This document shows, in pieces, positions 1 to 64,000 of a stretch of 64,000 nucleotides of DNA. This DNA is from Phycisphaerales bacterium (GTDB lineage Bacteria; Planctomycetota; Phycisphaerae; Phycisphaerales; UBA1924). The stretch lies in NCBI GenBank assembly GCA_016764895.1, contig JAESRA010000069.1, forward strand, positions 1,045-65,044, given 5' to 3'. Below the pieces are notes generated by a model, which saw nothing but the letters and a program-made list of their open reading frames with translations, searched no databases and was not told where the DNA came from. A program made the position numbers and the translations under genes. The number at the start of each line of letters is the position of its first letter. The first letter of the stretch is position 1.

Positions 1-366
1 GGCGAGACGATCAAGATGTTTGGTGATGGATCAATGAGCCGGGATTTTACCTATATCGACGACATCGTTTCTGGGATGATGGCTGCCTACGAGCGGATTG
101 ATTTACACGGGTACCGAATCTGGAATCTTGGGAGCGATCATCCGATGGAATTGCGTGAGTTGATCTCGACTGTAGAAAGTGTTGTCGGGCGTGAGGCAAT
201 CATTGATCAGCTTCCAATGCAGCCCGGGGATGTGGACCGGACATGGGCGGATCTGACGCGATCGAAAGAGGAACTTGGCTATGGAGCATGTACTTCGATC
301 CGAGAGGGGATATCGAGCCAATGGTCTTGGATGCAGAAGCACGCCGATGTGATTGGTTGCGGGTAA
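1..366 (+). CDS. NAD-dependent sugar-nucleotide epimerase/dehydratase, C-terminal fragment (5' end outside window)
   Basis: Frame 1 is open from base 1 (GETIKMFGDGSMSRDFTYIDDIVSG...). The G-x-x-x-RDFTYIDD block is typical of extended-SDR UDP-sugar 4-epimerases. Stop TAA at 364-366. Confidence 0.7.
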   Translation, partial: GETIKMFGDGSMSRDFTYIDDIVSGMMAAYERIDLHGYRIWNLGSDHPMELRELISTVESVVGREAIIDQLPMQPGDVDRTWADLTRSKEELGYGACTSIREGISSQWSWMQKHADVIGCG

Positions 367-375
367 GGATTGTTG

Positions 376-1170
376 ATGGGCTCGCAGAAACCAAGGATCC
401 GAATTTTGCGACATCTTGCTCGGACGGGTGGGACGCTGATTACCAAGTGTCTCGGTTCGATGGACAAAGTGGTGGTGCTCTCTGAGGTGCATCCGGCGGT
501 GTTGAATGCGACGGATCCGATGAAGCAGGCGGTGGAGTGGTTTGGGCTTGTGAGCAAGAAGCAGATGTTGAGGTGGCGGAATCTTCGGGGGCCGCGGTTC
601 GAGCAGTTTGTGTGGGCGTGTCATGATGCGGCCGAGTCGAGGGGGGAACATTTGGTGCTGCGGGATTGGTCGCATCTTGATTATTACGGGAAGCCATTTA
701 TTGAAAAGCCTTTGATGGGTTCTGGTCTGCGTGATTCGCTGACGGAATTATTTGAGATCATCGAGGCGTGCACGGTTCGGCATCCGATTGATCAGTATCT
801 GTCGCTGGGCAAGATCGCTGCGATTCCTGAGATAGACTGGGAGTTGTTTCTTGATGGGAATCTGGCGTTTGCAAAATATGCGTTGGAATGCGGGTTTGTG
901 CGGTATGAAGATCTGACGAGTGATCCCGATGGGAAGTTGCGGGAACTGTGCGGGATGCTGAAACTGGATTTTGATCCTAAGTACGCTCAACGATGGGCTT
1001 CGTACACGACTGTGACAGGGGACATTGGCAAGCAAGGCGGCGGACGGGGGGCGCGTGAAGTCCAGATCAAATCGTTTAAACGCAAAGCGGTTGATGAAGG
1101 GCTTGTTGAGCGGTTCCGTTCTGATGCGCGGTATCAGGAGACCTGCCAGTTGCTGGGGTACGAGGTTTAG
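376..1170 (+). CDS. putative sulfotransferase-family protein
   Basis: ATG at 376 lies 6 nt after AAGGA (the ORF track starts at TTG 370). Shows an N-terminal HLARTGGTLI (PAPS-loop-like), RHPID (3'-PB-like) and YEDLTSDPDGKLRELCGMLKLDFDP, which resembles the C-terminal block of the Sulfotransfer_3-type families. Assigned from motifs only. Confidence 0.5.
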   Translation: MGSQKPRIRILRHLARTGGTLITKCLGSMDKVVVLSEVHPAVLNATDPMKQAVEWFGLVSKKQMLRWRNLRGPRFEQFVWACHDAAESRGEHLVLRDWSHLDYYGKPFIEKPLMGSGLRDSLTELFEIIEACTVRHPIDQYLSLGKIAAIPEIDWELFLDGNLAFAKYALECGFVRYEDLTSDPDGKLRELCGMLKLDFDPKYAQRWASYTTVTGDIGKQGGGRGAREVQIKSFKRKAVDEGLVERFRSDARYQETCQLLGYEV

Positions 1171-1994
1171 CTTTCGTAGCCGAACTCGACGAGTTCATCT
1201 TTGAAGGCGGCGTTGAACTGGGCGTCGAATCCTGGAGCAATGGCAGTGAGGGATTGGTTGGATTCGCCCTTGTTCATGAAGTAGACCCCCTTGCGGGTGG
1301 CGTTGTTTGAGCCTACGAAGAGTCGTTTGGTGAGGTCGTTTGATTTATCAGTGTTTTTTTCGCGGATTTCGAGTGCGCGCATGGTGTCAAAGGAACTTGC
1401 GGTGACGGCTTGCTGGATTTGGTCATCGGTGCGGGAAATTTCAAGGAAACTCAGGATGCCTTTGAGTTGGGTTGTAGGGTCTGCTTTGAGTTCTTCGTAG
1501 CGGAGGGGCAGGACGGGGAAGCGGGTGGTGGTACGCCATGAGCGGGCGTTGGAGGCCCAGGTCCCGAAGCCCATCTTCGCAAAGTGGGGATCGCCGTGGA
1601 GTGCCATGAAGGATTTTGCGTAGTGTTTTTTGATAACCTGATTGGTGTCGCTTGAGGCGAGTTTTTGGTAGTGAATAGTGCTCAACATCACATCGCGTGG
1701 ATTGCGGATGATGTGGATGGCTTTGATGGTGCGGTCGAGTTGTGGGTGTTGGTCGGTGAGTTCAAAGTGTGTTTTGATATATGTGGGGCCAGATAGGTCT
1801 GGGTCGGTGGGGAGCTTTCGGTGGATGTCGGCGATCTTTGTGGTGACATCAATAGAGTGCTTTGGCGGGCCATAGAGCGCGGCGTAGAGCATAAAACGGA
1901 GCCAGGTGTTGCCGGATTTTGGGTAGGAGGCGAGCCAGATGATTGGTGAAGAAGGGGGCATCGGGTGTCTCGGCGAATTTATGTGGAGCACCAT
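1167..1994 (-). CDS. sulfotransferase domain protein
   Basis: SYPKSGNTWLRFML is the 5'-PSB loop and IIRNPRDVMLS the 3'-PB motif of PAPS-dependent sulfotransferases. An alternative ATG at 1961 would remove the 16-bp overlap with the upstream gene. Confidence 0.85.
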   Translation of the reverse strand: MVLHINSPRHPMPPSSPIIWLASYPKSGNTWLRFMLYAALYGPPKHSIDVTTKIADIHRKLPTDPDLSGPTYIKTHFELTDQHPQLDRTIKAIHIIRNPRDVMLSTIHYQKLASSDTNQVIKKHYAKSFMALHGDPHFAKMGFGTWASNARSWRTTTRFPVLPLRYEELKADPTTQLKGILSFLEISRTDDQIQQAVTASSFDTMRALEIREKNTDKSNDLTKRLFVGSNNATRKGVYFMNKGESNQSLTAIAPGFDAQFNAAFKDELVEFGYES

Positions 1995-3772
1995 TGCGTC
2001 CAGAGTGTACGGTATGCATCCTCGACCTTGATGGCATACGCCCTAGCGTCACAGAGCGGAGAGGTGAGGGTTTGATTGCGGAGCTCGTCGCGGGCGTCTT
2101 TACTGAGGACTCCTTGGTCGATGATTTCAAGGGCTTTGGCGATGTAGTCGGATTCGGTTGCTGCGATGAGTTCGCCGCGTCCTACAGCGGTCAGGAGCGA
2201 CGCGCTGACCCGTCCGGCATGGGTTTGTCCGAGCAATGTGAGCGTGGGGACACCCATGATGAGCGACTCGCAGGTGGTGGTGGTGCCGGTGTACGGGAAA
2301 GTGTCCAAGGCCAGGTCGAGCTCGTTGTAGGTATCAAGGTGGTCTTTGGTGGTGGGGGCAAAGGTGCGGAGATCGAGACGGGACTCGTTGATGCCTTTAT
2401 TTGCGAAGCGTTCGAGGAGTTCGGCTTTGAGTTCTTCGTTGGCGAGCTTTGGTGATTTGATCAGCAGGGTTGTGTTTGGCCGCTGGGCAAGAATTTGTGA
2501 CCAGACATTGATCGATGAATCCGAGAGTTTTTTGAGGTTATTGAATGAGCCGAGGGTGAATGGGCGGGATTCATCGGGCGATTGTGTGGGCGGGGTTTCG
2601 TGTTGAGGGGGCTGGTAGCAAAGGAAACAACCTGGGAGGCGAACAAGCGTTTCGGTCGCCAATGGATCTGCTAAAGGCTCTGGATCGGTGATGTTGTCCA
2701 CGAATCGAGCATCGATTGTCGAGAGCCCGGTGGTGTTGCCGTAGCCGATGAATGTGATTTGAATCGGGGCTGGTCGGGCGGCAAAGACTGGGAGTTTGTG
2801 TCCTGAAAAATGCCCGGTGAGTTCGATGAGGATATCGATGTTTTGTGATTTGATAAATTCTACGAGTACGGGGAGGGTCATCGCGTTGCATATATGCCAG
2901 TGGTCAGCGCATTCATTGAGCCGTTCGGTGACTTGATCTCTGTGGGACGAAGCAGTGAAGATGTGGGTTTCAAATTTGGTTTTGTTGGTGTTCTGGAGGA
3001 TTGGTTCTAGGAAGTAGGTGATTGAGTGTCGATGGAAATCGCCTGAGATATAGCCGATTTTGAGTTTCCGGTCTGGGTCTTTGGGGTTGGTGTGTTTGGT
3101 TGCTGGGCGGATGTGTGCTTCGAGTTGTGAGCCGTAGTCTTTGTGGGCTTGGAATGCTTGTTGTGGAGATTTGGTATCGTCGTATGAATGGGCAAGAGCA
3201 AATAGGTCCAGCACTGCTGGGTGGTTGCGGATTTCAGGTGGTGCTGAGTCCAGGATTTCTATTGCGCGGTGGGCGTGGGTGGTGTCGAGTTCTAGGAGCG
3301 CGCAGTTGACAACGGGTTCGGGGAGATTTGGGGATGAGTCACGGACTTGTTTGAGTGTCTTTCTGGCCGCGGCGTATTGCCCGAGTTCTGATTGCGTGGT
3401 GCCCAGACCTGATAGGGCTCCGGGGTGGTCTGGCTGGACAGCAAGGGCCTGCCGATAGAGATCGAGTGCTTTGGTGTGATCCGAAGCGAGCGCGTGGAGG
3501 GATGCGAGTGTGGCGATAGCGTCTGCATTTTGTGGGTCGAGTTTGATTGCGGTGTTCGCGTGATACAGCGCTCGGTCTTGCTGATCGGTCGCTGCTGCGA
3601 TCATGGCGGCCAGTGTGTGGGCGTGAGAAGATTTCGGGCTCTTGACCAAGAGACGCGCCGCTAGAGGCCCGGCTTTGTCGAACTGGCCTTGCTGATAGAG
3701 GGCGTAGATTTCCTTGATCTGTGCGAGCAGGCGGTTGTGCTTTGCGGCTGTCTGTGGCGATCGTTTATTCAT
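1979..3772 (-). CDS. TPR-repeat protein with C-terminal GT41 (O-GlcNAc transferase / SPINDLY-like) glycosyltransferase domain
   Basis: The N-terminal ~200 aa are TPR-like helices (ALDLYRQALAVQPDHPGAL...). The C-terminal part carries IGYISGDFHRHSITYFLEPIL and GVPTLTLLGQTHAGRVSASLL, typical of bacterial SPINDLY-family GT41 enzymes. Its start overlaps the dxr stop by 4 bp. Confidence 0.8.
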   Translation of the reverse strand: MNKRSPQTAAKHNRLLAQIKEIYALYQQGQFDKAGPLAARLLVKSPKSSHAHTLAAMIAAATDQQDRALYHANTAIKLDPQNADAIATLASLHALASDHTKALDLYRQALAVQPDHPGALSGLGTTQSELGQYAAARKTLKQVRDSSPNLPEPVVNCALLELDTTHAHRAIEILDSAPPEIRNHPAVLDLFALAHSYDDTKSPQQAFQAHKDYGSQLEAHIRPATKHTNPKDPDRKLKIGYISGDFHRHSITYFLEPILQNTNKTKFETHIFTASSHRDQVTERLNECADHWHICNAMTLPVLVEFIKSQNIDILIELTGHFSGHKLPVFAARPAPIQITFIGYGNTTGLSTIDARFVDNITDPEPLADPLATETLVRLPGCFLCYQPPQHETPPTQSPDESRPFTLGSFNNLKKLSDSSINVWSQILAQRPNTTLLIKSPKLANEELKAELLERFANKGINESRLDLRTFAPTTKDHLDTYNELDLALDTFPYTGTTTTCESLIMGVPTLTLLGQTHAGRVSASLLTAVGRGELIAATESDYIAKALEIIDQGVLSKDARDELRNQTLTSPLCDARAYAIKVEDAYRTLWTQWCST

Positions 3773-5022
3773 GGAGTGGCCGCCGTGTTTGAGTTGATGA
3801 GTTCAGTCGCGATTGCTCTGGCTTGGGCATGAATACCAAGAACAGATTCGAGCGAATCGGCGGGGCAATGGTCGAATCTCTCTAAAGTATTTTGGACGAT
3901 TGCAGTGATGGTCCCGAAAGCAATCTGCTTCTTGAGGAAAGCCTCAACAGCCGCTTCGTTGGCGGCATTGAGAACAGCCCCGGAACTGCTACCGGCCTTG
4001 ATAACCTCTTGAGCCATATTGATCGCGGGGAAGCGCAGTGGATCGACTGGCTGGAAGTCCAGCGATCCGATGGCCGTCAGATCAAGGGGTCGTGTTTGCG
4101 AGGTGGCCCGGTGTGGGTGGGTCAAAGCGTGCTGGATTGGGCACCGCATATCTGTTGGGCCCATGTGCGCCAGGACTGAACCATCAACGGTTTCAACGAT
4201 TGCGTGAACAGTGGATTGCGGATGGATCACCGCATCGAGTTGGTCGGCACTTAACCCAAAGAGCCAGTGGGCCTCGACGAGTTCGAGGGCTTTGTTCATA
4301 AGGGTGGCGCTGTCGATGGACACTTTTTTGCCCATTGTCCATGTCGGGTGGTTCAGGGCTTGCTCGACCGTGGCATCCTGAACCTCTGCAAGCGATCTAC
4401 CTCTAAATGGCCCGCCCGATGCGGTGAGTGTCACGCGCCGGATTGATTCTGGCGGCGCAGATGGCGGCGCGTACTGGGGGCCTTCTAGCGAGAGCAGGCA
4501 TTGCCAGAGCCCGGCGTGCTCTGAATCAACGGGGTAGATTTTCGCGCCGGATTGAAAGAGTGCATCGGTCACGATCTTCCCGCCGGCTACCAGAGATTCT
4601 TTGTTGGCCAGCGCGATGTTGATGCCGAGTTGCGCGGCCCGGAGGGTTGACGAGAGCCCCGCGATCCCGACGATTGCGCCGATGACAAGATCGGGCCTGG
4701 TATCTTCGACGAGCCGTACCGGGGCGTCTTGGCCGCGGGTGAGCAGGGCGGGGCTAAGTCCGCTTTGGTCAGCGGCGGGATTGCAGAGGCCAAGGGCCGC
4801 GCCAGGATGCACGCCAGATTGTTGGGCGAGCTTAGAAGCACTTTCATGAGCGCACAAAGCGACGACCTCATATCGGGTCGGGTGGCGGCCTTGTGCGTTG
4901 AGCGCGTTGAGGTGCCCGATGGTGTCGAGGGCTTGGGTGCCTATCGAACCTGTAGAGCCGAGGATAGCGACCCGGAGAATCGCGGGTGCAGGCGGGGCTG
5001 GATTGCTCGGGTCTGCGGGCAT
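3769..5022 (-). CDS. dxr: 1-deoxy-D-xylulose 5-phosphate reductoisomerase
   Basis: ILGSTGSIGTQALD (NADPH loop), ANKESLV, DSEHAGLWQCL and NHPTWTMGKKVSIDSATLMNKALELVEAHWLF are all hallmark Dxr blocks. Confidence 0.95.
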   Translation of the reverse strand: MPADPSNPAPPAPAILRVAILGSTGSIGTQALDTIGHLNALNAQGRHPTRYEVVALCAHESASKLAQQSGVHPGAALGLCNPAADQSGLSPALLTRGQDAPVRLVEDTRPDLVIGAIVGIAGLSSTLRAAQLGINIALANKESLVAGGKIVTDALFQSGAKIYPVDSEHAGLWQCLLSLEGPQYAPPSAPPESIRRVTLTASGGPFRGRSLAEVQDATVEQALNHPTWTMGKKVSIDSATLMNKALELVEAHWLFGLSADQLDAVIHPQSTVHAIVETVDGSVLAHMGPTDMRCPIQHALTHPHRATSQTRPLDLTAIGSLDFQPVDPLRFPAINMAQEVIKAGSSSGAVLNAANEAAVEAFLKKQIAFGTITAIVQNTLERFDHCPADSLESVLGIHAQARAIATELINSNTAATP

Positions 5023-5028
5023 CTGGAC

Positions 5029-7767
5029 TTATATATCACGGTCGATTGCGGCGACTTCGGCACTGGAGAGCTTCCTGCGTCCGCCGGAATACAAACCCCT
5101 TCGGCGCGGTTTAGGCTCGGCGACAGGTTCGGCCTTGGGCTTAGGCTTTGACTCAGGTTTCGACTCTGGCCTTGATGAAGAGTTCGAACCCTCGGTGCTT
5201 TGCGTAGCAGAATCAGATTGTGATCGGCCCCGACCGCCGCGACGGCGACGGCGTTTCTTTTTGACAGGCTCGCCATTCTCATCGAGTTCTGGTTTGGACT
5301 CCGGTTCCCCGGAGGTTCTCTCTCTGGGCTTGCCAGAGTTCTCGGATCTTGATCTGTTGTCCGTTTTATTTTCCGCGTTGTCATCAGAGCCGGCTGCTGG
5401 TGTGCTTTGGCTTCCGGCATCTCCTTCGGATCGTCCGCGACCACGGCGCCGGCGCCGGCGTTTCTTGTTGACCGGATTACCATTCTCATCTACGAGCGGC
5501 GAGGAATCATCAATCGGGAGATCAGCTTTCTCGACCAGTTCGGCCTTACGCGCGAAATCTTCTGCAAGTTTGAGGACCGTGGATTCATCGCTTTCTTCGG
5601 TGATGTCGATTGCCCATCCAGAATCATCGGTGTCGATCTGAGACCATTCGACAACACTAGGCCTTGGCTTGGTCATCTTGGCGAGTTTTTCGGTGTCAAG
5701 ATCGTTGCCGTTGGCTTCATACGCATAGAGCGCAAAGCGATCCATCGGGAGCGAATCAGAGACACGAACATCGACCGCTTTGCCCGAACTGAGTTCAACA
5801 CGGATCAGCGATGAGCGGCGCGTTGAGAGCAGTTCAGAAGCGACTCGCGGATTGACCACAAGCTCGGCGTGGTGGACACTTTTGTGATCAACCAGCGCAG
5901 CCAAGTCTCGGAGAGCTGTGTCGGCAACCGAACCAGGACGCTGAACCAGCCCGCGACCACGGCAGGTCGGGCAATCAGCGAAGTGTTGTGATTCCATCGA
6001 GCCACGCATACGCTGGCGGGTCATTTCCAAGAGCCCAAACTCAGAGATCGAGGTGACAGAGGTCTTGGCCCGGTCGCGTTTGAGTCGCTCTATAAAGCGG
6101 TTCTCGATATCTCTTCGGTGCGACATGTACCGCATATCGATCAAGTCATTGACAACCAACCCGCCGAGGTCTCTCAGGCGGAGCTGGCGGCAAATGGCAT
6201 CGACTGCCTCAAGATTTGTCCTGTACGCATTGGTCTCCGCATCTTTGGCGCCGCGGCTCTTGCCGGAGTTGACATCGATGGCAACCAATGCTTCGGTTTG
6301 GTCGATGACGAGGCGTCCGCCGGAGGGGAGGACAACCTCTCGCGCGTGGATATCTTCGATTTGGCGCTCGATATCAAACGCGTGGAAGATCGGCGCGGTA
6401 CCGACATAGTGGGCGAGTTTGGCGTGCGATCGCGGAGCGGCGATCTTGACAAACCGGGCGACGCGTTTAAGGGCGGCCTCAGAGTCAATAACAACGCGGT
6501 CCATGTCCGATGAGAGCAAGTCACGGACAGTGCGGACCAGTAGGTCAGATTCTGAGTAGAGCAAGCGGGGTTTTCTGCCTCCCTTGCGTCGTTGTTCCAT
6601 GTCGGACCAGAGCCGCTGGAGGTAAGCCAGGTCACGCTTGAGTTCGGTTTTGTTGCGGTCAAATCCTGCTGTGCGGAGGATAAATCCGAACCCGTCCGGG
6701 AGATCGAGCGTGTTGAGCACTTTCTTGGCGGCTTTGCGTTTGTCGTCATCTTCTTCTTTGCGAGAGACACCAACTTTATCCATCCCAGGCATCATCACAA
6801 GGAAGCGGCCAGGGATCGAAAGGTACGAAGTCAGCGAGGGGCCTTTGGTTCCCACGCCTTCTTTGAGGACCTGAACAGTGATCTCTTGCCCTCGCTTGAG
6901 GCAATCTTGGATCGGTGGACGCTCACGGTGCGGCGTTTTCTTGCCGACGCGTTCGGTTTTATCTTCCCCCTTGGCAAAGTACTGCGGGTGAATGTCGGAG
7001 ATATGGAGGAAGCCATTAAACTCCGTCCCAAAGTCAATGAACGCGGCCTGGATAGACGCCTCGACATTGGTGACCCGGCCAACATAAATATTGCTGACAC
7101 GAGAGACCTTGTTGGTGTTCTCGGAGAACACATCTTCGAGTTGCCCGTCTTCAACGATCGCGATCCGGCAGTCTTCGCCGGGGACATAGTTGACGATCAT
7201 TTCGGTATAGGGGCGTTTCTCTTCGGCTTTGGGCTTGGTCTTTGGATTGGAGGCCGACCTAGAAACCGGCTTGGCATCTCGCTTGGCACCGGACTTGTCA
7301 TCGAACTTGTCACCTGACTTGGCATCAGGATTGGATTCATCGAAATTTCTGGTAGACGCTGCCTTGGAGGTCCTCTTAGAAGATCTCCGGCGTGTTCTCT
7401 TCGGGGCCTGGGCTTCTTGGGTCTGGGCATCGTCGGTCTGGGATTCAGCGGGCTGATCCTGATCGGATGCCTCTACGGCAACAGTTTCGCTGGCGACATC
7501 GTCAACGGCTGTTTCTTCGGCAGCCTCTTTGGTAGCCGTCTTCTTGGTTGTTTTTTTGGTGACCTTCTTCTTGGTCGTCTTTTTCGTAGTCTTCTTTGAA
7601 GCCGCTTTCTTGGCGGCGGGCTTCTTGACTACTTTCTTAGTCGTCTTTTTAGTCGTTTTCTTGGTTGTTTTCTTGGTTGTTTTTTTACGAGTGACTTTCT
7701 TCTTCGTAGTTTCTGGAGTGGATTCAGATTCAGCGGATGCTGCAGTGTCTTTGGGTTCGTCGGTCAT
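5029..7767 (-). CDS. rne: ribonuclease E/G family endoribonuclease (RNase E-like, with basic low-complexity termini)
   Basis: S1 domain NIYVGRVTNVEASIQAAFIDFG, catalytic core LVAIDVNSGK...ETNLEAV and the Zn-link CPTCRGRG. The N-terminus is (KKTT)n-rich. The C-terminus has two DENG-x-PV-KKRRRRR-GRGRS modules. Confidence 0.9.
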   Translation of the reverse strand: MTDEPKDTAASAESESTPETTKKKVTRKKTTKKTTKKTTKKTTKKVVKKPAAKKAASKKTTKKTTKKKVTKKTTKKTATKEAAEETAVDDVASETVAVEASDQDQPAESQTDDAQTQEAQAPKRTRRRSSKRTSKAASTRNFDESNPDAKSGDKFDDKSGAKRDAKPVSRSASNPKTKPKAEEKRPYTEMIVNYVPGEDCRIAIVEDGQLEDVFSENTNKVSRVSNIYVGRVTNVEASIQAAFIDFGTEFNGFLHISDIHPQYFAKGEDKTERVGKKTPHRERPPIQDCLKRGQEITVQVLKEGVGTKGPSLTSYLSIPGRFLVMMPGMDKVGVSRKEEDDDKRKAAKKVLNTLDLPDGFGFILRTAGFDRNKTELKRDLAYLQRLWSDMEQRRKGGRKPRLLYSESDLLVRTVRDLLSSDMDRVVIDSEAALKRVARFVKIAAPRSHAKLAHYVGTAPIFHAFDIERQIEDIHAREVVLPSGGRLVIDQTEALVAIDVNSGKSRGAKDAETNAYRTNLEAVDAICRQLRLRDLGGLVVNDLIDMRYMSHRRDIENRFIERLKRDRAKTSVTSISEFGLLEMTRQRMRGSMESQHFADCPTCRGRGLVQRPGSVADTALRDLAALVDHKSVHHAELVVNPRVASELLSTRRSSLIRVELSSGKAVDVRVSDSLPMDRFALYAYEANGNDLDTEKLAKMTKPRPSVVEWSQIDTDDSGWAIDITEESDESTVLKLAEDFARKAELVEKADLPIDDSSPLVDENGNPVNKKRRRRRRGRGRSEGDAGSQSTPAAGSDDNAENKTDNRSRSENSGKPRERTSGEPESKPELDENGEPVKKKRRRRRGGRGRSQSDSATQSTEGSNSSSRPESKPESKPKPKAEPVAEPKPRRRGLYSGGRRKLSSAEVAAIDRDI

Positions 7768-8093
7768 AGATAGATTCCTGAGTCGTAAACGAAGGGAGCG
7801 TATTTGTAGAATGCAAGGCGACTGGTTGGTCGATCAGCGGGCATCGCGATGGCGATGCTGAATCATCCGTGAAGGTGATTGGTGTGATCGGGTTGGTCAG
7901 GCGCGTGCGGTTTTTCAAACGCTTCGCTCGCTCACTGGTTATGCGCGGTGCGTGTCGGGCTGGGCTGGGAAAGCCATCTTCGTCGCGGGGCCGGTCTGGG
8001 ATGTTTCATTGCTGAAAGACATCAGAGCGGCTGGCGGAGGGCGTGTCCCGGCGGCGCGAGTATGCACACGGCGCGGTGGTTTGGTACCGAGGA

Positions 8094-9854
8094 TCAGAAG
8101 ACGGAACGGCCGTCGAAGACCTCGGGGATTATTTTGCGGAGCCGATTGAACACATAGCTCGAAGATTCGGCTTCGGAATCGAACCCGATCGCTCGTTTGG
8201 CGATCCGTTCGCATCGTTTGGAATCGAGTCCTCTGATCGCCCTTTTGAGGAGCGGGAGGCTCGATGCCGTTACTGAGAGGGTACGCACGCCCAAACCGAT
8301 CAGCAACGCGGCAAAGGCGGGATCTGCTGCAGATTGACCACAGCAAGAGACAGGGATGTCTCTTTTACGCCCTGCGCGGGCCACATCGCGGACCAAACGC
8401 AGGACAGCCGGGTGAATCGGTGTATATAACGACGCCACCCGTTCATTGGTTCGGTCTACTGCGAGGGTATATTGAACAAGGTCGTTGGTTCCGATAGAGA
8501 AAAAGTCCACTTCTCGCGCAAAAGCGGACGCCATAAGGGCTGCGGCCGGGACCTCGACCATCATTCCGACCTCAATGTTCGGGTTATATTCAATACCATC
8601 CTCGGCGAGTTCTTCCATCTCTTCGTTGAGAAAATAGCGTGCCGAGCGGAACTCGCTGATGTTGGTAATCAACGGGAACATGACCTTCACAGGGCCCAGG
8701 GCACTGGCGCGGAGGATGGCTCTGAGCTGCGTGCGGAACATTTTTTGGTTCTGGAGGGAGTACCGGATCGAGCGGAGCCCCAAGAATGGGTTGCGTTCTG
8801 GGGTTTCTTCTTGCTGCTGGGTGTATTTGTCGGCCCCGAGGTCGATGGTGCGGATGGTCAGGGGCTTGCCATCGAGCATGTCGATGCACTGTTTGTAGGC
8901 GTTGAAATGATCTTCTTCGGTTGGGAGAGTATTGCCTGTGAGGTAGAGGAACTCGGTGCGGAAGAGCCCGACACCCTGGCCCCCGTCATCGAGAAGGCGG
9001 GTGATCTCGTCAGCAAACTCGATGTTGCCCAGGAGCTCAATCTCAACGCCATCGGTGGTGATGGCGGGCAGATTAGCAAGCTCGTGGAGCGATATCCGGG
9101 CTTCTTCGGCGGATTGGATCAGTGCCTTGTACTGAGTGATGGTTTCCTCGTCTGGATCGAGGATGATGGTGCCCTTGTTTCCATCGACGATAATGTCTTG
9201 TCCGTCATGGCATTGGGCGGTGATATTACTTGTACCCACCACAGCCGGCAATGACAAGGCCCCGGCAACGATCGCGGTGTGGGAGGTGCGTCCGCCGAGA
9301 TCGGTGACAAATCCGATGATGTGGTGCCGATGAAAGCCTGCGGTCTGGGTGGGGGTCAGGTCTCTGGCCACGATGATCGTGTTCTCTCCGACTTGCGAGA
9401 GCGAGGCGGCGGACTTGCCGCTGAGTTTGCGGATGAGCCTAGAAGCGAGGTCACGGAGGTCATCAACCTTGGACTGGAAGGTGGAATCTGGGTGCTTTGC
9501 GAACCGGTCGGCGAGTTTTTTGAGGGTAAAGCTGGTGGCGTATTCGGGGGTGACATGGTCATCCCCGATCATCGAGCGGATGGGTTTGAGAATGGTTGGG
9601 TCGTTGAGGGCGCCGATGTGGAAGAGGAAGATTTTGGCTGCTTCTGTGCCCATTTCGCCGGTGGATTCTTCGTGAAGCGCGTCGAGATCAGCGATTGCCG
9701 CCATTCTTGCGAGTTCGAAGCGTTCGAGTTGTGCGGGTGCGTCTTGGGCGTTGATTGCCTGGGGACCAACCCGGAAAGAACGGTCTTCCTCCAATAGATA
9801 GACACGCCCGATGACGAGTCCTTTAGAAACCGGGATGCCTGTAATTCGTTTCAT
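8094..9854 (-). CDS. ptsI: phosphoenolpyruvate-protein phosphotransferase (PTS enzyme I)
   Basis: GGRTSHTAIVAGAL (phospho-His loop), GLFRTEFLY and FFSIGTNDLVQYTLAVDR are canonical EI motifs. Confidence 0.95.
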   Translation of the reverse strand: MKRITGIPVSKGLVIGRVYLLEEDRSFRVGPQAINAQDAPAQLERFELARMAAIADLDALHEESTGEMGTEAAKIFLFHIGALNDPTILKPIRSMIGDDHVTPEYATSFTLKKLADRFAKHPDSTFQSKVDDLRDLASRLIRKLSGKSAASLSQVGENTIIVARDLTPTQTAGFHRHHIIGFVTDLGGRTSHTAIVAGALSLPAVVGTSNITAQCHDGQDIIVDGNKGTIILDPDEETITQYKALIQSAEEARISLHELANLPAITTDGVEIELLGNIEFADEITRLLDDGGQGVGLFRTEFLYLTGNTLPTEEDHFNAYKQCIDMLDGKPLTIRTIDLGADKYTQQQEETPERNPFLGLRSIRYSLQNQKMFRTQLRAILRASALGPVKVMFPLITNISEFRSARYFLNEEMEELAEDGIEYNPNIEVGMMVEVPAAALMASAFAREVDFFSIGTNDLVQYTLAVDRTNERVASLYTPIHPAVLRLVRDVARAGRKRDIPVSCCGQSAADPAFAALLIGLGVRTLSVTASSLPLLKRAIRGLDSKRCERIAKRAIGFDSEAESSSYVFNRLRKIIPEVFDGRSVF

Positions 9855-10125
9855 ATAGAGAGGTATTCGGTGACTATCTTAGCGCAAAGAAGGTTTCAGG
9901 GGTAGCTATCGGACGCTTGCTGTATTCCTGAGGAGGAATGGTGTATTTGGTGCTTGACTCGCGGGGCCGAATGATGGACTATACTTTTGATGTAGAGGGC
10001 AAAGCTTGCCCCTGCACACAGTTGTAATCCATGGTTTGAGCGAGGCGATAATCGTTGCCCCGAGCTTTGGATTGCCGGTACTAGAACTAGGCAGCAGAAC
10101 TCTTCACTTTGAAGAATGGGTTTGG

Positions 10126-11340
10126 ATGACTATGCTCACAGGCATATTGGAATGGCCACAGCGCACCGAGGGGCGTGTTCGTATCAACGGCACGACAGTA
10201 GACACCGCTGAAGGCATCGAAATCAAAGACGATCCGTTTGTTCCGATTCACTTCGGTGACGAACTCCCCCTGCGCGATGGTTTGCGGGTCGAAGTCGTAG
10301 TCGAAATGAAAAAGCCCCGCCGCCGACGGCGCGGAAAGAACAACGGCCCGCGCCAGCCAAGGCTGGTCGTTGAACGCTTTGTCAGCATCGAAGGGATGTC
10401 GCCCGAAGCGTTTGCCAATCGCAAAAAATTCGAGGACCTTACATCCATCGACCCTGAGCCGATCCTGAAGCTAGAGCATCCCGGCTGCGCCCCATCGTGC
10501 CGATTGATTGACATGTTTTGCCCGATCGGCCGCGGCCAGCGCGGGATGATCGTTTCGCCACCCAAAGCCGGCAAGACGACCCTACTCAAAGACATCACCA
10601 CCGGAATCCTCATCAATCACCCCGATGTCCATGTGATCGCGCTGCTCATCGATGAGCGTCCCGAAGAAGTGACCGATTTTACGCGGGCCTTCTTGGGGAA
10701 CCTGGCGCAGCGCGAAGGGGATGCAGAGTGGGACAAGCCGTGGGACCGGGACCGGATCGAGGTCATTGCATCAAGCAACGACCACGACATCAAACGGCAC
10801 ATCGAGATTTCGACCCAAACCATTGACCGTTGTAAGCGGATGGTCGAGAACGGGCAGCATGTTGTGGTGGTACTCGATTCATTGACCCGTCTTGGGCGAG
10901 CGTTTAACCGTTCGGGCCGGCATGCCAACTCAGGACGAACGCTCTCAGGCGGGATCGATTCCAAAGCGCTCGAAGTTCCCAAGAGAATCTTTGGCGCAGC
11001 CCGCAACACTGAAGAAGGCGGATCACTCACGATCATCGCGACTTGCCTGGTCGATACAGGCTCCCAAGGCGATCAGGTGATCTTCGAAGAGTTCAAAGGC
11101 ACCGGCAATATGGAACTGATCCTTGACCGGAAGATCGCCGAGAAGCGGTTGTTCCCTGCGATCAATCTTGCTGCAAGCGGGACGCGCAAAGATGAGAAAC
11201 TCATCGGCAGCGAGCCGCTCAAAACGATTACTGCATTGCGTCGCCGCATGATGAACATGCCGCCGCCGCAGCAGATCGAGCAGTTGCTCGCGGCCTTGGC
11301 CCGCTTTGAGACCAACGAGGGGTTGGTCGGTAAGGCTTAG
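10126..11340 (+). CDS. rho: transcription termination factor Rho (start uncertain; ORF is open from TTG 10006)
   Basis: PIGRGQRGMIVSPPKAGKTTLL (Walker A), LLIDERPEEVTDF, GGSLTIIATCLVDTGS and FKGTGNMELILDRKIAEKRLFPAI. The first in-frame ATG is at 10126 (MTMLTGILEW...). No Rho_N-like helix bundle is visible upstream. Confidence 0.9.
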   Translation: MTMLTGILEWPQRTEGRVRINGTTVDTAEGIEIKDDPFVPIHFGDELPLRDGLRVEVVVEMKKPRRRRRGKNNGPRQPRLVVERFVSIEGMSPEAFANRKKFEDLTSIDPEPILKLEHPGCAPSCRLIDMFCPIGRGQRGMIVSPPKAGKTTLLKDITTGILINHPDVHVIALLIDERPEEVTDFTRAFLGNLAQREGDAEWDKPWDRDRIEVIASSNDHDIKRHIEISTQTIDRCKRMVENGQHVVVVLDSLTRLGRAFNRSGRHANSGRTLSGGIDSKALEVPKRIFGAARNTEEGGSLTIIATCLVDTGSQGDQVIFEEFKGTGNMELILDRKIAEKRLFPAINLAASGTRKDEKLIGSEPLKTITALRRRMMNMPPPQQIEQLLAALARFETNEGLVGKA

Positions 11341-11346
11341 TATAAA

Positions 11347-11414
11347 CTTGTTGTCACTTTGTCACTTTGTCACTTTGTCACTTTGTCACTTTGTCACTTT
11401 GTCACTTTGTCATT
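11347..11414. repeat. octanucleotide tandem repeat (GTCACTTT)x7 plus partial units
   Basis: Seven perfect head-to-tail GTCACTTT units at 11353-11408 with degenerate flanks. It starts 7 bp after the rho stop, between convergent genes. Confidence 0.95.
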
Positions 11415-11448
11415 AGCAGGCAGTTTTGACCGGTGGCGATGCCGGTGT

Positions 11449-12057
11449 TTATTTTTCATTGGACTTGGGGAGATGGCGACTCAAGAACAGCCCGATATGC
11501 ACAAGTTGTTTGTCATCAGCCGGGCCTGAGTCGTTGCAGAACTCCCAGATTTGATCGATCATTTCATTGAGTTTGGCGAGTTGTTTTTTATCCACCCAAA
11601 CGCTGTGCCCGCCGCAGTGGTGGTTGCGTTGATCGGTGCGTGGGTTGACATCGGGATCGCGGGCGCCGCGTTCATACTTGCGGGCCAGTAAACGGGCGAG
11701 TGCTTTGGCGAAGGTCATGTGGTAGTCGAGGTTTTTGGGGTCGTCTTGATTGAACCGTGTTCCGATCATGCTTGCCAGTGGCCGGTAGAGTTGTTCGTAG
11801 CGTTTGCCGATGAGCCGGGTGTTGGATTCGATGAGCAACCCGCACTCAACGAGTTTCTGGATATGCGGATAAAGCGAGGTACGCGCGCGGGCGAGGAACT
11901 CAGCAATATCTGCGGCCGAGCATTCGCCAAGGGCAGCGGCGGCGTCCAAGACTTCCCATCTGACAGGATTGGCAAGAGCCTGCATGGTGGTGGTGTCTTC
12001 AACAATAAAAAACGGGATGGTTTCGGGTGGTGTTGTGTGTGGTGTTATTGGTGACAT
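11449..12057 (-). CDS. ArsR-family winged-helix transcriptional regulator
   Basis: ALANPVRWEVLDAAAALGECSAADIAEFLARARTSLYPHIQKLVECGLLIE matches the ArsR/SmtB HTH layout (PxR..IL...E.s..ela..lg.s.s..S.HL..L...GLv). The first ATG is at 12057; the ORF track extends to TTG 12081. Confidence 0.6.
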   Translation of the reverse strand: MSPITPHTTPPETIPFFIVEDTTTMQALANPVRWEVLDAAAALGECSAADIAEFLARARTSLYPHIQKLVECGLLIESNTRLIGKRYEQLYRPLASMIGTRFNQDDPKNLDYHMTFAKALARLLARKYERGARDPDVNPRTDQRNHHCGGHSVWVDKKQLAKLNEMIDQIWEFCNDSGPADDKQLVHIGLFLSRHLPKSNEK

Positions 12058-12096
12058 GATGATTTGTGTATTGAATATCAAAAACTAAAATGGTTT

Positions 12097-12125
12097 GGTG
12101 TGATGAATGCCAAGTGTATCACACC
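12097..12125. promoter_or_regulatory. candidate operator: 8-bp inverted repeat GGTGTGAT-N13-ATCACACC
   Basis: Perfect 8-bp arms at 12097-12104 and 12118-12125, in the divergent region between the ArsR-like gene and the first dockerin-tailed gene. Confidence 0.3.
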
Positions 12126-12329
12126 TGGTGCATTTGCAGGCAAGGGCTTGCTGGCCGACGGCAATGGAGCCTTGCAGGGCATTTGGGGTCCGATATTTGT
12201 GTGACGCTTGGAGGGAATTGTTAAAAATGTACTCGCTTTTGATATAAAATCTGGTATGGTGGAAGCCGGGGTATCACGCCTTATCGGCGCGTTGGTTGTG
12301 TATGTGTTAAACCATGAGAGCGAGTACCA

Positions 12330-13322
12330 GTGATGAATATCAAGTTTGCTTCGATGTGTGCTTTGGTCGGACTTTGTGTTGTGAGTGCCTTTGGTGAAGA
12401 GGTTGTTGTCCAGAACGACAGTCTTACAGCCGGAGACAGCGCGAGTATCTGTCCGTGCTTTGTTGGTGGCGAAGAAGCCGCCGTCTGGCTGACATCGCCC
12501 TGTGATGGCTCGATCGTGGCGATTCAAATCTTCTGGAGATCACAATTTGGCGGAGCCCCGATATCGCTCGAAGATTCGATCATTGTCTACGAAGGGGGCG
12601 CGTTTCCCAATGTCGGCCCCGTCAAGAGCGAACTGCTCTCGCCCGCAATGATCGACGGCGGACTCAACGAGTTCCGGTATACCGATGAGAACCAAACAAT
12701 CCCGATCAACATCCCGGTGACCGCCGGCGAAGAGTTTGTCGTTTCGCTCAAGTTCTTTAACAACTCGACAGTATTTGGCCCCAGTATTCTCTTTGATGAT
12801 TCAGGGATCACGCCAGGCAAGAACGCAGTCAAAGTCAACGGCAACCTCTGGCAGTCAGCCGAATCGCTCGGGGTCACAGGCGACTGGATTATCCGTGTCA
12901 TAGTTGATTGTACAGGCGGTCTTGTTGGCTCGGTATGTCTCGAGAACGGCGGGTGTATTGATGGAATGACCGAAGAAGAAGCCGATTTACTCGGCGGCGT
13001 ATGGAGCGGCCCCGGATCAACATGTGCAGAGGTTCAATGTCTTGGTGCTTGCGAAATCCCCGCTACCGGAGCGTGCGTTCAGTTTGATCTGGCGACCTGT
13101 GATGTGGTTGGCGGCAACTGGTTCGGCCCCGGAACAACCGAGTGTGTCACCTCATGCCCGCCAGACATGAACATGGACGGCATGCTCGATTTCTTCGATA
13201 TTTCCGCATTCTTGACCGCATTTTCAAACCAGGACCCCGTCGCCGACTTCACAGACGATGGCCAGTTCGACTTCTTCGATATTTCCGCGTTCTTGACGGC
13301 GTTCGGGCAAGGGTGTCCATGA
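12330..13322 (+). CDS. secreted protein of unknown function with C-terminal 55-aa double EF-hand dockerin-like module (island gene A)
   Basis: Signal peptide MMNIKFASMCALVGLCVVSAFG (GTG 12330 / ATG 12333). Two Cys-rich C...GG-x-W-x-GPG-x2-C repeats. Terminal module at 13155-13319: CPPDMNMDGMLDFFDISAFLTAFSNQDPVADFTDDGQFDFFDISAFLTAFGQGCP. Confidence 0.85.
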   Translation: MMNIKFASMCALVGLCVVSAFGEEVVVQNDSLTAGDSASICPCFVGGEEAAVWLTSPCDGSIVAIQIFWRSQFGGAPISLEDSIIVYEGGAFPNVGPVKSELLSPAMIDGGLNEFRYTDENQTIPINIPVTAGEEFVVSLKFFNNSTVFGPSILFDDSGITPGKNAVKVNGNLWQSAESLGVTGDWIIRVIVDCTGGLVGSVCLENGGCIDGMTEEEADLLGGVWSGPGSTCAEVQCLGACEIPATGACVQFDLATCDVVGGNWFGPGTTECVTSCPPDMNMDGMLDFFDISAFLTAFSNQDPVADFTDDGQFDFFDISAFLTAFGQGCP

Positions 13323-13411
13323 CTCCTACGATCAAATAAGTGCCGATGTGTTGACGGCCTTGTGTAGAGGCACAAAATCCGTCTCCAGTGACATCCACGC
13401 AGGAGTATCAG

Positions 13412-15325
13412 ATGATGAGCACCTCTTCACTGAATGGTTTACTGTCACCGATTCGATTCGGAATATTGGCATGTGTGCTATCGACTCCTGTGCATGCGCA
13501 AGACCAGTTTGGGATCGATCAAGCAAAGGCAAGCATGGACGCGGCCGATGTTGCCCAGCCCCAGGCAGGCCCGCCGTTGTGGGAACCGAGCACGCCTACG
13601 CAGAACCCATACTCAGAATCCAAGCGTGTGCTTGGAAAAATACTGTTCTGGGATGAACAACTTTCCAGCGACAACACGATTTCATGCGGCACCTGCCACA
13701 TCCCCGCCAGCGGCGGTGCCGATCCCCGCCCTGGGCTTCATCCGGGATTCGACGAATCATTCTTAACCGTTGACGATGTGCTCGGCTCTCGGGGCGTGAT
13801 TCGTATGGATGAGATGGACGAGTACCAGCAGAGTGATTCATTTGGCCTTGAGGTGCAAGTGACAGGTCGCGTGTCGCAGTCCAACATGATGGGGATGTTT
13901 GCAGGGAGTTTGTTCTGGGATGGCCGAGCAGAACTGAACTTCGTCGATCCAGAGACCGGCGAGTTGCTGTTCCAGTCCGGTGTAGCCGGCCTTGAAATCC
14001 AAGCAACCGCGCCGATCTTAAACGAAATAGAAATGGGGCACGCCGGGCGAACATGGGATCAGGTCCGCGACAAGCTCGACCTGGTAAGACCCCTTGCGCT
14101 CTCAGACTCAATCCCGCCAGACATGCTCGCGGCCATTGGTGTCGATCCGACCTACGCAGAACTTTTCGAACTCGCATTCGGCGACCCAGAAATCACAGCC
14201 GTGCGGATCGCCTTTGCTATGGCAACCTACCAGCGGACGCTGATCCCCAACCAATCTCCATGGGACTTGTGGAACGACGGCGATGACGGAGCGATGACAT
14301 TTGAGCAGAAAGCCGGCTTTAGCCTGCTCCAAGCCTCGGCGTGTGGATTCTGTCACGCAGCACCAACCTTCAGCAACTTCGATCTTATGGTTGACGGCGT
14401 CCGCCCTCCATTCGAAGACATCGGCCGTCAGGCAGTGACCGGGCTGAGTTCTGATCGGGGCAAGTTCAAAACCCCATCAATACGAAATGTCGCCCTGCGG
14501 AACCGGTTAATGCACACCGGAGGGCTCGCCGACATCGACGACATCTTTGATTTCTATGGCCACCGCAACGGCCTCGTGCCCTTCTTCGATAACGCTCATT
14601 TTCTCGTGCGATCACCGATCTTATTTAGTGAATCAGGCGAGATCGCGGTCAAGGATTTCTTGGTCAACGCCCTCACAGACCCACGCGTCGCAAACGAGAC
14701 CTTCCCATTCGACCGTCCCGGGCTCTACACAGAACGGGCAGTGCCAAACCCCAAGATCATCGGCAGCGGCGATACCGGTTCGGGCGGCTTTATCCCCAAG
14801 ATGATCGCGGTGATCCCGCCGAACCTGGGCAACGATGATTTCAAGATCGGAGTTGATTTCGCGCTCGGCGGCGCCCAAGCATGGGTCGCGGTTTCTTCAA
14901 ATCCGCCCGTCGGTGGGGTTCTTCCTCAAGACGAGTTGATCGGACCGATCACACTCATCGGCATGGGCAACGGCGGCGGCTTCGGAACACTCGCCTACCC
15001 AATCGCCAATAACCCAGCACTCGACGGCCAACGCCTGTACATGCAGTGGATCATCTCAGACCCCGCCGGACTCAACAAAGGTGGCGATGGATTTGTTCGT
15101 TCACCAGTTGCGCAGCTGGATATATTCTGCACCGAAGCGGTCCCGTGTTCGGTTGCCTGCGCGGCAGATTTCAACGGCGACGGTTTATCGGACTTCTTTG
15201 ATATCGCGGCGTTCCTCTCTGCATTCTCCTCTGGGCATCCATCGGCGGATCTGAGTGGCGACGGATCATTCGATTTCTTTGATATTTCAGCGTTCTTGTC
15301 TGTATTTGGACAGGGATGCCCATAA
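13412..15325 (+). CDS. di-haem cytochrome c peroxidase (CCP/MauG family) with C-terminal dockerin-like module (island gene B)
   Basis: ATG 13412 follows AGGAG at 13401-13405. Signal peptide ...ILACVLSTPVHAQ. Two haem motifs, CGTCH and CGFCH, plus GKFKTPSIRNVALRNRLMHTG, typical of the bacterial CCP family. Module at 15158-15322. Confidence 0.9.
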   Translation: MMSTSSLNGLLSPIRFGILACVLSTPVHAQDQFGIDQAKASMDAADVAQPQAGPPLWEPSTPTQNPYSESKRVLGKILFWDEQLSSDNTISCGTCHIPASGGADPRPGLHPGFDESFLTVDDVLGSRGVIRMDEMDEYQQSDSFGLEVQVTGRVSQSNMMGMFAGSLFWDGRAELNFVDPETGELLFQSGVAGLEIQATAPILNEIEMGHAGRTWDQVRDKLDLVRPLALSDSIPPDMLAAIGVDPTYAELFELAFGDPEITAVRIAFAMATYQRTLIPNQSPWDLWNDGDDGAMTFEQKAGFSLLQASACGFCHAAPTFSNFDLMVDGVRPPFEDIGRQAVTGLSSDRGKFKTPSIRNVALRNRLMHTGGLADIDDIFDFYGHRNGLVPFFDNAHFLVRSPILFSESGEIAVKDFLVNALTDPRVANETFPFDRPGLYTERAVPNPKIIGSGDTGSGGFIPKMIAVIPPNLGNDDFKIGVDFALGGAQAWVAVSSNPPVGGVLPQDELIGPITLIGMGNGGGFGTLAYPIANNPALDGQRLYMQWIISDPAGLNKGGDGFVRSPVAQLDIFCTEAVPCSVACAADFNGDGLSDFFDIAAFLSAFSSGHPSADLSGDGSFDFFDISAFLSVFGQGCP

Positions 15326-15516
15326 TTTATTCGGCCCTGTTCATTATTGAATAAGGGTCGGCAGTATGCGATTTCCTTGCAACCGTGGGGCTTTTGAGCC
15401 GAAGATACAAAGTGGGCAATCGCCCTTGCATACGCTATTACACCGAGATTTTGAATCGGTAGTTAATTTGAAGACTGTTCAACAACCCAAAATGGATCTG
15501 TAGGGAGACCAATCCA

Positions 15517-16875
15517 ATGAAGCATCTTTTGTGTACATGTATTCTCGCCGCCGGAGCAGCCAGTGCTCATGGCCAGCTCTCAAGAGTGGTCTACGCCAAC
15601 GGCATCGACCGTCCTGTGTTTATGACCCACGCCGGTGATGACTCAAACCGGATGTTCGTCATCGAGCAAGAAGGTGCGATCCGAATCATTGATGCGGGCG
15701 GCAACCTGCTGCCAGCACCCTTCATCGATATTGACGCGATCGTAGTCGGCGGCAACAGCGGCGGTGACGAGCGAGGCCTCCTCGGTCTCGCGTTCCACCC
15801 AGACTACGCCAACAACGGCAAGTTCTATGTCAACTACACAGGAAGCGGTACAGCCACCCGCATCGCAGAATACCAGGTTTTAGCGGGTGATCCAGACATC
15901 GCCAACCCAGCCACGGCTCGGATCCTGATGACCATCGGCCAACCATTCTCAAACCACAACGGCGGCTGGATGGGATTCGGCCCAGACGGCTTCCTGTACA
16001 TCGCTACAGGTGACGGCGGATCGGGCAACGACCCAGGAAACCGCGCAGCCAATCTCGGCCAACTCCTCGGTAAAATCCTCCGCATCGATGTCGATACTCA
16101 AGACGCCGGGTTGGAGTACGGGATTCCAGCCGGAAACCCATGGGCCGACGATGGCGACCCCGGTACGCGTGCCGAAATTTGGCACTACGGCCTGCGCAAT
16201 CCCTGGCGGACAAGCTTCGACAGTGAAACCGGCGACATGTGGATCGGCGATGTCGGGCAAAATGCACGGGAAGAAGTGAATCACGATATCGGCAATGTCG
16301 GCGGCAAAAACTACGGCTGGCGATGCCGCGAAGGCTTCCAGGCAACCGGGATGGCATGTACCGCCCCCGATCCATGGACCGATCCGGTGCATGATTACCC
16401 ACTATCGGGCGGCAACTGCTCGGTCATCGGCGGGTTTGTCTATCGCGGATGTGAACTTGGTGAAGCCTATCAAGGAAAGTACTTCTTTGGTGATTACTGT
16501 GCCGGTACCATCTGGACTCTTGATCCAGACAACGGCTACGCCTTGTCAACCGAGTTTGACTTTGGCTTTGGTCTCTCCTCATGGGGAACCGACGAAAGCG
16601 GTGAGTTGTACATGGCCAACCTCTTCGGTGGAACAGTGTACAAAATGGTGAATACAAGTGCACCCGATGTGGACGAAAACGGGATTCCAGATGCGTGTGA
16701 ATCCTCGTGCCTGCCCGACATGAACGGCGACGAAACACTCGATTTCTTTGATATTTCAGCATTCCTGACCGCATTTTCAGCCGGAGATCTAAGTGCGGAT
16801 TTTACCGGTGATGGCGCACTCGATTTCTTTGATATCAGCGCATTCTTGACCGCGTTCGCCACTGGCTGCCCATAA
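15517..16875 (+). CDS. PQQ-dependent sugar dehydrogenase (soluble glucose/sorbosone dehydrogenase-type beta-propeller) with C-terminal dockerin-like module (island gene C)
   Basis: Signal peptide MKHLLCTCILAAGAASAHG. ERGLLGLAFHPDY, NHNGGWMGFGPDGFLYIATGDGG, LGKILRIDV, GLRNPWR, GDVGQNAREEVN and NYGWRCREG match the GSDH family. Module at 16708-16872. Confidence 0.9.
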   Translation: MKHLLCTCILAAGAASAHGQLSRVVYANGIDRPVFMTHAGDDSNRMFVIEQEGAIRIIDAGGNLLPAPFIDIDAIVVGGNSGGDERGLLGLAFHPDYANNGKFYVNYTGSGTATRIAEYQVLAGDPDIANPATARILMTIGQPFSNHNGGWMGFGPDGFLYIATGDGGSGNDPGNRAANLGQLLGKILRIDVDTQDAGLEYGIPAGNPWADDGDPGTRAEIWHYGLRNPWRTSFDSETGDMWIGDVGQNAREEVNHDIGNVGGKNYGWRCREGFQATGMACTAPDPWTDPVHDYPLSGGNCSVIGGFVYRGCELGEAYQGKYFFGDYCAGTIWTLDPDNGYALSTEFDFGFGLSSWGTDESGELYMANLFGGTVYKMVNTSAPDVDENGIPDACESSCLPDMNGDETLDFFDISAFLTAFSAGDLSADFTGDGALDFFDISAFLTAFATGCP

Positions 16876-16986
16876 CCAGTTTGTCGTTCCGATTTGCGAA
16901 ATCGCATATGTGAAGATAGAGCATATGTGAAAAAGAGAAGGTTTGGCGAGGTGTCTCGTTGCAGTGTGTCTGCTTTTGAATAGGAC

Positions 16987-17024
16987 GCTTTGCTGCCCGC
17001 TTTGTTGCCCGCTTTGTTGCCCGC
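16987..17024. repeat. 12-bp tandem repeat GCTTTG(C/T)TGCCC x3
   Basis: Three adjacent units at 16987-17022 in the C-D intergenic spacer, followed by the hairpin CCAGATCA-CTAC-TGATCTGG at 17027-17046. Confidence 0.9.
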
Positions 17025-17086
17025 ATCCAGATCACTACTGATCTGGTTGTGGGCGAACTTGCCGAACCTGTCTTTCTAGCCCGCGC

Positions 17087-17130
17087 CAGTGAATCCATGC
17101 CGGTGAACCCATACCGGTGAACCCATACCG
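17087..17130. repeat. 14-bp tandem repeat (C(A/G)GTGAA(T/C)CCAT(G/A)C) x3
   Basis: Units at 17087-17100, 17101-17114 and 17115-17128 (the last two identical). The repeat ends 28 bp upstream of the gene D ATG. Confidence 0.9.
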
Positions 17131-17157
17131 ACGACGCTCAATCAGGGAGTAAGTGAG

Positions 17158-18237
17158 ATGAGAAACATGTTTCAAAAATGTACAGTCAGCATCGGAATAA
17201 CACTGGCAACGCTATCAGGTACCGCCTTTGGAGATGAGTTCGACGGGGTCGTTGATTCCGTCGCATCTACCGCCGCTCTGTCAGGATCGGTAGAGATTCA
17301 CAACAACGGCATCTTGATCGGCGATTTCAACGCCGAGACAAACCCAACAGGCACCAGCACCATCCCAGGGCTCTTCGGCGGATCGGGCAACAACCCGATC
17401 GACATGCAACTCACCGGCGCAGTCAATACCGATCTCAACACCAACCCCACCGGCTCGATGGTACTCGACATCGACTTTGACCTACTCATCATCGACATCG
17501 AGAATCTCACACTCGATCTACTGGGCGGCCAAACCGGCGCAGCCCAGCCGACCGTCTCGATGATCTATGACACCTTCCGCTCCGTCAATCCAACATTTCT
17601 CTACTTCGGAGGGATTCCATTCGAATTCCCCATCGGCGATGCGTCAACCATCGATCAAGCCGTAGCCACGCAGACAGGCCCAGCCGCAGGCGTGCTCGTT
17701 GCATCTGGAAATCCCGATGTCTTCGACTTCACCATCTTGATCCCGGCAGAACTAGCGATCGAACTCACCCTTGGCTTCGGAGATTTCCAACCGCCAGATG
17801 ACGGGCTCGCACCACTCCCAATGGTCTTGCCTCTGACGGGAATTATCCAACGCATGGGCGATGGTTCAGTCCAACTAACCATGACCACCGAGACACAACA
17901 ACTCGAGCAGATCACACCGATTGAAGGCGTCACATCACCAGAGATTCCCTTCGAGCTCCCGACATTTGGAGCCGAAACAGCCGGGGTACTCTTTACGCTC
18001 ACTCCGGATGAACTGGCCGTCGGACTCAGCTACGGCTGGACACTCTTTGTCAATGGCTCGCCTGCGTCCTGTATCCCAGATTTCAATGGCGACGGCGAAC
18101 TCGATTTCTTCGATATCTCCGCATTCCTCACGGCATTCTCAGCCAGCGACCCAGCCGCCGATCTCACCGGCGACGGCGCGTTGGACTTCTTTGACATCAG
18201 CGCATTCTTAACCGCGTTCGCCGCTGGCTGCCCATAA
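17158..18237 (+). CDS. secreted protein of unknown function with C-terminal dockerin-like module (island gene D)
   Basis: GGGAG SD-like motif at 17145-17149. Signal peptide MRNMFQKCTVSIGITLATLSGTAFG. I recognise no catalytic motif. Module at 18070-18234: CIPDFNGDGELDFFDISAFLTAFSASDPAADLTGDGALDFFDISAFLTAFAAGCP. Confidence 0.8.
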   Translation: MRNMFQKCTVSIGITLATLSGTAFGDEFDGVVDSVASTAALSGSVEIHNNGILIGDFNAETNPTGTSTIPGLFGGSGNNPIDMQLTGAVNTDLNTNPTGSMVLDIDFDLLIIDIENLTLDLLGGQTGAAQPTVSMIYDTFRSVNPTFLYFGGIPFEFPIGDASTIDQAVATQTGPAAGVLVASGNPDVFDFTILIPAELAIELTLGFGDFQPPDDGLAPLPMVLPLTGIIQRMGDGSVQLTMTTETQQLEQITPIEGVTSPEIPFELPTFGAETAGVLFTLTPDELAVGLSYGWTLFVNGSPASCIPDFNGDGELDFFDISAFLTAFSASDPAADLTGDGALDFFDISAFLTAFAAGCP

Positions 18238-18272
18238 AGTTATTCCCAATAAAAATTCATAGATCACTCAAT

Positions 18273-18299
18273 CGACCGTTCATGTAACGGTCGGTTTTT
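18273..18299 (+). terminator. Rho-independent terminator after gene D
   Basis: CGACCGTT-CATGT-AACGGTCG stem-loop followed by GTTTTTA. Confidence 0.7.
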
Positions 18300-18431
18300 A
18301 TGTGTTTATTAGGCTGTATGGTCTAAAAACAAGGGATTATCTCCGAGTTTGGTCTTTGGAAAATGAGGTTTGTGTGCTATTCTTGTTATGCTCATAGGGA
18401 GTATTGCTGAGTTGAGTTTTTAGGAGAGAGA

Positions 18432-21400
18432 ATGATGAATCGGAAAGTAAATCTATCGGCATTGGTAATCGTGGCTTTGGCGGGTTCAAGTGCAGGGGCA
18501 CAGGTGATCGATTGGGCATCGGCTGTTGATGGCAACTGGAACGACGCCTTCAACTGGAGCCCGGCGAATGTTCCCAACCTGATTGGCGAGGACGCAGTGC
18601 TTGGGCTGGTCGGGGCGTACACCGTTCATACGATCAATAGCTTTACGATCGGATCGCTGACGCTTTCCAACCCTCTTGTAGTGCTCCAAATCGGGAGCAA
18701 CCAAACACTGATTTTGAACGGCGACCTGAACAACAGCGGAATTGTCAATGTCAATTTCCAAGGGACGATCTTCAATGCACACCTCAGTTTCAACACCGAT
18801 GCGACGATTGCCGGCAACGGATCGATCCTGCTCAATGCGCAGAGTGATCCGGGCGATGCGCAGATTTTGGCAAACGCATTCACCGTGACCAACGCAAGCG
18901 GGCACCTGATTCATGGCTCAGGTCATATCGCCGGCGCGATGATCAACTCAGGAAACATCATCGCCGATGACCCCGCCGGGGCCGGGCTGCGGCTGGGCGG
19001 AACGCTCACGCAGACCCCGGGCGGAAACGCCGGGGCCGATGCGGGGACGCTGTTGCTCGGCAATGGATCCATCACCACCGGCGGCGAACTGCTGTCCATC
19101 AACGGCGGTGTGATCTCGGTTCAAACTTCGGCAACCATCGGGAACATCATCAACTCCGGCGACATCGAAGTACCAGGACAAGGCTGGTCGCTGCGTATGA
19201 ACGGGGATGTCCAGAACAACGGCACCATCACGCTCAACTCAAACGGTGCAATATTCAATGCACATCTCTGGTTTGACGGCGCCACAACACTTGCGGGTTC
19301 GGGCAATGTAATGATGGTCAGCGCCGGCGACTTAGGCGACGCCCAGATTCTCACCAGCGGACTCTTTGATGGCACGATCGGCGGGAATCAAACCGTCGAG
19401 GGCAGCGGGCTCATCACCGGCGGATCCGATGGCACAATCGTCAACCTCGGCACGATCAATGGCAACGATCCGGCTGTGGGGCTGGGGCTTGCCGGGAACC
19501 ACAGCGGGGTCGGCGGCGGCGTATATCGGTCTGACGGCGGATCGATTATTCTCCGCAACGGGCTTGTCCTCAACGGCGGAACCTTTGATTCCTCAGGCAC
19601 CGGCATCGTGGAAATGACAAGCAGCGGCATCGCCACACTCTCCAACATCACCAACCTCGGCCAGATGGGTGTCCGCGGGCAAGGCGGCTCGATCACGCTG
19701 ACTGGGCCAATGACCAACAACGGGACTCTGACACTCAACAGTAATGGGGCAATATTCAATGCTCATCTGCGGTTCGGCGCAAGCACCGCCATTGATGGTT
19801 CGGGCACAATCAACATGGCCACCGCAGGAAGCTCTGGTGATGCACAACTCTTCACAGACGGCCCATTCATCGGCACGATCGGAGCCAGCCAGACCGTACA
19901 AGGATCAGGACAAGTCGATGGACGCAGCGACGGCACCATCGTCAACAACGGCACGATCAACGGCAACGACCCTGCATTCCCACTCGAACTCCGCGGCAAT
20001 CACACCAGCTCCGGCATGTACCGCTCAGATGACGGCGTGCTTGCACTCATCAATGGGGCAAACCTTGACGGCGGCACCTTTGATTCCTCAGGCACCGGCA
20101 TCGTGGAAATGACAAGCAGTGGCATCGTCACACTCTCCAACATCACCAACCTCGGCCAGATGGGTGTCCGCGGCCAGGGCGGGAGCATCAGTCTTGCGGG
20201 GCCGATGACCAATGATGGGACATTGACCATTAACTCGAATAACAATGGGTTCAACGCCCACCTCCGGTTCGTGGCTGATACGGCGATTACTGGATCGGGC
20301 ACTGTCCGAATGAAGATGGCGGGAAGCGATCTTGGTGATGCCCAGCTCTTTACCGATGGCAAGTTCTTCGGTGTGATCGGCGCGAACCAGACAGTCGCGG
20401 GCAGCGGGATTGTGGATGGACGCTCGCTGGGTACGATTGTGAATGATGGAACCATCAACGGCGACGACCCAGTCTTTGAGTTGCGGCTCCAAGGGAACCA
20501 CGACGGGACCGGCGGCGGTGTGTACCGCTCCGACGACGGCCTGCTCGGGTTATCCAACGGGTTGGTCATGAACGGTGGAACCTTTGATTCTTTGGGCACC
20601 GGTATTGTGGACATGACCACCAGCGGCACCGTGATGCTCTCGAACATGACGAACTTCGGAACGCTGGGTATCCGTGGCCAGGGCGGGGTTGTTGGTCTTT
20701 CGGGTCCTCTGACCAATAACGGTACGATTCTCATCAACTCCAATGACAATGGGTTTAATGCTCATATCCGGTTCTTCGCGGCCACCGAGATCAACGGGAC
20801 CGGGACGATCAATATGGAGTTGACGGGGAGCCTTGGTGATGCTCAGATCCTCAATGACCAGGGGTTCATCGGGACCATTGGCAGTGGGCAGACGATAACA
20901 GGTTCTGGAATGATTGTTGGTGAGATGAACATGAACGGGATATTTGATCCGAGTTCAGACGAGCGACGGTTCCATCTGGCCGGTGACACAAACCTCTCGG
21001 CGACCTCTGGGTTCGTTGCCGATCTTGGCGGGTTGCTGATAGGCGAGTTTGACCGGCTGACTATGGGCGTCGGCGACACCATGAATCTTGACGGCACGCT
21101 GACGGTCAATCTTGATGCCGGGTACTTGCCGGAGTTCGGAGATTCATGGGACATCATCTCTGGAGGATCAGTCACCGGCGAGTTCGCCTCTGAGGTTGTC
21201 CCCGAATCCGGGATCGGCCTGGTGTACAGGGTAATCTACGAGCCAAGCCGTGTATTTGTTGTGTTAACCTGCGCAGCGGATCTGACGGGTGACAATGTTC
21301 TCGACTTCTTCGACATCTCGCTGTTCTTAAACTACTTCACCTCAAATGATGTCAGGTCAGATCTCAACGGCGATGGCGTCTTTGACTTCTTTGATATTTC

Positions 21401-21437
21401 ACTGTTCCTTCAGATATTTAACGGGGACTGTTTGTAA
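18432..21437 (+). CDS. large secreted repeat protein (autotransporter-associated beta-strand-repeat-like) with a divergent dockerin-like module (island gene E)
   Basis: Signal peptide MMNRKVNLSALVIVALAGSSAGAQ and an N-terminal GNWNDAFNWSPANVP motif. Five copies of a ~165-aa unit are marked by (I/G)FNAH(L/I)-x-F. The 97-nt segments 19581-19677 and 20076-20172 differ at 2 positions. Terminal module at 21270-21434 is the variant CAADLTGDNVLDFFDISLFLNYFTSNDVRSDLNGDGVFDFFDISLFLQIFNGDCL. Confidence 0.85.
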   Translation: MMNRKVNLSALVIVALAGSSAGAQVIDWASAVDGNWNDAFNWSPANVPNLIGEDAVLGLVGAYTVHTINSFTIGSLTLSNPLVVLQIGSNQTLILNGDLNNSGIVNVNFQGTIFNAHLSFNTDATIAGNGSILLNAQSDPGDAQILANAFTVTNASGHLIHGSGHIAGAMINSGNIIADDPAGAGLRLGGTLTQTPGGNAGADAGTLLLGNGSITTGGELLSINGGVISVQTSATIGNIINSGDIEVPGQGWSLRMNGDVQNNGTITLNSNGAIFNAHLWFDGATTLAGSGNVMMVSAGDLGDAQILTSGLFDGTIGGNQTVEGSGLITGGSDGTIVNLGTINGNDPAVGLGLAGNHSGVGGGVYRSDGGSIILRNGLVLNGGTFDSSGTGIVEMTSSGIATLSNITNLGQMGVRGQGGSITLTGPMTNNGTLTLNSNGAIFNAHLRFGASTAIDGSGTINMATAGSSGDAQLFTDGPFIGTIGASQTVQGSGQVDGRSDGTIVNNGTINGNDPAFPLELRGNHTSSGMYRSDDGVLALINGANLDGGTFDSSGTGIVEMTSSGIVTLSNITNLGQMGVRGQGGSISLAGPMTNDGTLTINSNNNGFNAHLRFVADTAITGSGTVRMKMAGSDLGDAQLFTDGKFFGVIGANQTVAGSGIVDGRSLGTIVNDGTINGDDPVFELRLQGNHDGTGGGVYRSDDGLLGLSNGLVMNGGTFDSLGTGIVDMTTSGTVMLSNMTNFGTLGIRGQGGVVGLSGPLTNNGTILINSNDNGFNAHIRFFAATEINGTGTINMELTGSLGDAQILNDQGFIGTIGSGQTITGSGMIVGEMNMNGIFDPSSDERRFHLAGDTNLSATSGFVADLGGLLIGEFDRLTMGVGDTMNLDGTLTVNLDAGYLPEFGDSWDIISGGSVTGEFASEVVPESGIGLVYRVIYEPSRVFVVLTCAADLTGDNVLDFFDISLFLNYFTSNDVRSDLNGDGVFDFFDISLFLQIFNGDCL

Positions 21438-21521
21438 GCAGAACCGGTCGTTTTGCGTATACTGGATATTTGAAGAGAGTTCAATAAGATTCTCGATACC
21501 AACTTTGTACAGGAGAGAGAA

Positions 21522-22340
21522 ATGAAAGCAATTTGTGTATTGTGCCTAGCCGGCGTTGTGTCAACTGCCTCAGCCCAATCAATGCTGGACTTTACGATCG
21601 ACCCAACTCAGTCCTCGGTTGATCTGACCATCGAGATCGATCTCGGCGGGCTTGGTGGAGATACCGATAGTGATACCTCGTCGCTCTCAGGATTTGTCCA
21701 AGCGGCTCCAGACGATCCCGAAGCCGCCTCTTCTCTCTGGTTGCACGACTTCTTTACTTCAATGGACTCAGACCTGACCTACAACTGGTCGCTCGGATTC
21801 TTATCCACAGCCGACGCGAACTTGGTCGGCGGGACAGTCGAGTACGCAAATCCAGGCATTATTCTCGGCCCAGTACCCGTAGTCGCTGGTGACTTCGAGT
21901 TTCCAAGCGTCTCGGTCATTCTTGGCGGAGTGATGACGGTCAACTACAACATCTTCCTATTCGGTTCAGGGTCCGAGGTTATTGATCTATCAACCCTCGC
22001 CCCATCAGACACGGTCTATTCAGGATCAGTGGTTTCCAGTAATGGCGTGATGACCATGACCAGCACAGTCCCGCTCGCCGGAACTCAGCCATTGGTTATT
22101 GATGGGAGTGTACTCGGAGATGTGATTTTCAGCGGCACCGCGACCATGGTCGCCACCGCAGACATCCCCGATTGCCCCGCAGACTTCACCGGTGATGGCG
22201 TGCTCGACTTCTTTGATATCTCAGCATTCCTCACGGCCTTTGGCAATCAAGAACCCGCCGCCGATATGAACGCTGACGGAGCATGGGATTTCTTTGACAT
22301 CTCAGCATTCCTGACCGCGTTTAGTACCGGATGCCCTTAA
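21522..22340 (+). CDS. secreted protein of unknown function with C-terminal dockerin-like module (island gene F)
   Basis: Signal peptide MKAICVLCLAGVVSTASAQ, a ~200-aa body with no motif I recognise, and the module at 22173-22337. Confidence 0.8.
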   Translation: MKAICVLCLAGVVSTASAQSMLDFTIDPTQSSVDLTIEIDLGGLGGDTDSDTSSLSGFVQAAPDDPEAASSLWLHDFFTSMDSDLTYNWSLGFLSTADANLVGGTVEYANPGIILGPVPVVAGDFEFPSVSVILGGVMTVNYNIFLFGSGSEVIDLSTLAPSDTVYSGSVVSSNGVMTMTSTVPLAGTQPLVIDGSVLGDVIFSGTATMVATADIPDCPADFTGDGVLDFFDISAFLTAFGNQEPAADMNADGAWDFFDISAFLTAFSTGCP

Positions 22341-22534
22341 GAGATATACACATCGTTTATCTTGGGTATCGGACGGAAATAACACGGACAGACCTGACTA
22401 ATCCGACAGGCAAGAATATCCCGTATTTCGGGGCGATTTCTTGCATCCAGTTACTGGTCTGGGGACAATAGTAATGTGGAAAGACCCGATCGGGTCTTAG
22501 AGATGAATGCACGAAACATCCAGGAGGTTGTGCG

Positions 22535-24460
22535 ATGAGAATTCACCGGAGCGGTATCGCCGCATATTTTAAGCGGTCTTGTATGGCAGCAGGGCTGCTG
22601 GCTTTGGCTGGGTCGTCGTCGATCTCGCTGGCGGCACCAGTCCCAACAACGATTGAAGATTTCTTCCTTCCAGGCACCCAACCCGAAACCATCAACCACC
22701 CCATCGCCGACGGCAACAACTGCGCCGCATGCCACTCAGTACCAGAGCATGATTTCGATCCCAACGAAGGATGGGTTGCATCAATGATGGGCCAGTCGAT
22801 GCGCGACCCAATCTTTCACGCCGCCATGTCCGTCGCAAACCAAGATGTCGCCTTTGCCGGCGATCTATGCCTCCGTTGCCACACCCCAGGCGGTTGGCTC
22901 GCCGGACGCGCCGGCAACACAAACCCCGCCGACCCCTTGGATCCCGATGGATCTGATGGCTCGCTGCTCCAGCCAATCGACTTCCAAGGCGTGTCGTGCA
23001 ACTTCTGTCACCGCATGGTCGACCCAGAATACAAACCAGGCGTGAGCCCCATCGCTGACATTGAAGTATTCGACGGCCTCAAAGGCGCAAACCCAGGCAT
23101 CGAAGATACAACACCAAACCCACACTCGGGCGCATTTGTCGTCGACTTCTTCGATCGCCGAAGAGGCCCGTTCGACCTAGGGCCCGACTTCTTTTACCAT
23201 GCCTGGGAACTCTCGCCCTTCCATCGTGACTCAGCCATGTGCGCAACCTGCCATGATGTTTCCAACCCAGCATTCTCCAAACAACCCGACGGAACCTACG
23301 CGCTCAACGCCCTAGGCACTCCCCACGAAACATTCGACAAGTACGACATGTTCCCCATCGAACGCACCTCATCAGAATGGGAACAGAGCGATTTTGCAAT
23401 CGCACCCATCGACATGAGCGGAAGATTCGGCGGCGACAACCCAATGGTTTCAAGCTGTCAAGATTGCCACATGCCAGACCAGAACGCCAACGCCTGCCGT
23501 ATTGATCCAACCAAGCGTCCCGACATGCCACAGCACGCATTCAACGGCGGCAACAACTGGGTCATCAACGCAGTCCGGTCGCTCTACCCAGACCTTGAAA
23601 CAGGTCTCGACGCCACCATGGCCGCCGATTCAATCGCAAGAGCCGAATACATGCTCGTCAACGCCTCTGATCTTGAACTCTCAGAAGACGGCTCAACACT
23701 GACTACGCGGATCATCAACCAAACCGGGCACAAACTCCCCACCGGCTACCCAGAAGGCCGCCGAATGTGGATCAATGTTCAGTTCTTGGACAAGTCAGGA
23801 GTACTCGTCCAAGAGCATGGCGCCTATGACAGCGCAACAGCCATACTCTCGCAAGGCGACACAAAAGTATACGAAGCCCATCTCGGCGTAGACGCAGCGG
23901 TCTCAGCCCTGACCGGAATCCCCGAAGGCGTCGGCTTCCACTTCGCCGCCAACAATGTCTGGATCAAAGACAACCGCATCCCGCCCCGCGGATTCACCAA
24001 CGCCGGGTTCGAATCAGTCCAAGCCGCCCCGGTCGGATACTCCTATATAGATGGTCAATACTGGGACGACACCGATTTCACCATCCCAGCCGGCGCGACC
24101 CAAGCCGAGGTCCGCGTCTACTTCCAACTCGTCAGCAAAGAGTACATCGAGTTCCTCCGCGACGAAAACGACCAAACCGGTGTTGACCCTCTCAACCCAA
24201 GTACCGGCGAGATCGCTTATGCACAATGGGTACTCCACGGCAAGAGCCCCGTCGTCGAAATGGACTTCATGACCATCGACATCATCGGCGGCTGCCCCGC
24301 AGACTTCAACGGCGACGGCGAAGTCGACTTCTTTGATATTTCAGCGTTCCTCAGTGCGTTCTCAAGCCAGCATCCATCGGCAGACATCACCAACGATGCC
24401 CAATGGGATTTCTTCGACATCTCGGCATTCCTGACCATGTTCAGTGCAGGATGTCCATAA
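22535..24460 (+). CDS. multihaem (five CXXCH) c-type cytochrome with C-terminal dockerin-like module (island gene G)
   Basis: AGGAGG at 22522-22527 and a signal peptide. Haem motifs CAACH, CLRCH, CNFCH, CATCH and CQDCH, plus GHKLPTGYPEGRRMW. Module at 24293-24457. Confidence 0.85.
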   Translation: MRIHRSGIAAYFKRSCMAAGLLALAGSSSISLAAPVPTTIEDFFLPGTQPETINHPIADGNNCAACHSVPEHDFDPNEGWVASMMGQSMRDPIFHAAMSVANQDVAFAGDLCLRCHTPGGWLAGRAGNTNPADPLDPDGSDGSLLQPIDFQGVSCNFCHRMVDPEYKPGVSPIADIEVFDGLKGANPGIEDTTPNPHSGAFVVDFFDRRRGPFDLGPDFFYHAWELSPFHRDSAMCATCHDVSNPAFSKQPDGTYALNALGTPHETFDKYDMFPIERTSSEWEQSDFAIAPIDMSGRFGGDNPMVSSCQDCHMPDQNANACRIDPTKRPDMPQHAFNGGNNWVINAVRSLYPDLETGLDATMAADSIARAEYMLVNASDLELSEDGSTLTTRIINQTGHKLPTGYPEGRRMWINVQFLDKSGVLVQEHGAYDSATAILSQGDTKVYEAHLGVDAAVSALTGIPEGVGFHFAANNVWIKDNRIPPRGFTNAGFESVQAAPVGYSYIDGQYWDDTDFTIPAGATQAEVRVYFQLVSKEYIEFLRDENDQTGVDPLNPSTGEIAYAQWVLHGKSPVVEMDFMTIDIIGGCPADFNGDGEVDFFDISAFLSAFSSQHPSADITNDAQWDFFDISAFLTMFSAGCP

Positions 24461-24566
24461 CAATCTTTCCTTATTCGGGCCTCAAAGGGTCCGAGTAGGC
24501 TTTAACAATCCGCAATATGCCCGAGTCGTTTGGGTGCTGCAGACTGTTTGACATCTGGAGGTCGAT

Positions 24567-27500
24567 ATGCGGCTCAAGCTTCTCAATGGTTCGGTTTTTT
24601 CAACGACTCTGACGACCGCCATCGTCCTCACCAGCGGGCTCGCCGCCGCAGCACCCGTCCAGTGGAAAAACACCGCCGATCCAGCACTACACAGCGCCCG
24701 GCTCAGCCACCAGTCCCCAAAGTCTGTCCTCCAATCAGCCGCCGCCCTCAACAACCATTTGAGCAACGACGGGTATGTCTTGGTGCAACTTTCTAAAACA
24801 CCCGACAAATCCGCTCGCCAAGCATTCATCAATGACGGGCTCGAACTGCTCAGCCCAGTAGGCGACAACACCTACTTCGCCCGCGTCAGTGCCAACGCCG
24901 ACGCCGCTGTTTTTGAGACACGCCTTATCGACGCCGGCCAAATCACCCGCAGCCACAAACTCCACCCATTAATCCAAAACGACGAGATGCCATCATGGGC
25001 CATCGTCGGCAGCGACACCGTCAAAGCAATCAGCGGGACTATCGAAAACTACACCGTCGCGGCCTATGTCATGATGCACTCAGATGTAGATATCGCCTCA
25101 CCAGAAATGGACAAACTTCTCAAGTCATACAAAGGCACCATCCGCTCGGTCGTGATGTCAATGAACACACTGGTCGTCGAGATTCCCTACCAGCAACTCA
25201 AAAAACTCGCAGACGACGGACGCGTTCAATGGATCGAGCCACCGCTCCCACCATTGGATACCACAAACGCATCCAACCGCGTGCTCACCCAAGCCAGCAT
25301 CGCCCAGTCAGCACCATATTCGCTCGACGGCACAGGGGTCACCGTGTTCGTCTATGACGGCGGATCAATCCGCGCCGCCCACAACGACTTCTCAGGCCGC
25401 GTAACCAATATCGACTCCACCGCAACAAACTTCCACGCAACCCATGTCGCCGGCACCATCGGAGGCGACGGCAGCACCAACATCAACAACCGAGGCATGG
25501 CGCCCGGTGTCAATCTTCTCGGGGCCGGCTTCCAAGTTCCGGGCGGATTGAGCGAAGGCTTCTTGTACACCGATCCGGGTGACATGGAATCCGACTACGC
25601 GATGGCACTATCCCTGGGCGCATCAATCTCAAACAACTCCATCGGCTCCAATGTCGCCCAGAACGGATACCCATGCGCCTGGCACGGCGACTACGGCATC
25701 ACCGCAGGTGTCATCGACAATATCATCCGCGGATCACTCGGCGATCCCATCACCATCTTCTGGGCAGCCGGAAACGAACGCGGAAACGGTCGCTGCGGCA
25801 CCGGCTATGGCACAACAGCACCTCCCGGAAACAATAAAAACGCAATCTCCATCGGGGCCGTCAACTCCAACGATGATTCGATGACCAGCTTCTCAAGTTG
25901 GGGCCCATCAGACGACGGCCGCATCCGCCCCGTCATCTCAGCACCCGGCTGCCAGAGCGGTTCAGACAACGGCGTCACATCCACCGGCGACGGATCAAAC
26001 ACACAATACATCACCCTGTGCGGAACCTCCATGGCCTCGCCAACAGCAGCAGGTGTCGCCGCACTGATCCTCCAAGACTTCCGAGTCCAGTTCCCAGCAT
26101 GGGGCGACCCATCAAACCAACTCATGAAAGCCATCCTGATCGAAGGCGCTGTAGACATCCTCAATACCGGACCAGACTTCCAAAGCGGCTACGGCTCGAT
26201 CCGCGCAGTCAATAGCATCGACTTCATGCGCACCGGAAACTTCAAAGAAGAAACAATCGACCAAGGCACCTCATCAACCTTCACGGTCACTGTCAATCCG
26301 GGCGACCCCGTCTTCCGCGTCACCATCGCATGGGATGATCCCGCCGGCGCTCCCAATGTATCGCCCGCCCTGGTCAACGATCTGGACCTGATCGTCACAG
26401 ACCCAAACGGTGTTCGTCATTATCCATGGACGCTCAACCCAGCAAGCCCAAGTGCAGCAGCGGTCCGCACACAAGAAGACCACCTCAACAATGTCGAGCA
26501 AGTCTTTGTAGAAAACCCAGCATCGGGCACCTGGCAAATCCAAGTGCTGGGCACCTCAGTTTCAGATGGCCCGCAATCCTTCGCGCTCACCTCAGCACTC
26601 GACCTCGGCGAAGGGCTCCTCTCGATCTCACTCGCTGATGCAGCACCCGAACTCATTCCGCCCGGAACCCCAATCGAGGTTCTTGCATTTGTCAACGAAG
26701 GGATCGACACGGTCATTCCCGGATCAGTCCAGCTCAACTACCACTACGCCCCAGGCGGATTCATCTCAGTCCCAATGAGCGACAACGGAGACGGCTCCTT
26801 CTCAGGAACCGTTCCCGGCGCAGACTGCGGGCAGTTCATCGAATACTACATCTCCGCCAGCGGCGTAGTCGCCGGCTCGGTCTTCTCACCACCACTTGGC
26901 GCAAGCGGCCCAACCCACACCCAAATAGGTGAAATCAAAATCGTCCTGACAGACAACTTCCAAACCGACAACGGCTGGTCCGTATCAAGCGACACAACAG
27001 ACGGCCAATGGACCAGAGGCGTTCCCGTAAACTGTTCAACCAGAGGCGCACCGGCTGCAGACTCCGACGGCTCAGGACAGTGCTGGATCACCGACAACGA
27101 TGCCGGAAACTCCTGCAACTCGGATGTTGACAACGGCACAACAATCCTAACCTCACCAATTTATGACATCTCCAGCGGCGGAGAATTCTCCTTCGACTAT
27201 TGGTACTCAGACATCGCCACCGGCGAAGTCAACGGCGACGAATGGGCCGTCGAAGGCTCAACAGACGCAGGAAACAACTGGACCCGCCTGCGAACCTCCA
27301 CCACAGTATCCCAGACATGGCGGAGCGATACCATCACCGTCGGCCAAGAAATCGCCGCATCATCGACAATGCGGTTCCGCTTCATCGCCAACGATGTGGG
27401 CACTCAAAATGTCATCGAAGCAGGCCTCGACAATGTCCAGATCACACGCTTCGTGTGCGATGAGACAACCGGCTGCATCCCAGACTTTACAGACGATGGG

Positions 27501-27641
27501 ATACTGGACTTCTTTGATATTTCTGCGTTCTTAAGTGCGTTTGGAAGCGGTGATCCAGTCGCCGACATCAACGGCGACGGCACGCTGGACTTCTTCGACA
27601 TCTCCGCCTTCATCGCCGCCTTCAACGCCGGCTGTCCATAA
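24567..27641 (+). CDS. S8 subtilisin-like serine protease with P-domain-like and MAM/jelly-roll-like domains and C-terminal dockerin-like module (island gene H)
   Basis: Signal peptide. Catalytic triad contexts VFVYDGG (Asp), HATHVAGTIGG (His) and GTSMASPTAAGVAALIL (Ser). Followed by RVTIAWDDPAG...NDLDLIVTDPNG and DNFQTDNGWSV...GLDNVQI. Module at 27474-27638. Confidence 0.9.
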   Translation: MRLKLLNGSVFSTTLTTAIVLTSGLAAAAPVQWKNTADPALHSARLSHQSPKSVLQSAAALNNHLSNDGYVLVQLSKTPDKSARQAFINDGLELLSPVGDNTYFARVSANADAAVFETRLIDAGQITRSHKLHPLIQNDEMPSWAIVGSDTVKAISGTIENYTVAAYVMMHSDVDIASPEMDKLLKSYKGTIRSVVMSMNTLVVEIPYQQLKKLADDGRVQWIEPPLPPLDTTNASNRVLTQASIAQSAPYSLDGTGVTVFVYDGGSIRAAHNDFSGRVTNIDSTATNFHATHVAGTIGGDGSTNINNRGMAPGVNLLGAGFQVPGGLSEGFLYTDPGDMESDYAMALSLGASISNNSIGSNVAQNGYPCAWHGDYGITAGVIDNIIRGSLGDPITIFWAAGNERGNGRCGTGYGTTAPPGNNKNAISIGAVNSNDDSMTSFSSWGPSDDGRIRPVISAPGCQSGSDNGVTSTGDGSNTQYITLCGTSMASPTAAGVAALILQDFRVQFPAWGDPSNQLMKAILIEGAVDILNTGPDFQSGYGSIRAVNSIDFMRTGNFKEETIDQGTSSTFTVTVNPGDPVFRVTIAWDDPAGAPNVSPALVNDLDLIVTDPNGVRHYPWTLNPASPSAAAVRTQEDHLNNVEQVFVENPASGTWQIQVLGTSVSDGPQSFALTSALDLGEGLLSISLADAAPELIPPGTPIEVLAFVNEGIDTVIPGSVQLNYHYAPGGFISVPMSDNGDGSFSGTVPGADCGQFIEYYISASGVVAGSVFSPPLGASGPTHTQIGEIKIVLTDNFQTDNGWSVSSDTTDGQWTRGVPVNCSTRGAPAADSDGSGQCWITDNDAGNSCNSDVDNGTTILTSPIYDISSGGEFSFDYWYSDIATGEVNGDEWAVEGSTDAGNNWTRLRTSTTVSQTWRSDTITVGQEIAASSTMRFRFIANDVGTQNVIEAGLDNVQITRFVCDETTGCIPDFTDDGILDFFDISAFLSAFGSGDPVADINGDGTLDFFDISAFIAAFNAGCP

Positions 27642-27659
27642 TCAACGGCGTCTAGATTC

Positions 27660-27706
27660 AAAAAAGAAGCCGGGCACGGATCAATTCCGTGCCCGGCCTT
27701 GTTTTT
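27660..27706. terminator. bidirectional Rho-independent terminator between convergent genes H and I
   Basis: A-run, then GCCGGGCACGGA-TCAAT-TCCGTGCCCGGC (12-bp perfect stem), then CTTGTTTTT. Confidence 0.8.
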
Positions 27707-27722
27707 AAATGACCAATCTCAA

Positions 27723-30122
27723 TCAGGGGCAGCCCTGACCAAAGATCGTCAAGAATCTCGATATATCAAAGAAATCCAGAACGCCATCGTTGTTGAGATC
27801 AGCCTCAATGTTTCCGCTGGTAAAGGCGCTCAGGAACGCAGAAATATCAAAGAAGTCCAGTATCCCATCAGCGGTAAAGTCCGCATCAGAGCACGCCGAG
27901 GTCAACTGGTCCGGGCCTACATACACATTGTCGATGTAGATCGGGTCATCCGAAGACGAACTCATCCGAAGCCGCAGACCGTCGAAAGCCCATGCGGTAA
28001 TCGGAGTCTGGAACTCAAAAGTCTCAGGCGAAGTGCCCAACGAACCAGCGTCGATGATCCCCAGTGATTCCCAGACCCCCGCGACATTCTGGATTTCAAA
28101 TTCGATCGAATCATCCCCACTGGCACCAGGGCCAGCCCACGCATCAACCCGAATAAACCCAGGCGCGATCCCGAACTGCAACATCGGGATATCGAAGGAC
28201 TCGATCACCTGTTCTCCAATAAACTCGGCCGCGTGTGTTGAGTTGCTGATACCAACCCCAACCCCGGTATTGCTCTCCCAACTCAGGGCAGAAACCACAC
28301 CGGTCTCAAACGAGTCTACAAACGGCGCAACCGGAACATTTGAAGGGAGTTCGATTGTAAAGTCGTCAATCAACCATTGGCTCGAAGCCCCCGCCCCATC
28401 AGCGGTAATCCGAATCTGCACGCCATGCCAGCGAAACTCGATAGGAAGCTGCATCGCAAATTGGAGGTAGCCCTGGGTATCAGTTCCTGTTGCTGTGTAG
28501 TCAAGCAGGGTCTGCCATGATCCGTCGGATCGCAAAGACTCGAGCGTTAATGTATCTCCAGAAACAGCCCCATCTATTTTGAGCCCGTAACTGATTACAG
28601 GAAGCTGCGTGATCATCGTCCCGCCCAGCGGGGTACTCGTGATCTGGTCAGATCCATCAAGAAGCAGCACAGAACCAGCTCCCGAAGACTCGGCGTCAAC
28701 AACCGTTGACACCGATCCAGAAGTAATCGAGAACAGATCCATCCACGAAGCACTTTCAAAAGGCTCCGATACCGGGATCGGCATCCGAGGCGTATACACA
28801 AGAGCATCCTGCATCGCATTAAATGTATTGACCCGCCCACGACCAAAGCTGTTGTCTCGCCCAGGGGCACCAAGATCATCAACACTGTTGTACAGAATAT
28901 CTTGAACATCCTGACCGCTCAGATCCGAACGAACCGAGAAGATCATCGCCCCAACACCAGCAGCGATCGGCGATGCATAGCTCGTCCCCGAGCCGTTCCC
29001 GTAGCCCCCACCGACACGGGTAGATCGAACACTTGATCCCGGAGCAACAAGGTCAACACCAGTGCCGAAGTTTGAGAACCCAGATTTGTTGTCGGAGAAT
29101 GTTGTGGATCCAACCATAACAAGATCAATCCCGTCAAAGCCAACAAACGCGTTGTCATTCCCTGCTGCCCAAAAAAGCAGTCCGCCGCGATCAATGATAT
29201 ATTTGGCTGTTGTCTGATTCCCCGATCCACCGCCACCAGAGTACGACACATTGACAACAGTTGCCCCATTATCAATAGCCCACCGGGAACCTTCAAGAAG
29301 ATCAAAGGCGTTCGCATTCCCACTGGCAATATTACTCACCCGCACAGGCATCACACGGAAGTCCCAGCCAGCCCCAACAACCCCGGTCCCGTTGTTTCCT
29401 TGAGCCGCAGCACATCCAGAAACAAAGGTTCCGTGCCCGTTGATATCTTCAATGTTGGCACCATCAGCCTGCGACAGGTTATTCACCGCGTTGTATCCTG
29501 GTACAAGAGCGTCTTGCAGGTCCGGGTGGTTTGTGTCAACCCCTGTATCACACACCGCCACCACAATATCGCTCTCGCCTGTATGCAGATCCCACGCCGC
29601 TGCAGACTGGATTCTGGTGTGTTGCCAGCTCGATCCAAACTGAGGATCATTCGGCGTATTGAGCGGGAAGAGCATCCAGTTGGGCTCAACAAACTTGTAG
29701 TCACCCGTTGCCATCAACATCGCGGCAAACTCGCCTTCGCTGACCCCGTCGGGGACGACGATCGTAAATTCATCAACAAACGCGCTCGATTTAACAACCG
29801 TCTGCCCAAGGCGGGCTCTGGCAACCGGGGCCCGATCGCTCTTGGCATGAACAATAAGCTCCCCAGTGAACTCTCTGTTCCGGGCAGATTCAATAAAGAC
29901 AAGCGGCTCAAGAATCGCAGCTCTCATGACTTCTTCATCGCCGGGCTGAAGAACCAGCACCGATCGGACACGGTCGATTTTCTGAACATCACTCACCCTC
30001 TCAACACCCCGATCCTTTGAATCAGGAGTTGGGGCAGCATTCACGACGCTCGCGGGCAATCCGCAGCACAACAAGAGTGAGCACGCCAGTGTGGCATGAC
30101 CGAGCTTCAAATGGATAGGCAT
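27723..30122 (-). CDS. S8 subtilisin-like serine protease with two jelly-roll-like domains and C-terminal dockerin-like module (island gene I)
   Basis: Signal peptide MPIHLKLGHATLACSLLLCCGLPASVVNA. VAVCDTGVD, HGTFVSGCAAA and GTSYASPIAAGVGAMI. Module at 27726-27893 (56 aa): CSDADFTADGILDFFDISAFLSAFTSGNIEADLNNDGVLDFFDISRFLTIFGQGCP. Confidence 0.9.
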   Translation of the reverse strand: MPIHLKLGHATLACSLLLCCGLPASVVNAAPTPDSKDRGVERVSDVQKIDRVRSVLVLQPGDEEVMRAAILEPLVFIESARNREFTGELIVHAKSDRAPVARARLGQTVVKSSAFVDEFTIVVPDGVSEGEFAAMLMATGDYKFVEPNWMLFPLNTPNDPQFGSSWQHTRIQSAAAWDLHTGESDIVVAVCDTGVDTNHPDLQDALVPGYNAVNNLSQADGANIEDINGHGTFVSGCAAAQGNNGTGVVGAGWDFRVMPVRVSNIASGNANAFDLLEGSRWAIDNGATVVNVSYSGGGGSGNQTTAKYIIDRGGLLFWAAGNDNAFVGFDGIDLVMVGSTTFSDNKSGFSNFGTGVDLVAPGSSVRSTRVGGGYGNGSGTSYASPIAAGVGAMIFSVRSDLSGQDVQDILYNSVDDLGAPGRDNSFGRGRVNTFNAMQDALVYTPRMPIPVSEPFESASWMDLFSITSGSVSTVVDAESSGAGSVLLLDGSDQITSTPLGGTMITQLPVISYGLKIDGAVSGDTLTLESLRSDGSWQTLLDYTATGTDTQGYLQFAMQLPIEFRWHGVQIRITADGAGASSQWLIDDFTIELPSNVPVAPFVDSFETGVVSALSWESNTGVGVGISNSTHAAEFIGEQVIESFDIPMLQFGIAPGFIRVDAWAGPGASGDDSIEFEIQNVAGVWESLGIIDAGSLGTSPETFEFQTPITAWAFDGLRLRMSSSSDDPIYIDNVYVGPDQLTSACSDADFTADGILDFFDISAFLSAFTSGNIEADLNNDGVLDFFDISRFLTIFGQGCP

Positions 30123-30201
30123 GAGTCTTCGTCTCCTAGAAGTTGCCGAGGTGAGTCTCGCGCCTCGGGTTCAGGTATGTGTTGTTGTCAAGTATGATCT
30201 A

Positions 30202-32832
30202 TTACGGGCATCCACTACTAAATGCGGATAGGAATGCAGAGATATCAAAGAAATCCCATGCTCCGTCACCATTAAAGTCACTGATTGGGTCATTGGCACC
30301 AAACGCGCTGAGGAATGCGGAAATATCAAAGAAGTCCAACACACCATCGCCGTTGATGTCGGCGGGGCAAGGGTCTGGCTCGTCAATGAAGTCCATCGTC
30401 ACCGCGATATTGTCCACAAACCAGTCATCGTCGGCCTCATCACCCTGAGCCGTCAAACGAAGCTGCAAATCAGCCCCGTAAGCGATAAACGGAAGCTCCA
30501 GTTGATTCAAATCAAACCCGCTCTGATCAACTCCGTCTGAAACAATCGTGGTCAGTTCGGCCCATGTGCCAATAATGTTCTTGTATTCAACAAGCAACGA
30601 CTCGCCAGCTTCAACACCCTTGTGTTGTGTATAGAACTGAACATACACGATCGGCTCCGCGGTGGTCACATCGATTGATTTGGTGGTCATGCTATCGGTG
30701 TTGTCAAGGTTTGCGCTCAGTGTTCCAGAAGGCTCATTGTCGCCAAGGGTGCTGACAGCGGCGTTGCTCGATTCCCAGTTGAAGTTCAGCGATATTCCGG
30801 ATTCAAAGGTATCGATCCATGGAACAGTGTTGCCCTCAAAGAACTTGATCTCGACATCATCAATGAACCAGTTGTCATCGCTCTGGTCGCTTGTTGTCGT
30901 AAACCGCAACCGGAAATCATTATGAATAGCCAGTCCAGGGACTTCAAGCAGGTGGTACGCAAACTCGCTCTGGTCAACGCCGTCCGACGGGATGACCGTG
31001 AGCGGGGTCCAAATCCCGGCGATGTTTGCATATTCGACAACAAGATCCTCACCCGCCTCGGTGCCTGAGTGTTGTGTGTAGAAACTGATCTGTCCCGTTT
31101 GCAAGAAGAACTCCGCAGCCCGGACCATCACCGTATTGATCTGGGCTGTCCCAGAAAGGTTCAATGAATCAGGCCCGCTGGGTTCAGCCAACGCATCCGA
31201 GTTCACAGTCACAGCCCCGCTTAAATCACGCCAAAGCGCCAGTGACGGATCATTGAACAAATCAGCAAACGGAAGCGATACCGCCGAAGGCCCAAAGATC
31301 GCATCCTCGATAGCCCGGCCAACATTAATCCGTCCGTTCCCAGTCTGGTTATCTTCGCCGACCGCCTGCTTGTCGTCACAAGAGTTCAGTAGAATCGCTT
31401 CAACCTCATCAGCACTCAACGCAGGATTGGCAGAGCGAATCAGCATCAACGCCCCAGCAGTAATCGGAGACGAGAAACTGGTGCCCGTGGTGTTTCCGTA
31501 TCCGCCGCCTCTTGTGGTTGTCTGAATATTGGTTCCGGGAGCGATGCAGTCGATCCCAACACCAAAGTTCGAGAACGCCGCATAGTTATCACTTGAGTTT
31601 GATGCACCAACAATGATCACTTTCGCCCAGTCATTTGTTTGATTGCCCACCCCGCTATTACCCGACGAAAAGACAAGTAAGTTCCCCTGTGACCGGATCG
31701 AAATACCGGTCGTGTTGGTCGCGTTATCCTCGGCCCCGCCATACGAACAGTTCGAAACATACGCGCCGTTGTCCGATCCCCACCGAGCGCCTTGGAGAAT
31801 ATCTGACAGAAATGCAGTCCCCCCAGAGTTAATCGAAACCCGGCAAGACATGATCCCAAAGTTCCACCCGACCCCCGATACCCCAACACCATTATTCCCA
31901 ATAGCCGCGGCCGAACCCGCAACCATAGTCCCATGCCCGTTGAGCGTATCATCAACAATCCCGCCATTGGCTTGCGATAAATTAGTCACCGCATTAAACC
32001 CAGAAACAAGCGCGCCCTGCAAATCAGGATGATCCTGGTCAACACCGGTATCACACACCGCGATAATCTCGCCCGACCCCGTCGTAAAGTCCCACGCGCC
32101 GTAGGTGTCGATCCGTGTAGAAGGGTGGTACCACTGAAGGTTTATCCGTGGATCGTTGGGAATCGTTTCAACCGGGTAGCACAACCAATCGATCGAAACA
32201 AACTCATAATCACCCGTCTGCATCAACACCTCGGCCATCGTCTCGGCACTCACCCCAAACGGGAGATGAATCGTGTGCATATCCACATCATCAAACGCCT
32301 CAATCAATGACGGCTCGATCCGCGACCGCGCTTCGACCATTCGGAGTTGGGCTTGTCCAACAAACTCGGCCCCGCCCTGGGCGCCGGCCGCAACTGCTCG
32401 CACCTGTTGTCCGGCGGCCTCTGCCATCGCCAACTCTGTACTCATCTGCTGAAGCATCTGAGATTGTGTCTTAACCTTCACAGTCAGCCGGTTGGTCCGC
32501 TCTTTGAGCCCGATCGTTTCGGTAAAAATTTCGCTTGGCACAATGCTTCCATCAAGCAAACCCGCATCCCGCGTTTCCCAATTGAACGCCTTGGTGATAC
32601 TCCGCTTCTGAGCATTACTCAAGGAAACAGGAGCCGCCGATCCGCTGATCCTCGTCCCATCTACAGCCTTGATGCCAGGATTCAAAAATGAGTCATTGGC
32701 AACCGCACTCCCACTGGCAAGCACAATCGCCAGCCCTGCTGCTACTGCGGTTATTTTCATTGCCTGGCGGAAGTTTGCCTGGCGGAAATTCGCCTGACGG
32801 AAATTTGTTTGGCGGAGTGTCGAATTTTTCAT
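30202..32832 (-). CDS. S8 subtilisin-like serine protease, paralog of gene I, with duplicated jelly-roll-like domains and C-terminal dockerin-like module (island gene J)
   Basis: ATG 32832 is preceded by AAGGAAAGAG; an alternative ATG at 32760 sits directly before the hydrophobic signal core MKITAVAAGLAIVLASGSAVAN. IAVCDTGVDQDHPDL, GHGTMVAGSAAA and GTSFSSPITAGALMLI. Two ~150-aa repeats end DDNWFIDDVEI and DDDWFVDNIAV. Module at 30205-30369. The ORF track extends to 32976 without support. Confidence 0.9.
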   Translation of the reverse strand: MKNSTLRQTNFRQANFRQANFRQAMKITAVAAGLAIVLASGSAVANDSFLNPGIKAVDGTRISGSAAPVSLSNAQKRSITKAFNWETRDAGLLDGSIVPSEIFTETIGLKERTNRLTVKVKTQSQMLQQMSTELAMAEAAGQQVRAVAAGAQGGAEFVGQAQLRMVEARSRIEPSLIEAFDDVDMHTIHLPFGVSAETMAEVLMQTGDYEFVSIDWLCYPVETIPNDPRINLQWYHPSTRIDTYGAWDFTTGSGEIIAVCDTGVDQDHPDLQGALVSGFNAVTNLSQANGGIVDDTLNGHGTMVAGSAAAIGNNGVGVSGVGWNFGIMSCRVSINSGGTAFLSDILQGARWGSDNGAYVSNCSYGGAEDNATNTTGISIRSQGNLLVFSSGNSGVGNQTNDWAKVIIVGASNSSDNYAAFSNFGVGIDCIAPGTNIQTTTRGGGYGNTTGTSFSSPITAGALMLIRSANPALSADEVEAILLNSCDDKQAVGEDNQTGNGRINVGRAIEDAIFGPSAVSLPFADLFNDPSLALWRDLSGAVTVNSDALAEPSGPDSLNLSGTAQINTVMVRAAEFFLQTGQISFYTQHSGTEAGEDLVVEYANIAGIWTPLTVIPSDGVDQSEFAYHLLEVPGLAIHNDFRLRFTTTSDQSDDNWFIDDVEIKFFEGNTVPWIDTFESGISLNFNWESSNAAVSTLGDNEPSGTLSANLDNTDSMTTKSIDVTTAEPIVYVQFYTQHKGVEAGESLLVEYKNIIGTWAELTTIVSDGVDQSGFDLNQLELPFIAYGADLQLRLTAQGDEADDDWFVDNIAVTMDFIDEPDPCPADINGDGVLDFFDISAFLSAFGANDPISDFNGDGAWDFFDISAFLSAFSSGCP

Positions 32833-33265
32833 TTGTTGGTCTCTTTCCTTATTGAGATGGCCAAGCCTGGGGCTCGCTGTATGTCCGATAAAAAGCCGCA
32901 TACGCAATGATGCACTTGCACCCAGAACCAACTGAGCGACCACGCACACAATGCCCGAATTTTGCCCCGAAATCAAGGCAAAAACCCCTTTAGTACCCCA
33001 GAATCACATGATTCAGGCGTACCCGCGAGCATCTCGGACCCTTCCTCCAGAAGAGCCTAAGAGTTCACACCATCAAGGTCTGAGAACCAGTCCTGTTTCT
33101 CGTCCTGTTTTTCGTCTTACTTTTTCAACACTGAATACATCAGTCACCATCATCAGGACCGATAACAGCAAGTGCCACACAAATCCAGCACCGTCCTACT
33201 CTTCGCATCCCAGCACCCGCTGGTTGCAGATATCGGGCGATTCCACCCCATTCAAACCTAAACAA

Positions 33266-34210
33266 TCAGTCCGCAGGATACGCAGGCTCCTCCCCATCGA
33301 GTACCGCCCACACATCACGCACCACCCAGCTCATCGCCAACTTCGCCTGCCGAGTCGCGGCCGCAATATGAGGCGTCAAAATCACATTCCCAAGCCCCAT
33401 CAGCCCAGAATCACGATCAATCGGCTCAGGATCATGCACATCAAAGATCAGCCTCGCATCAGGATTGGCCCTGGCAAACACAGCCGCGGCCTCAGCATCA
33501 ACCACAAAACCCCTCGATGCGTTCACCAGAATCACATCAGGACGCATCAGGGCAAATTCCCCATGCCCGATCAATCCCCGATTTTTAGCCCGTCCATCGA
33601 CATGCACACTCACGCATCGGCTCTGCCCAAGCAACGCCTCAAACGATTCGCTCGATGCACCATGCGTATCTCTGGGCTCAATATCACGCAAATCATTGAA
33701 CGAAACGACCATCCCCATCCCCAAACCCGCGCGGGCAACCCGCGATCCGATATGCCCCATACCCACAACCCCAAGCGTCGTTCCAACCACAGACCCAGGC
33801 GTAATCGCCGCTTCACGCGCCGCATGCCATTGTTCAGCATGTACATATTCTGTCAGCGCATTGATCGGCCTCAGTGTATTGATCAGCATTGACATCGTGT
33901 ACTCAACCACCGCCATCGCGTTGGCGCGGGGCGTATGAACAACGCGGATTCCCCGGTCAGCGCACGCCTCAAGATCAATATTGTCCAGCCCAACCCCAGC
34001 CCGCCCAACAACCCGCAAATCCGGGGCCCGGTCCAGCATCGCCGCATCAACACGGGTATAAGTCCGCACCACCAGCCCCTGGGCGACAGAGAGCAGTTCC
34101 TCAAACCCGGCATCGTTGACACTATGCGAATGAACATTGCATTTTTTTTCAAGCCACGAACTGGGTTCGCAAGCGATCGATTCAGTGATAAGTAGTATTG
34201 GTTTGTTCAT
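33266..34210 (-). CDS. D-isomer-specific 2-hydroxyacid dehydrogenase (phosphoglycerate dehydrogenase-like)
   Basis: ATG 34210 (MNKPILLITE...). NAD loop LGVVGMGHIGSRVA. LVNASRG, FDVHDPEP and ILTPHIAAAT are family hallmarks. Substrate is not assignable from sequence. Confidence 0.85.
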   Translation of the reverse strand: MNKPILLITESIACEPSSWLEKKCNVHSHSVNDAGFEELLSVAQGLVVRTYTRVDAAMLDRAPDLRVVGRAGVGLDNIDLEACADRGIRVVHTPRANAMAVVEYTMSMLINTLRPINALTEYVHAEQWHAAREAAITPGSVVGTTLGVVGMGHIGSRVARAGLGMGMVVSFNDLRDIEPRDTHGASSESFEALLGQSRCVSVHVDGRAKNRGLIGHGEFALMRPDVILVNASRGFVVDAEAAAVFARANPDARLIFDVHDPEPIDRDSGLMGLGNVILTPHIAAATRQAKLAMSWVVRDVWAVLDGEEPAYPAD

Positions 34211-34449
34211 GGTTCTAAACACTTGAAAACAAAAGAATTGCAACTGTGCCCAAAGAGTGCCCAAAGAAGGCTGGTCACACACACCAGGCTGATTCTACAC
34301 AAGTCCAAGCCCGCTGGTATTGGCCCGGCATTTGGGAAAATTCATGCTATGTCACATTAATGTCCGAATAAGTATCAATCAAAGGCCAGGTCACGGATGA
34401 CCCGGTCTGGACATTCACACGCAGCACCATTCTCTTGGAGGCGCACCAA

Positions 34450-34743
34450 ATGAACAAATCAGACCTTGTAGACTCCGTCGCTTCCCAGCTCGAAACGAGT
34501 AAAGCAGATGCAAGTCGGGCGATCGAAGCCGTCATTGCATCAATTTCTCAAGGGCTTCAGGAAGAACAAAAAGTAGCCATCTCAGGATTCGGAACCTTCA
34601 CCAAAAAACACCGCTCAGCACGCACCGGCATGAACCCCGCAACCAAGCAGCCGATTCAAATCCCTGAATCAACCACATGCTCCTTCAAACCCTCCCAGCA
34701 GCTCAAAGAAAATCTGCACGCCAACACCACGCAATCTGCTTGA
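34450..34743 (+). CDS. hup: HU-family nucleoid-associated DNA-binding protein
   Basis: GGAGG lies 8 nt upstream of ATG 34450. MNKSDLVDSVA...ISGFGTFTKKHRSARTGMNPATKQPIQIPESTTCSFKPSQQLK matches the HU/IHF fold signature. Confidence 0.9.
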   Translation: MNKSDLVDSVASQLETSKADASRAIEAVIASISQGLQEEQKVAISGFGTFTKKHRSARTGMNPATKQPIQIPESTTCSFKPSQQLKENLHANTTQSA

Positions 34744-34838
34744 GCAACAAACAACAGTTCGACCGGATCGCCAGGCCTGACCCACACTCATCGCCGACCA
34801 CACCGACCCGAGCCGATCAATCTCCGAACCCTACTGAA

Positions 34839-34861
34839 CCCCGCATTTGGCGGGGTTTTTT
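34839..34861 (+). terminator. Rho-independent terminator after hup
   Basis: CCCCGC-ATTTG-GCGGGG followed by TTTTTT. Confidence 0.8.
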
Positions 34862-34905
34862 AGAACCAATCATGTCTTCAATCAGAAAGTTTTAATCAGA
34901 AAGCT

Positions 34906-36519
34906 TCAACCAGAAAACGCATCCTCAGCAAGATCAATCGCGCGCCCAAGAGCCGCCGCTTTATTGACAGTCTCAAGAAACTCAAGCTCGGCCACAGAAT
35001 CCGCAACAATCCCCCCAGCCGCCTGGATGTGATACTCCCAAGTTCCATCAGAATCAGATTCATCAATCCGATCAATCGGCACCACAATCGTCCGCAGCGC
35101 AAGAGCAATATCCATCTCCTGATCAAGCCCAACCCACCCAAGCCCACCGCCATAAGGCCCCCGCCGAACCTTCTCAAGCTCATCAATAATCTGCATCGCC
35201 CGAACCTTGGGTGCCCCCGAAATAGTCCCCACAGGCAGCGCAGCACGCAACGCATCCCAGCAATCAAGCCCCTCCCGCACAACCCCCGTCACCGTCGAAG
35301 AAATATGCATCACATGCGAGTACCGCTCGATATCCATCACCGATTCAAGCTGAACCGACCCCGGCACCGCAACCCGCCCAACATCATTCCGCCCAAGATC
35401 AACCAACATCGAATGCTCAGAACATTCCTTAGGATCAGCAAGCAACTCCCGCTCAAGGGCCAAATCCTCCTCCGGCGTCCGCCCCCGCCTCCGCGTCCCC
35501 GCCAGCGGACGATTCGTCACCACCAACCTCCCATCATCCCCCCGCCGAACCCGGCACAAAATCTCAGGCGACGACGCCACCAAAATACACCCGCTCGTCT
35601 GCAAATACACCATATAAGGCGAAGGATTCACCGCACGCAAAGACCGATACACATCAAACGGATCCGCATTGGTCCGCCGCTCAAACCGATGCCCCAGCAC
35701 CACCTGAAACACATCCCCAGCTTTGATATATTCCCGCGCCTTCTCGACCATCGCCGCGTGTTCTTGGCGCGTCGTGTTGGCCGGCATCGCAACGGTCTTT
35801 ACCGAAGGCTTCCGCGCCACCCGTCCAAGCACCAATGGCCGAGCATGGTGCTGAATCTCCACCGCAAGGGCCTCAAGGTCCACCAGCGATTGGTCATACA
35901 TCACAGCAAGATCATCACCAAGATTTACAACCGCCAGCCGGACCAAATGCACAAGCTTCTCAACATGATCAAAGATCACCAGCGTGTCATACAACCCAAA
36001 CGCAATCTCAGGCAACCCCCGATCATCCCGCGGCGCATGCTCAGGATTAAGTTTCACCGGCTCAGCGTACCGCACCGAGTCATACCCCGCATACCCAAAC
36101 CATCCACCCAAAACACACTCCGGGATCAGCCCCTGATCAACCGCATCACTCGGCAGAGCCAGGTGCCAGCCATCGGAAATCTCCCGTACTTTGGCCAGTG
36201 GATCGGCGCATGGCTCAGTCGTGGTCTGCCCGCTCCGGTGATCCGCAATGGTGATTTTCCCGTCACGGGCACTGACCTCGATCACCGGGCGCGACCCAAG
36301 AATCGAATGCCGCCCCTGATGCGTCCCCCCCTCGACCGATTCAAGCAAAAACGACGGCGCAGTCCGATCATCAGCACTCACCAATCTCCGGTACGCCAAG
36401 ACCGGCGTAAGCTGGTCGGCAAGCACCCGAATACCAATCGGCACCACAACAACCCCGTGTCCGTTCTTGCGGGCATTGTCAACGGCCTGGGTAAATTCTT
36501 GAAGTGTTGAAGACGGCAT
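34906..36519 (-). CDS. trpE: anthranilate synthase component I
   Basis: ATG 36519 (MPSSTLQEF...). FLLESVEGG, SPEILCRV, GAPKVRAMQIIDELE and RGPYGGGLGWV are TrpE/chorismate-binding motifs. No trpG is adjacent. Confidence 0.9.
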   Translation of the reverse strand: MPSSTLQEFTQAVDNARKNGHGVVVVPIGIRVLADQLTPVLAYRRLVSADDRTAPSFLLESVEGGTHQGRHSILGSRPVIEVSARDGKITIADHRSGQTTTEPCADPLAKVREISDGWHLALPSDAVDQGLIPECVLGGWFGYAGYDSVRYAEPVKLNPEHAPRDDRGLPEIAFGLYDTLVIFDHVEKLVHLVRLAVVNLGDDLAVMYDQSLVDLEALAVEIQHHARPLVLGRVARKPSVKTVAMPANTTRQEHAAMVEKAREYIKAGDVFQVVLGHRFERRTNADPFDVYRSLRAVNPSPYMVYLQTSGCILVASSPEILCRVRRGDDGRLVVTNRPLAGTRRRGRTPEEDLALERELLADPKECSEHSMLVDLGRNDVGRVAVPGSVQLESVMDIERYSHVMHISSTVTGVVREGLDCWDALRAALPVGTISGAPKVRAMQIIDELEKVRRGPYGGGLGWVGLDQEMDIALALRTIVVPIDRIDESDSDGTWEYHIQAAGGIVADSVAELEFLETVNKAAALGRAIDLAEDAFSG

Positions 36520-36591
36520 ATTGGGCAGTCTATGCGTATGGAATTGCCGAGCCGACGAACCCAAGCCGGGTCAGGGCGGTACAGTGTAGAG

Positions 36592-38697
36592 ATGCCACGA
36601 TTATCCCCACTTGTTTTCAATAGCGTTCGTTCACTTCTGGCCTGTACTTTGGCCTGTACCTTGATCGGAGCCTTCGCCAGCCACGCGCTCGGGCAAAGTT
36701 CGCCCACCACCCCGCCCGCCCAAATACCACCCGATCTCCCGGCCCCTACAAATCCAACGAATCCTAAAAAGCAGAAGGTTCAAATGACCTTCGGCCAGAT
36801 ATTCGCCTCAGTAGACACCGCCGAGCCCAACCGTCGCGCCGGGATCCGATCTACGCTCCTGGCCCAAGCCATGCATGTCGCCCCCGTCGTCATCATCGTC
36901 GAAACCCCCTCGGCCTACCTCGACGCCATCAGCCAGTGGGAAGGACCACTCAAGTTCCCAATCCTCTACGACGACGGCACAGACATAAGCCGAGAACACA
37001 TCGCACGCTTTGTGCGAGCCTTCGATCCCAAACAGGTCGTCCGAATCTCCGGCACCGGCACCAGTACATGGGGAAAGAACGCCCAGCAGCGACAAGACGC
37101 CATCAACAAAGCCCTGTCAGCCTCCTTCTTCCAAACAGAATCAGACTGGACAACCATCCTCAAAAAACTCACCGCCACCGGCGTCACCTCGCCCGGCGTA
37201 GTCGTGCTCGATCCAATGGATCATCACTGGGCAGCCGGATTAGCCATGGCCGCCGGTCGTCTCCAACCAATCATCTACCTCAAAGGCCCGCAAAATTCAC
37301 ACAAAGAACTCCAACCCTCCCAAGGGCAGGTCATCAACCAAGCCATCGAACAAGGCCTCCTCCGCCAAGGCCTGTCCTTTGATCAAATCGGCGATCAAAT
37401 CGACGCCATCACCCTCGCATTCCGCGCCCCGACACGAATCAAAACAGGGCCCCAGCCCCGCGACCGCCTAGCACTCACAGATCAGATCGGCCGAGCAGAC
37501 TCCACCATGGGCGGCATGCGCTGGGCATGGTGCGGACAGTTCTTCGGCTCCACTTCAGAAACGGTCTACCAAGCCATGTGCGCCCTGTTCTTACCCATCG
37601 AGAGTGCATTCATATGGGATGGCTACCCAAGCGACGGAGACTGGGCCCGCTATGACGGCACCAAAGCCGAAGCGGCCTTGTCGAAAGCCGGATTCAAAAC
37701 AGAACTCTTCGACGAGCCTCGAAACTCAATGGCGGGTTTTAGAGCACGCAGCGATTCAGGCCCCGTAGACGCATCACTGATCCTGATGAACACCAAAGGC
37801 ACGCCGTACTACTACGACCTCCCCCATTCACCAGATGGGCTCGGAAAACCGGGTGATCTACCAATGCTCGCGCGTCCCAGTGCCCTCCATCTTGTACATT
37901 CGTTTTCGCTCGCTTCTCCACACAGAAAGGACTCGGTGGGGGGGCGATGGCTCCAACGCGGCGTGTACCTCTACGCAGGATCAGTCGACGAACCGTTCCT
38001 CTCAGGATTCGTTCCCACACCACTTGTCGCAGGCAGACTCCTAGCCCAACTCCCCTTCGCCGCCGCAGTCCATTACGACGACGGGCAAGCCTGGAAAATC
38101 GCAGTCATCGGCGATCCACTCAAAACAATCAGCCCCTGCGGCTCGCGCCAAACCTCAATCCCCGACGCAATCAATACATTCATCAAAACCCAAGGCGGCG
38201 AATTACTCAGCACTCGCGCCAAAGACCACCTCAAAGCCGGCCAGTACACCAACGCCATCGAAGACTTTGTCCTCACCAACCGCGACGACGCCGTCGTCCG
38301 GCTCGCCAAAGCACTCATCAACGACAAGCCCGAAGCAATCGACGATCTCGGTGCCAAAATCATCATCCAGGCCGCGATGCGACAGAGCGAGCACGAACTC
38401 GTCCTCGACATCTTCGAGCGGCTCTCCATCGATGCCCAAGCCGATCTAGCGACCCGCGACGCGATGTGGTTCGCCGCCCGCTACCGCGTCTCTCGCTTCG
38501 GCGATGATCGAGCCATGGTTCTGATGCAAAAAAATCTCCGTGCTGGACAAGAAGTCCAAGACGCCGAGCAACTCGCCATGATCCTCAGGCGTAAATCCAT
38601 GTCCCGCGCGATCGGGTTCCTCGAATCGCTCCGCCCAACCCTCAAAGAGAACAAGCGCCCATCACTCGATAAAGCCATCAAGCGCGTCCGCAGATAA
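36592..38697 (+). CDS. secreted hypothetical protein (~700 aa)
   Basis: ATG 36592 gives the signal-like MPRLSPLVFNSVRSLLACTLACTLIGAFASHALGQ followed by a Pro/Thr-rich linker. Coding-like composition throughout. I recognise no family motif. Confidence 0.6.
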   Translation: MPRLSPLVFNSVRSLLACTLACTLIGAFASHALGQSSPTTPPAQIPPDLPAPTNPTNPKKQKVQMTFGQIFASVDTAEPNRRAGIRSTLLAQAMHVAPVVIIVETPSAYLDAISQWEGPLKFPILYDDGTDISREHIARFVRAFDPKQVVRISGTGTSTWGKNAQQRQDAINKALSASFFQTESDWTTILKKLTATGVTSPGVVVLDPMDHHWAAGLAMAAGRLQPIIYLKGPQNSHKELQPSQGQVINQAIEQGLLRQGLSFDQIGDQIDAITLAFRAPTRIKTGPQPRDRLALTDQIGRADSTMGGMRWAWCGQFFGSTSETVYQAMCALFLPIESAFIWDGYPSDGDWARYDGTKAEAALSKAGFKTELFDEPRNSMAGFRARSDSGPVDASLILMNTKGTPYYYDLPHSPDGLGKPGDLPMLARPSALHLVHSFSLASPHRKDSVGGRWLQRGVYLYAGSVDEPFLSGFVPTPLVAGRLLAQLPFAAAVHYDDGQAWKIAVIGDPLKTISPCGSRQTSIPDAINTFIKTQGGELLSTRAKDHLKAGQYTNAIEDFVLTNRDDAVVRLAKALINDKPEAIDDLGAKIIIQAAMRQSEHELVLDIFERLSIDAQADLATRDAMWFAARYRVSRFGDDRAMVLMQKNLRAGQEVQDAEQLAMILRRKSMSRAIGFLESLRPTLKENKRPSLDKAIKRVRR

Positions 38698-38734
38698 TCC
38701 GTCCCGCTCCTCATCGAGAACCCTACAATCGGCC

Positions 38735-39520
38735 ATGATTCAGCTCGGTGTCAATATCGATCATGTCGCCACGATCCGCAACGCCCGCTACCGCGGCCAG
38801 CCCGATCCCGCCATCAGCGGCGCCGAGCCCGATCCAATCCGGGCCGCCCACGAAGCCGAACTCGGCGGGGCCGATTCAATCACCATCCATCTCCGCGAAG
38901 ACCGCCGTCACATCATGGATCGCGATGCCCAACTCCTGCGTCAACTGGTCAATGTCCGCCTGAATCTGGAAATGGCCGCGACCGATGAAATGGTGACAAT
39001 CGCCTGCAATCTCCAGCCAAACACCTCAATGCTGGTCCCCGAAGGCCGATTAGAAGTCACCACCGAGGGCGGGCTTGATGTTCTTGGGCAACGAGAACAA
39101 CTCAAAAAAGTAGTCGCCCGGCTCAAAGACAGAGGCCTTGTCGTCAGTGCTTTCATTGATCCAGACAACGCCCAAGTCCAAGCCGCCAAAGAAGTTGGGT
39201 TCGATGTTTGCGAAATCCATACCGGCCCATACGCCCAAGCCTTCCGCCAAACCGGAGGCGATCTCCACCACCAAAAATTACGAGATGCACTCGAGCAAGT
39301 CCAAACCGCCGGCGCCCTCATCAACCAACTCGGCATGCAGTTCAATGCAGGCCACGCGCTCAACTATCACAATGTTCACCACATCGCCACGCTCCCAAAC
39401 CTCAGCGAGTTGCACATCGGCCATTCAATCGTGGCCCGCGCCGTATTTGTCGGTTTGCGATCAGCAGTCGCCGACATGAAAGCACTCCTGAATCACGCCG
39501 ATTCTATGTCGAGTAGGTAA
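38735..39520 (+). CDS. pdxJ: pyridoxine 5'-phosphate synthase
   Basis: LGVNIDHVATIRNAR, ITIHLREDRRHI, LNLEMA, CEIHTG and ELHIGHSIVARAVFVGL. Confidence 0.95.
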   Translation: MIQLGVNIDHVATIRNARYRGQPDPAISGAEPDPIRAAHEAELGGADSITIHLREDRRHIMDRDAQLLRQLVNVRLNLEMAATDEMVTIACNLQPNTSMLVPEGRLEVTTEGGLDVLGQREQLKKVVARLKDRGLVVSAFIDPDNAQVQAAKEVGFDVCEIHTGPYAQAFRQTGGDLHHQKLRDALEQVQTAGALINQLGMQFNAGHALNYHNVHHIATLPNLSELHIGHSIVARAVFVGLRSAVADMKALLNHADSMSSR

Positions 39521-39589
39521 GTCCCCTGACATTCTAAAGTTCGCACACTTTGTGCTTTGTATTTTGGGATTGTCTGGTATGATCTCTCC

Positions 39590-41020
39590 ATGCCGCGCAG
39601 TGGAGACACAAACCAAGGTGAATCACGATCAAAAAATCGTGCCAAAGCAAACCCCGCTCCGGGTCTGTTTGTGAACTACCAAGCCGCTCTCGACTTCTTG
39701 AACTCAAGGGTCAACTTCGAGCAGATCCATTCCAAAAAAATCACTCAAGAGTCATTCAAACTCGACCGCATGCACGCCCTGGTCAAAGCTCTCGGCGACC
39801 CCCATCTCGCGGTCCCCGTCGTCCACATCGCCGGTTCCAAAGGCAAAGGCTCAACCTGCGCCATGCTCGAAAGCTGCTTGAGATCCAGCGGCTACACCAC
39901 AGGCCTCTTCACCAGCCCGCACCTCACCGATGAACGCCAACGCGTTCGAATCAACGGCTCAATGGTCGATAAAGACCTGTTCGGTATCGCCCTGAGCCAG
40001 TGCAAAGACGCCGCGGTATCCATTGCCAAAGAACACGGACAAGCCACCTATTTCGAGTTGTTGACCGCCATGGCATTCGTCGTTTTCGCCCAAGAAGCGG
40101 TCGATATCGTGATTCTCGAAACCGGGCTCGGCGGACGCCTCGACTGCACCAATGTCGCCAACCCCGTCGTCGTAGGGCTCACCAGTATCCATCTCGAACA
40201 CACCGATGTCCTTGGAAATACACTCGAAAAAATCGCCACAGAAAAAGCCGGCATCATGAAACCAAAAGCCACGGCCATCAGCGTTCCCCAGCCCGATCAA
40301 GTCATCGAAGTCTTCAGAACCAAATCCAAAGAAGTCGATTGTAATCTCGTCGTCCTCGGCCAAGACACCCTCTACTCCTGCCGATTCCAATCAGCAACAA
40401 CCCGCGGCCCACACCCAAAAGTCTGCGTCGGTCAAGGCGAAGATTGCTTCGAACACATGTCCGTCCCACTCCTCGGCGAGCATCAAGGCGCAAACTGCGG
40501 CCTAGCACTCGCCATCATCCTCGAACTCCGGAACCACGACTTCGACCTCCCCGAACAACAAATCATCGCCGGACTCCAACACACCCCCCGCCAAGGCCGG
40601 CTCGAAAAAATCAACGGCCGCCCGAAAGTCTACATCGACGGCGCCCACACCCCCGAAAGTATCAAAGAAACACTCAAAGCAGTGGCCCAGCAAGTATCCT
40701 TTGATTCGATGGTTGTCATCTTCGGATGCAGTTCTGATAAACAGTCCGGTGCAATGCTCAAAGAACTCAAGGCCCGCGCCGACAAAATCATCTTCACCAA
40801 AGCATCATCCAACCCTCGGGCCATGGATCCCATCAAACTCTCAAAGCAATACGCCGAGCGATTCGACCGATCATGCGAGTCCTACACCTCGCCAGCCCAA
40901 GCCATCAAAGCCGCCGGGATGTCACTGGGCTCAGACGACCTGCTCCTGATCTTGGGCAGTTTTTATCTCGCAGGCGAAGTCAAATCCCTGTTCGAAGCCA
41001 AAGCCGCCTCCCCCGCATAA
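39590..41020 (+). CDS. folC: bifunctional folylpolyglutamate synthase / dihydrofolate synthase
   Basis: ATG 39590. HIAGSKGKGSTCAML (Mur-ligase P-loop), FTSPHL, ETGLGGRLDCTN and VYIDGAHTPES. Confidence 0.9.
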   Translation: MPRSGDTNQGESRSKNRAKANPAPGLFVNYQAALDFLNSRVNFEQIHSKKITQESFKLDRMHALVKALGDPHLAVPVVHIAGSKGKGSTCAMLESCLRSSGYTTGLFTSPHLTDERQRVRINGSMVDKDLFGIALSQCKDAAVSIAKEHGQATYFELLTAMAFVVFAQEAVDIVILETGLGGRLDCTNVANPVVVGLTSIHLEHTDVLGNTLEKIATEKAGIMKPKATAISVPQPDQVIEVFRTKSKEVDCNLVVLGQDTLYSCRFQSATTRGPHPKVCVGQGEDCFEHMSVPLLGEHQGANCGLALAIILELRNHDFDLPEQQIIAGLQHTPRQGRLEKINGRPKVYIDGAHTPESIKETLKAVAQQVSFDSMVVIFGCSSDKQSGAMLKELKARADKIIFTKASSNPRAMDPIKLSKQYAERFDRSCESYTSPAQAIKAAGMSLGSDDLLLILGSFYLAGEVKSLFEAKAASPA

Positions 41021-41066
41021 GGCACACATCCCAGTTCGAACGCTTACAGACGCCGATTTCGCGCCA

Positions 41067-41094
41067 TTGTTCCAAAGCCGGTCTACATTATAAT
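41067..41094 (+). promoter_or_regulatory. candidate sigma70-type promoter for pepA (TTGTTC-N16-TATAAT)
   Basis: A perfect TATAAT at 41089-41094 with a weak -35 at 41067-41072, about 97 nt upstream of the pepA ATG. The promoter consensus for this lineage is not known to me. Confidence 0.25.
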
Positions 41095-41190
41095 GGACTG
41101 ATTCCTGATCAAAATCCGCTTTGAGCGTCATTCAGGCAACTTTCCGCTCTAGGTCTTGTATATTCATTCAGAAAAATAGGAGATTCTGAA

Positions 41191-42681
41191 ATGTTCGATC
41201 CAATCAAAGTCGGTTCACGCTCAAAAGCCAAAGCACTCGTCGTCGGCATGTTCAAAGGACAACCGCTCGACACCGAAACAAAAAACCTCGACACCGACGG
41301 CTCCATCGCCGCCGCATCCAAACGATCCGAAGCCACAGGAAAAGCAGGATCAATCGTCCAGGCATACCCAACCAAAGGCTACGACCGAGTCTTCATCCTC
41401 GGGCTCGGCGACAAAGCAACCTTCGATGTCTCCTCATTCCGCAACGCCGGAGGCTCCCTCGGACGCGCCCTGAGCGCAGCGGAAATCAACTCCGTCGAGT
41501 TCGCACTCAGCGGAGCAATGTCCAAACTCCCCAAAAAATCAAAGGTCACTCCCTTTGATGTCGGAGCCATGCTCGGCGAAGGCCTCGGACTCGTCTCCTG
41601 GTCCTACGACAGTCTCCGAGGCTCGGCAACAACCGTCACCAAAAAATCAACGCTAACACTTTCTGGCTCCCACGCCAAATTCGAAGACGGGCTCCGACGC
41701 GGGCTCGGCATGGCCGAAGGCTCAAACATCGCCCGCACCCTCTCACAAACCCCGCCAAACATCGCCACGCCCATGTGGATCGCCGGCGAGTGCAAAAAAA
41801 TAGCCCGCAAGTCCGGCATGAAATGCACCGTGTTCTCAGGCAAAAAACTCGAAGACGAAAAACTCGCCGGGCTCATCAATGTCGGCAAAGCAAGCGAAAA
41901 CAAGCCCTGCATGATCCGCATGGAATACACCCCAAAAATCGGCAAGTCCAAAGCCCCGATCGTCATCGTCGGAAAAACAATCTCCTACGACTCCGGCGGC
42001 CTCTCCATCAAAATCAGCGGCGGCATGGTCGGCATGAAACGAGACAAAGACGGCGGCTGCGGCGCCATCGGCGCCATGCACATCATCGCCAATGTCATCA
42101 AACCAAACCGCCCGGTCATTGCACTGCTCATGAGTGCCGAAAACTCAATCTCCGACGAGGCCTACCGCCCAGACGATGTCATCGAGTTCCGCAACGGTGT
42201 GACGGTCGAAATCACCAACACCGACGCCGAAGGCCGCCTCGTCATGGCCGACGGCCTCTGTTGGGCGTGTGAAAAAGAAAATCCAGAGTTCGTTGTCGAC
42301 ATCGCGACCTTAACGGGCGGCATCGTCGTCGCGCTGGGATCGTCATATGCCGGCTGCTGGTCCAACGACGACGCGCTCTTCGACAAATTCAACCAAGCAG
42401 GGCAATCCTCTGGCGAACGAGTCTGGCGCATGCCCCTCCACCCTGAGTACAAAGCATTGATGAAGTCCCCCATCGCCGACATCCTCAACAGCGCACCAAT
42501 CCGCGAGGCCCACCCAATCCAAGGCGCCGCATTCCTCGAACACTTCGTAGAAGAAGGCGTCAAATGGGCCCATGTCGACATCGCAGGAACCCACGCCACC
42601 AAAACCACCAAAGGCCCATTCAACCCCGGCCCAACCGGCTTCGGCGCCCGCCTGCTGGCTGAAGTCGTCGAACGGAGCTAG
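41191..42681 (+). CDS. pepA: leucyl aminopeptidase (M17)
   Basis: AGGAG SD-like motif. VGKTISYDSGGLSIK, MKRDKDGGCGAIGAM and NTDAEGRLVMADGL (M17 signature). Confidence 0.95.
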   Translation: MFDPIKVGSRSKAKALVVGMFKGQPLDTETKNLDTDGSIAAASKRSEATGKAGSIVQAYPTKGYDRVFILGLGDKATFDVSSFRNAGGSLGRALSAAEINSVEFALSGAMSKLPKKSKVTPFDVGAMLGEGLGLVSWSYDSLRGSATTVTKKSTLTLSGSHAKFEDGLRRGLGMAEGSNIARTLSQTPPNIATPMWIAGECKKIARKSGMKCTVFSGKKLEDEKLAGLINVGKASENKPCMIRMEYTPKIGKSKAPIVIVGKTISYDSGGLSIKISGGMVGMKRDKDGGCGAIGAMHIIANVIKPNRPVIALLMSAENSISDEAYRPDDVIEFRNGVTVEITNTDAEGRLVMADGLCWACEKENPEFVVDIATLTGGIVVALGSSYAGCWSNDDALFDKFNQAGQSSGERVWRMPLHPEYKALMKSPIADILNSAPIREAHPIQGAAFLEHFVEEGVKWAHVDIAGTHATKTTKGPFNPGPTGFGARLLAEVVERS

Positions 42682-42706
42682 GTCGTATCTGACGACTCAC
42701 CCTCTT

Positions 42707-42780
42707 CCGGTAGAACGGGCTTCCAGCCCGTTTCTTATACAATCGAAACATAAGAAAACGGGCTGGAAGCCCGTTCTACC
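42707..42780. repeat. inverted pair of a REP-like hairpin element (CCGGTAGAACGGGC-TTCCA-GCCCGTTTCTTAT), probable bidirectional terminator
   Basis: Arms at 42709-42738 and 42750-42780 are reverse complements apart from one extra A. Each arm carries its own AACGGGCT/AGCCCGTT hairpin followed by a T-rich tail. Lies between convergent pepA and the permease gene. Confidence 0.7.
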
Positions 42781-42823
42781 AAGAATGCCAGAGCCGTCAG
42801 ACACGGCCTAATCACTTCTCAAA

Positions 42824-44143
42824 TCAAGACCCACAGCACCCGCTCTTCGGAGCGGGTTTTTCTTGCGATGAACATCCGCAGGAAGAAGCCCCAGTTGACG
42901 AGCAGCACCCGCCGCCGGACTTGGTGCCGACCTTATGGGCACCGAGCCATTTGCGGGCCTTGATCCCAAGGGCCCACGCCATGAGCATCACAAAAATCAC
43001 GGCCGCGACATCTTTGAAACCAAACCCCGCCATCGAGTGCTCATGCTTGGACGCGGTGTCGGCCAGTCTCACCATATTGATAAAGAACGCATCAAAGATG
43101 ATCCCGGCACCAAGGGCAACACCCGCGATCACGCCGAGATAAATCACCAGCGCCTTGATGCCAAGGTCTTTAATCAACCAACTCATCGTCGCCACATTCG
43201 TCGCCGGACCCGACAACAACAGCACAAGCGCCGCACCCGGAGAGAGCCCCGCAACCACAAGCGAGAACGCCAAAGGCGTCGAACTCGTCGCGCAGATATA
43301 CAGCGGAATCCCCACAAGCAGCATCACCAACTTGGGCCACAAGCCAGAGCCAACATTCTCCTCGATCCATCCATGAGGCACCACCGATCCAATGATCGCC
43401 GCCATCACCAGCCCGATCGTCAGCCACATCGCCAGATCAACAAGCATCACCCCAAACCCATGACGGAACACCTCTTTAGTCGAGCCAGCAAACCCAAGCC
43501 CAGTCTTCTGAGGCGTCGACGAACAGCACGAACCACCCGCAGGCTCTTCCTTAGGTTTGGTCGACGAACAGCACGAACCCGCAGCAGGCTCAGCCTTCGA
43601 CGAGCAACATGACCCCGTCGCCTTCTTGCCGGTCTGAGCAACCACAGCACCAGCATCATCGGCGTTGGTAATCGACAACCCAATAGCGTTCGGATCCTCG
43701 AGAGAATCCGGCTGGGCCTTCGTTCCCGTTTCTGTCTCATTCCGATGCGTCAGATCAATCAACACCCCCGCAAGCAATCCCGTAAACACCGCGATCACAG
43801 GCCGAGCCAACGCAAAAACCGGCCCAAAGAGCCCCCAAGTCAGCGGAATCGACTCTTCGCCCGTCTGAGGCGTAGAGATCGCAAACGCAGCACTCGCCCC
43901 CTTGGTTGCCCCCTGTTCCCGCAGCCCCGCCGCCACCGGGATCACTGCACACGAACACAAAGGCAGCGGAATCCCCAAAAGGGACGCCTTGGCAATTGGG
44001 ATAATCCCCTTGCCGCCAAGGTGTTTCATCATCCACTCCCGAGGCACCACAACATGCATCACCCCAGCGAGTAAAAAGCCAAAGATCAGCCAAACGGACG
44101 ATTCAGTCAGAATCATCCACAGTTCAGTAAAGAAAGCTTCCAT
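42824..44143 (-). CDS. UPF0718/SO_0444-like permease (putative metal efflux) with Cys-rich loop and tail
   Basis: The N-terminus ...LLGIPLPLCSCAVIPVAAGLREQGATKGASAAFAISTPQTGEESI matches the permease family annotated as Cu/Zn efflux (SO_0444-like). The central loop has three GSCCSS repeats. The C-terminus is GGGCCSSTGASSCGCSS...SGCCGS. Confidence 0.75.
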   Translation of the reverse strand: MEAFFTELWMILTESSVWLIFGFLLAGVMHVVVPREWMMKHLGGKGIIPIAKASLLGIPLPLCSCAVIPVAAGLREQGATKGASAAFAISTPQTGEESIPLTWGLFGPVFALARPVIAVFTGLLAGVLIDLTHRNETETGTKAQPDSLEDPNAIGLSITNADDAGAVVAQTGKKATGSCCSSKAEPAAGSCCSSTKPKEEPAGGSCCSSTPQKTGLGFAGSTKEVFRHGFGVMLVDLAMWLTIGLVMAAIIGSVVPHGWIEENVGSGLWPKLVMLLVGIPLYICATSSTPLAFSLVVAGLSPGAALVLLLSGPATNVATMSWLIKDLGIKALVIYLGVIAGVALGAGIIFDAFFINMVRLADTASKHEHSMAGFGFKDVAAVIFVMLMAWALGIKARKWLGAHKVGTKSGGGCCSSTGASSCGCSSQEKPAPKSGCCGS

Positions 44144-44221
44144 AGTGTGGGAAGTATAGACAGATCGGTTTGATGCCAGTACTCGATGTGGGGGCTTGAT
44201 GAGTTGTAAACAAAAAACATG

Positions 44222-44265
<44 letters not shown>

Positions 44266-44301
44266 AAGTTTCGTGTATAGTCATTGAAACGGAGATTATT
44301 A

Positions 44302-46512
44302 ATGTTCAAATTCGCAACCATATGCACTGTCCTATACGCCTCATATTCTGCATTGGCAGGACAATCTTCATATCTCGTATTTCCAGTTCCAGACTTACCA
44401 GCCGAATCAGTTTCGAGTTCGTTGACGGCGGTATTTGACGACGGATTATGTGTAGGTGTGTGGTATGATGCCGATGGAAACGATCATTCATTCGCATGGG
44501 CGCCTGAGGCGACCGACGATTATGCCCAGGGGTATACAGATACCGGTATCTGGTGGGCGCGGGAGATCGGAGACAAGAATATTGATGGGCATTGGGCTCG
44601 CCAGAGTTGGATCTGGTCACCATCGTTGCAAGATTCGGTACCGACGCCGGGATACTGGATCCCAGGGAGCCCGCAAACCGCAATCGGCACACTGGGTGGA
44701 GAATCCGGTGCATCGAGGGCGATTTCAGACACCGACACCTTAATCGGATGGTCGCAAACAGCTGACTTTGATCCAGCGGGCAATCCTGTATCTCACGGTT
44801 TCGTATGGACCGAAGCCGGAGGCATGGCTGCCGTCGAGCCGCTTACGGGGTTTGAACATCTTACCCTCAACGACATTCATCCTGATGAGTTGCTCATAGT
44901 CGGTACGATGTGGAATGCTGAGTTACGCGAGCCAGGATGGATTCCACCGCTCGGCGATGAAATCATCGTGGCAGATTCTGAGGGTATTTATCTCGACAAC
45001 GGAAACCCTGTCTCGATCAATGCCTTGCTTGCGCCAGCATGTCAGTGGGAAATCACAGGTGCCAACTCGGTCAACTCCCAGCAATGGATCGGTGGCTCGG
45101 CCCAAGGAAATGACGGGATGCTCCACGCGGTTCTCCTGATTCCTAACAAAGCGGATGTAGATATGGATGGGCAGATCACCATCCAAGACATCACCATCTA
45201 TCTACAAAACTACGGATCAAACGATCCACTCGCGGATACAAACAATGATGGTCTGATTGACCAGGACGATCTGGTGGAGTTTACAAACGACTTTACAACA
45301 GGGACCTCATCGGGGGTTGCAGGTTCTACACCCATTGGTGGTGGCTCAAATGTTGGCAGGCCTGTCCCAGTAAATTGCTTGCGCCGGATGGCCTCAAACT
45401 CAAACTGTGGCAAAGACTGCGACGGGTGGAACAACGACAATCCGGGCCAGTTCAGCCAAGAATGCAATCCGCACTGCTATGGGTGTTCTGGTGATGATGA
45501 GCACAACATCCACGCTCCAAATGGCGCACCGGGTTGGCCTGGGGATGACCCGAAAAATCCCTATGCCCCCAACGGCGGTCCAGGTGGGGCTGGTGCGGAT
45601 GCTGATGAGGGCTCTGGTGAACCGGGTGGCTATGGTGGTGCTGGTGGCAATGGCGATGAGGGAGGGGATGGCGGTGCTGGTGGCGAAGGTGGAAATGGAG
45701 ATGGATACGGCGACGGCGGCCATGGTGGTGCTGGTGGCAATGGTGGGGGTGGCGGTAATGGTGGCAACGGAGGCGGCGGAGGCGAAACAGATTCCGGGAA
45801 CGGCGGAAACGGCGGCAATGCTGGCAATGGTGGGGACGACGGTAATGGTGGCAACGGAGGCGGTGGAGGCGGTTCCAGTTCTGGGGTTGGTGGTACAGGG
45901 GGAAGCGGCGGTGGGGGCGGCTCCTCGGCAACTGGCGGCAATGGGGGCAGTGGTGGCGATGGAGGAAGTGGCGGGGCTTCCGGTTCTGGTACTGGTGGCA
46001 CTGGTGGACCTGCTGGCCCTGGTGGTGGCGGGGGAGGATCTGGCGATGGTGGCCAAGGTGGTGTTGGTGGTGCTGGAGGATCATCAGATAGCGGCACCGG
46101 TGGGACCGGTGGAACAGGTGGGAGCGCGGGCTCAGGTGGATCGAGTGGCGGGAACGGGGGTGTAGGAGGATCTGGTGGTGCTGGGGGTTCGTCCGGCAGC
46201 GGAAACGGCGGACAAGGGGGGGGCGGCGGCTCAGGTACGACCGGAGGCAGTGGAAATGGATCCAATGGTGGTGCAGGGGGCACCGGCGGAGCATCAACAT
46301 CGGGCACAGGCGGGGATGGTGGCAATGGGGGGTCTGGTGGCGGGGCTACTCCCGGAGGTCAAGGCGGGGACGGCGGTCGTGGTGGAGATGGCGGTTCAGG
46401 TGGTGAGGGTCAAGGCGAAGGCGGGGACGGCGGCCGCGGCGGCAACAGAGGCGGTAATGGTGGGAACGGTGGTAATGGCGATCCTGACGGCAACCCCGGC
46501 CAGGATGACTGA
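44302..46512 (+). CDS. secreted HAF-repeat protein with internal classical dockerin-like EF-hand pair and ~310-codon polyglycine (PGRS-like) C-terminal region
   Basis: ATG 44302 follows ACGGAG; signal peptide MFKFATICTVLYASYSALAG. HAF-like repeats (DHSFAW, SHGFVWTEAGGM, LHAVLLIP). EF-hand pair DVDMDGQITIQD...DTNNDGLIDQDD at 45154-45294. From ~45570 to the end the sequence is GG-x-GG-x repeats (GGAGGNGDEGGDGGAGGEGGNG...). Confidence 0.8.
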   Translation: MFKFATICTVLYASYSALAGQSSYLVFPVPDLPAESVSSSLTAVFDDGLCVGVWYDADGNDHSFAWAPEATDDYAQGYTDTGIWWAREIGDKNIDGHWARQSWIWSPSLQDSVPTPGYWIPGSPQTAIGTLGGESGASRAISDTDTLIGWSQTADFDPAGNPVSHGFVWTEAGGMAAVEPLTGFEHLTLNDIHPDELLIVGTMWNAELREPGWIPPLGDEIIVADSEGIYLDNGNPVSINALLAPACQWEITGANSVNSQQWIGGSAQGNDGMLHAVLLIPNKADVDMDGQITIQDITIYLQNYGSNDPLADTNNDGLIDQDDLVEFTNDFTTGTSSGVAGSTPIGGGSNVGRPVPVNCLRRMASNSNCGKDCDGWNNDNPGQFSQECNPHCYGCSGDDEHNIHAPNGAPGWPGDDPKNPYAPNGGPGGAGADADEGSGEPGGYGGAGGNGDEGGDGGAGGEGGNGDGYGDGGHGGAGGNGGGGGNGGNGGGGGETDSGNGGNGGNAGNGGDDGNGGNGGGGGGSSSGVGGTGGSGGGGGSSATGGNGGSGGDGGSGGASGSGTGGTGGPAGPGGGGGGSGDGGQGGVGGAGGSSDSGTGGTGGTGGSAGSGGSSGGNGGVGGSGGAGGSSGSGNGGQGGGGGSGTTGGSGNGSNGGAGGTGGASTSGTGGDGGNGGSGGGATPGGQGGDGGRGGDGGSGGEGQGEGGDGGRGGNRGGNGGNGGNGDPDGNPGQDD

Positions 46513-46537
46513 GTCATCTGCCAGTTGCGTGACTCTC

Positions 46538-46570
46538 AGAACCGTGTCTTCCCGGCACGGTTCTTTCTTC
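46538..46570 (+). terminator. putative terminator after the Gly-rich gene
   Basis: AGAACCGTG-N9-CACGGTTCT followed by TTCTTCC (a weak T tract). Confidence 0.5.
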
Positions 46571-46607
46571 CTATGATAGAGTCCATCGGAACCATTGGAG
46601 CGGATAT

Positions 46608-47897
46608 ATGCCATACACACTCACACCCGACACCGGAATCGATCCAAACACCGACAAGGTCGATTACCTCAAAGACCATGTCGACACCGGCGACCGCTGG
46701 GTCCTCAACTTCGGCCCCCAGCACCCCGCGACACACACGACCCTCCGCCTAGTCCTGGAACTCGATGGCGAGCGCGTCGCGCGCTGCACGCCCCACATCG
46801 GCTACCTCCACTCTGGCTTCGAGAAACTCGCCGAGCATATGGACTACAACCAGTATGTGACGATTGTTTCAAGGATGAACTACCTCTCCTCAATCTCCAA
46901 CGGCATCTGCTGGCACCACACCGTCGAAAAACTCTTCGACATCCAAATCTCCACCAAGTGCAAAGTCCTCCGCACCATCATGGCCGAACTCGGTCGCATC
47001 CAAGACCACCTCCTCTGCGTCGGTGCAGCAGGCCTCGATGTCGGCGCCATCACCGGCTTCCTCTACGCCTTCAATCCACGCGAACACATCTACGACATCA
47101 TGGACTACGCCTCAGGCCAACGCTTCCACCCAGACTGGTCCCGCGTCGGAGGCATCGTCAAAGAAATCCCAGATGAAGCCGTCTTCGTCCGCATGGTCAA
47201 ACAATTCCTCCACGGCGTACTCGAACAAGCCATCGACGACCTCATGACCCTCGTCGAACGCAACCGCATCTTCATGGATCGCACCCAAGGCATCGGCGTC
47301 ATCACCCACGACGAAGCCATCGCCTACAGCGCAACAGGCCCCATCGCCCGAGGCTCAGGCGTAAGACGAGACCTCCGCAAAGACGAACCCTATCTCTGCT
47401 ACGCTGACAACTGGGACGGCAACGGCGCAAAAGCAGTCGAATTCGATGTCCCCATCGCACAAGACGGCGACGCGTACTGCCGCTTCCTCGTACGCATCGA
47501 AGAAATCAAACAATCCATCCGCATCATCGACCAACTCATCGACCAAATCCCAGAAGGCCCGACCGATGTCTACGCCGATGAAAAAATGACCAAGCCACCC
47601 AAGTCCGATGTCTACGGCTCCATCGAAGGACTCATCCAACACTTCCAGCTCATCATGACCAACCGAGGCTGGGAAGCCCCCATCGGTGAGGTCTACGGTG
47701 CCCACGAAACCGCCAACGGCGAACTCGGCTATTTCATCGTCGCCGACGGTAGTAAATGCTCATGGCGAGCCAAAACCCGCCCGCCAAGCTTCCTCAACTA
47801 CTCGCTCATGTCCAAAATGCTCGAAGGCCACATGCTCGCCGACCTCGTCGCCGTCATGGGCTCCCTCAACATCGTCGCCGGCGAACTCGACCGATGA
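46608..47897 (+). CDS. nuoD: NADH-quinone oxidoreductase subunit D
   Basis: NFGPQHPATHTTLRLVLELDGE, HIGYLHSGFEKL and the C-terminal ...SLNIVAGELDR. No nuoA/B/C upstream in the window. Confidence 0.95.
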   Translation: MPYTLTPDTGIDPNTDKVDYLKDHVDTGDRWVLNFGPQHPATHTTLRLVLELDGERVARCTPHIGYLHSGFEKLAEHMDYNQYVTIVSRMNYLSSISNGICWHHTVEKLFDIQISTKCKVLRTIMAELGRIQDHLLCVGAAGLDVGAITGFLYAFNPREHIYDIMDYASGQRFHPDWSRVGGIVKEIPDEAVFVRMVKQFLHGVLEQAIDDLMTLVERNRIFMDRTQGIGVITHDEAIAYSATGPIARGSGVRRDLRKDEPYLCYADNWDGNGAKAVEFDVPIAQDGDAYCRFLVRIEEIKQSIRIIDQLIDQIPEGPTDVYADEKMTKPPKSDVYGSIEGLIQHFQLIMTNRGWEAPIGEVYGAHETANGELGYFIVADGSKCSWRAKTRPPSFLNYSLMSKMLEGHMLADLVAVMGSLNIVAGELDR

Positions 47898-48274
47898 AAC
47901 ACCCACAGATTCTGATCCTCTTGTCAGCATTGATCTTCGCGCTACTGCTCACCGGCTGCTCGATCAAACCAACCTACACCGTCCGCGTTCTCAACGATTC
48001 AACGACCAACCTCAACGCCCGCATCGAGCATCGCCCCAAGTTCGCCGATGCCATCATCCTCGAATCCATCACCGTCAAAGCCGGCCAAGAACAAACCCTA
48101 GGCCCCGTCGAATCCCCTCCAATGGAACGCGTCGTACTCCTGATCGGCGCCGCCGGCAGTTCGATCAACGATCCAGAGCAGTTCGTCATCAAACGCGGCT
48201 CCTACACCGCCAGAATCTCAACAGGCACCTCCACAAGCTGGACCCCATACAACATCAGCGTCCTCAAAGATTGA
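47894..48274 (+). CDS. small lipoprotein, translationally coupled to nuoD
   Basis: Its ATG overlaps the nuoD TGA (ATGA at 47894-47897). MKHPQILILLSALIFALLLTGC carries a lipobox (LLTG|C). The 126-aa product has no recognisable family. Confidence 0.7.
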   Translation: MKHPQILILLSALIFALLLTGCSIKPTYTVRVLNDSTTNLNARIEHRPKFADAIILESITVKAGQEQTLGPVESPPMERVVLLIGAAGSSINDPEQFVIKRGSYTARISTGTSTSWTPYNISVLKD

Positions 48275-48285
48275 GTATCTCCTCT

Positions 48286-48317
48286 CCGGTAGAACGGGCA
48301 TCGAGCCCGTCTCTTCC
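48286..48317 (+). repeat. third copy of the CCGGTAGAACGGGC-N5-GCCCGT REP-like hairpin
   Basis: CCGGTAGAACGGGCATCGAGCCCGTCTCTTCC shares the flank and stem with the 42707-42780 copies. Only the loop and tail differ. Lies between the lipoprotein gene and nuoE. Confidence 0.6.
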
Positions 48318-48365
48318 CGATCCAACCCCCTACGATCCCACGACCCGAACCCACAAGGATTCCCA

Positions 48366-48938
48366 ATGCCCTGGATCACCAAAAACTCCGGCTCCGCAAC
48401 CATCCAAACCCGCGATGAACCTTACTTGACCGCCGACATGGTCAAAAAACTCCGCGACGAGTACATCCCCCGCTACCAAAAACCAAAGGGCGCCCTCTTC
48501 CAAGCCCTCCACCTCATCCAGCACCACTACGGCTGGGTCCCCAAACAAGCCATGAAAGAAATCGCCGAGGTCCTGAGCATCACCCCAGGCGAAGTCCTCG
48601 ACACCGTCACCTTCTACGAAGAATACTGGGAACACACCAAAGGCGAAAACCTCATCTCCGTCTGCCGCTCCATCGCCTGCGAGTTCTGCAGCGCGACCGC
48701 CTGCACCGAAGCCATCAAAGAAAAACTCGGCATTGATGTCGGCCAAACCACCGAAGATGGTAAGTTCACCCTCGTCGAACTCGAATGCATCGGCTCCTGC
48801 GGCACCGCCCCAGCAGCCCTCTACAACGAAGACCTCCACGAAAACCTCACCCCAGAACGAGCCGTAGAAATGATCGACCAAATCCAAAACGGCACCTATA
48901 AACAAGGCGGCACCGGAGCTGTCAAAGAAGATTTATAA
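48366..48938 (+). CDS. nuoE: NADH-quinone oxidoreductase subunit E
   Basis: The 2Fe-2S ligand pattern CRSIAC...C...ECIGSCGTAP and the conserved LHLIQHHYGWVP. Confidence 0.95.
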   Translation: MPWITKNSGSATIQTRDEPYLTADMVKKLRDEYIPRYQKPKGALFQALHLIQHHYGWVPKQAMKEIAEVLSITPGEVLDTVTFYEEYWEHTKGENLISVCRSIACEFCSATACTEAIKEKLGIDVGQTTEDGKFTLVELECIGSCGTAPAALYNEDLHENLTPERAVEMIDQIQNGTYKQGGTGAVKEDL

Positions 48939-48955
48939 ACAGGAGATTTCCAGAG

Positions 48956-49681
48956 ATGATGATCTTCTTCGATGAGTCCTTCAGGAAACATGAGAGAACT
49001 GATGTCCGGTTTGGCGTGCTTATGGGGGTTGCTATTCCAGAAGATGTATTTGCTCGATTCCAAAGGGATTTTTATCAAATCTGTAAACCGTATTTCGGAA
49101 CCGTTCTGAAGGAAGGGCATGATGTTCACGGTTCTGATTTACTCACAAATGTGACCATGCGGATCCAAGATGAAGGTGGCCATAGTGGGCATTGGAGTCT
49201 TGCGGAAGACATTCTTAATTATTCTGCTCGGGCGGGTATTAAAGTATTTGGAGTGGTTTGTTTCAAGACGGATTTCCAGTCCTTTGTGTGCTCTGATGAG
49301 ACAAATCTCGATCTTACCTTCAAATATTTATTTGAGCGGGTAGATTTGTTTATGAAGAATGAGTTTCCAACCCGGTATGCAAAGCTCGTCTTTGATGACC
49401 GTGGGCGATCAACCAATGAAAAGAATGGCCGAGCTATTACCAGCTTTTTTCTGAAGAGCACTGTTGGATCAAGTTATGATTCGTTAATTAAAACTCCGCT
49501 CTATGGAGTATCAAAGAGTCATAATTATGGTTTACAACTTGCAGACTTGGTAACTACGGTTGCTGGCCGAAAGTTTCAGGGCGACCGTAGGGTTCAGTTG
49601 TTGTGGGAAAAAGTTCACCAGATGCTTTATATTGGGAAGATTGGAAACATGAATCAATCGAGCTTGAAAGTCATGCGGTAG
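48956..49681 (+). CDS. DUF3800-like protein (AT-rich insert in the nuo cluster)
   Basis: AGGAG lies 10 nt upstream. The N-terminal IFFDES and the C-terminal GLQLADLVTTVAG resemble the two conserved DUF3800 blocks (x-DESG ... Q-x-AD). Codon usage is visibly more A/T-rich than in the flanking nuo genes. Confidence 0.5.
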   Translation: MMIFFDESFRKHERTDVRFGVLMGVAIPEDVFARFQRDFYQICKPYFGTVLKEGHDVHGSDLLTNVTMRIQDEGGHSGHWSLAEDILNYSARAGIKVFGVVCFKTDFQSFVCSDETNLDLTFKYLFERVDLFMKNEFPTRYAKLVFDDRGRSTNEKNGRAITSFFLKSTVGSSYDSLIKTPLYGVSKSHNYGLQLADLVTTVAGRKFQGDRRVQLLWEKVHQMLYIGKIGNMNQSSLKVMR

Positions 49682-49788
49682 AAAAATAAAAAAAGGACTC
49701 GGCGACCTTGCAGTCTATGACTGGGTGAATAGCCCAGTACCGAATCCATACTTGTATTATCGCATCAAACCATGGATTGTTCAAGCAA

Positions 49789-49818
49789 ATTGTCAACTAT
49801 TGTCAACAATTGTCATTT
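49789..49818. repeat. 10-bp tandem repeat ATTGTCA(AC/TT)N x3
   Basis: ATTGTCAACT, ATTGTCAACA and ATTGTCATTT are adjacent. The last unit overlaps the tag stop codon (49813-49815). Confidence 0.8.
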
Positions 49819-50397
49819 AGACGCCAGAATACACTCTTCATGCCTCGGGCACCCAACCACATGGTCATTGACCATCCCGCACGCCTGCATCATCGCATAC
49901 ACAATCGTCGGCCCCACAAACCCAAACCCCCGCTTCTTCAAATCCTTCGAAATAAACTTCGACAACTCCGTCTGAGCCGGCAACTCCTTGAGCGTCTCGT
50001 ACCGATTCACAATCGGCGCATCATCCACATACGACCACATCAACGCGCTCAAACTCGTCCCTTGCGCATACAACACAAGCACCGCCTTGGCGTTGCTCAC
50101 CGTTGACTCAATCTTGAGCCGGTTCCGAACAATCGACGCATCAAGCATCAGCCGCTCAACATCATCCTGCGTGAACCTGGCGACCTTCTTGGGATCAAAC
50201 CTCTTGAACAACTTCCGATACCCGGCCCGTTTATTGAGAATCGTCGACCAACTCAGTCCCGCCTGAGCCCCTTCGAGCGTCAGCATCTCAAACAAATGGT
50301 GCTCATCTCGATTGGGCACCCCCCATTCCGTATCGTGATACACAATATCCGCTTCCCCTTTGGCCCAAGCGCATCGATGGTCGTTCTTTGTACTCAT
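49813..50397 (-). CDS. tag: DNA-3-methyladenine glycosylase I
   Basis: ATG 50397 (MSTKNDHRCAW...). YHDTEWGVP, LEGAQAGLSWSTIL and FVGPTIVYAMMQACGMVNDH. The ORF-track extension to 50709 is unsupported. Confidence 0.9.
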   Translation of the reverse strand: MSTKNDHRCAWAKGEADIVYHDTEWGVPNRDEHHLFEMLTLEGAQAGLSWSTILNKRAGYRKLFKRFDPKKVARFTQDDVERLMLDASIVRNRLKIESTVSNAKAVLVLYAQGTSLSALMWSYVDDAPIVNRYETLKELPAQTELSKFISKDLKKRGFGFVGPTIVYAMMQACGMVNDHVVGCPRHEECILASK

Positions 50398-50635
50398 AGG
50401 ACTAGAATAGTGCGTGAAGCACGAAAAAGAAATCCCGATCACAAGAGCCATCGGCCAGTTCTTCGGCCACCTCTGGCACTCCACCACCAAACCCACCCAA
50501 CCAGACTCCCACACCGAAACCATCTCCAAAACCACCCAAGAAACCAACGCCGAGATCAATGGTAATAAAGTCACCCTCCGAAAAACCACCATCGAAGAAA
50601 TCGAATACCGCGATAATCCCGGAAAATCATGAGGC

Positions 50636-51979
50636 CTAAACCAATCTTCGACGCCGCCCAAGCAGCACAACCCCTCCCAACACGATAAGGGTTGACGGTG
50701 CTGGCACAACGGTCAGGGTGACGCTGGTGCTGTTGATTGCAGTTTCAAAGAACAGGCCGCCATTGAGTTCTGGGAGCATGATGAAATCAAACTCTCCAAA
50801 TCCATCGAGCGGTATCACCTGATCAAGTATCGTGATAATCTCAAATGAATCACCGAAAACAGGGTTGAATTCTTCGGCCAGGGCAATTTCGAGTATCCCA
50901 CCAAAGGAGAGACTCCCAACAACAAGTTGGTCGAACGCGCCCAAGGAGGTGCCTCCTAAATCGAAGTGCAGTATTCCACCCGTGAGATTCGGATTGTCGC
51001 TGTAGTCAGCGGAGTTGTCCAGCATGCCGCTGATTTCAAGCCGACCAAAGGTGCCAAGTTCGCCGGGATCGATCACCCCGCTATGAACATTGAAGACATC
51101 GCCCAGCAACACGCCGGTGCCCTGAATAAGCCCCCGACTGCCATTGAGCATAGTGGGGACTACGGAACTCGCATTTTGGGTGTCGAGGGTCCCTCCATTT
51201 CGGAGTGTCAGAACGGCACCGCCGACGGGTGGATGATCCTCATAGAGCCTGATATCGCGTCCCATATGAAAAAACTCGCTGACACGCAGCACCGAATCCG
51301 GGCCATCAATAACCAGCGAACTCCCAGCGGCCGTGGTCGAAGCGAGGAACCCGCTGGTGGTCTCCACGACCGCGCCGTCGGTGATGGTCACCGAACCGCT
51401 GCCGTCGAGCCCAATCCGGAAGACAGAATCGGACAAAGTCTGGGTGATTTGTACAAGTGTTCCGGGTCCACGGATTACAAGATCAGCGCTTGAAAGAAAC
51501 TGCCGCGAGTCATTGCGGTCGCGGCCACCCACGGCAAGGCGTTCAAGAGTGATCTGCGATCCACCCGAAATCTCGCCAACGGCGTTTCCATTCCACCCAA
51601 GCACAAGAGCACTCGTCGAGAGCGTCGCGCCGTTCATCAAGGCGAGTCGTCCGGTGGTTCCCAGATCACGCCCAAAGAGCATCCCGCCGAAACCATCCCA
51701 ACTGGTGCTTCCGCCGTGCTGTTCAAAGCCACCATCGCCGAACTGCCCATTGAGATCGCCGCCGAAGACGCCAGAGCCAAGCAAGAGATTCTCATTGGTG
51801 ACCACGGCGGTCCCGCCGTTGTTGATCAACGCGATGTTCGAGAAATTCGGAGGAGTCCCATCGGCCCAGTTGGCTGGGTCGCTCCAATCGCCGATACCAC
51901 CGATCCATTCATCAACCCCCCCGGCCGCCGCATGTCCCGATACCAAAAGCCCCACCACGAGTACAGTCCATTTCAACAT
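50636..51979 (-). CDS. secreted repeat protein with PEP-CTERM-like C-terminal sorting signal
   Basis: ATG 51979 gives the signal peptide MLKWTVLVVGLLVSGHAAAGG. C-terminus VVPAPSTLIVLGGVVLLGRRRRLV (P-x-P, hydrophobic span, Arg cluster). Confidence 0.75.
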   Translation of the reverse strand: MLKWTVLVVGLLVSGHAAAGGVDEWIGGIGDWSDPANWADGTPPNFSNIALINNGGTAVVTNENLLLGSGVFGGDLNGQFGDGGFEQHGGSTSWDGFGGMLFGRDLGTTGRLALMNGATLSTSALVLGWNGNAVGEISGGSQITLERLAVGGRDRNDSRQFLSSADLVIRGPGTLVQITQTLSDSVFRIGLDGSGSVTITDGAVVETTSGFLASTTAAGSSLVIDGPDSVLRVSEFFHMGRDIRLYEDHPPVGGAVLTLRNGGTLDTQNASSVVPTMLNGSRGLIQGTGVLLGDVFNVHSGVIDPGELGTFGRLEISGMLDNSADYSDNPNLTGGILHFDLGGTSLGAFDQLVVGSLSFGGILEIALAEEFNPVFGDSFEIITILDQVIPLDGFGEFDFIMLPELNGGLFFETAINSTSVTLTVVPAPSTLIVLGGVVLLGRRRRLV

Positions 51980-52304
51980 GATCTTTCTCCAGAAGAATAA
52001 GAATCGTCCACAACCCAATACGCATCAATCGAAGCTCTAGATTCCAAAACTGCGTGAGAAAGAGGCATTGCCAAGCGATTTAGAATGTTTCTAAGGCCTC
52101 GTGCATCCACTCCCGAATCTGACGAGCCGCGACCGTAAGGGAGCGGTCTTTCCCGAAAACTCAAGACCACTCCCGAACGATCACGGCTCATTCAGAAAAA
52201 CACCCAATCCAAGCCCTAGAATCGACCACCCCCCAAAGTACCCCCCAAAGTTGCCCCTGTGGCTGTTGCGAGGGGAATGTTTGCTATCAGCTTGGAGCCG
52301 ATCA

Positions 52305-53690
52305 ATGCCGAAAAAAGTATGGGACAACACACTCTCCGAGCACATCCTGCTCAAACGAATCCCCACAGCCCCCTTCGGGCACATCCGCGATCGCCATGTC
52401 GTCGGATACGACGAATACATCAAGACCGGCGGCTACGAAGGACTCCGCAAAGCCCTCACCATGAAACCCGAAGATGTGACGAGCCAGGTCAAAGACGCCG
52501 TCCTCCGCGGACGCGGCGGCGCAGGTTTCCCCTGCGGCCTCAAATGGACCTTCCTCCCAGACCCAGACGGCCAAGAACGCTACCTCGCCATCAACGCAGA
52601 CGAATCAGAACCAGGCACATTCAAAGACCGACTCCTCATGGACTTTGACCCCCACGGCATGCTCGAAGGCATCGCCATCTGCATGTACGCCTGCCGACTC
52701 GACAAAGCCTACATCTTCATCCGAGGCGAATACCACCACCAAGCCAAGGTTCTCGAAACCGCCATCAAAGAAGCCTACGACAACGGCATCTTCGGCAAAA
52801 ACGGCATGATCAACAAATCCTCCGCCTCCGGCGATCCATTCGTCGCCGAGTGCTATGTCCATCGCGGAGCCGGCGCCTACATCTGTGGCGAAGAAACCGC
52901 ACTCCTCGAAGGCATCGAAGGCAAACGAGGCTGGCCAAGAATCAAACCACCATTCCCCGCCATCAAAGGCCTCTTCGGTCGCCCAACAATCATCAACAAT
53001 GTCGAAACCCTCGCACACCTCCCCTACATCCTGACCGACGGCGCCAAAGCATTCTGCGAACTCGGCGTTGAATCCTCCATCGGCGGCCCGCCGTCCTACG
53101 GCACAAAGTTAATGGGCGTCTCAGGACATGTCGAAAAACCCGGCTGCTACGAACTCGAACTCGGCGTCCCCCTCCGCACACTCATCGAAGACTACTGCGG
53201 CGGCATCAAAGGCGGCAAAAAATACAAAGCCGCCATCCCCGGCGGCGTCTCCATGGGCATCCTCGGAACCGACCAATACGAAGCATGCCTCGACTTCGAC
53301 ATCGGCAAACAACACGGCGTCCTCGGTCTAGGCACCTCAGGCCCAACAGTCTTCGACGAAGACACCGACATGGTTTCGGTCTGTCGAAACATCACCCGAT
53401 TCTTCAAACACGAATCCTGCGGCCAATGCACTCCCTGCCGCGAAGGCTCCGGCTGGCTCTACCAAATCATGACCCGAATCGAAGCCGGCGACGCCAAATC
53501 CAAAGACCTCGACCTCGCCCTAGAAATCGCCAACTCCATGGGCTCCATGCCTGGCACCACCATCTGTGGTTTAGCCGACGGCAACGCTTGGGCGACCCGA
53601 ACCATCATGGAAAAATTCCCCGAAGAGTTCCAAAACCGAGTCCAACGAACCTTCATCCCCGTCACGCTCGACATGTCCACACTGGGCTAA
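52305..53690 (+). CDS. nuoF: NADH-quinone oxidoreductase subunit F
   Basis: ATG 52305 follows GGAG. GRGGAGFPCGLKW (FMN), NADESEPGTFKDR and ESCGQCTPCREG (4Fe-4S). Confidence 0.95.
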   Translation: MPKKVWDNTLSEHILLKRIPTAPFGHIRDRHVVGYDEYIKTGGYEGLRKALTMKPEDVTSQVKDAVLRGRGGAGFPCGLKWTFLPDPDGQERYLAINADESEPGTFKDRLLMDFDPHGMLEGIAICMYACRLDKAYIFIRGEYHHQAKVLETAIKEAYDNGIFGKNGMINKSSASGDPFVAECYVHRGAGAYICGEETALLEGIEGKRGWPRIKPPFPAIKGLFGRPTIINNVETLAHLPYILTDGAKAFCELGVESSIGGPPSYGTKLMGVSGHVEKPGCYELELGVPLRTLIEDYCGGIKGGKKYKAAIPGGVSMGILGTDQYEACLDFDIGKQHGVLGLGTSGPTVFDEDTDMVSVCRNITRFFKHESCGQCTPCREGSGWLYQIMTRIEAGDAKSKDLDLALEIANSMGSMPGTTICGLADGNAWATRTIMEKFPEEFQNRVQRTFIPVTLDMSTLG

Positions 53691-53778
53691 TTTTCCTTCG
53701 GATCGAATAATCCATCGTTCAACCGCGTTGAGTTCTCTATAAGGCCGTCATCGGTCTGCTATCCCAGAGGAGAACTTC

Positions 53779-54213
53779 GTGGCCCAACCCAAAAAACCAA
53801 TCGTAAGCTGGATTCTCCAAGCACTCATCATTCTCATCCTTCTCATGGCCGGCCCAATCCCCAAACTCACCGGCGCAGAAGGCGCGATCGCACTCTTTAC
53901 AGAACTCGGCGCAGAACCAATAGGCCGCTACGCCGTCGGCGCATTTGAAGCCCTCGCCATCACCCTGCTCATCGTCCCCAAGACCACCATCTACGGCGCG
54001 ATCCTCACCACCGGCCTCATGGCCGGCGCAATCATGGGACACCTCACCAAACTCGGCATCTCCATCTCCCCCGATGTCCACCCAGACCTCCAAGGCCCAG
54101 GCATGTTCATCATGGCCGTCGTCGCCTTCCTCTCAGCACTCGGCATCCTCGCCATCCGCCGAGCCCAACTCCCAATCATCGGCGACAAGTTCACCACCGC
54201 ATCAGATCCCTGA
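53779..54213 (+). CDS. DoxX-family membrane protein
   Basis: GTG 53779 follows GAGGAG. Four predicted TM helices. ILLMAGPIPKLTGAEGAIALFTELG...GAFEALAITLLIVPKT fits the DoxX pattern. Confidence 0.7.
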   Translation: MAQPKKPIVSWILQALIILILLMAGPIPKLTGAEGAIALFTELGAEPIGRYAVGAFEALAITLLIVPKTTIYGAILTTGLMAGAIMGHLTKLGISISPDVHPDLQGPGMFIMAVVAFLSALGILAIRRAQLPIIGDKFTTASDP

Positions 54214-54221
54214 ACACATTT

Positions 54222-54334
54222 GGGTGCCGTGCTTTCGCCGTCTTCGGCTAAAGCACGAACGGACATCTCCAAACAAAAAGCAAGCCGGGTGCCACTATTC
54301 GCCGTTTTTGGGGGGCGGCGCAGTAGTATTTTTT
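54222..54334 (+). repeat. structured intergenic repeat, copy 1 (two GGGTGCC-led hairpins with CGCCG-TCTT-CGGC cores)
   Basis: GGGTGCCGTGCTTTCGCCGTCTTCGGCTAAAGCACGAA ... GGGTGCCACTATTCGCCG...CGGCGCAGTAGTA followed by TTTTTT. Homologous to 59138-59219. An inverted GGGTGCCACT lies at 54389-54399. Confidence 0.7.
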
Positions 54335-54420
54335 GGATTGCACTGAATTGCTAAGTTTTCAAGACACTGCTGCGCATAAGAATGCGAGCAGTGGCACCCA
54401 CAAATCCAATCTTCCTCTCT

Positions 54421-54447
54421 GTGTTCTCTGTGTTCTCTGTGTTCTCT
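54421..54447. repeat. 9-bp tandem repeat GTGTTCTCT x3
   Basis: Three perfect adjacent units in the DoxX-downstream spacer. Confidence 0.9.
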
Positions 54448-54590
54448 GTGGTCAAGTCTTCTCTTATCTTTTCTTCCCCCAATGGCAAGTGGCTAATCCC
54501 TAATCCCTTCTTCAAAAATCAAGCAGCGAGCGTTCCCGCTCGCTGCCCGCCTGAAGGAATCAGGATGGTGTGGTTTGTTAGGCCGATGAT

Positions 54591-55457
54591 TCAATCATCA
54601 TCGGAACCTTGATTCTGTTTCGTCACGCGCCGCTGTTTCTTGTTGCGCCGTTCTTTGCGCTCACCCGCCTCAGCGTTCTTAACTTTGGATCGCTTCGATT
54701 TCACCGCCCCGTCAACACGCTCATGGCGTTGCACACGCATCTTGGCAACCTTCTCCTTGACCGCGGTTTGTTGCTCAGAAGTTAAAACCGACCACAGTTT
54801 CTTCTTGGCGGCCTGATCCGAAGGAGCCTTGCTCATCACCTCACGCCTCTGTGTACGCCTCTGCTCACGCATCTGCTGTTGTTTCTCTGGCGACGCACGC
54901 TCTCCCTGCTGAGCGCGTTTCTTTTCACCGAGTTCTCCATCGGGGCGTTGTCGTTGGAGTTGTCCAGCGTTGCTGCCCTCGCGATGTTTGCCATTACCCT
55001 TGGCTTTCCGGTCTCCGTCTCCACGCTTCTGCTCGCCGGCTTTCTCGCCATCGCGTTGTCCTTGCTTTCCCTGCTGCCCTCGCTGTTTCCGCATTCCTTC
55101 AAGCTCTTTTTTATGAGCTTCCTTAAACGCGGCTACCTTTTTCTTATGCGATTGAACGATCTCTTTGATCTGCACCTTCTGCTCATCGCTGAGCGCAAGC
55201 TCAGGATTATCCTGCGCGGCTTTATTCAATCCCCGGATAGCACCAAGATACGCCCGAAACGGCAAATCCCCCGCACGCCGAGTCGCCTCACCAGACCCAC
55301 TCATCGAATCCCCAGCATCAGCCCCAGAAGATTCAACAACCTCAGGCCCGCGAAGCAATCCAGCCTCCTCTTCATTTGGTTCAGCAGCAACAACGGTTCC
55401 CGCCAAAGCCGCGATCATCACAGCAATCCCAAATCGTTTTATGTTTGTAGTAGTCAT
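54591..55457 (-). CDS. periplasmic LTXXQ-motif (Spy/CpxP-like) basic protein
   Basis: ATG 55457 gives the signal peptide MTTTNIKRFGIAVMIAALAGTVVAA. LSDEQKVQIKEI and LTSEQQTAVKEKV motifs. Very K/R/Q/E-rich. The longer ORF-track start (55787) runs into the mrp gene. Confidence 0.5.
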   Translation of the reverse strand: MTTTNIKRFGIAVMIAALAGTVVAAEPNEEEAGLLRGPEVVESSGADAGDSMSGSGEATRRAGDLPFRAYLGAIRGLNKAAQDNPELALSDEQKVQIKEIVQSHKKKVAAFKEAHKKELEGMRKQRGQQGKQGQRDGEKAGEQKRGDGDRKAKGNGKHREGSNAGQLQRQRPDGELGEKKRAQQGERASPEKQQQMREQRRTQRREVMSKAPSDQAAKKKLWSVLTSEQQTAVKEKVAKMRVQRHERVDGAVKSKRSKVKNAEAGERKERRNKKQRRVTKQNQGSDDD

Positions 55458-55659
55458 ATACCAAAGTCTCCCATCAAGGCCGAGCGTCACGCCCAGCGGT
55501 GTACCTGTATTGCCTATCGACCAGCCAAACGCCACACGATTCCTCATATTGCACACCACCGAAATCTTCAACGGTCTATGATCTTCCCGGTTCGGTTTAC
55601 GCCGGTTATCCCATCTAAAACACCTGCATTTCAAGCAATCCACCCCAAAGGACCTTCCC

Positions 55660-56859
55660 ATGCCCCTCACCAAAGAACTCATCAACGACGCACTCTCAGG
55701 AGTCTCCCACCCAGAAGGCGGCGACCTCGTCTCACGAAACTGCATCCTCAACATCGCCATTTGCAGCACCGACGCCTCAGTCCGCATCTGCTACACCCAA
55801 GGCAACCCAGACCAAAAACAACCAGATCGCAACACCCTCTCCAACATGGGCAAGTTCATCGAACAACTCATCCGCGCCACCGCCAAATCAGAAGGCGTAG
55901 AAAACCTAGGCCTCATCATCGACTTCGTAGACCACGCAGGCCAGGTTGTGTTGAAGTTGAAGAGTGACACCCCCCAAAATAAAGATCACGCCAAGCCGAC
56001 CGAGCAACCGCCTCAAGGTACCCCGCAAAATAGTGCCGCCGCCGGAGTCCCAGGCGTCAAGCACATCATCGCCGTCGGCGCAGGAAAAGGTGGCGTAGGA
56101 AAATCCACCGTCGCCATCAACCTCGCAATAGGACTCGCACGAAAAGGCCACGCCGTCGGCGTCCTCGACGGCGACATCTACGGCCCATCACTCCCAACAA
56201 TGCTCGGACTCGGCGCACTCGACCAAGCAGTCATCGAATCAACACTCCAACCATTCCTCGTCCACGGCATCAAATCAATCACCATGGGCAAACTCGTCGA
56301 CCCCGAAAAACCACTCATCTGGCGAGGACCAATGGCCCACGGCGCATTCCACCAACTCATCGAACGCACACAATGGGGCGAGCTCGACTACCTCATCGTC
56401 GATCTCCCACCAGGCACCGGCGATGTCCCCCTCACCCTCGCCCAATCCGTCAAACTCACCGGAGCCGTCATCGTCTGCACCCCTCAAAAAGTAGCCCAAG
56501 ACGACGCCGTCCGCGCGTCAAAGATGTTCGAATCCCTCGGAGTTGATGTCCTGGGCGTCGTCGAAAACATGTCCTACTTCATCGGAGACGACGGCAAAGA
56601 ATACGACATCTTCGGCAAAGGCGGCGCACAAAAAATGGCCCAACGACTCGCCCTCCCCTTCCTAGGCTCCATCCCCATCAACACCGCCTTGCGCCAAAAC
56701 ATGGACAACGGCAACCCACCAAAAAACTTCGACCCCAAAACCGCCGGAGGCAACCAACTCCCCGCAGCATTAGAACAACTCACCGACCAACTCATCGCCC
56801 AAGTCACCCTCGCATCAATGAACAAAAACAACCAAGCACCAACACTCAGCATCTCCTGA
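55660..56859 (+). CDS. mrp: Mrp/NBP35 (ApbC) family iron-sulfur cluster carrier ATPase
   Basis: N-terminal DUF59-like segment. IIAVGAGKGGVGKSTVAINLA (deviant Walker A) and DYLIVDLPPGTGDVPLTL. Confidence 0.9.
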   Translation: MPLTKELINDALSGVSHPEGGDLVSRNCILNIAICSTDASVRICYTQGNPDQKQPDRNTLSNMGKFIEQLIRATAKSEGVENLGLIIDFVDHAGQVVLKLKSDTPQNKDHAKPTEQPPQGTPQNSAAAGVPGVKHIIAVGAGKGGVGKSTVAINLAIGLARKGHAVGVLDGDIYGPSLPTMLGLGALDQAVIESTLQPFLVHGIKSITMGKLVDPEKPLIWRGPMAHGAFHQLIERTQWGELDYLIVDLPPGTGDVPLTLAQSVKLTGAVIVCTPQKVAQDDAVRASKMFESLGVDVLGVVENMSYFIGDDGKEYDIFGKGGAQKMAQRLALPFLGSIPINTALRQNMDNGNPPKNFDPKTAGGNQLPAALEQLTDQLIAQVTLASMNKNNQAPTLSIS

Positions 56860-58506
56860 TTATCGAGTACGAACTTTCGACCGAATCAACTCACGCAACG
56901 CCGGGCCCTTCCGAGGCACCACCGGCACCACATCAAGCACCTGCCCCGGCAACACATCCGTCAGCACCGTCTGCGTCCCATCAGGCCACTTCACCACCAC
57001 CTCATCAATCATCGTGTGTTGTCCAATTCCAAAATGCGCCTCCGCTGGTACCTGAGCCATAAAACTCGTCCCCGCGCTGATGAGCCGCATGCGATCGACG
57101 CTCCCAGTTCGTATCGTCACCACCGCTCCAATCGCCCGCGTGTTATTGGTCCCAGGCATCCGAGGCCGCACCACCAACCACCGATTCCCAGGCCTCACCT
57201 CAGCCACATTACTCTCCAATACACGCACCGGCCCATTCATCACCGTCACAATCAAATCCAAATCCCCATCACGATCAAAATCCACATCCACAAGCGCAGA
57301 ACCATAATCATCAAACCCAAACCCAATTGCCTCCTCCTCCGCAACATACACAGGCGTCCCCACCATCGGCCCCCGATTCATCCACAACTTCCAAGGCACA
57401 TCAGCCCCCCCAAACTCAATAGCATTGACCTCCGCCAAATCCAACTTCCCGTCGTTGTCAAAATCAACAAACACCGTCCCCCATCCCCAACCACCATTAT
57501 CCACCCCGAGCGCAACGGCCTCTTCATCGTACCCGATTGTTGTGTTGGACTTGGTAAAGAACACATTGTGTTCAGGAATCCCAGACGGATTCCCAAACAA
57601 GTTCGTCACATACAAATCAAAATCCCCATCATTATCACAATCCCCCAGCGTCGCCCCCATCTCATTAAACGAAGTATCGAGCCCAAGAGCCACCGCCGAA
57701 TCAATAAACACTCCCGTCCCATCATTTTCCAGCATCGTATTAGGCAAAAAATCATGCGCCAAAAATACATCAAGATCCCCATCACCCTCCTGGTCAAACA
57801 TCAAAGCCTGCCAGTACGCCCCCCCCGCACCAGCCAGCGGCGAATCACCAGTAATATCCGTAAACATCATCCCCCCATCATTCCGAAAAATCCAAGCACC
57901 CTCATCCCAAGTCGTCACCACCAAATCAAGCCGACCATCCCCCGTCAAATCCCCCGCACACATCGCCCCCCCATGCGTCTGGGCTGCAAGCAATGGCATT
58001 AAATCCAACCCAGACCCAACCGTCACCTCCACAAACGAATGATCCGCCTGCTGCTGATACAACGCAATCGTCCGCGCCCCAATCACACCCGGAATCTGAA
58101 ACTGATCGTACTGAATCACCAGATCAAGCAGATCATCCCCATCAGCATCAAACCACAACGCCGATCGAGCGTTATCCAAATCCGTAATCCCAGAAGCGAC
58201 CGCGATCTCAGTAAACACGCCCCCATCATTGCGATACAACTGGCACGCAAACCCAACCCCGCTGGGCACAAACAGATCAACATCCCCATCATTGTCATAG
58301 TCCGCCGCAATCAAGCCCGTCCCCATCCCCATCCCATGATTCAAAGCCCCAATCCCGATCGCCCCGCCAACATCACTCAGCCGCAACTCGTACTCAACCG
58401 CATCAATCGTCGACGCGCTGGGCCGGGTCGACCTCGTCGCCCCCGCCGGCCCAAGACACAGCCCGAACAATAAACCACCGCTCAATGCAATACTCACAAA
58501 TGCCAT
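56860..58506 (-). CDS. FG-GAP repeat / ASPIC-UnbV (CRTAC1-family) secreted protein
   Basis: Seven D-x-D-x-DG-x-x-D-L repeats (DYDNDGDVDLF, GDLTGDGRLDLVV, GDCDNDGDFDLYVTN...) and a C-terminal UnbV-like block NRWLVVRP...GAVVTIRTG...GTSFMAQVPAEAHFGIG. Confidence 0.85.
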   Translation of the reverse strand: MAFVSIALSGGLLFGLCLGPAGATRSTRPSASTIDAVEYELRLSDVGGAIGIGALNHGMGMGTGLIAADYDNDGDVDLFVPSGVGFACQLYRNDGGVFTEIAVASGITDLDNARSALWFDADGDDLLDLVIQYDQFQIPGVIGARTIALYQQQADHSFVEVTVGSGLDLMPLLAAQTHGGAMCAGDLTGDGRLDLVVTTWDEGAWIFRNDGGMMFTDITGDSPLAGAGGAYWQALMFDQEGDGDLDVFLAHDFLPNTMLENDGTGVFIDSAVALGLDTSFNEMGATLGDCDNDGDFDLYVTNLFGNPSGIPEHNVFFTKSNTTIGYDEEAVALGVDNGGWGWGTVFVDFDNDGKLDLAEVNAIEFGGADVPWKLWMNRGPMVGTPVYVAEEEAIGFGFDDYGSALVDVDFDRDGDLDLIVTVMNGPVRVLESNVAEVRPGNRWLVVRPRMPGTNNTRAIGAVVTIRTGSVDRMRLISAGTSFMAQVPAEAHFGIGQHTMIDEVVVKWPDGTQTVLTDVLPGQVLDVVPVVPRKGPALRELIRSKVRTR

Positions 58507-58700
58507 TTCTAAGCCCTCAATACGAGTTAAGATTCCACACCCAGTACACCAGAATTACCCTCCAAACTCAACCTAAAACCACCGATTTCACACGCTCTTT
58601 ACAATTTTCACACAAAATCGGACCTTTCCACATCCGTCATCATGCATCGGTGGTATATTCCAAACAGAAAGCAAACAAAAAAGTCTACTAAGGGAACCCA

Positions 58701-59126
58701 ATGACCACAACATCCACCATCATCGCCCAAATTGCCAAAGACCTCGTCGCCCACTGCAACACCGAGCATGAGGACATCATCGCTCACGACTGCGCCCTCT
58801 GGGACAAGCACTTCGCTCCAGACTTCATCAGCATCGAAGGCGACGGCAAGACCTACCAGGGCCGCGACGCCATGATCGCCAAATACAAAGAATGGCAAGC
58901 CTCCACCAAAATGCACTCCTGCAAAGTCACAGGCCCATTCCTAGGCCAAGACTCCTTCAGCGTCATCTTCGAAATCGACATGGAATCAAACACCGGCCAG
59001 TTCCCCCGCATGACCATGCAAGAAGTCGCCATCTACACCGTCACCAACGGCAAAATCACCAAAGAAGAGTTCTGCTACCCATGCCAAGACTGCCAAGACT
59101 GCCAAGACTGTCAAGACTGCGAGTAA
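58701..59126 (+). CDS. NTF2/SnoaL-like small protein with C-terminal (CQD)4 tail
   Basis: AAGGGA SD-like motif. About 125 aa with an NTF2-like pattern (low-confidence family call), ending YPCQDCQDCQDCQDCE. Confidence 0.5.
   Translation: MTTTSTIIAQIAKDLVAHCNTEHEDIIAHDCALWDKHFAPDFISIEGDGKTYQGRDAMIAKYKEWQASTKMHSCKVTGPFLGQDSFSVIFEIDMESNTGQFPRMTMQEVAIYTVTNGKITKEEFCYPCQDCQDCQDCQDCE
59082..59117 (+). repeat. in-frame 9-bp tandem repeat TG(C/T)CAAGAC x4
   Basis: Units at 59082, 59091, 59100 and 59109 encode the C-Q-D repeats at the 3' end of the CDS. Confidence 0.95.
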
Positions 59127-59137
59127 ACCAATTTTAA

Positions 59138-59219
59138 GGGTGCCATGCTTTCGCCGTCTTCGGCTAAAGCATGAATAGATACTCGGGTACCACTACTCGC
59201 CGTCTTCGGCGCAGTAGTG
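59138..59219 (+). repeat. structured intergenic repeat, copy 2
   Basis: GGGTGCCATGCTTTCGCCGTCTTCGGCTAAAGCATGAA ... GGGTACCACTACTCGCCGTCTTCGGCGCAGTAGTG. Relative to copy 1, the first stem changes G..C to A..T at the paired outer position. Confidence 0.7.
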
Positions 59220-59255
59220 TCTTATGTCACCAATTTTCATCCCACCTCATCCCCC

Positions 59256-59876
59256 TCACCCCACCCTCGCCGCCTCAACCTTCTCAATCGCCTCAGCAAT
59301 CGCCCGCTCAATATCCTCATTGATCACAAAGGTGTCATACACATCAGATTCCTTCGCAAACGCAATCTCCCGCTTGGCCTCAGCAAACCGCTTCTGAATC
59401 AACTCCTCAGATTCCCGCTTCCGGTTCCGCAACCGATTGAGCAACTCCTCTTCGCTCGGCGGCAAAATAAACAACCCAAACGCCTCAGGCATCCGATTCT
59501 TCACCTGTTGAGCCCCCAAAACATCAATCTCCAAAATCACAAGCCGCCCGCGCGCAAGTTGCTCGGCAACCCACTTGCGCCGCGTCCCATACTTCTTCCC
59601 AAACACATCAGCCCATTCCAAAAATAAGTCGTTCTCCACAAGTTCATCAAACTCATCGTCGGAAATAAAGTGATAATCCACCCCCTCAATATCCGCCTCA
59701 GTCTTGGCCCGCGTCGTATAGCTCACCGAAAACACCGAATCCCCAATCGACCGCTCAACCCCACGCGTAATCGTCGTCTTCCCAACCCCCGAAGGCCCAG
59801 AAATAATCAACAACAACCCATTCTCAGTATCAGTCGGTAGCCGCGGGTATCCAGTTTCCATCGAAATCATCTCCAT
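59256..59876 (-). CDS. gmk: guanylate kinase
   Basis: ISGPSGVGKTTI (P-loop), SYTTRAKTEADIEGVDYHFISDDEF and LEWADVFGKKYGT. In-frame ATGs also at 59870 and 59861. Confidence 0.95.
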   Translation of the reverse strand: MEMISMETGYPRLPTDTENGLLLIISGPSGVGKTTITRGVERSIGDSVFSVSYTTRAKTEADIEGVDYHFISDDEFDELVENDLFLEWADVFGKKYGTRRKWVAEQLARGRLVILEIDVLGAQQVKNRMPEAFGLFILPPSEEELLNRLRNRKRESEELIQKRFAEAKREIAFAKESDVYDTFVINEDIERAIAEAIEKVEAARVG

Positions 59877-59894
59877 GACCTGAGCGTAGCCCCC

Positions 59895-59938
59895 AAAAAA
59901 AGAAAGAGGGCGTAGCAGGCAGGAACCACTACGCCCTC
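59895..59938 (-). terminator. Rho-independent terminator (minus strand) after the PEP-CTERM gene pair
   Basis: 10-bp stem GAGGGCGTAG/CTACGCCCTC (59906-59938). On the minus strand it is followed by TTTCTTTTTTT. Confidence 0.75.
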
Positions 59939-59962
59939 GTGGAAAATTGTCCTAAAACTAGA

Positions 59963-60619
59963 TCAGTCTCCGCGTCTCCTCGCCCCAAGGGCAAGCACTC
60001 CGCTCAAGACAACCAGCGATCCTGGCGTTGGCACAACCGAAACAGAAGCACCGCCAAAAACCCCAATCCGGTCACTGATATCAGGTCCATAGGTAAAGTT
60101 GAGTTCAACATCTCCGCCAGACCATCCATCAAGCGGATTGCCCAGCAGATCACCAACGAACACCTCATACCGAACAGAGTGGGGGCCCTTAACATCGCTG
60201 GCATACCAATTGTGGATCATCGACCCATCCCATTGCCACACCGAATCAGAGCCATCGGTCCCCAAAATAGGGTCATACCCAAACTCCGAATACACCGACA
60301 AGTGCTCTGATCCGCCAAGCGTCCGCACAAAGACCCCGCTGTTTGGTGGCAACGAGATAAACCCATTGGCCAGCCACCCAAACTGCGAGTTATGTCCAAT
60401 CCCATCAAGCACCGAAGCCGAGCCGCTGAAGGCCCCAGACCCTTCAAGCATCTCAACGGTCGACATCGCCGGCGACTCAAAAGTCACATACACCTGCTGG
60501 TCAAATATAGAAACCAACAAATGACTCATCGGCCCACCCATCTGCGGAATGTCCGCCTGGGCAACACCAACAACAGCGATAGAAATGGCACACACGGTTA
60601 TCAATGATCGATTCAGCAT
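59963..60619 (-). CDS. secreted protein with PEP-CTERM-like anchor (paralog 1)
   Basis: Signal peptide MLNRSLITVCAISIAVVGVAQA. C-terminus VVPTPGSLVVLSGVLALGARRRGD. Shares blocks with the upstream paralog (YDPILGTDGSDSVWQWDGSMIHNWY vs YDAILGTDGSSDQWMWGGTMVHNWY). Confidence 0.75.
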   Translation of the reverse strand: MLNRSLITVCAISIAVVGVAQADIPQMGGPMSHLLVSIFDQQVYVTFESPAMSTVEMLEGSGAFSGSASVLDGIGHNSQFGWLANGFISLPPNSGVFVRTLGGSEHLSVYSEFGYDPILGTDGSDSVWQWDGSMIHNWYASDVKGPHSVRYEVFVGDLLGNPLDGWSGGDVELNFTYGPDISDRIGVFGGASVSVVPTPGSLVVLSGVLALGARRRGD

Positions 60620-60622
60620 GGC

Positions 60623-61252
60623 TTATGCCCTCCGCCGACGAGCCGCGACCAAACCGCCAAGCCCGATGAGCGAAAGCCCAGCAGGCGAAGGCACCGCATT
60701 AAAGTTCAGCGTCACATCAGAAGAAGTAAACCCAGCAAGCTCAATACCGCTCGCATCGCCAACATACACCCGGTAAGTCGCATCAAACTCACCAAGTGTA
60801 TCGGCGCTGTACCAGTTGTGAACCATTGTCCCGCCCCACATCCATTGGTCACTTGAACCGTCAGTTCCGAGGATTGCGTCATAGGTGTGCATCGAGCGCA
60901 TCATCCGCATACCACCTTCATACACATTGAGCCCAGCCGTCGAGCTCACATGCTCAACCCACACAAACTCACCAGCATCAAGGTTGATAAAACCATCGGC
61001 CACCCATCCATACTGACTCGAGTAATACGAATCATCAAGAACAGCCGCAGCTCCAGAATAAGTCTCACCAACAAACCGATTCATCTCGACCCGATTGCTG
61101 GCGCTGGTCATCACATGGGTATGAATGACATTATCGGCGCCCATCGAAATCTCAATATGCTCCATTGCTCCCCAAACATTGGGCCAGCTCATGCCGCCAA
61201 TGGCCGAGCCACAAACCAAAGCAACTGTCAAAGTAGTCATTATCGTATTCAT
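60623..61252 (-). CDS. secreted protein with PEP-CTERM-like anchor (paralog 2)
   Basis: ATG 61252 (or 61240) gives the signal peptide MNTIMTTLTVALVCGSAIGG. C-terminus AVPSPAGLSLIGLGGLVAARRRRA. Its stop is 3 bp from the start of paralog 1. Confidence 0.75.
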   Translation of the reverse strand: MNTIMTTLTVALVCGSAIGGMSWPNVWGAMEHIEISMGADNVIHTHVMTSASNRVEMNRFVGETYSGAAAVLDDSYYSSQYGWVADGFINLDAGEFVWVEHVSSTAGLNVYEGGMRMMRSMHTYDAILGTDGSSDQWMWGGTMVHNWYSADTLGEFDATYRVYVGDASGIELAGFTSSDVTLNFNAVPSPAGLSLIGLGGLVAARRRRA

Positions 61253-61323
61253 TGTATTCCTCTTCCATATAAATCCGCTCTTTGCAGAAGCGGTGTTGTT
61301 GTAAATAAGCCCAAGCAAACACT

Positions 61324-62082
61324 TCACCGGGCTGTCTTCGGGTACCAATTGTCCCGTTCTTTGTCCGCGTCGTACATCTCCGCAAACCGGTGCGCCGCAG
61401 CGTGCCCGTCAAGCATCAAGTACCCCGCCTTGTCCCCGTGCCGCTCCGTAGCAACCTCAAACCCAGGCTCAACGCCACGGGTCCTCCAAAAATGGGACAT
61501 AATGTGATCCGCGCTGAGCTCCTCACGCATCTCACCAAGCAATATGGTGACTGATGCATGAGGCGTTGCCCAACGCTTCCTATAAGGCGTAAACCGATCA
61601 CCCATAAACATCTCAGGGTCAATCTCCTCACGCCGAAGCTCAAAATACACATTCATCCCATAGCTCAGAGCCGCCGTAGAAAACGGCAACCCCGGCTGCT
61701 CGATCGGGCTCTCCCGCTGGTCATGAGCACAACGATAAAAATCATTGCTCGCGCTCCACCAAGACTCGCTCTGCCACAAATCCGACTCACCCTCAAACGA
61801 CTGAGAAGTCAGATACTCAAACATCTGAGGCCCCCAGGGCAGGATCCCGGAAAAACCTACAGAATGCTTCGAGCGAGGAAGCACATCCTTGTTGTCATCG
61901 GTGTACATGCTCATCACCATCCCGAGTGAACGGAGCGAAGATAAACATTGAACCGAGCGAGCACTATCACGCGCCCCACTGAGTGACGGGAGCAGGATCC
62001 CAATCAGCAGAGCGATGATCGCAATCACCACAAGCAACTCAATAAGCGTAAAGCCAGAGCGGCCGGCATAAACCAATCGCAT
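61324..62082 (-). CDS. DUF1559-type protein with prepilin N-terminal cleavage/methylation domain and H-X9-DG motif
   Basis: ATG 62082 follows GGGAGG. GFTLIELLVVIAIIALLIGILLPSL is the type IV pilin-like leader. The C-terminal HGDKAGYLMLDG fits H-X9-DG exactly. Confidence 0.85.
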   Translation of the reverse strand: MRLVYAGRSGFTLIELLVVIAIIALLIGILLPSLSGARDSARSVQCLSSLRSLGMVMSMYTDDNKDVLPRSKHSVGFSGILPWGPQMFEYLTSQSFEGESDLWQSESWWSASNDFYRCAHDQRESPIEQPGLPFSTAALSYGMNVYFELRREEIDPEMFMGDRFTPYRKRWATPHASVTILLGEMREELSADHIMSHFWRTRGVEPGFEVATERHGDKAGYLMLDGHAAAHRFAEMYDADKERDNWYPKTAR

Positions 62083-62163
62083 ATCAGCAACCTCCCAATG
62101 CACCACAAGGCGCATCGAAAAAATCAACTACAGAAAATAATGTGTACAACTCGATCGATCAAC

Positions 62164-62598
62164 TCACCCGCGAGGCGGAGGCGTCGCCAGCTCAAGGCCG
62201 CGAGATATCGGTGCCCGATCATTGGTCGTAAGAATCACAACCCGATCAGCATCAATAAAGACCGAAGCATCCGCCCGCCCCATCATCATCCCCACAAAGA
62301 ACGCAACAACAATATTGCTCCCCGCGCCCCCCAACGCCTCAACAGATTTATTGTTCTTAGGCACCCGGCGGACCGGCTCCTCAGAATCCAACGGATCCAT
62401 CAGCCCCGCCTCACACAACGGACAATCAGGCCCCCCCGCCATCGGCATCACGCAAGAACACATGTCCTGCCCACACACAGACCACTCCGGCCGATCGCGA
62501 TCCATCGAAGACAACACAAACGACCATCCCGATCCAGCCAATATAAAGCCGATCGCAAAGATCATCGTCGCCACAAAATGGAAGCGTTGGGTTCTCAT
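62164..62598 (-). CDS. hypothetical membrane-anchored Cys-rich protein
   Basis: ATG 62598 gives MRTQRFHFVATMIFAIGFILAG (a TM segment), then CGQDMCSCVMPMAGGPDCPLC. No family recognised. Start is uncertain. Confidence 0.4.
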   Translation of the reverse strand: MRTQRFHFVATMIFAIGFILAGSGWSFVLSSMDRDRPEWSVCGQDMCSCVMPMAGGPDCPLCEAGLMDPLDSEEPVRRVPKNNKSVEALGGAGSNIVVAFFVGMMMGRADASVFIDADRVVILTTNDRAPISRGLELATPPPRG

Positions 62599-62660
62599 AG
62601 AACCGGAAAGCATATGGCCAGGCAGTAATACAAGACAACTCCATCCACTATGAAATTGCT

Positions 62661-63773
62661 CTAATTGTGCCCAATCAAGGACTTTACCGCATCCCGCACC
62701 CACTCTTCCTCAATCCGATCAATCCCGCACCGCTCCAAATGGTCATTGGCCGACTCGCTCGCTGGTAGCGACGGATCAGCCACCACCACCACCTCGCTTG
62801 GCCGACCATCGGAAAACGGAATCACCGGCACCGTCGTCCACCGAGGATCCGTAGGCCCAAACAAACTCACCAAAGGCGTCCCCATCGCCGCCGCAATATG
62901 CCGAGGCCCAGTGTCATTGGTCACCATCAAACGCGCCCCCTTACACAACGCCTTCAGCCCCCCCAAAGTATTCCCCATCTTCGGCAGTGACACCGGATCA
63001 GAACCGCACAACCCACAAATCTCATCAACCAACTCCGACTCCGCCGGCGACCCATTGATCAAAACCTTCAACCCAAACTCATCACCCAACCAATCCGCCA
63101 ACCGAGCAAACCGATCCCCCGCCCAACGCTTGGCCTCATTATTCCCCCCAGGATTCAAAATCGCATACCCCGAATCACCAACCCCCGCCTCCGCCAATAT
63201 CTCATCGCATTTCGCCTGATCCCCCTCCGACACCGGCAACTCCATCACCACCCCATCCGGAATCGCCAAAGGCATCGACACACAATCCACCGGCGAATGC
63301 ACCGACCAATCCACAAGTTCTTCTTCAAGCAAATACCCCGCCAGATTCCAGTAGTAATCCACCGCAGGAACCATCTTCCAAGACCCGTCCCCATTCCGCG
63401 GCGGCACCACCTTGTCCGTCAACAAAATCCCCCGCCCATCCCGGTCATACCCAATCCGCCGATCAATAAACGCCAGCCGCGTCGTCAACGCCGTCGAAAA
63501 CGAGTTCGTCATCAACAACGCCGCATCATACCGCCGAGGCCGAACCTTCGCCGCCGCTTTCTTGGTCGCCATCATCCCATGAGGAACAAACACATGCAGT
63601 TCATCGAAAAGGTCACCACCCCCAACCAAATGATCAATCCCCCCCCGGCACAACCCACCAATAAAAATCCCAGGCATCGCCTCTCGAATCCGCCGAACCG
63701 CAGGCGTCGCCATCACCACATCCCCCACCCAAGAAGGCAACACAATCAAAAGTCTCAAAGGCCGATCACCCAT
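62661..63773 (-). CDS. glycosyltransferase family 9 (ADP-heptose:LPS heptosyltransferase-like)
   Basis: LRLLIVLPSWVGDVVMATPAVRRIREAMP and VTNDTGPRHIAAAMGTPLVSLFGPTDP are GT9 hallmarks. Confidence 0.85.
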   Translation of the reverse strand: MGDRPLRLLIVLPSWVGDVVMATPAVRRIREAMPGIFIGGLCRGGIDHLVGGGDLFDELHVFVPHGMMATKKAAAKVRPRRYDAALLMTNSFSTALTTRLAFIDRRIGYDRDGRGILLTDKVVPPRNGDGSWKMVPAVDYYWNLAGYLLEEELVDWSVHSPVDCVSMPLAIPDGVVMELPVSEGDQAKCDEILAEAGVGDSGYAILNPGGNNEAKRWAGDRFARLADWLGDEFGLKVLINGSPAESELVDEICGLCGSDPVSLPKMGNTLGGLKALCKGARLMVTNDTGPRHIAAAMGTPLVSLFGPTDPRWTTVPVIPFSDGRPSEVVVVADPSLPASESANDHLERCGIDRIEEEWVRDAVKSLIGHN

Positions 63774-64000
63774 CTACCAATCCTTCCCCATCGACCACAA
63801 CGCCGTCCCAAACTGCCGCTCATGCCACCGATTCGTATCCCGCCGAAGCTGCGCCATAAACGCCAACGCCCCCAACCGATGCACCCCAATGACCACCTCA
63901 ATCTTCTTCTCATCACACGACAACTCATGAATCACCACCCCCGTCCGCTCCGCGATCCCCCGCGCCACCGCCTCAACCATTTCTCGCGTCCGCAAATCAG
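63774..64000 (-). CDS. hypothetical protein, C-terminal fragment (5' end outside window)
   Basis: The frame is open to the window edge. Its stop TAG (63774-63776) abuts the GT9 start. No motif recognised. Confidence 0.4.
   Translation of the reverse strand, partial: DLRTREMVEAVARGIAERTGVVIHELSCDEKKIEVVIGVHRLGALAFMAQLRRDTNRWHERQFGTALWSMGKDW

Follow-up and report, generated by a model that had tools for sequence, protein, structure and literature searches.

We know of only a handful of systems with large natural polyglycine-II bundles—the springtail antifreeze proteins, the Obg N-domain, a phage tail-fibre tip and ALK/LTK—and, to our knowledge, the bundles predicted for PGRS proteins are regarded as exclusive to mycobacteria. 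In the mycobacterial PE_PGRS proteins, hundreds of GGX- or GGN-type residues are arranged as short, helix-length runs between loops. AlphaFold predicts packed polyglycine-II helices there, described as a 'PGII sandwich' (PMC9436101; PMC13243192), one straight loop edge of which is rich in Phe, Trp and Tyr (PMC9436101). Springtail and snow-flea antifreeze proteins consist of hydrophilic GGX helices of ~10 residues in antiparallel layers with disulfide or Pro-rich ends; they are small and stand-alone, 7jjv holding nine PPII helices in ~125 residues. For freshwater Phycisphaerae, a hypothetical 'planctosome' model has been proposed, in which peptidases are tethered through canonical cohesin and dockerin Pfam domains, with no Gly-rich module (PMC6461901). 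HAF-repeat extracellular proteins (TIGR02913), built on tandem repeats of ~39 residues, are secreted and typically PEP-CTERM-sorted, by a C-terminal PEP motif, transmembrane helix and basic tail; our literature search returned no relevant papers on the HAF repeat or on the GC-type dockerin.

Here we analysed a gene at 44302..46512 of a 64,000-nucleotide stretch of Phycisphaerales DNA (the window). Its product carries, in order, a signal peptide, a divergent HAF-repeat domain predicted to form a beta-propeller, dockerin EF-hand loops, a Cys/Pro-rich connector and a GGX tract, the domain order that an earlier sequence-only reading had described. The gene is real and intact. It occupies a single + strand ORF (the strand of all gene features given below) that opens at 44284 (TTG) or 44302 (ATG) and closes at 46512; counted from the ATG, it is a complete coding sequence of 736 aa plus stop. 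An identical NCBI entry exists (736 aa, 100%; 'hypothetical protein JKY43_03515, Phycisphaerales bacterium'), and the NCBI annotation says nothing beyond a hypothetical protein of a Phycisphaerales MAG. The ATG is preferred to the TTG because of the position of a GGAG Shine-Dalgarno-like motif (44291..44294, read directly from the sequence, 7 nt 5' of the ATG), and it is also the NCBI start. Further 5', a (CT)n stretch occupies 44227-44265. An intrinsic-terminator-like hairpin (46538..46574; 11-bp stem, T-rich tail), 26 nt past the stop codon, suggests a monocistronic unit separate from nuoD (46608-47897).

The order ArsP permease, gene, NuoD is kept in two other genomes (L001 and L003), where NuoD is 84% and 73% identical. 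Together with the layout shared within the family, this synteny indicates that the gene is no artefact of assembly and was not acquired horizontally in recent times. We therefore reject the horizontal transfer that the sequence-only reading had suspected from a visibly more AT-rich 5' part. The compositional difference is itself marginal: GC over aa 26-425 is 0.536 against 0.52-0.60 in neighbouring genes, and GC3 is 0.54 against 0.55-0.75, a slightly low value that a weakly expressed, fast-evolving gene could explain. The same reading had taken the Gly-coding region to be open in all six frames, which is wrong: over 45570-46512, the three + strand frames contain 12, 1 and 1 stops, the first of the single ones being that of the gene itself, and the three - strand frames 6, 3 and 1.

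We give almost no credence to the idea that the architecture arose from assembly or annotation, through a repeat that was wrongly joined or frameshifted, or through a contig of mixed origin. The MAG comes from short reads, the tract carries an insertion of 65 aa that is its own and is modelled with low confidence, and the L003 ortholog has an in-frame TAA at a Tyr position; yet two independent assemblies stay in frame to the same conserved C-terminal motif, Gly codons are mixed with diverged synonymous sites, and synteny is preserved on both flanks. The longest exact DNA repeat within the tract is only 24 nt, which makes its assembly unambiguous. The insertion appears as alignment gaps, being a lineage-specific expansion (aa 497-561; 45790..45984) absent in the two closest homologs, with AF2 pLDDT below 50. 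Selenocysteine was considered for the L003 ortholog and rejected, since its stop is a TAA that falls on a Tyr, where selenocysteine would call for TGA on a Cys.

The N-terminus, MFKFATICTVLYASYSALA/GQ, resembles a Sec signal peptide (aa 1-19; 44302..44358), as previously proposed: it is hydrophobic, has an AxA end with predicted cleavage at ALA/GQ, and is matched by equivalent A-x-A-Q ends in the N-termini of other family members. From this segment we infer Sec-dependent export. The following domain (aa 21-283; 44362..45150) bears out the HAF-like repeats of the sequence-only reading, in divergent form. On TIGR02913, the isolated domain scored 22.3 bits (E 1e-4) in two stretches, just below the curated cut-off of 22.65, and the curated HMM recognises only one or two repeats; the full-length protein gave no match to this model, and homologs reached 20.4 and 13.2 bits. 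The family profile, in turn, finds bona fide HAF proteins (TIGR02913 E 1e-45 to 1e-178, 150-578 bits) in several stretches each, indicating homology at profile level. AF2 models the domain as all-beta, mostly at pLDDT ~80-94 with two 10-residue blocks at 59, and its Foldseek matches are beta-propellers (E 1e-3 to 1e-2). HAF relatives end in dockerin_GC or PEP-CTERM-like tails, two of them (P0037 and P0058) combining HAF with a C-terminal GC-type dockerin, whereas the focal protein ends in ...GNGGNGDPDGNPGQDD and has no NCBIfam PEP-CTERM match.

A dockerin-like module (aa 284-335; 45151..45306) comes next, with two EF-hand Ca loops 27 residues apart and a helix after each. Both loops, DVDMDGQITIQD (aa 285-296) and DTNNDGLIDQDD (aa 312-323), lie inside 45154-45294, where an EF-hand pair had been claimed, and match the 12-residue EF-hand consensus D-x-[DN]-x-[DN]-G-x-[ILV]-[DNST]-x-x-[DE]; AF2 places the helices at 294-305 and 321-333. 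The pair had further been called a classical dockerin, of a second type beside that of the neighbouring island. The canonical EF-hand pair stands, but the Dockerin_1 assignment does not: Pfam Dockerin_1 (PF00404) gave no full-length match, and the isolated domain scored 17.1 bits against a gathering threshold of 22.9. On the same profile, family member P0029 reached 26.0 bits, and the isolated domain scored 27.6 bits on EF-hand_1 (cut-off 25.4). Nor is a second type in the window supported, since the module scores 34.8 bits on NCBIfam NF041540 (GC-type dockerin; cut-off 29; aa 284-334, profile positions 3-66 of 67), the family of the island itself, whose ten proteins score 36.7-49.2 bits.

The ten island genes (12.3-33 kb) encode dockerins with two Ca loops at the same 27-residue spacing, and the focal module aligns to an island dockerin ungapped at 35% identity. 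Taken with the NF041540 score, this places it in the island's family, as a divergent member that is internal and lacks the clasp. All ten island copies sit at the extreme C-terminus, bracketed by Cys ... Gly-Cys, whereas the focal dockerin is internal, with ~400 residues beyond it, and lacks the DFFDISAFL helices as well as the flanking Cys...GC(P) clasp, no Cys occurring between aa 247 and 359. It is also nearer to the generic EF-hand and Dockerin_1 profiles than the island type, which had no significant Pfam match (best, DUF6742, E 0.095). Being internal and clasp-less, it may instead be a plain Ca-stabilised structural element. The bacterial class and the adjoining dockerin-tagged exoenzymes, three subtilases among them, recall the planctosome (PMC6461901), although Pfam recognised no cohesin partner in the 20 larger ORFs of the window that were scanned.

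The Cys-rich linker noted earlier proved to be the family's most conserved segment, a Cys/Pro-rich connector (aa 358-431; 45373..45594) with Cys at 359, 369, 373, 388, 392 and 395. Its consensus reads NCL..C..C..W..NPG.[YF]..CNPxCYGCxG...P.GAPGWPG.DP.NPYAPNGGPGG, with the core motif NPxCxGC...PGWPG...NPYxPxGGPGG, and AF2 pLDDT rises from below 50 at aa 340-369 to 73-90 from ~aa 370. Pfam and NCBIfam hold no model covering the connector or the Gly tract, even with each scanned in isolation, and a HMMER search of both against PDB sequences yielded nothing beyond a chance NDUFA8 match (E 2.8). A protein homologue search with the connector profile returned 0 matches, low complexity apparently defeating the word index.

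Searching GTDB species genomes with an 8-sequence connector alignment revealed the connector module at 12 loci, about half of which carry the full architecture; all named loci belong to Phycisphaerae/Planctomycetota MAGs. Two homologs, 50% and 37% identical, possess all modules, including the Gly tract and the C-terminal motif, and ~20 further 50%-cluster representatives combine propeller, dockerin and connector with a tail of >50% Gly. The combination, which the sequence-only reading had called unusual, is indeed rare: a search of 1.84 billion cluster representatives returned 19 proteins at E<=1e-30. It is no chimera in the sense of a one-off fusion, the whole architecture being conserved across the lineage. 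These proteins constitute a conserved but unstudied family of presumably secreted proteins of Phycisphaerae (Planctomycetota).

The terminal GGX tract (aa 432-736; 45595..46509) matches its earlier description, with 58% Gly in a GGX period over ~310 residues (aa 426-735). Autocorrelation of Gly at lag 3 is 0.41 (shuffles, 0.00 +/- 0.054), and ~17 in-register GGX runs (median 10 residues) are separated by loops or gaps with a median of ~6 residues. This pattern recurs in 17 family members, with median runs of 10-11 residues and gaps of 5-8, and the autocorrelation of Gly density has its maximum at 16-19 residues, echoed by a harmonic at 34-37. The tract is acidic in net charge, its loops are rich in S, T, D, N and G, and hydrophobic residues account for 5/312 positions (1.6%; 0.4-7.7% in the 17 members).

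Such a repeat might suggest another Gly-based fold, namely a collagen-like triple helix or an RTX-type Ca2+ beta-roll, which we judge very improbable. Gly does occur at each third residue in collagen style, and GxP triplets end several family members; the longest unbroken Gly-x-y run, however, spans only 33 residues (15-45 in the family), the register breaks about every 17, and no Pfam Collagen match appears at E<=10. GGXGXD/NXUX Ca-binding motifs were once proposed in PGRS (PMC5054227), and the relaxed motif GGxGx[DN] is found 14 times in the tract, but the nonapeptide GGxGx[DN]x[hydrophobic]x has zero matches there.

At the codon level, Gly is encoded by each of its four codons (GGC 63, GGT 62, GGA 29, GGG 26), and the same codon recurs in 28.6% of 126 aligned Gly/Gly columns against a chance expectation of 28.5%. 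At the protein level, the Gly versus non-Gly register of aa 562-735 is preserved in 161/173 columns, and non-Gly residues are identical in 26/70 columns against 8.5 expected (z = 6.6), an identity inflated by low-complexity alignment. As far as these alignments show, the tract is under protein-level selection, with conserved non-Gly positions and saturated synonymous sites.

These constraints bear on the proposal that only the propeller and dockerin are folded, the tract being a disordered low-complexity spacer, conserved in composition alone, that acts as an entropic bristle or gel former. This we regard as unlikely. It would fit the high Gly content and the scarcity of hydrophobic residues, the variable tract length (195-334 aa across the family), the private 65-aa insertion and the absence of a Pfam or PDB sequence match; AF2 run with 3 sequences gives pLDDT ~30 (32) throughout, and parts stay below 50 even with 25. 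A spacer of this kind, however, agrees poorly with the conserved non-Gly positions (even with z inflated by low complexity), the preserved Gly register in near-gapless alignments and the helix-plus-loop period of ~17 residues throughout the family. Confidence of 80-90 beside the highly conserved cap and the Foldseek match of the tail to a PPII bundle likewise argue for folding, and in published simulations PGRS-type GGX bundles are stable and scrambled versions are not (PMC13243192).

The tract most likely folds, as modelling predicts, into a flat polyglycine-II helix bundle. In the AF2 model, built on a shallow alignment of 25 sequences, pLDDT is ~80-90 over most of aa 430-496 (one block at 63) and 64-80 at aa 560-680; the tract received neither alpha nor beta assignments, and confidence is low at aa 497-561 and in the last ~50 residues. 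Foldseek matched the tail weakly to the springtail antifreeze protein 7jjv (E 5e-3 and 1e-2, TM 0.41, 24-34% identity); against viral models, all its matches were of beta-propeller type, and a gp38-like PGII sandwich was not among them. It is the ~17-residue GGX recurrence, the conserved non-Gly positions, the AF2 confidence of 80-90 and the weak 7jjv match that point to a bundle. The run/loop pattern is that of PPII/PGII bundle domains, in which GGX runs of ~9-12 residues alternate with short loops. It agrees with the repeating units, each a helix and its loop, of PPII bundles already known (PMC13243192; PMC9436101; doi 10.1101/2023.11.25.568672).

The springtail match also raises an improbable functional reading, in which the dockerin displays the bundle on the cell and its surface binds ice, or else some other crystal or a polysaccharide. 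Antifreeze proteins are the best-known GGX PPII bundles (PMC13243192). A springtail antifreeze protein is, moreover, the sole solved structure that the tail matches. One family locus is carried by a MAG labelled ACE_PLA1, presumably from an Antarctic lake, but, to judge by their names, the members were recovered from a variety of lakes and marine samples with no particular tie to cold sites. The outward X residues of the tract are N, S, D or T and variable, whereas the ice-binding faces of springtail proteins are flat and Ala-rich. HMMER detected no sequence homology between the tail and antifreeze proteins, and unlike these, the tail is fused to a propeller and a dockerin and has ~17 predicted helices. 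On the predicted fold, the tail would share with the antifreeze proteins the hydrophilic, antiparallel layers of ~10-residue GGX helices and the disulfide or Pro-rich ends, and the polyglycine-II bundle is convergent with springtail antifreeze proteins and PGRS in architecture, not homologous in context.

The sequence-only reading had likened the tract to PE_PGRS proteins. The resemblance holds for composition and probable fold, and both are acidic, fast-evolving and surface-exposed (the last presumptively here), but membership does not follow: a PE domain (by Pfam), the GRPLI motif and a hydrophobic loop edge are all missing. PE_PGRS export is ESX-type, whereas here an apparent Sec signal is followed by a predicted beta-propeller. 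A CxGC/PGWPG cap, which PGRS lack, precedes the tract, the host is a planctomycete, and the tract DNA is no GC-rich repeat (GC3 0.43; longest exact repeat as above). Of PE_PGRS, RTX and collagen, then, the tract is none.

There is a slim chance that the tract works as a PGRS-like 'sail', one bundle edge fastening the protein in the outer membrane in the manner suggested for PE_PGRS. The GGX composition is alike, the acidic charge parallels the negative faces of PGRS sandwiches (PMC9436101), and the tract occupies the usual place of the anchoring or sorting domain in HAF proteins. That model nevertheless requires a Phe/Trp-rich loop edge (PMC9436101), which the near-total lack of hydrophobic residues in the tract precludes, and the PE domain and GRPLI motif are missing. 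In L011 and L013, moreover, connector and tract are N-terminal, with a Dockerin_1 domain at the C-terminal end (over the Pfam threshold in L013; 18.9 bits, below threshold, in L011). Such position independence argues against a C-terminal sorting signal.

We think it reasonably probable that the gene encodes a Sec-exported protein of four modules: propeller, docking dockerin, cap and polyglycine-II bundle tail. After export, this Phycisphaerae-specific protein would be extracellular or at the cell surface, its modules all folded. The HAF-repeat beta-propeller would be the probable ligand-binding head. The Ca2+-binding dockerin would probably plug the protein into a putative cohesin-like receptor system, the same one that would serve the ten dockerin-tagged exoenzymes 11 kb upstream. 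The connector would cap the tail and probably nucleate it, and the GGX runs of the ~310-residue tail would form an antiparallel bundle or sandwich of ~17 polyglycine-II (PPII) helices—a platform that would be flat and rigid, acidic, strongly hydrophilic and variable in its loops. The role of such a bundle may lie in structure, display or self-association and not in sorting. HAF, dockerin and GGX tract are each of a known kind; the finding is moderately, not highly, surprising. The family nonetheless offers an independent, non-pathogen model for fold nucleation, for bacterial surface use of the fold and for its pairing with Ca-dependent docking modules, and the cap NPxCxGC...PGWPG...GGPGG provides a handle for annotating proteins now merely 'hypothetical'.

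A bolder proposal, which we hold only tentatively, is that connector and tract together represent a new class of autonomous extracellular domain, a CxGC/PGWPG-capped PGII sandwich of ~12-20 helices with an evolutionary origin separate from those of PGRS and arthropod antifreeze proteins. If so, secreted proteins with dockerins would have exchanged it among themselves by shuffling, so that it follows a HAF propeller, precedes Dockerin_1 or follows other domains, and it would serve as a scaffold or partner-binding surface in a dockerin-based cell-surface assembly. PGRS-type folds would then be a general bacterial surface solution, no mycobacterial oddity. The occurrence of connector plus tract in other architectures does point to an as yet unnamed autonomous module: besides the N-terminal placements in L011 and L013, the pair follows an unrelated domain in L014.

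The gene under study is a single ORF on the + strand that starts at 44284 (TTG) or 44302 (ATG) and ends at 46512, with GGAG located 7 nt 5' of the ATG. It encodes 736 aa, an exact match to "hypothetical protein JKY43_03515" from a Phycisphaerales MAG. Past the stop codon, a strong hairpin with a T-tail (46538-46574) suggests that the gene is monocistronic. Numbered from the ATG, the protein opens with a signal-like N-terminus (MFKFATICTVLYASYSALA, then GQ). An all-beta domain, the N-domain (aa 21-283), follows, and after it come two EF-hand loops of canonical type (DVDMDGQITIQD, aa 285-296; DTNNDGLIDQDD, aa 312-323), a Cys/Pro-rich stretch (aa 358-431; Cys at 359, 369, 373, 388, 392 and 395) and a tract (aa 426-735) in which Gly makes up 58% and the other residues are mainly N, S, D, A and T; export is probably by the Sec route. 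The sequence-only reading had described the gene and these modules essentially correctly. Its statement that the tract is open in all six frames fails on stop counts of 12/1/1 (+ strand) and 6/3/1 (- strand), and the 5' part that it called visibly AT-rich is barely so (GC 0.536 versus 0.52-0.60 in neighbours; GC3 0.54 versus 0.55-0.75). At 44227-44265, 37 nt 5' of the ATG, there is a dinucleotide microsatellite, (CT)19.5. The orthologs in L001 and L007, loci of other genomes, have no such repeat in front of them; slippage here might switch expression of this surface protein on and off, or the repeat may be neutral simple sequence.

From three sequences a family profile of aa 1-440 was built; among 1.84 billion cluster representatives it matched 6,919 at E<=1e-3, of which 19 reached E<=1e-30. 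In approximately 20 representatives (500-790 aa) the propeller, dockerin pair and connector all recur, together with a tail whose Gly content exceeds 50% over 100 residues. The weaker multi-stretch matches, numbering thousands, are genuine HAF-repeat proteins (TIGR02913, E 1e-45 to 1e-178), and some of them, such as P0037 and P0058, combine HAF with a C-terminal GC-type dockerin. Because the focal N-domain scores 22.3 bits on TIGR02913 (cut-off 22.65), it may be called a divergent HAF domain. Foldseek against the PDB matched this head to beta-propellers at E 1e-3 to 1e-2 (acylaminoacyl-peptidase, fucose lectins, PON1, sialidases), and AF2, run on a 25-sequence family alignment (mean pLDDT 70.9), gave it a pLDDT of ~80-94 over most of its length, with two blocks at 59. 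A beta-propeller is accordingly the predicted fold, probably a ligand-binding one. Scanned with the connector alignment, 185,579 GTDB species genomes yielded 12 loci, all in Phycisphaerae/Planctomycetota MAGs. The architecture is conserved and lineage-restricted across the family, and "chimeric", as the gene had been labelled, does not describe it.

Residues 284-334 fall within the NCBIfam "GC-type dockerin" NF041540 (34.8 bits; cut-off 29). Ten genes in a row at 12.3-33 kb (window 12330-32976; eight on the + strand, two on the -) carry a C-terminal domain of the same family, at 36.7-49.2 bits and with the consensus C.PD.NGDG.LDFFDISAFL.AF....P.AD..GDG..DFFDISAFL.AF..GCP (stop). In their N-terminal parts these genes encode a MauG-like di-haem peroxidase, a glucose/sorbosone dehydrogenase (GSDH), three S8 subtilases and a multihaem-cytochrome-like protein, as well as unknown domains. 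Within this island TTYTTYGAYATHWSNGCNTTY is a recurrent DNA motif, with 20 occurrences versus 0.08 expected. The focal dockerin aligns ungapped with one island dockerin at 35% identity, with 27-residue loop spacing in both; unlike the island domains it is internal, lacks the Cys ... GCP clasp and has helices ITIQDITIYL / LIDQDDLVEF in place of LDFFDISAFL. Searched as an isolated domain, it clears the Pfam EF-hand_1 threshold (27.6 bits) and scores 17.1 bits on Dockerin_1, under the 22.9 cut-off; the island type retrieves nothing significant from Pfam (best DUF6742, E 0.095). Judged by the NF041540 score, the ungapped alignment and the Pfam results, the focal dockerin is a subtype of the island family and not a classical cellulosomal or foreign type. 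The proposed second, classical dockerin type survives only as a distinct subtype. The predicted dockerin fold would allow Ca-dependent docking to a putative cohesin-like partner common to the focal protein and the neighbouring dockerin-tagged exoenzymes, comparable to the "planctosome", itself hypothetical (PMC6461901). Among the profile matches, P0012 (2,148 aa; resembling the XopAW Ca-binding effector family) and P0013 (609 aa) consist mostly of tandem GC-type-dockerin-like modules, with 6-7 or more NF041540 stretches, and might be multi-dockerin adaptors.

The focal architecture is not an artefact. All four Gly codons are present in the tract, TRF detected weak 9/18/45-nt periodicity only (66-91% matches), and no exact internal repeat exceeds 24 nt, so short-read assembly is unambiguous here. 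Homologs from independent assemblies, P0002 (50% identity) and P0003 (37%), keep the frame and module order and share the C-terminal motif GEGQGxGGDGGxGGNRxGxGGxGGxG with the focal protein. Of 126 Gly/Gly columns aligned with the ortholog, 28.6% have the codon of the focal gene, versus 28.5% expected from codon usage; this chance-level sharing indicates that synonymous sites are saturated while the protein sequence is held. The alignment of aa 562-735 is nearly gapless, with Gly versus non-Gly register kept in 161 of 173 columns and identical non-Gly residues in 26 of 70 (8.5 +/- 2.7 in shuffles), a figure somewhat inflated by alignment optimisation. Protein-level selection acts on the tract.

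The tract contains 17 in-register GGX runs (median 10 residues) separated by loops (median 6), and 17 family members are alike (runs 8-13, gaps 5-8, hydrophobic residues 0.4-7.7%). Gly density repeats every 16-19 residues and shows a harmonic at 34-37. The loop type [AS]S.SG[TN], recurring at aa 559, 594, 630 and 664, would be the pattern expected if antiparallel hairpins formed an array whose two loop edges differ. GGX is the signature motif of Gly-rich polyproline-II (PPII)/polyglycine-II bundles, and PGRS33 has been modelled as a bilayer of 27 PPII helices (PMC13243192; PMC9436101; doi 10.1101/2023.11.25.568672); the run and loop figures of such bundles agree with ours. In the AF2 model no alpha or beta structure was assigned to the tract; pLDDT is for the most part ~80-90 across aa 430-496, where one block falls to 63, then 64-80 over aa 560-680, and <50 in the focal-specific insertion (aa 497-561) and the last ~50 residues. 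The main rival, a merely compositional disordered spacer, we consider improbable. Foldseek matched the tail to the springtail antifreeze protein 7jjv, which has nine PPII helices (E 5e-3 and 1e-2, TM 0.41, 24-34% identity); ice binding by the tract is possible but unsupported. A PGRS-like membrane "sail" is disfavoured, since the tract is without hydrophobic loops. RTX, PE_PGRS, collagen and PEP-CTERM membership were each rejected: the focal protein has no RTX nonapeptide, GRPLI motif, PE domain or PEP-CTERM tail, Collagen gave no match, and Gly-x-y runs reach 33 residues at most. The tract is PGRS-like in kind, as first proposed, without belonging to PE_PGRS. We regard the protein as an unnamed HAF/dockerin exoprotein extended by a predicted capped polyglycine-II bundle domain, its component kinds being already known. 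Rigid, acidic and hydrophilic, with loops varying between species, this bundle would have a structural, display or self-association role.

The connector is the best-conserved family segment (W..NPG.[YF]...NPxC[YF]GCxG..P.NP..P.GxPG[WF]PG..P.NPYxPxGGPGG); its sequence found no match in Pfam or the PDB, and its model has pLDDT 73-90 from ~aa 370. In two related loci, L011 (5908-7518) and L013 (5905-7425), a signal peptide leads directly into the CYGC connector and GGX tract, after which come an unknown ~200-aa domain and, at the C-terminus, Dockerin_1 (L013 24.8 bits, over the cut-off; L011 18.9 bits). In another, L014 (4062-5324), a connector without the CxGC motif and a tract follow an unrelated 170-aa domain. 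Such varied placement shows that connector-plus-tract is a domain free to occur at different positions and no C-terminal sorting signal; it is also found in the company of dockerins.

Horizontal acquisition, which the sequence-only reading had suspected, is contradicted by synteny. L001 carries the ortholog between the ArsP-type permease (58% identical) and NuoD (84%), exactly as in the window, and L003, from a third genome, has the identical gene order (NuoD 73%). At the distance where NuoD is 84% identical, the focal protein is only ~50% identical; retained synteny with such low identity marks a fast-evolving resident gene, not a recent acquisition. The L003 ortholog (Planctomycetota MAG J019) has an in-frame TAA at 1507-1509, between dockerin and connector, where the close homolog P0006 has Tyr. 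Either this copy is a pseudogene or the sequence contains an error; ArsP-gene-NuoD order is retained at the locus. Selenocysteine is ruled out by the TAA and the Tyr in P0006.

In base composition, the window's clearest outlier is a DUF3800 gene (48956-49681; GC 0.42, GC3 0.43; window mean ~0.55 GC), a better horizontal-acquisition candidate than the focal gene. Three GSCCSS repeats occupy a central loop of the ArsP-type permease that adjoins the focal gene (42824-44143, - strand), and the C-terminus of the permease is rich in Cys (CCSSTGASSCGCSS...CCGS); Cys-rich segments, also present in the L001 ortholog, suggest soft-metal binding. The nuoD-like (46608-47897) and nuoF-like (52101-53690) genes stand alone with unrelated genes between them and no contiguous nuo operon, an arrangement shared with L001. 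Three near-perfect tandem repeats lie apparently between ORFs of at least 200 aa: TTGTCACT (x7.8, 100% match, 11351-11412), TCTCTGTGT (x3.9, 100%, 54416-54450) and TGCCAAGAC (x4.3, 93%, 59082-59120).
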